Source: an uncultured virus (IMG/VR IMGVR_UViG_2630968395_000002) (taxonomy: Duplodnaviria; Heunggongvirae; Uroviricota; Caudoviricetes). From it: a stretch of 20,000 bases of DNA. This document shows, piece after piece, positions 1 to 20,000 of this stretch; position 1 is the first letter of the stretch; the number at the start of each line of letters is the position of its first letter. A program made the translations under genes and the position numbers. Below the pieces are notes generated by a model, which made no database searches, was not told the origin of the DNA, and saw only the letters and a program-made list of their open reading frames with translations. The stretch lies in the IMG/VR virus record IMGVR_UViG_2630968395_000002. One strand, 5' to 3'.

Positions 1-373
1 GCGCGCCCAACTGGTTACGACGTACTTCTAAAAACGCATTACCGAACACCAGATAATCCAGTGCATAGCGGCTAAAAGCCTGCTGACTGAGCATTGGGTG
101 AGGGGTAAATGTGCTTGCCAGTATGTTGCGTTTCACATACAGCGGTGAGCTGTGATGTACCGCCGCACGGAAGCTGCGCGCCAGCCCGTCAAAGCTGATC
201 GGCGGGTCATACCACTTGCCGTTACCGGTGCATTCGATGTAATCCAGAATTTCCCGCTTATCGAGCACGGCGGAGGGTTCGCCAAAAGTGAACGCCTCCA
301 CCGGTTGCTGTTGACTGGCGGTGTGATTGGTTGCTGGTCGGCTTAATGCCTTGCGGCCTTTGCGTTTACTCAT
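1..373 (-). CDS. Q: Portal protein gpQ, 5' part (runs off the left edge)
   Basis: Not in the ORF track. Manual translation from ATG at 373 gives MSKRKGRKALSRPATNHTASQQQPVEAFTFGEPSAVLDKREILDYIECTGNGKWYDPPISFDGLARSFRAAVHHSSPLYVKRNILASTF..., the typical P2 portal N-terminus. The frame is open to the window edge. Confidence 0.93.
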   Translation of the reverse strand, partial: MSKRKGRKALSRPATNHTASQQQPVEAFTFGEPSAVLDKREILDYIECTGNGKWYDPPISFDGLARSFRAAVHHSSPLYVKRNILASTFTPHPMLSQQAFSRYALDYLVFGNAFLEVRRNQLGA

Positions 374-1134
374 TTTACTTCCCCTGCATTGCTTGCCGCT
401 TGTGACCAGTCACATAAATATAAGAGATTGAAATCATCTATTGTCATGTGCTTTTTCAGCCAATCTTTACCCCAGTTCTTTTCCCATAACGTACAGCCTT
501 GCTGAATGGCAGCATCAGCCGTGACCGATTGACGGAATACGCCATCAGCGCAAAAAACGCCGTTATCCGTGTGTATCACCGGTGCTACTTTTCGTGGGCG
601 GCGCAGTGAGCCGTTCCAAATCTTGAACGCGGTATTTGAGTGGGAGGGCGTGGTGTAGAGTGTTAAACGATGATTTTTGTGCATTGCCATCCCCTTAGCC
701 ATGTGCAGTATTGAACGTGGGTTTTTAGCCCATGCATATTCACCCAGGTACACATTCCCAGCATGAGCGGCGGCGTGACTGTTTTCCCCGTGAAAGGCGA
801 TGAGCGCGCCATTACCTAGCAACATGTTACTTGGCGAGAATGAACTCACGTTTACCCCAACTACCCGACAAAACTCTGCAAGATAAGCGCGGGTATTCAG
901 GGCGCTACTTCTGGAGCAGGTTAAAAAATGCTGATTGCGGCCGGTGGTGATGGCATCCAGTAACGCTTCAAAAGCGAAAAGCCAGTCGGCCCCAATCTGG
1001 CGCGATTTGGTGAGACTGCGGTCTGTGCTGGTCTGCCCCACGTGATACCACGTTTTCTGATAATCAAAGGCCGAGTTTTCGAAATGTTCGCGCAGGCCGT
1101 CAAGCTGACCAGCAGTAAAAGTCATTGGCTTCAT
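370..1134 (-). CDS. Terminase ATPase-domain-only paralogue of gpP (254 aa), function unknown
   Basis: Aligns by eye to the ATPase domain of the adjacent gpP: FDYQ, KSRQIGA, EALLDAITTGRNQ, GNxYLxEY, TPS, CxDGxxRQxVT. ATGA overlaps with P (1131-1134) and Q (370-373). Confidence 0.88.
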   Translation of the reverse strand: MKPMTFTAGQLDGLREHFENSAFDYQKTWYHVGQTSTDRSLTKSRQIGADWLFAFEALLDAITTGRNQHFLTCSRSSALNTRAYLAEFCRVVGVNVSSFSPSNMLLGNGALIAFHGENSHAAAHAGNVYLGEYAWAKNPRSILHMAKGMAMHKNHRLTLYTTPSHSNTAFKIWNGSLRRPRKVAPVIHTDNGVFCADGVFRQSVTADAAIQQGCTLWEKNWGKDWLKKHMTIDDFNLLYLCDWSQAASNAGEVK

Positions 1135-2903
1135 TGGTAAAACTCCAAGAAATTAGGGCTGTGACCGCCATATGTCGCGGTAAGGGGTTCATTTAACAGG
1201 GCATGCATAATCGCCCACGCCACATCGGCGTGGCTGGCTTCTTCGCTGCGGCTGGCAACATAAGTCGAGCTTTTGCCGCTGGCGGTCATGGTTTTGCGAA
1301 TGGCCATAAAGGACTGGGTGATGTCGGTGTGGCCGGTGTCATATTCCAGGCGGCCGTTATTGATGGTGTGCTTGGCTTTCAGCACCATGGCGGTCTTGAT
1401 TTCAGGGGTGTATTTGATTTCCCTTGCTGCCGGGAAGAACTGGCGCACCAACTGGAAAACGCCTTGGCCGACGGTAGTGGCATCGATACCGATATACTCC
1501 ACGCAATATTTCTGCGTCAGCTCTTCGATATGTTTGGCCTGCGCCTCAAAGTCCATCCCTTTCCACTGGTGGCGTTCCAGTACGCGGAACTTGCCGCCCG
1601 GCACCATCGGCGGTGCAATCACCGCACACCCGGCGCTGTCGCCGCCGTTGGCCTCGGACGGGTCGTAACCAATCCACACCGGGCGATGCCCAAATGGCCG
1701 CAACGAATACGGGTTGTAGTCCTCCCACTCTTCCAGACTGTCCACCATGCAAGCCTGCAACTCGGCGAACGGGAAGACGGACGCTTGATCGTCAACAAAT
1801 TCGCACATCAACAGGTTTTGATATTCTGACGGGCCGTATTCCAGTGAGAGCTGGTTGAGGTCAAACAGGTTACAGCCGCCCGCCAGTGCATCCTCAACCG
1901 TGACAATCTGCCGCCACTGACCATCATCACACAGCGCGCCACGGGCTAAATGGCTGTGGCTGAGATCCAGTTGGATATGGTCGGATTTATTGCGGCGGCC
2001 TTTATTGAACAGCTCACCAGACCAGAACGGATAGGCACTGTGCGCCAGACTCGACGGGGTGGAGAAATAGGTGGTACGCCATTTCTTGTGTAATGACATG
2101 CCGCTGGCGACTTTGCGCAGTTCCTGAAACTTGGGGATCCAGAAATATTCGTCAAGATAGAGATTGCCGGTGTAGCTCTGCGCCGTACGGACGTTAGTAC
2201 CGAGAAAGAACAGGCGCGCCCCGTTCGGTAACACCATCGGGTCGCCTTTCAGGTCAACGTCAACCATCCGGGCGAAGTCGATAATGTAACTTTTGAACAC
2301 GTGCGCCTGTGCTTTGCTGGCGGACAGAAAAATCTGATTACGGCCTGTTGTGATGGCATCCAGTAACGCTTCACGGGCAAAGAAGAACGTTGCGCCAATC
2401 TGCCGTGATTTCAGGATATTGCGGATACGGTGAGTTAACCCGGCCTCAAACCAATTACGCTGATAATCAAAGATATTTTCATGAAATATCGACTCCAGCT
2501 TCTCAATCGCCGACTCACTAAACAGGTTTTTGTCCGGCGTCTTGCGCTCCCCTTTGTTGCGGTTCGCCACTGCCGGGTTTAAGTCGGCCTCACTGCCGGT
2601 CTGGTTATAACGGTTCACCCGCGCCAGCCGTTCAATCTGGCGGCCTAACAGGTCAATCTCTTTAAAATCCCGCCCCTCTTTGGCGTCTTTCATGATGAGC
2701 TGAATTAACCGCGCTTCCATGCTGGTTTCCACCCGAGAAATGGGCGCAATGGCATCCCACCCGTCGCGCTTCTTCCAGCTCTGCACAGTCGGCGATTTCA
2801 GGGCCAGCGTGTCCGCAATCTGGCGCACAGAAAAGCCTTGCCAGTAAAGCAAGGCCGCCTGTCGCCGTGGGTCGCTGATAATGGTGCTCGGTGTCGTATT
2901 CAT
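1131..2903 (-). CDS. P: Terminase ATPase (large) subunit gpP, 590 aa
   Basis: N-terminal DPRRQAALLYWQG HTH region, Walker A-like KSRQIGAT, Walker B LYLDE, C-terminal nuclease motifs WIGYDP and HADVAWA. Divergent from O as in P2. Confidence 0.96.
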   Translation of the reverse strand: MNTTPSTIISDPRRQAALLYWQGFSVRQIADTLALKSPTVQSWKKRDGWDAIAPISRVETSMEARLIQLIMKDAKEGRDFKEIDLLGRQIERLARVNRYNQTGSEADLNPAVANRNKGERKTPDKNLFSESAIEKLESIFHENIFDYQRNWFEAGLTHRIRNILKSRQIGATFFFAREALLDAITTGRNQIFLSASKAQAHVFKSYIIDFARMVDVDLKGDPMVLPNGARLFFLGTNVRTAQSYTGNLYLDEYFWIPKFQELRKVASGMSLHKKWRTTYFSTPSSLAHSAYPFWSGELFNKGRRNKSDHIQLDLSHSHLARGALCDDGQWRQIVTVEDALAGGCNLFDLNQLSLEYGPSEYQNLLMCEFVDDQASVFPFAELQACMVDSLEEWEDYNPYSLRPFGHRPVWIGYDPSEANGGDSAGCAVIAPPMVPGGKFRVLERHQWKGMDFEAQAKHIEELTQKYCVEYIGIDATTVGQGVFQLVRQFFPAAREIKYTPEIKTAMVLKAKHTINNGRLEYDTGHTDITQSFMAIRKTMTASGKSSTYVASRSEEASHADVAWAIMHALLNEPLTATYGGHSPNFLEFYQ

Positions 2904-2944
2904 GCCATTAGGCTACGCGACCAGCCCGACCCTCTGCGCGCCCT

Positions 2945-2998
2945 GCCAGTTGTGCCAGCCCCGTCACAACTGGCTTTCGTTGTTGCTGCCGCCATACA
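2945..2998. promoter_or_regulatory. Ogr/Delta-type activator sites of the divergent late promoters pP/pO
   Basis: TGT-N12-ACA at 2951-2968, inside a perfect 10-bp inverted repeat (gccagttgtg 2945-2954 / cacaactggc 2965-2974). A second TGT-N12-ACA lies at 2981-2998. Confidence 0.8.
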
Positions 2999-3051
2999 TC
3001 AGGAGACTAAGCCCCGAACGAACAACCCTAATCACATGAATGGAGCCACAC

Positions 3052-3906
3052 ATGGCTAAGAAAGTGTCTAAGTATTTCCGTATCGGCGTTGAGGGTGACA
3101 CCTGTGACGGGCGGAAGATTGAAGCCGACGATATCAACCAAATGGCCGAGTCATTTGACCCGCGCGTGTACGGTTGCCGCATCAATCTGGAGCATTTGAC
3201 CAGCTACTTCCCGGACAGCACCTTCCGCCGGTACGGTGACGTGATCGGACTGAAAGCGGAAACCATTGAAGACGACTCTATCCTGAACGGCAAGCGTGCA
3301 CTGTTCGCGCAAATTAGCCCCACCGATGATTTGGTGTTGATGAATAAAGACCGTCAGAAAATCTACACCTCTATGGAGATCCGCCCAAACTTTGCCAATA
3401 CCGGTAAAGCTTATCTGGTCGGTCTGGCGGTGACCGATGACCCCGCCAGCCTTGGGACTGAAATTCTGGAATTCAGCGCCAAGGCCAAACACAACCCACT
3501 GGCCTCCCGTAAATCTCACCCGGATAACCTGTTTTCTGCAGCGGTTGAAGTGCAACTGGAATTTGAAGACGTGGCCGAGCCGGGTGTCAGCTTACTTGGC
3601 ATTGTGAAATCGGTATTCAGTCGTAAACAGGCAACCGACGACGCCCGTTTTAATGATGTGCATGAGGCGGTGAATGCCGTGGCAGTGCATGTGCAGGAAC
3701 AGGGAGAAACCATTGAAGCCCGCTTTGCCATCATTGAGAAACAACTTACTGACCACGTTGTGGAGCTGAAGCAGAGCATCAAACAGGGCAAACAAGGGGT
3801 AACTGACCTCGAAAATAAACTTTCTTCCACTGAGAACTTTGGTCAGTCAAAGCGCCCGGAAGCCACCGGCGGCAACAACCAGAACGATGTATTGACCGAC
3901 TGCTAG
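3052..3906 (+). CDS. O: Capsid scaffolding protein/protease gpO (284 aa)
   Basis: MAKKVSKYFRIGVEGDTCDGR...INLEH...YLVGLAVTDDPASLGTE...LTDC. GGAG at 3042-3045 favours ATG 3052 over 3040. Confidence 0.95.
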   Translation: MAKKVSKYFRIGVEGDTCDGRKIEADDINQMAESFDPRVYGCRINLEHLTSYFPDSTFRRYGDVIGLKAETIEDDSILNGKRALFAQISPTDDLVLMNKDRQKIYTSMEIRPNFANTGKAYLVGLAVTDDPASLGTEILEFSAKAKHNPLASRKSHPDNLFSAAVEVQLEFEDVAEPGVSLLGIVKSVFSRKQATDDARFNDVHEAVNAVAVHVQEQGETIEARFAIIEKQLTDHVVELKQSIKQGKQGVTDLENKLSSTENFGQSKRPEATGGNNQNDVLTDC

Positions 3907-3982
3907 TTGGGATTAATGGCCGCCTGCAGTGCGGTCCGCTTGTTATTTCATTAACACGTTATTTAACTGAATCAGGATTATT

Positions 3983-5221
3983 ATGCGCCCAGCAACCCGT
4001 TTTAAATTTAATGCCTATCTGACCCGTCAAGCCGAGCTGAACGGGGTAGAAACCGGCGACCTGAATAAAAAATTCAGCGTTGAACCCTCTGTCACACAAA
4101 CCATCATGACCCGCGTCCAAGAATCCTCAGAATTTCTGAGCCGTATCAATATTGTGCCGGTATCAGAACTGACCGCCGAGAAAGTGGGGTTGAGTGTTAC
4201 CGGGTCAATTGCCAGCAATACGGATACCGATAGCGGCGACGAGCGCGAAACCGCCGAGTTTGCCGGGCTGGACAGTGAGAAGTATTTCTGTGAGCAGGTG
4301 AATTACGACTTCCACATTCGCTATAACACCCTTGACCTGTGGGCGCGTTATCAGGACTTCCAGACCCGCTTACGCGACGCGATTATCAAGCGACAGGCAC
4401 TTGACCGCATCATGGCGGGCTTCAACGGCATCAGCCGCGCCAAGACATCCAACCGTGTACAAAATCCATTGTTGCAGGATATCGCAGTGGGCTGGTTGCA
4501 GAAATACCGCAACAACGCACCAACCCGCGTGATGAGTAAAGTTATCGATGAAGATGGCGCGGTAGTGTCAGAAAAAATTCGTGTTGGCCATGGTGGCGAT
4601 TATGCCAATCTGGACGCGTTGGTCATGGATGCCACAAACCAGATGATTGCTGACTGGCATCAGGAAGACCCGGAACTGGTGGTCATCACTGGCCGTCAGT
4701 TGATGCAGGATAAATATTTCCCTATCGTCAACAAAGAGCAGGAAAACAGCGAAACCCTCGCTGCTGACCTGATTATCAGCCAAAAACGCATCGGTAATTT
4801 ACCGGCTATCCGTGTGCCGTTCTTCCCGTCTAACGCGTTCTTTATTACCCGCCTCGATAACCTGTCTATTTACTGGCTGGAAGACTCGCACCGCCGTCAT
4901 ATCGATGAGAACGCCAAACGTGACCGCATCGAAAACTACGAATCCATTAAGCAGGATTATGTGGTGGAAGATTACGCCTGCGGCTGTCTGGTGGAGAACA
5001 TCGAGATTTTGCCACCACCACAGAAAAAAGATGAACCGGAATCTGGAGCGGATAAAAAAGCTGCGTCTGACGCACCTAACTACGATGGTCTAGCAGCCGC
5101 GATTATTGCTGCAGTAAAAGTGGCTGCTAACCCGGATGAAACTAAGCCGGAAGCCACAGCCAACGCGGAAAACGCACCGGAAACCACAGGCGAAGCACCA
5201 GCCGCGAAGGGGAGTAAATAA
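3983..5221 (+). CDS. N: Major capsid protein gpN (412 aa, with C-terminal extension)
   Basis: MRPATRFKFNAYL...KFSVEPSVTQT...ALDRIMAGFNG...YVVEDYACGCLVENI; position after O. Confidence 0.96.
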   Translation: MRPATRFKFNAYLTRQAELNGVETGDLNKKFSVEPSVTQTIMTRVQESSEFLSRINIVPVSELTAEKVGLSVTGSIASNTDTDSGDERETAEFAGLDSEKYFCEQVNYDFHIRYNTLDLWARYQDFQTRLRDAIIKRQALDRIMAGFNGISRAKTSNRVQNPLLQDIAVGWLQKYRNNAPTRVMSKVIDEDGAVVSEKIRVGHGGDYANLDALVMDATNQMIADWHQEDPELVVITGRQLMQDKYFPIVNKEQENSETLAADLIISQKRIGNLPAIRVPFFPSNAFFITRLDNLSIYWLEDSHRRHIDENAKRDRIENYESIKQDYVVEDYACGCLVENIEILPPPQKKDEPESGADKKAASDAPNYDGLAAAIIAAVKVAANPDETKPEATANAENAPETTGEAPAAKGSK

Positions 5222-5224
5222 GCC

Positions 5225-5884
5225 ATGTCCAGTCCTGCGCGTCGCCACTTTATCCAACAGTCGGCTATTGCCGCTTCACAACAGCGGGATAACCCGCTGC
5301 GCCACGCCACAGGCTACGAGCTGATGTTGCTCAAGCTCAATGAAGATAAGCGCAAGCTGAAACAGGTGCGTTCAAACGAGCGCAAAGCCGAGCTAAAGCG
5401 GCAGTTATTGCCGGAGTACATGCCGTGGATCTCTGGCGTGTTGAGTGAGGGGAAAGGCGCGCAGGACGCCATTGTAATGACCATCATGATTTGGCGGCTG
5501 GATGCAGGGGATATCCCCGGCGCACTGGATATCGCCCGTTATGCCCTGCGTTATCAATTAGTACCAACAGACCGCTTTACCCGTTCGACGGCTTACCTAA
5601 TTGCCGAGGAAGTCGCGGACGCTGCGGCGCGCGCCTATGCCACCGGTAAACCGGTTGATGTTGACCCGTTGTTGCAAACCATTGAACTGATGGAAGACGA
5701 AGACATGCCCGATCAGGTGCGGGCCAAGCTGCACAAAATGACCGGCTATGTGCTGCGTGACAGTGGCCAGGGCGAACTGGCCCTGTCCCATCTTCACCGC
5801 GCACTCCAACTGCATACCGGTTGTGGCGTCAAGAAAGACATTGAGCGACTGGCCGTGAAGTTAAAGAACGCCGCCAGCCGCTAA
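5225..5884 (+). CDS. M: Terminase small subunit gpM
   Basis: MSSPARRH...WRLDAGD...DMPDQVRAKLHK...GVKKDIERL; synteny. Confidence 0.93.
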   Translation: MSSPARRHFIQQSAIAASQQRDNPLRHATGYELMLLKLNEDKRKLKQVRSNERKAELKRQLLPEYMPWISGVLSEGKGAQDAIVMTIMIWRLDAGDIPGALDIARYALRYQLVPTDRFTRSTAYLIAEEVADAAARAYATGKPVDVDPLLQTIELMEDEDMPDQVRAKLHKMTGYVLRDSGQGELALSHLHRALQLHTGCGVKKDIERLAVKLKNAASR

Positions 5885-5983
5885 CCCGAGCGCTCCCCGA
5901 GCCGGGCGGCACGATGGCCGCAACCGATTTTATCGTGTTAACGCCGTCGTCCACCGCCCACCCATTCTGATATTGAGGTTGCC

Positions 5984-6457
5984 ATGACCACTGTTGTTAT
6001 CCCCGCGCCACGGCCCGACAAAACGGCCGAACCGGTGATTGAAAATACCTTTTTCTGGCCTGCGGTTGACCCGATAAAACTGCGTGAGCTGCTGCGCCTT
6101 GAGGGAACCATTACCGCTGAGCGCCTGCGTTTTACCATCAAGGGCGCAATCGCCGAGGTTAACGCCGAGCTGTTCGAGTACCGCCGTGACCAGATGGCCG
6201 CTGGCTTTAAAACACTGGCTGAGGTGCAGGCCGAGCAACTGGACGGCGAAAGTATCCTGTTGGCCGAATACCAGCGCGCGGTCTGTGCCATTACTGCTGC
6301 GCTGCTGGCCGAACGTTATCGCGGCTATGACGCCAGCGCCCGTGGTGATAAACGCGCGGAGGCCATTGAAAGCACGGTTGATGAGTTATGGCGTGATGCG
6401 CGGATTAGCATTCGCAACATTGCCGGAAAATCTCACAGCATTATTGGCCTTATCTGA
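5984..6457 (+). CDS. L: Head completion protein gpL
   Basis: IENTFFWP...YQRAV...ERYRGYDAS...LWRDAR; GAGG upstream. Confidence 0.92.
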   Translation: MTTVVIPAPRPDKTAEPVIENTFFWPAVDPIKLRELLRLEGTITAERLRFTIKGAIAEVNAELFEYRRDQMAAGFKTLAEVQAEQLDGESILLAEYQRAVCAITAALLAERYRGYDASARGDKRAEAIESTVDELWRDARISIRNIAGKSHSIIGLI

Positions 6458-6660
6458 TGCAGGTCAACGCGTTGCAAGGCGACACGCTCGATGCCCTGTG
6501 TTGGCGCTATTACGGCCGCACTCAAGATGTGCTGGAGCAAGTCTATGACGCAAATCCGGGCTTGTCGGAACTGGGGGCCATTCTGCCTCACGGCTATCCG
6601 GTGGAGTTGCCCGATATGGCCCCGGCGGCCCAACGTGAAACCGTTCAATTATGGGATTGA
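6457..6660 (+). CDS. X: Tail protein gpX (LysM-like)
   Basis: QGDTLDALCWRYYGRT...ANPGL...VQLWD; start overlaps the L stop (TGATG). Confidence 0.93.
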   Translation: MQVNALQGDTLDALCWRYYGRTQDVLEQVYDANPGLSELGAILPHGYPVELPDMAPAAQRETVQLWD

Positions 6661-6662
6661 AA

Positions 6663-6872
6663 ATGGAGAAAATCAGCTCTGCGGTAGCTTATGTCTTTGC
6701 GCTGCTGTTGGCGTTTATTGGCGCACTGAGTCCGCAAGATATCGCGTTTTATGTGGCTGCGGTGGCCGCTGCGGCTACCTGTCTTATCAACTGGTACTAC
6801 CGGCGCAAGAGTTATTTCTTGCTGAAAGAATTGGGTGTCAGGCGGGAGGTGTTCGATGAACTCAATCGTTAA
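6663..6872 (+). CDS. Holin (HP1/186-type, two hydrophobic segments)
   Basis: Hydrophobic 69-aa ORF with INWYYRRK and a charged C-terminus, between X and the endolysin. GGGA upstream of ATG 6663. Confidence 0.85.
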   Translation: MEKISSAVAYVFALLLAFIGALSPQDIAFYVAAVAAAATCLINWYYRRKSYFLLKELGVRREVFDELNR

Positions 6873-7362
6873 GCGTTGTCTGGTCGGCGTCATTCTGGCG
6901 CTGGCCGCCACCTTACCGAACTACCAGACCTTAAAAGCATCGCCCGCCGGGCTAAAACTGATTGCGGATTATGAGGGGTGTCAGCTCAACGCCTACCAGT
7001 GCAGCGCCAACGTTTGGACAAATGGCATCGGCCACACGGTCGGGGTTAAGCCGGGCAGCGTGATCAGTGAACGACAGGTGGCGGTCAATCTGGTTGCTGA
7101 CGTGCAGCGGGTCGAACGGGCTATCGCTGTCTGTATGCCGGTGACCATGCCGCAACCGGTGTATGACGCGGTAGTGTCGTTTGCCTTTAACGTCGGCCCC
7201 GGCGCTGCTTGCCGCTCGACGCTGGCATTTTTTGTCAACAAGAGTGACTGGCACAGCGCCTGTAATCAGTTGCCGCGCTGGGTCTATGTCAATGGCGTGA
7301 AAACCAAAGGGTTAGAGCGCCGTCGTGTTACAGAGCAAAAACACTGCTTGAGCGGGGCCTGA
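6856..7362 (+). CDS. SAR endolysin, T4-lysozyme-like (GH24) muramidase
   Basis: MNSIVKRC plus an Ala/Leu-rich N-terminal anchor, catalytic triad E40-x8-C49-x5-T55, FNVG and GLERRR. GGAGG upstream of ATG 6856. Confidence 0.92.
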   Translation: MNSIVKRCLVGVILALAATLPNYQTLKASPAGLKLIADYEGCQLNAYQCSANVWTNGIGHTVGVKPGSVISERQVAVNLVADVQRVERAIAVCMPVTMPQPVYDAVVSFAFNVGPGAACRSTLAFFVNKSDWHSACNQLPRWVYVNGVKTKGLERRRVTEQKHCLSGA

Positions 7363-7363
7363 T

Positions 7364-7780
7364 ATGCGCACAGCAATAATGTTGATCGTGACGTTACTGG
7401 CCGCGCTGGGGTGGTATGCCAGTCGCCTGAGTGACGATATCGACAACGCTAACCGGATTATTGGCACCCTGTCGGCAGGCATTGAAAGCCGGGACAACGC
7501 GATCACCCGCTTGCAAGCTGAGGCCCGGCAACAGGCAGAAAATGAGCGGGCATTACGCCAGTCACTGAGCGACGCCAGTACGTTGTCATTGTCCCGTGAA
7601 CAGAAAATACAAAGGTTACTTAATGAAAATAAAGTCTTGCGTGATTGGTTCGCTACTGCTTTGCCTGCTGATGTTATCCGGCTGCACCAGCGCCCCGCGT
7701 TCGCCAGCCCCAACGGTTATTTACGTTGGTTGTCCGACGGTGAACAGTTGCCCGCTACCGGGCAGCAGCCCGGCGGTTAA
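7364..7780 (+). CDS. lysB: Inner-membrane spanin (LysB/Rz-like)
   Basis: N-terminal TM segment, coiled-coil region, and LLNENKVLRDW...LPADVIRLHQRP C-terminus. Confidence 0.88.
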   Translation: MRTAIMLIVTLLAALGWYASRLSDDIDNANRIIGTLSAGIESRDNAITRLQAEARQQAENERALRQSLSDASTLSLSREQKIQRLLNENKVLRDWFATALPADVIRLHQRPAFASPNGYLRWLSDGEQLPATGQQPGG

Positions 7781-7937
7781 CGGTGATTTAAGTGCCGATA
7801 TCCGCCAGTTAGAAACCGCACTGGTGGCTTGTGGGCTGCAAGTGGAAGCCATTAAACAGTGTCAGGAGCAACACTATGCTAAAACCCAAACTGCTACGCC
7901 AAGCCTTAACCGACAGTCTGCCACTGTTGCAGACTAA
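7623..7937 (+). CDS. lysC: Outer-membrane lipoprotein spanin (LysC/Rz1-like)
   Basis: MKIKSCVIGSLLLCLLMLSGC lipobox, Pro-rich segment, CPTVNSC...NGDL...C..QVEAIKQCQ. Overlaps the lysB 3' end and the R start in another frame. Confidence 0.85.
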   Translation: MKIKSCVIGSLLLCLLMLSGCTSAPRSPAPTVIYVGCPTVNSCPLPGSSPAVNGDLSADIRQLETALVACGLQVEAIKQCQEQHYAKTQTATPSLNRQSATVAD

Positions 7938-8331
7938 CCCGGAGCGGCTGAAAATGTTTGTTGACGGTGGGCGGATTGTCTCGACGCTGGCCCCGTCGCT
8001 GTCTTTCGAGAATCAATATACGCTGACACTGTTTATTGAGGATTTTCCCAGTGATGTGGATTATCTCTTTGTGCCGATTTTGGCATGGCTGCGGGAGCAT
8101 CAACCGGACATCATGGCGACAGAAGAAAAGCGCCGCACCGGCTTTATTCATAAGGTCGATGTGATGAGTGATGTGTTGAGTGATATCCGTATCGACTTGC
8201 AACTGACAGAGCGGGTGATAGTGAAAGAGCAGGACGGCGCACTGCATGTTAACCATGCGCCTGAACCGGCTTGGTCGGGCGCGCTCCCTCGTCCAACGGC
8301 AATGTATTTCCACGGTGAACAGATTAAATGA
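7876..8331 (+). CDS. R: Tail completion protein gpR
   Basis: MLKPKLLRQAL...SLSFE..YTL...WLREHQPD...LTERVIV; GGAG upstream of ATG 7876. Confidence 0.92.
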   Translation: MLKPKLLRQALTDSLPLLQTNPERLKMFVDGGRIVSTLAPSLSFENQYTLTLFIEDFPSDVDYLFVPILAWLREHQPDIMATEEKRRTGFIHKVDVMSDVLSDIRIDLQLTERVIVKEQDGALHVNHAPEPAWSGALPRPTAMYFHGEQIK

Positions 8332-8777
8332 ATGAGTTGAAACCCTTTGATGATGCACTGGCCGGACTGATTGCCAACCTGTCACCTAAAGCGCGCAAGG
8401 CACTGGCGGTCACGGTTGCTAAGCGACTGCGCGCCAGCCAACAACAGCGCATTAAACGCCAGCAAGCGCCCGACGGCACCCCGTATGCTGCCCGTAAATC
8501 GCAACCCGTCCGTAAACCCAAAGGGCGCATTAAGCGTGAAATGTTTGTCAAGTTACGAGCCGCGCGTTACATGAAAGCGAACAGCAGCCCTAATGATGCG
8601 GTGGTCGAATTTGCCGGACGTGTAAAGCGGATGGCGGCAGTACATCATTTTGGTCTGCGTGACCGTCCGAACGTGCACAGCAAAGATGTGCAATATGATG
8701 AACGGCCATTGCTGGGGTTTAGTCAGCAAGATATTGCCATGGTCGAAAGTGCTGTTATGGAAAGCCTGTCAAAATAA
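8328..8777 (+). CDS. S: Tail completion protein gpS (virion morphogenesis family)
   Basis: LRASQQQRIKRQQAPDGTPYAARK...MFVKLR...VHHFGLRD...RPLLG. Confidence 0.92.
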   Translation: MNELKPFDDALAGLIANLSPKARKALAVTVAKRLRASQQQRIKRQQAPDGTPYAARKSQPVRKPKGRIKREMFVKLRAARYMKANSSPNDAVVEFAGRVKRMAAVHHFGLRDRPNVHSKDVQYDERPLLGFSQQDIAMVESAVMESLSK

Positions 8778-8786
8778 TGTTCCTGT

Positions 8787-8850
8787 TGTCCTGTCGATGA
8801 ACAAACCCGCACGAATTGCCGCCTGACCTGTTGGGCGGCATCCTTTCTGC
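8787..8850 (+). promoter_or_regulatory. Late promoter pV (probably gives a leaderless transcript)
   Basis: Imperfect Ogr site (TGT 8787-8789 ... ACAAA 8801-8805) centred about 55 nt upstream of the V ATG. CATCCT lies 6 nt before the ATG and there is no Shine-Dalgarno. Confidence 0.65.
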
Positions 8851-9492
8851 ATGAACACTCAAACCCAACTTACTGAAATTCTGCGCCTGCTGCGCAACCT
8901 TATCCGTATTGGTACGGTGGCCGAGGTCGATCTCGACCAAGCCCTGTGCCGCGTGGCGACGGGCGACAATACCACCGGCTGGCTGAACTGGCTGACGTTG
9001 CGCGCTGGTCAATCGCGATCATGGTGGGCACCGTCCAAGGGTGAGCAGGTGTTGATATTGTCCCTCGGTGGTGAACTGGATACCGCCTTTGTGCTGCCAG
9101 GCATTTTCTCTGATGACTTCCCGCCGCCGTCGGCCTCGGCGAATGGCCTGTATATCGCCTTTCCTGACGGTGCAACTTTGCACTATGAACCTGACAGCGG
9201 CGAGTTGCGCGCTGATGGCGTCAAAACAGCGGTTATCAATGCCAGTGAATCGGTGAGTGTTACCGCCCCCAATATCGCCTGTACTGCCTCGGTGAAAATC
9301 TTGCTGGATACGCCAGTAGTGGAATGCACTAACAACCTGACTACCGCCACGCTGAATGTAACCCAAGGCGGCAAGTTGAGCGGAAACATTGAACATTCCA
9401 GCGGTTCGTTCTCATCCAATGGCGTGGTAGTCGATAAACATGACCACGGCGGAGTTCAGCGCGGCGGCAGTTATACGGAGGGGATCCGATGA
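8851..9492 (+). CDS. V: Baseplate spike gpV
   Basis: LLRNLIRIGTV...WLNWLTLRAG...WWAPSKGEQV, plus the C-terminal HxH iron-binding motif (KHDHGGVQRG). Confidence 0.95.
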   Translation: MNTQTQLTEILRLLRNLIRIGTVAEVDLDQALCRVATGDNTTGWLNWLTLRAGQSRSWWAPSKGEQVLILSLGGELDTAFVLPGIFSDDFPPPSASANGLYIAFPDGATLHYEPDSGELRADGVKTAVINASESVSVTAPNIACTASVKILLDTPVVECTNNLTTATLNVTQGGKLSGNIEHSSGSFSSNGVVVDKHDHGGVQRGGSYTEGIR

Positions 9493-9839
9493 CCACAGCC
9501 AAATATCTCGGCATGAGCCGGAGCGCCGGACAGACCATTACCGACGCTGATCATATCAGCCAGTCAATCGCCGACATTCTGATTACGCCGGTGGGTTCGC
9601 GGGTGATGCGCCGCGCTTATGGTTCGTTGTTATCGGAGCTGATTGACCAGCCGCAAAATCCGGCGCTGCGCTTGCAAATTATGGCCGCCAGTTACAGTGC
9701 CATTCTGCGCTGGGAGCCAAGGGTTAAGCTGACCAGCATCACTTTTGAAACCACCTTTGACGGAAAAATGGTGGTTGATATCACTGGCACCCGCAGCGAT
9801 AGCGCGGCCCCTTTTTCTTTAACTATTCCTGTGAGCTGA
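9489..9839 (+). CDS. W: Baseplate protein gpW (gp25-like)
   Basis: HISQSIADILITPVGSRVMRRAYGS...WEPRV. Confidence 0.94.
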   Translation: MTTAKYLGMSRSAGQTITDADHISQSIADILITPVGSRVMRRAYGSLLSELIDQPQNPALRLQIMAASYSAILRWEPRVKLTSITFETTFDGKMVVDITGTRSDSAAPFSLTIPVS

Positions 9840-9843
9840 CCCT

Positions 9844-10752
9844 ATGGCAACCATTGACCTGAGCCTGTTACCGCCGCCGTTTGTGGTGGAAGAACTGGAT
9901 TATGAAACCTTGCTGGCCGAGCGCAAAGCGACGCTGATGTCTCTTTACCCGGAGGAACAGCGCGCCGCCGTGGCCCGTACCCTGTCGCTGGAATCTGAGC
10001 CACTGGTCAAGCTGTTGCAGGAAAACGCCTACCGTGAAGTGATCTTGCGCCAACGCGTCAATGATGCCGCCCGCGCGGTGATGGTGGCCTATGCCGTCGG
10101 CAGTGACTTAGACCAGCTCGGCGCAAATAACAATGTTGAGCGATTGGTGATCACCCCGGCAGACCCCACCGCGATTCCACCAATTGAGGCAGTGATGGAA
10201 TCGGACAGTGATTTCCGCGTGCGTATCCCGCAAGCCTTTGAGGGCTTGAGCGTCGCCGGGCCAACCGGGGCTTATGAATATCACGCCAAAAGCGCTGACG
10301 GCCGGGTGGCCGATGCCTCGGCAATCAGTCCGACCCCGGCCTGTGTCACCGTCACGGTGTTGTCGCGGGAGGGTAACGGCGCAGCATCAAGCGAACTGTT
10401 GGCGGTGGTGGAAGCCGCGCTCAATGATGAGAACACACGACCAGTGGCTGACCGGGTGACAGTGCAATCCGCCCGTATTGAAGATTATGAGATTGACGCG
10501 GTGCTCTATCTGCATCCGGGGCCAGAGGCGGAGCCAATCCGCGCGGCAGCCGAAAAGAAACTGAACGCCTTTGTTACCGCACAGCGCCGCCTTGGCCGCG
10601 ACATTCGCCTGTCGGCACTGTATGCCGCGCTGCATATCGAGGGTGTCCAGCGGGCGGTGATTAATGCCCCGATAGCTGATGTGGTGCTGGATAAAACCCA
10701 AGCCGCATTCTGCACCGGCAGCGCCATCACGGTTGGGGGTACAGATGACTGA
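9844..10752 (+). CDS. J: Baseplate protein gpJ
   Basis: MATIDLSLLPPP...ESEPLVKLLQENAYRE...SVAGPTGAYEYHA...RPVADRVTV. Confidence 0.95.
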   Translation: MATIDLSLLPPPFVVEELDYETLLAERKATLMSLYPEEQRAAVARTLSLESEPLVKLLQENAYREVILRQRVNDAARAVMVAYAVGSDLDQLGANNNVERLVITPADPTAIPPIEAVMESDSDFRVRIPQAFEGLSVAGPTGAYEYHAKSADGRVADASAISPTPACVTVTVLSREGNGAASSELLAVVEAALNDENTRPVADRVTVQSARIEDYEIDAVLYLHPGPEAEPIRAAAEKKLNAFVTAQRRLGRDIRLSALYAALHIEGVQRAVINAPIADVVLDKTQAAFCTGSAITVGGTDD

Positions 10753-11353
10753 CCGTTTATTGCCAGTCGGTTCCTCGGTACTGGAAGTGGCCGCCGCCCG
10801 CGCCTGTGCCGAACTGGAAAATACCCCGGTTCCGATTCGCCAGCTCTGGAACGCCGACACCTGCCCGCTGGAATTATTGCCTTATTTGGCGTGGGCGTGG
10901 TCAGTGGATCGCTGGGATGAGAAGTGGCCGGAAGCCACCAAGCGTGCGGTGGTGAAGTCCTCGCAGTATGTCCATAAACACAAAGGCACCATTGGTGCTA
11001 TTCGTCGGGTGGTTGAGCCGCTCGGCTATCTCATCAAGGTGATCGAGTGGTGGAAGACTAACGAAACGCCCGGCACTTTTCGCCTGGACGTTGGCGTATT
11101 GGAAACCGGCATTACCGAAGAAATGTATCAAGAGCTGGAACGGCTGATAGATGACGCCAAGCCATGCAGCCGTCACTTAGTTGGTCTGTCTATCAACCTC
11201 GACAGTAGCGGCCCGTTATATGTGGCCGCCGCCAGTTACAGCGGCGATGAACTGACCATCTACCCCTATTTGCCTGAAACCATAATCGTGACCGGCGAGG
11301 ATTACGCCAGTGCCGCAGTCCATATTATTGATGACATGAGAGTGAACCCATGA
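10745..11353 (+). CDS. I: Baseplate/tail protein gpI
   Basis: MTDRLLPVGSS...CPLELLPYLAWAWSVDRWD...HKHKGTIGA...AKPCSRH. ATG 10745 overlaps the end of J. Confidence 0.94.
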   Translation: MTDRLLPVGSSVLEVAAARACAELENTPVPIRQLWNADTCPLELLPYLAWAWSVDRWDEKWPEATKRAVVKSSQYVHKHKGTIGAIRRVVEPLGYLIKVIEWWKTNETPGTFRLDVGVLETGITEEMYQELERLIDDAKPCSRHLVGLSINLDSSGPLYVAAASYSGDELTIYPYLPETIIVTGEDYASAAVHIIDDMRVNP

Positions 11354-12789
11354 CCGTGAAATTCTTTGCTTTACTGACCAACATCGGCGCGGCCAAGCTG
11401 GCGAACGCTACCGCGCTCGGCACCCGTTTAGAGATCACCCAAATGGCGGTTGGGGATGGCGGCGGAACTCTGCCAACCCCTAACCCGGCACAAACCCAGC
11501 TGGTGAATGAACAGCGCCGCGCTGCCCTTAATATGCTGACCATTGACCCGGTTAATACCAGTCAGATTATTGCTGAACAGGTTATTCCTGAGACTGAGGG
11601 CGGATGGTGGATCCGGGAAATTGGCTTGCTGGATAAAGACGGTGATTTGATTGCCATTGCCAACTGCGCGGAAACCTATAAACCGCAACTGCAAGAGGGC
11701 AGCGGGCGCACCCAAACCATTCGGGTCATTTTGATTGTCAGCAGCACCGCCGCTGTCACGCTAAAAATCGACCCATCCGTAGTATTGGCAACGCGGAAAT
11801 ATGCAGACGACAAAGCAATTGAGGTTAGGCAGTATGCAGATAAGTTACTGTCTGAGCACGTCGCTGCGACAGATCCTCACGACCAATATTTACGTGCCGC
11901 CGACAATCTTGCGGGCGTGAACGATAAGTCTCAAGGTCGAAAAAATATGGGGTTGGGCAAACTTGCACAACTGGACGAACTGGCATTCTCTGATGTGGGT
12001 GCCGCGTCAGCCAATGATGTCGTATCACGTACACGGGGAGGCACATTTGATAAATCATTGCACGTTCGTGACACATTGAGCGCAGGTAATATCAAATCAG
12101 AAACTAATATTGACGCGTCCGGGATTATTACTTCTCGTAATAAAATTGAATGTCGTTCGCCGGGTTCTGATGCCTATTCCGCCGGGTTCCGCTGTTATAT
12201 TCGTGACTCGGTCACATCAATCACTACAGATTATGTCAATACGCATCCCGAAGGTGGGGAGCAGTGGGTGTTCGCGACAAATTACAACTTTGTTACTGGG
12301 GGTGTTGATTTCACTACCCGAGGTCATTTTATTTCTAATGGGATAGTGCGTGCGGGAGGGCTTGACGGTGGGTTTATGGATGGCAGTGGAAATATCACCG
12401 GGGCGGTGTGGGGGGAAGGGGGTGGGGATCTTTGGGGATTTATTAACAATAAAATCGCGGGTGTGCTGGCACAGTTTGGTAAACGTCACTTTGCTGGTTC
12501 GGATTATATCCGTATTCCAGACGTGCCGGGCGGGCTGATTGTGCAATGGATGACTGGCCCTGTTTCTGCCGGCGAAAATATCGCTTACCCTGAACTGGCT
12601 TTCCCCACCGCCTTTCCTGTTGCGTGTCTAATGGCATTCACGGCCACTCAGGGGAATGACACAATACAAGCCGATGTGATGTTTCAAACATCGCGTTGGA
12701 ATAACAGCACGGTAAAGGTGTTCCCGCAATGGTTTGGCACTGCACAGCAAAACCTGTGCTATCCACTTATTTTCGCCATTGGCTATTAA
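11350..12789 (+). CDS. H: Tail fibre protein gpH (479 aa)
   Basis: Conserved N-terminus (MAVGDGGG, GGWWIREIGL, ETYKPQLQEGSGRTQ, DPSVVLATR, DPHDQY), followed by a divergent distal half ending GLIVQW...FPTAFP...FAIGY. Confidence 0.92.
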   Translation: MTVKFFALLTNIGAAKLANATALGTRLEITQMAVGDGGGTLPTPNPAQTQLVNEQRRAALNMLTIDPVNTSQIIAEQVIPETEGGWWIREIGLLDKDGDLIAIANCAETYKPQLQEGSGRTQTIRVILIVSSTAAVTLKIDPSVVLATRKYADDKAIEVRQYADKLLSEHVAATDPHDQYLRAADNLAGVNDKSQGRKNMGLGKLAQLDELAFSDVGAASANDVVSRTRGGTFDKSLHVRDTLSAGNIKSETNIDASGIITSRNKIECRSPGSDAYSAGFRCYIRDSVTSITTDYVNTHPEGGEQWVFATNYNFVTGGVDFTTRGHFISNGIVRAGGLDGGFMDGSGNITGAVWGEGGGDLWGFINNKIAGVLAQFGKRHFAGSDYIRIPDVPGGLIVQWMTGPVSAGENIAYPELAFPTAFPVACLMAFTATQGNDTIQADVMFQTSRWNNSTVKVFPQWFGTAQQNLCYPLIFAIGY

Positions 12790-12800
12790 GGATAAAAAAC

Positions 12801-13283
12801 ATGATCTATTTTTCTGCTACAACGGGCGGTTTTTATCCGCAGGAATGGAAAGAAGAATATCTGGCAACAGGTAGCTGGCCTGATGATGCACTATTGCTCA
12901 CGAAAAAAGAACAAACGAAATATTGGAAACACGTTCCAGCCACGGGGAAAATGTTAGGGGTTATGAAAGGCCGTCCGGTCTGGCTGGATATTCCGCCGTT
13001 ACCTGCGCCTCACGGCGATACCCTCGCCGCACTTGCCCGCCGTCATCGCGATGCTTTTATCAAAACCACGGATTCAATTACTGTAATTGATTATTCAATT
13101 GATGATAGCCCGCTAACTGATACTCAACGTGCCGAGCTAACCGCTACCCGCGCCGCCTATCGCGCATGGCCCACGGTTGAAAACTGGCCACAGGTTGAAT
13201 TGCCGGAACTGCCGCAATGGCTTTTGATCGAGGCAGTAAATCAGGGGTATTGCATTCCCAACTGGCCTCCGCTGTCAGCCTGA
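12801..13283 (+). CDS. Tail fibre assembly chaperone (gpG position)
   Basis: MIYFSATTGGFYP...GSWPDDA...GRPVWLDIPP...AYRAWP..WP. AAGGA upstream of ATG 12801; directly follows H. Confidence 0.8.
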   Translation: MIYFSATTGGFYPQEWKEEYLATGSWPDDALLLTKKEQTKYWKHVPATGKMLGVMKGRPVWLDIPPLPAPHGDTLAALARRHRDAFIKTTDSITVIDYSIDDSPLTDTQRAELTATRAAYRAWPTVENWPQVELPELPQWLLIEAVNQGYCIPNWPPLSA

Positions 13284-13294
13284 TATTTCAACTT

Positions 13295-13316
13295 AGCCCC
13301 GATTGCGGGGCTTTTT
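13295..13316 (+). terminator. Rho-independent terminator of the V-G operon
   Basis: agccccg-attg-cggggct hairpin followed by a T run. Confidence 0.85.
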
Positions 13317-13319
13317 CGT

Positions 13320-13380
13320 TGTACCAACCACCACACATCCCCTATCAGATGCCCTTCGCACGGTAAGTCGTCACCATACT
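13320..13380 (+). promoter_or_regulatory. Late promoter pF with Ogr site
   Basis: TGT-N12-ACA at 13320-13337 and -10-like CATACT at 13375-13380, upstream of FI. Confidence 0.8.
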
Positions 13381-13410
13381 CTCTACCCTCAACCAACAGA
13401 GAGTTAATCC

Positions 13411-14580
13411 ATGAGTGATTATCATCACGGCGCGCGCGTCATCGAAATCAACGACGGTACTCGCGTTATTTCCACTGTTTCCACCGCCATTATCGGCATG
13501 GTCTGTACCAGCGATGATGCCGACGCGGCAACATTTCCCCTTAACACCCCGGTACTGATTACCAACGTACTGGCCGCCGCCGGTAAAGCCGGTAAAAAAG
13601 GTACCCTGACCGCGTCATTGCTGGCGATTGCGGAGCAGGCCCGCCCGGTCACCATTGTCGTTCGCGTGGCTACAGGTAAAGATGAGGCTGAAACTACCAC
13701 CAATATTATTGGTGGTGCTGACGAGAACGGCCGCTATACAGGCATGAAAGCGTTGTTAGATGCGCAGTCTGTTACTGGTGTCCGCCCGCGCATTCTCGGC
13801 GTACCGGGGCTGGATAATCTGGAGGTCTCAACCGCACTGGCGGGTATCTGTCAGCAATTACGGGCCTTTGGTTATATCAGCGCCTATGGTTGCAAAACCA
13901 TTTCAGAAGCGATGTTGTACCGTGACAATTTCAGTCAACGCGAGTTGATGCTGATTTGGCCGGACTTCCTGAGCTGGAACACCACGGCCAACAGCACCGA
14001 CATTGCTTATGCCACTGCCCGTGCCCTTGGCCTGCGCGCCAAGATTGACCAAGAGACGGGATGGCATAAAACCCTGTCTAACGTCGGCGTGAATGGCGTG
14101 ACCGGTATCTCTGCCAGCGTCTACTGGGATTTACAGACCGTTGGCACTGACGCCGACCTGCTCAACCAAGCCTGTGTAACCACCCTTGTGCGCAAAGACG
14201 GTTTCAAGTTTTGGGGTTCGCGTACCTGCTCCGATGATCCACTGTTCGCTTTTGAGAACTACACCCGCACCGCACAAATTCTGGCTGACACCATGGCCGA
14301 GGCACAATTGTGGGCGATTGACCGCCCGATGCACCCGACACTGGTTAAAGACATGATTGGCAGCATCAACGCCAAGTTCCGCGAAATGAAATCCGCCGGG
14401 CTGATTATTGACGGTACTTGCTGGTATGACGACAGCGCCAACGATAAAGACACGCTAAAAGCGGGCAAACTGTTTATTGATTACGACTACACCCCAGTGC
14501 CACCACTGGAAGATTTAACTCTTCGCCAGCGTATCACCGATAAATATCTGGTGAACTTTGCCGCTGCCGTCAACAGCTAA
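13411..14580 (+). CDS. FI: Tail sheath protein gpFI
   Basis: MSDYHHGARVIEINDGTR...PRILGVPGLD...GWHKTLSNV...FWGSRTCSDDP...YTPVPPLEDL. Confidence 0.96.
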   Translation: MSDYHHGARVIEINDGTRVISTVSTAIIGMVCTSDDADAATFPLNTPVLITNVLAAAGKAGKKGTLTASLLAIAEQARPVTIVVRVATGKDEAETTTNIIGGADENGRYTGMKALLDAQSVTGVRPRILGVPGLDNLEVSTALAGICQQLRAFGYISAYGCKTISEAMLYRDNFSQRELMLIWPDFLSWNTTANSTDIAYATARALGLRAKIDQETGWHKTLSNVGVNGVTGISASVYWDLQTVGTDADLLNQACVTTLVRKDGFKFWGSRTCSDDPLFAFENYTRTAQILADTMAEAQLWAIDRPMHPTLVKDMIGSINAKFREMKSAGLIIDGTCWYDDSANDKDTLKAGKLFIDYDYTPVPPLEDLTLRQRITDKYLVNFAAAVNS

Positions 14581-14593
14581 GGAAACCTGAACT

Positions 14594-15109
14594 ATGGCAC
14601 TGCCACGTAAGCTGAAACTGATGAACCTGTTTAACGATGGCCGGGATTACATGGGGATCGTCTCCTCCATCACCCTGCCCAAACTAACCCGCAAACTGGA
14701 GAACTACCGGGGCGGCGGGATGAATGGCGCAGCGCCGATTGATTTGGGGCTGGATGATGACGCGCTGGCGATGGAGTGGGCAATGGGCGGTCTTGACGAG
14801 TTCGTGTTGCAGCAATGGGGCGCACCCAAAGTTGACGCGGTTCCGTTGCGTTTTTCTGGCGCTTACCAGCGTGATGATACTGGCGAAGTCACAGCGGTAG
14901 AGGTCGAGATCCGTGGCCGCCATAAAGAGATTGATGGCGGTGAGTCCAAGCAAGGGGAAGACACTGAAACCAAGGTGTCCACACAATGCACTTATTACAA
15001 GCTGACCATTGATGGCAAAGTCGTGATGGAGATTGACGTGGTTAACCTGATCGAAATCGTTAACGGCGTAGACCTGCTCGAAGCCCAACGCAAGGCCATT
15101 GGCCGCTAA
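14594..15109 (+). CDS. FII: Tail tube protein gpFII
   Basis: MALPRKLKLMNLFNDG...LPKLTRKLENYRGGGM...YYKLTIDG...EIDVVN. Confidence 0.96.
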   Translation: MALPRKLKLMNLFNDGRDYMGIVSSITLPKLTRKLENYRGGGMNGAAPIDLGLDDDALAMEWAMGGLDEFVLQQWGAPKVDAVPLRFSGAYQRDDTGEVTAVEVEIRGRHKEIDGGESKQGEDTETKVSTQCTYYKLTIDGKVVMEIDVVNLIEIVNGVDLLEAQRKAIGR

Positions 15110-15159
15110 CCCGACGGCCAGCACTCCGCTGGTCCTCCCTGACTGAACTGGAAAAAAAC

Positions 15160-15471
15160 ATGAAAAAAATCACGGATACACCCGCACAGACCATTGAGAT
15201 TAACGAGAACATTGTGGTACTGGAAGCGCCGATTAAACGGGGTGAAACCCTGATAACTGAAATCGAAGTCATTCGCCCCAATGCCGGTACCCTGCGCGGG
15301 GTGCGTCTTGCTGACGTGGCCAACTCTGATGTGGATGCGCTGATGGTTGTCTTGCCGCGCATCACTTACCCCTCACTGACCACGGCAGAATGTGGCCGTT
15401 TAGAACTGCCGGATTTAGTGGCGCTGGCCGGTAGGGTGATCGGTTTTTTGTCGCCGAAACAGGCGGAGTAA
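15160..15471 (+). CDS. E: Tail assembly chaperone gpE
   Basis: LEAPIKRG...PNAGTLRGVRL...DALMVVLPRIT...VIGFLSP. Confidence 0.9.
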   Translation: MKKITDTPAQTIEINENIVVLEAPIKRGETLITEIEVIRPNAGTLRGVRLADVANSDVDALMVVLPRITYPSLTTAECGRLELPDLVALAGRVIGFLSPKQAE

Positions 15472-15626
15472 CCTTCGATCCGGAACTGGAAGTTGACGAC
15501 CTGATGGCGGATATTGCTGCCATCTTTCACTGGCCGCCCTCGGAGTGTTGGGGGATGTACCTCACCGAGCTGGTGCGCTGGCGTCATAAAGCCCTGTTAC
15601 GCAGTGGAGCCGTAAACAATGAGTAG
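15444..15626 (+). CDS. E': gpE' extension (E+E' made by -1 programmed frameshift)
   Basis: Slippery TTTTTTG at 15444-15450. The -1 frame reads FVAETGGVTFDPELEVDDLMADIAAIFHWPPSECWGMYLTELVRWRHKALLRSGAVNNE to TAG at 15624-15626. Missing from the ORF track. Confidence 0.88.
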   Translation, partial: FFVAETGGVTFDPELEVDDLMADIAAIFHWPPSECWGMYLTELVRWRHKALLRSGAVNNE

Positions 15627-18045
15627 GAGCTTACAGTTACAGGTATTGCTCAGGGCGGTTGATCAGGCCACCCGTCCGTTTAAAGCGGTACAGGCGGCCA
15701 GCAAAGCGCTGTCCGGGGATATTCGTACCACTCAAGGCAGCATTAAAGCGCTGGAAGCTCAATCCGCTAAAATTGATGGCTTTCGTAAGGCCAGTGCTCA
15801 ACTGGCCGTGACCGGGCAGGCGCTGAAAAAAGCCAAAGAAAATGCGGCGGCGCTGGCGATCCAGTTGAGAAACACCGCAAACCCTACCGCCCAGCAAACA
15901 CGGTTAATGGAGGGGGCCAAGCGCGCGGCCTCTGACCTGCAAACCAAATACAACGGCTTGCGTCAGTCGGTGCAACGCCAGCGTGACACCCTCAATGCCA
16001 GCGGTATTTCAACCCGAAACCTGAGCAGTGAACAGCGCCGGTTACGCAGTAGTGCAGCCGAAGCCACCGCCGCCCTGAGCCGTCAGCGGCAGGAGCTGCA
16101 ACGTCTGAGCCAGCGACAGGAACGGCTTAACCGTATCAGCGCGCGTTACCAGCGCGGCCGGGCTGCTGCCGGGGCGGTACGCAATGCCAGCGCGGTCAGT
16201 GTGGGGGTTGCCACTGCCGGGTTGTACGGAGCCGCTAGACTGATCGCGCCCGGCGTTGAGTTCGACAGCCAGATGTCTGGTACTCAGGCTATTTTAGGTC
16301 TGGATAAAAAAGACGCAAAACTGGCGGCCATTCGCCAGCAAGCGCGAGATATCGGCGGGTCAACCGCGTTTTCCCCAACTGACGTGGCACGAACCCAAGA
16401 CACGCTGGCCCGTTCCGGTTATGACGCTGACGCCATTCTGGCCGCCACTGCGCCAACAGTGAATCTGTCGCTGGCCTCCGGTCTTGATATTGCCGAAGCG
16501 GCCGACATTGTGACTAATATGCAATCGGCCTTTAACCTGCCCCTCGACCAGATACAGCGCGTGTCTGACGTGATGGCGAAAGGCTTTACCAGTTCGAACA
16601 CCAACCTGTCAGAACTGGGTGAGGCCATGAAATATGTGGCACCAATTGCCGAGGCGGCCGGGGCCAGTATTGAAGATACTACCGCGCTGCTTGGGGTGCT
16701 GGCCGATAATGGCATTAAAGGCAGTATGGCCGGGACCAGTACCAGTGCGGTATTTAGCCGATTACAGGCCCCGCGCGGCGTGGCACCGGTGGCACTGCGT
16801 GAATTGGGTATCACCACTCGCGACAGCAAAGGCAACATGTTGCCGGTAGAGAAAATACTCAAAGATATCAGTCAGTCATTTAAAAAGAACAAGTTAGGCA
16901 CTGCGCAGCAAGCCGAATACCTGAAAGTTATTTTTGGTGAGGAGGCGATGAAAGGCGCAGTGAAACTGGTGGCTGCTGCCGGTAATGGCAAGCTGGCCGA
17001 GAAGAAAGGCAAGCTGGTACAGGCCGAGGGGACAGCCGAAGCAATTGCTGCTGTCAAAATGGATAACCTTGATGGTGACTTGAAAAACCTGACGTCGGCA
17101 TGGGAAGACTTGCGTATTGAAGTCTTTGAAACGCAAGATTCCGCTCTGCGTAAACTGACCGTCACCGCAACCGGCTGGCTGATTAAGGCCGCTGACTGGG
17201 CAAAGAAAAACCCGGAGCTGGTCGCGACTCTCACCAAAGTGACCGGTGCGGCGCTGGCATTGATCGGCGGGCTGGGTGCGTTGGGGCTGATTGCATGGCC
17301 GGTCATGACCGGGTTTAACCTGCTGCTGGCCGGGGCCGGGTTGTTGAGTACCGGCTTTTCTCTGATGGCCGGAACTATTGCCGCCGCGCTCACGGCGCTA
17401 ACATGGCCGATAGTGGCGGTGGTCGCGGCCATTGTTGCTGGCGCGCTGCTTATCCGTAAATACTGGGAGCCTATCAGCGCCTTTATTGCTGGTGTGGCTG
17501 AGGGGTTTATGGCCGCAATGGGGCCGGTCAGTGCTGCTTTTGAACCGCTTAAACCGGTATTCGCGTGGTTTAGTGACAAGGTGAAGCAACTGGCGAACTG
17601 GTTCGCTGACCTGATCCGGCCAGTAAAAGCCACACAGGAAACATTAGACCGGGCGACCAACGCAGGTAAAGTCTTTGGTGAGGGGCTGGCGGCGGCGCTC
17701 TGTCTGCCGATGAATGCGCTAAATACCTTGCGCGCTGGCATTGACTGGGTGCTGGAAAAACTTGGCATTATCGATACTAAGTCGAACGATCTGGCCGACA
17801 AAATCCCAGATGAGCCGCGCTACGGTTACGGCTATGGGACGAGTGGTTGGTCTGGCGGCTACCAACCCGTCACCGCCAATACGGGTACCACCATTGTCGA
17901 TAGCAGTGTGACCACCAATGACATCAACATCAACATTCCACCGGGCATGAGCCGACAGGATGCTGAAAAAATGATGACGGATGCCCTTGCCAAAAATGAA
18001 CGCGACAAACGCGCCCGCCAACGCGGCCAGATGGAGAATGATTAA
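15619..18045 (+). CDS. T: Tail tape measure protein gpT (808 aa)
   Basis: LQVLLRAVDQATRPF N-terminus, Ala-rich coiled-coil, TP901-type core (LGEAMKYVAP, GIKGSMAGT), hydrophobic segment and IRKYWEPI. Confidence 0.95.
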   Translation: MSRSLQLQVLLRAVDQATRPFKAVQAASKALSGDIRTTQGSIKALEAQSAKIDGFRKASAQLAVTGQALKKAKENAAALAIQLRNTANPTAQQTRLMEGAKRAASDLQTKYNGLRQSVQRQRDTLNASGISTRNLSSEQRRLRSSAAEATAALSRQRQELQRLSQRQERLNRISARYQRGRAAAGAVRNASAVSVGVATAGLYGAARLIAPGVEFDSQMSGTQAILGLDKKDAKLAAIRQQARDIGGSTAFSPTDVARTQDTLARSGYDADAILAATAPTVNLSLASGLDIAEAADIVTNMQSAFNLPLDQIQRVSDVMAKGFTSSNTNLSELGEAMKYVAPIAEAAGASIEDTTALLGVLADNGIKGSMAGTSTSAVFSRLQAPRGVAPVALRELGITTRDSKGNMLPVEKILKDISQSFKKNKLGTAQQAEYLKVIFGEEAMKGAVKLVAAAGNGKLAEKKGKLVQAEGTAEAIAAVKMDNLDGDLKNLTSAWEDLRIEVFETQDSALRKLTVTATGWLIKAADWAKKNPELVATLTKVTGAALALIGGLGALGLIAWPVMTGFNLLLAGAGLLSTGFSLMAGTIAAALTALTWPIVAVVAAIVAGALLIRKYWEPISAFIAGVAEGFMAAMGPVSAAFEPLKPVFAWFSDKVKQLANWFADLIRPVKATQETLDRATNAGKVFGEGLAAALCLPMNALNTLRAGIDWVLEKLGIIDTKSNDLADKIPDEPRYGYGYGTSGWSGGYQPVTANTGTTIVDSSVTTNDININIPPGMSRQDAEKMMTDALAKNERDKRARQRGQMEND

Positions 18046-18530
18046 TGATGCTATCACTGGGTTTATTTGTGTTTATGCTGCAAACCACGCCTTACCAAAG
18101 CATGAGCCGCAATATTGATTACCGCTGGCCGACCAACAGCCGGGTGGGCCTGCGCCCGTCCGCGCAATTTTTGGGGGTTGAGGGGGAAAAAATCACGTTA
18201 TCCGGGGTGCTGTTACCGGAACTCACCGGCGGATGTCTTTCATTGCTGGCGCTGGAAATGATGGCTGACCAGGGCAAGGCATGGTCGTTGATTGAGGGCA
18301 GCGGCATGATTTACGGTATGTTTGTGGTTGAGAGTTTAAGCCAGACTCGCAGTCTGTTTTTTGCTGATGGCAGCGCCCGGCGCATTGAGTTCACCCTCAA
18401 TCTGCTGCGGGTTGATGAGTCGTTAACGGCCATGTTTGGCGATCTACAACAACAGGCAGACGAATTACTGGGTAAAGCGACGGCAATGACGGGCAAAGCA
18501 CAGGCGGCAATCGGAGGGTTATTCTCATGA
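18045..18530 (+). CDS. U: Tail protein gpU
   Basis: MMLSLGLFVF...YRWPTNSRVG.RP..QFLG...ITLSGVLLPELTGG...DGSARRIEF. Confidence 0.94.
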   Translation: MMLSLGLFVFMLQTTPYQSMSRNIDYRWPTNSRVGLRPSAQFLGVEGEKITLSGVLLPELTGGCLSLLALEMMADQGKAWSLIEGSGMIYGMFVVESLSQTRSLFFADGSARRIEFTLNLLRVDESLTAMFGDLQQQADELLGKATAMTGKAQAAIGGLFS

Positions 18531-19693
18531 TGACCGGCATTTCACTCCCGGCTGGGGCGGATATGGCCCCGGACTTTATGTTGAATATTAACGCGAAAGA
18601 TATCACCCAGAATATTCGTGATCGGCTGTTGTCCCTGAGCCTGACCGATAACCGGGGCTTTGAAGCTGACCAGCTTGATATTGAACTGGACGACGCTGAC
18701 AGCCAGCTTGCCATGCCGGAACGGGGCGCAGTGCTGTCAGTATTCTTGGGCTGGAAAGGTTCGGCGCTGATAGGTAAGGGTGATTTTATCGTGGATGAGG
18801 TCGAGCATCACGGCGCGCCAGATACGCTGACCATTCGCGCCCGCAGTGCGGACTTTCGGGGTTCGCTTAATGCGCGGCGTGAAGTCTCTTATCATGAGAC
18901 AACACTGGGTAAAGTGGTGGCGCAAGTGGCGGAGCGTAACAACCTGAAAGCTATGCTGGCTGATGGTCTGGCGGATATCGCTATCTCTCATATCGACCAG
19001 ACGCAAGAAACTGACGCCAAGTTTATCACCCGGTTAGCCTCGCTTAATGGCACGGTAGCCGCCGTCAAAGCCGGGCGATTGTTGTTTATCAAGCCGGGGA
19101 GCGCTGTCACGGCCAGCGGTAAACCCATTCCACAAATGACGATCACCCGGCACGATGGTGACCAGCACAGCTTTAGTATTGCTGACCGGGGCGCGTATAC
19201 CGGCGTGAGTGCCAGTTGGTTGCACACCAAAGACCCCAAACCGGTAAAGCCGAAAAAGGTTAAGTTGCAGCGCAAGCCGAAATTTAAGCAACTCCGCGCA
19301 CTGGAGCACCCCAAGGCCGCGCCGACCCGTGCCAAGGCGGTTAAAGAAGTCAAGCCGGTGGAGGAGAAGCAAGGGGATTATCTTGTGGGGGCGGAGGATA
19401 ACGTGTTTGCCATTACCACCATTTACGCCACGCAAAAAGCCGCGATGCGCGCCGCCCAGTCCAAGTGGGAGAAGTTACAGCGCGGTGTGGCAGAGTTCTC
19501 TATCACATTAGCCATGGGGCGTGCTGATTTATTTCCTGAAACCCCTGTTGCGGTCAATGGCTTCAAATCAGTGATAGACCAACAGAGCTGGGTAATCAGC
19601 AAGGTAGCGCACAGCCTGAGCAACAGCGGCTACACCACTCAATTATCTCTCGAAGTGTTGCTGTCTGATGTGACTTATGAGGCCACAGAGTAG
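18527..19693 (+). CDS. D: Baseplate hub / late control protein gpD
   Basis: LTDNRGFEADQLDIELDD...KGDFIVDEVEHHGAPD...HIDQTQETD...GRADLFPE. Confidence 0.94.
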   Translation: MMTGISLPAGADMAPDFMLNINAKDITQNIRDRLLSLSLTDNRGFEADQLDIELDDADSQLAMPERGAVLSVFLGWKGSALIGKGDFIVDEVEHHGAPDTLTIRARSADFRGSLNARREVSYHETTLGKVVAQVAERNNLKAMLADGLADIAISHIDQTQETDAKFITRLASLNGTVAAVKAGRLLFIKPGSAVTASGKPIPQMTITRHDGDQHSFSIADRGAYTGVSASWLHTKDPKPVKPKKVKLQRKPKFKQLRALEHPKAAPTRAKAVKEVKPVEEKQGDYLVGAEDNVFAITTIYATQKAAMRAAQSKWEKLQRGVAEFSITLAMGRADLFPETPVAVNGFKSVIDQQSWVISKVAHSLSNSGYTTQLSLEVLLSDVTYEATE

Positions 19694-19718
19694 CTATATT
19701 CAACTAATTGATATTTAG

Positions 19719-19747
19719 TTCACAAATCCGAATACTGGTGATAAGAT
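19719..19747 (+). promoter_or_regulatory. Putative sigma70 promoter for ogr
   Basis: TTCACA (19719-19724), 17-nt spacer, TAAGAT (19742-19747), with an extended -10 TG at 19739-19740. Confidence 0.6.
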
Positions 19748-19784
19748 CAGCATAATTACTGAATATGCAGTTTCGGAGGTAAAC

Positions 19785-20000
19785 ATGATGCATTGCCCAC
19801 GCTGTAAATTTGCAGCACACGCGAGATCCAGCCGTTACCTTAGTGACGAAACGAAAGAACGCTATCACCAGTGCACAAATATTAATTGTGGCAAAACCTT
19901 TAAGACCCATGAAACTATCGTTGATACGATAATGGAACCGGGAATAATTAATGCTGTCCCGCCCCACCCTAAAGGGAATCAAGGCGTGTTGTGGATGTAA
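19785..20000 (+). CDS. ogr: Late transcription activator, Ogr/Delta family zinc finger
   Basis: MMHCPRC...AHARSSRYLSDETKERYHQCTNINCGKTF (C4 zinc finger). GGAGG upstream; follows D as in P2 and 186. Confidence 0.95.
   Translation: MMHCPRCKFAAHARSSRYLSDETKERYHQCTNINCGKTFKTHETIVDTIMEPGIINAVPPHPKGNQGVLWM

Follow-up and report, generated by a model that had tools for sequence, protein, structure and literature searches.

Why does a P2-like phage carry, between the gene for its large terminase (P) and the gene for its portal (Q), a second open reading frame that resembles the terminase, and what could the product of such a gene do? The window, by which we mean the whole stretch of 20,000 nucleotides analyzed here, is the late region of a P2-like phage, in which Q, the W-type ORF and P lie on the minus strand and O, N, M and L come after P on the plus strand. 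The ORF at 370..1134 on the minus strand starts with an ATG, encodes 254 aa and contains no internal stops. The ORF, its junctions and its two neighbours are laid out as follows.

2..373, minus strand: 5' part of portal gene Q, its first 124 codons, cut by the start of the window.
370..373, minus strand: ATGA overlap of the W stop (TGA) and the portal Q start (ATG); read from the sequence and conserved in relatives.
370..1134, minus strand: W-type gene, a stand-alone terminase ATPase domain of 254 aa, assigned to the orthologue group of phage 186 W by BLASTP, Pfam, trees and AlphaFold2.
378..384, minus strand: GGGGAAG, a Shine-Dalgarno-like element 4 nt before the Q start, within the 3' end of W; read from the sequence, with a putative function.
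1131..1134, minus strand: ATGA overlap of the P stop (TGA) and the W start (ATG); read from the sequence and kept in four W-bearing relatives.
1131..2903, minus strand: gpP, the full large terminase (HTH, ATPase and nuclease) of 590 aa, parent paralogue of W; identified by Pfam.
1143..1146, minus strand: GGAG, a Shine-Dalgarno-like element 8 nt before the W start, within the 3' end of P; read from the sequence and presumed to function as such.

When the ORF was compared with the neighbouring gpP, BLASTP aligned its residues 6-220 with residues 128-350 of P, with 88 of 226 positions identical (39%, E 1e-47), and the phmmer match stretches to about residue 372 of P in relatives. This agrees well with the initial annotation, which had aligned an intact 254-aa ORF by eye to roughly residues 125-375 of gpP. 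According to Pfam, the W-type ORF contains Terminase_6N only (E 4.7e-18), and gpP contains Terminase_5/HTH, Terminase_6N and Terminase_6C. As had been proposed from the letters, W lacks both of the other regions that characterize a gpP-type TerL: the N-terminal Terminase_5/HTH region is absent, and so is the C-terminal RNase H-like nuclease domain (no Terminase_6C), the C-terminus of the window protein lying about 10 residues past the last ATPase strand. The AlphaFold2 model, computed from 76 aligned sequences, is that of a complete and confident single ATPase domain (pLDDT 92, pTM 0.91). Among solved folds, the nearest to this model is the ATPase domain of T4 gp17 (2o0h, E 1.5e-8), followed by the D6E, P74-26, HK97 and Sf6 terminases. 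Both ATGA overlaps, which are read as tcat at 1131-1134 and 370-373 on the plus strand, are present as first described. The resemblance between the ORF and gpP and the junctions that join it to its neighbours are far beyond chance. We detected no promoter- or terminator-like excess within the P-W-Q operon. Relatives that are 90-95% alike are represented by RNA-library contigs spanning P-W-Q, in 4 runs of 4 studies; these contigs are long, possibly DNA, and cannot show transcription.

The ORF had initially been taken as a new insertion, on the premise that P and Q are immediate neighbours in phage 186. This premise is wrong: in the 186 records (U32222 / NC_001317), Orf12 ('P2 P homolog') and Orf2 ('P2 Q homolog') are separated by a CDS at 1215..1961, which encodes 248 aa and is annotated 'W protein; similar to Orf12'. 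In the records of PSP3 and of Erwinia phage EtG, the gene between P and Q is annotated as similar to 186 W. The window ORF is 46.7% identical to 186 W versus 39% to its own P, and 186 W scores 227 bits with the window ORF as phmmer query versus 147 bits when the window gpP's ATPase domain is the query. The ORF is not an insertion new to this phage, then, but a member of a long-annotated family, and it has the size of that family, whose members consist of the ATPase domain only (around 235-254 aa). We regard it as almost certain that it belongs to the orthologue group of coliphage 186 gene W, here in a Yersinia-type P2-like phage, and that it is an ancient copy of the gpP ATPase domain made with terminase and portal. 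Annotation of the gene dates back to the 1990s, and GenBank contains near-identical copies; as a sequence finding, it is ordinary. In the literature accessible to our search, no paper discussing the W gene was found.

Like 186 W, PSP3 gp2 and EtG gp02, the window gene occupies the place between P and Q, on the same strand and with stop/start overlaps, and encodes the ATPase domain alone; all of them fall in the same clade (100/100). Unlike them, the window protein is basic (pI 9.1 versus a median of 7.4 in the 186 type), is 254 aa long against 248 aa in 186, and shares only 45-47% identity with the three; the Thr of Walker A and the Asp of Walker B, which are kept in the 186-type W, are Asp and Gly in the window protein. 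Charge was considered as a clue and dropped, because the Yersinia W proteins are basic but the clade as a whole is not.

A tblastn search of a phage collection with the window ORF matched 489 records, at most 23 of which have a second matching place. Four records are 80-90% identical to the ORF and represent two Yersinia phages, each deposited in both GenBank and RefSeq; the next tier, at 45-49%, comprises 186, PSP3, EtG, Midge, SI22, SW9 and BIS20. In vB_YenM_201.16 (NC_070914 gp20) and vB_YenM_56.17 (NC_070915 gp20) the counterpart is a second 'terminase, ATPase subunit GpP', 87.8% and 85.8% identical to the window protein, respectively, with the same length of 254 aa, the same junctions and the same Asp/Gly site. 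These copies are annotated merely as terminase large subunit, and the available parts of the paper on the Yersinia phages (PMC9224151) do not discuss the gene.

An exhaustive HMMER search of 1.84 billion representatives returned 312 hits at E <= 1e-3, many of which are short proteins of 225-264 aa that are matched end to end. A tree of the ATPase region was then built from 57 short and 69 full-length rows, leaving out 13 rows of intermediate length and the hits covering fewer than 195 query residues. The window ORF falls, along with 186 W, within a clade of 40 rows that are all short (SH-aLRT 99, stem 0.75). A separate, tight clade of 21 rows (98) unites the gpP domains from enterobacterial phages, those with W and those without. 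A more careful tree, with 38 rows of W and 15 of the outgroup, splits the two at 100/100. Whether homologues form a clade separate from gpP had been set as a check at the outset, and in both trees they do. Twelve other short ATPase-only rows are scattered among the full-length gpP clades and five more stand beside the W clade; these may be of independent origin or represent cut gene calls.

To follow the gene across genomes, ORFs in all fetched loci were classed with phmmer. A W-type ORF was found in 35 loci, the window and its identical IMG/VR copy (L030) being counted separately, and 33 of them have the order P-W-Q. Whether homologues always sit between P and Q had likewise been set as a check; this placement is seen in the great majority, with two exceptions. 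One is phage MLG42 (L028), where the fetched stretch stops at the record start just past W. In the other, a metagenome viral contig (L045, 1320-5263), W and Q are present without P, and immediately upstream, on the opposite strand, come the tail genes gpU and gpD. The same contig has a WapI-like immunity-family ORF after the portal gene, and it may represent either a remnant left by rearrangement or an assembly chimera. An MLG42-type W of 241 aa does lie between P and Q in another locus (L047, 4889-5614).

The W-type frame is intact in 33 of the 35 loci. A decaying symbiont prophage (L012) retains a W piece of 107 aa, and at L105 (4889-5161) only the last 90 codons of W are left, still coupled between P and Q. 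An Erwinia tracheiphila prophage (L007, 2234-4001) has its P split into three frames (218, 132 and 222 aa) and carries an intact W (248 aa) and an intact portal gene.

W is rare. In loci without it, P adjoins Q (12 loci of the first set), and P-Q was found in 58 of 80 IMG/VR loci. Among 401 sampled genomes of the order, 65 have a gpP-type match, at 81 places in total, and short frames occur at only 2 of these 81 places (260 and 264 aa), each beside a full-length frame. In an unrelated genome of the order (G055:C6:54283-56318), a gpP-type frame of 614 aa stands in tandem with an ATPase-only frame of 264 aa, which is 37% identical to the window ORF.

The clearest view of presence and absence comes from the close relatives of the window. 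Phage vB_YenM_31.17 has no W, and its P and Q are joined exactly at one ATGA; vB_YenM_06.16-2 matches the stretch likewise, in two pieces that cover 76% of it, and has a single annotated terminase. Alignments of vB_YenM_31.17 with W-bearing phages showed that the difference is exactly a 762-bp module between two ATGAs, and that the GGAG that serves W precedes Q instead when the module is absent. The P protein of 31.17 is 98.5-99.2% identical to that of W-bearing phages. Across nine genomes with W and two without, 21 positions of P vary and none of them is a fixed difference, indicating that P needs no adaptation to W. This comparison of genomes shows W to be, to all appearances, optional for making phage. 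Although it has persisted over a long span, the gene comes and goes cleanly between the two ATGAs.

W is said to have been defined genetically by conditional-lethal head mutants of 186, in work attributed to Hocking and Egan in 1982 and to Portelli et al. in 1998, and its letter name in 186 presumably denotes a conditional-lethal complementation group. In a coupled P-W-Q operon, an amber allele of W could be lethal via polarity on the portal gene.

We then compared rates of evolution by the Nei-Gojobori method, using 10 distinct W genes of the Yersinia group and 9 P genes from the same genomes. W has a dN of 0.059 and a dS of 0.22, which gives a dN/dS of 0.27 (mean pairwise 0.266, range 0.21-0.36); the values for P are 0.008, 0.25 and 0.03 (0.031), respectively. 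The first 124 codons of Q have a dN/dS of 0-0.03. Since dS is equal, W and P are of the same age in the Yersinia-group genomes, and non-synonymous change has been about eight times faster in W than in P. W is under purifying selection. In windows of 30 codons, omega never exceeds 0.51 and is lowest (0.06) at codons 111-140, around Walker B. Along with the separate clade and the ATGA coupling, these values corroborate the initial view of an old, selected paralogue with clean domain boundaries.

What selection has kept, and what it has let go, is best seen at the ATP site, which the alignment places as follows.

985..1008, minus strand: Walker A, KSRQIGAD (K43-D50); Lys, Arg, Gln and Gly are kept and the last residue is Asp.
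739..753, minus strand: Walker B, VYLGE (V128-E132); Asp is replaced with Gly and the catalytic Glu is kept.
643..654, minus strand: C (coupling) motif, TTPS (T161-S164), which reads STPS in gpP; the name of the motif comes from work on T4 gp17.

All 69 full-length gpP rows have the Walker A pattern K-x-R-Q-x-G-x-T/S and the Walker B pair Asp-Glu, and the W protein of the window departs from both. Within the W clade, K43 is found in 39 of 40 rows, R45 in all 40 and E132 in 38. The 186 subgroup (19 of 40 rows) keeps the Walker A Thr and the Walker B Asp. In the other 21 rows, Asp is the closing residue of Walker A, and in Walker B the Asp has become Gly (12 rows), Ser (6), Pro (2) or Ala (1); these rows comprise the MLG42 subgroup, five deep single rows and the Yersinia subgroup, to which the window protein belongs. 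The new Walker A Asp is kept in 21 of 21 rows over path lengths of more than 2 changes per column, and the old Asp position drifts among small residues. Covariation of Walker A and Walker B as repeated events was considered and rejected, as the careful tree needs one change only, that is, one inherited swap that was then kept; the swapped side of this tree is weak (75/44, recovered in 82% of bootstrap trees).

In P-loop NTPases, the last position of Walker A and the Walker B Asp are Mg ligands. The pattern in the window's subgroup suggests to us that the acidic Mg ligand has moved, rather than that the site is dead. The replacement of Thr and Asp in 21 of 40 rows could instead mean that Mg-ATP chemistry has been lost. 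One Yersinia-group W (L035, 3501-4265) carries E132A (GAA to GCA) in a frame that is otherwise intact, and the catalytic Glu is also absent from two other members of the clade. Given these Glu-less members, hydrolysis may not be required of W.

Like the P2-like gpP (Terminase_5, Terminase_6N and Terminase_6C), W has the ATPase fold and the pocket residues. Unlike gpP, it has no HTH and no nuclease domain, its protein evolves about eight times faster, and the gpP motifs SASxxQ (194-199) and TNxxTAQ (236-242) are absent from the window protein. The residues S194/A195/S196/Q199, G220 and T236/N237/T240/Q242, which are invariant in gpP, are lost in W, and Q242 is deleted in 40 of 40 rows. A search of solved structures with a gpP profile returned nuclease domains only, so that the arginine finger and the DNA-gripping residues were not mappable onto W by sequence.

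What, then, might W do? It is most probably transcribed and translationally coupled within the late P-W-Q operon, and so made together with terminase and portal. It would still bind ATP, with the P-loop Lys and Arg, the catalytic Glu and the C motif kept and with Mg ligands that appear to be re-arranged in the window's subgroup. It would do so without the motifs that are invariant in gpP outside the pocket, without DNA recognition and without a nuclease. Because the pocket is kept but the outside motifs and the DNA-recognition and nuclease domains are lost, W could act on the gpP/portal packaging machine as a nucleotide-dependent partner or modulator whose presence is facultative, rather than serve as a second motor or cutter. 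Its siblings without W show no fixed change in P, which argues that W as a motor subunit would be facultative at most. Taken whole, 186 W-type identity combined with a facultative role in packaging is the best explanation we can offer, and we put it forward as plausible though short of probable. The mechanism on its own, in which W binds ATP and assists or modulates the packaging machine, is possible but somewhat doubtful.

The W family is a natural experiment, in which a terminase ATPase domain has been freed from DNA recognition and cutting. Should W prove to be a facultative partner of the motor, or else an answer to terminase-sensing immunity, the study of phage packaging or that of phage-host conflict would gain something new.

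The second of these possibilities holds that W serves anti-defence or immune evasion: as a look-alike of the terminase ATPase, it would bind sensors of the Avs1-3 or Upx type without triggering them, or would blunt them. Under this reading, which we consider unlikely, the window's subgroup would escape triggering the sensors by virtue of its rewired Mg site. It would suit a gene that is patchy, dispensable and fast-evolving, and one in which precisely the two positions that hold the Mg ligands differ in 21 of 40 rows, with the new Asp kept in all 21. The fast evolution of W fits a conflict gene as well as a modulator.

In the available portion of a 2026 preprint, the terminase ATPase domain alone activates EcAvs2 and Upx, and EcAvs2 contacts the terminase-bound ATP and its Mg hydration shell via a bridging ATP (10.64898/2026.04.30.721860). 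Its authors suggest that terminase-like activators that are not terminases may be anti-defence proteins, which also favours such a role for W. The same portion describes T4 vs.8, an uncharacterised stand-alone protein that resembles the terminase ATPase. Like W, vs.8 is a short stand-alone paralogue of the terminase ATPase domain of its own phage. Unlike W, it comes from another terminase lineage and another genome place, and its Walker A and B are reported as conserved; the two are likened by description only, as given in that portion of the text. As the one analogue tested, vs.8 speaks against evasion, since it is toxic with EcAvs2 and does not protect (10.64898/2026.04.30.721860, in the part available). 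On these findings, and to the extent of that partial text, a W-type protein is likely to be a ligand of sensors of the Avs2/Upx type; by the analogy with vs.8, it would be a trigger rather than a sponge.

The gene itself offers further objections to immune evasion. In every 30-codon window of W, dN/dS stays at or below 0.51; at this resolution, the 10 genes compared reveal no arms-race patch. The 186-type W, with 19 of 40 rows, keeps the canonical Thr and Asp. Moreover, W is located inside the core operon and not in the cos-proximal region, which the available text of PMC9122126 describes as a variable/defence hotspot of P2-like phages. The most specific version, in which W is a terminase mimic directed against host immunity, with a moved Mg ligand and an altered Mg/ATP face that would soak up or blind an Avs2-type sensor while gpP works, is in our judgment quite unlikely.

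It might also be asked whether W does anything at all. A functionless duplicate carried along between two essential, coupled genes could well be dispensable and often absent, as W is, and could leave remnants such as those of 107 aa in L012 and 90 aa in L105. Rarity, frameshifts and a dN/dS near 1 had been named at the outset as signs of a decaying duplication; W is rare (2 of 81 places), but 33 of 35 frames are intact and dN/dS is 0.27, falling to 0.06 in the Walker B region. The active-site Lys, Arg and Glu have been kept across a clade with path lengths of more than 2 changes per column. A functionless duplicate is therefore very improbable, and a decaying one was rejected on rates and intact frames. 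That W is a dominant-negative guard, poisoning the terminase of the helpers of P4-type satellites or of rival P2-like phages, is hardly credible: the one point in its favour is an ATPase fold with which W might, in principle, enter a foreign terminase complex, but W is late and coupled to its own P, hence made only when its own terminase is working, this P has no fixed change that would give immunity to W, and none of the loci examined has a link to satellites.

Two minor features were noted on either side of the operon. In Yersinia phages, a 3'-5' exonuclease gene lies directly after the portal gene (L003, 445-834; L004, 443-832; L029, 4301-4690), which is in the cos-proximal hotspot region as outlined in the accessible part of PMC9122126. 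At the other end, a 31-codon ORF rich in Ala, Gly, Thr and Arg is found at 2900-2995 on the minus strand, and its TGA overlaps the ATG of P as ATGA; the same small ORF is annotated upstream of P as a hypothetical protein in vB_YenM_201.16 and 56.17, and not in 31.17.
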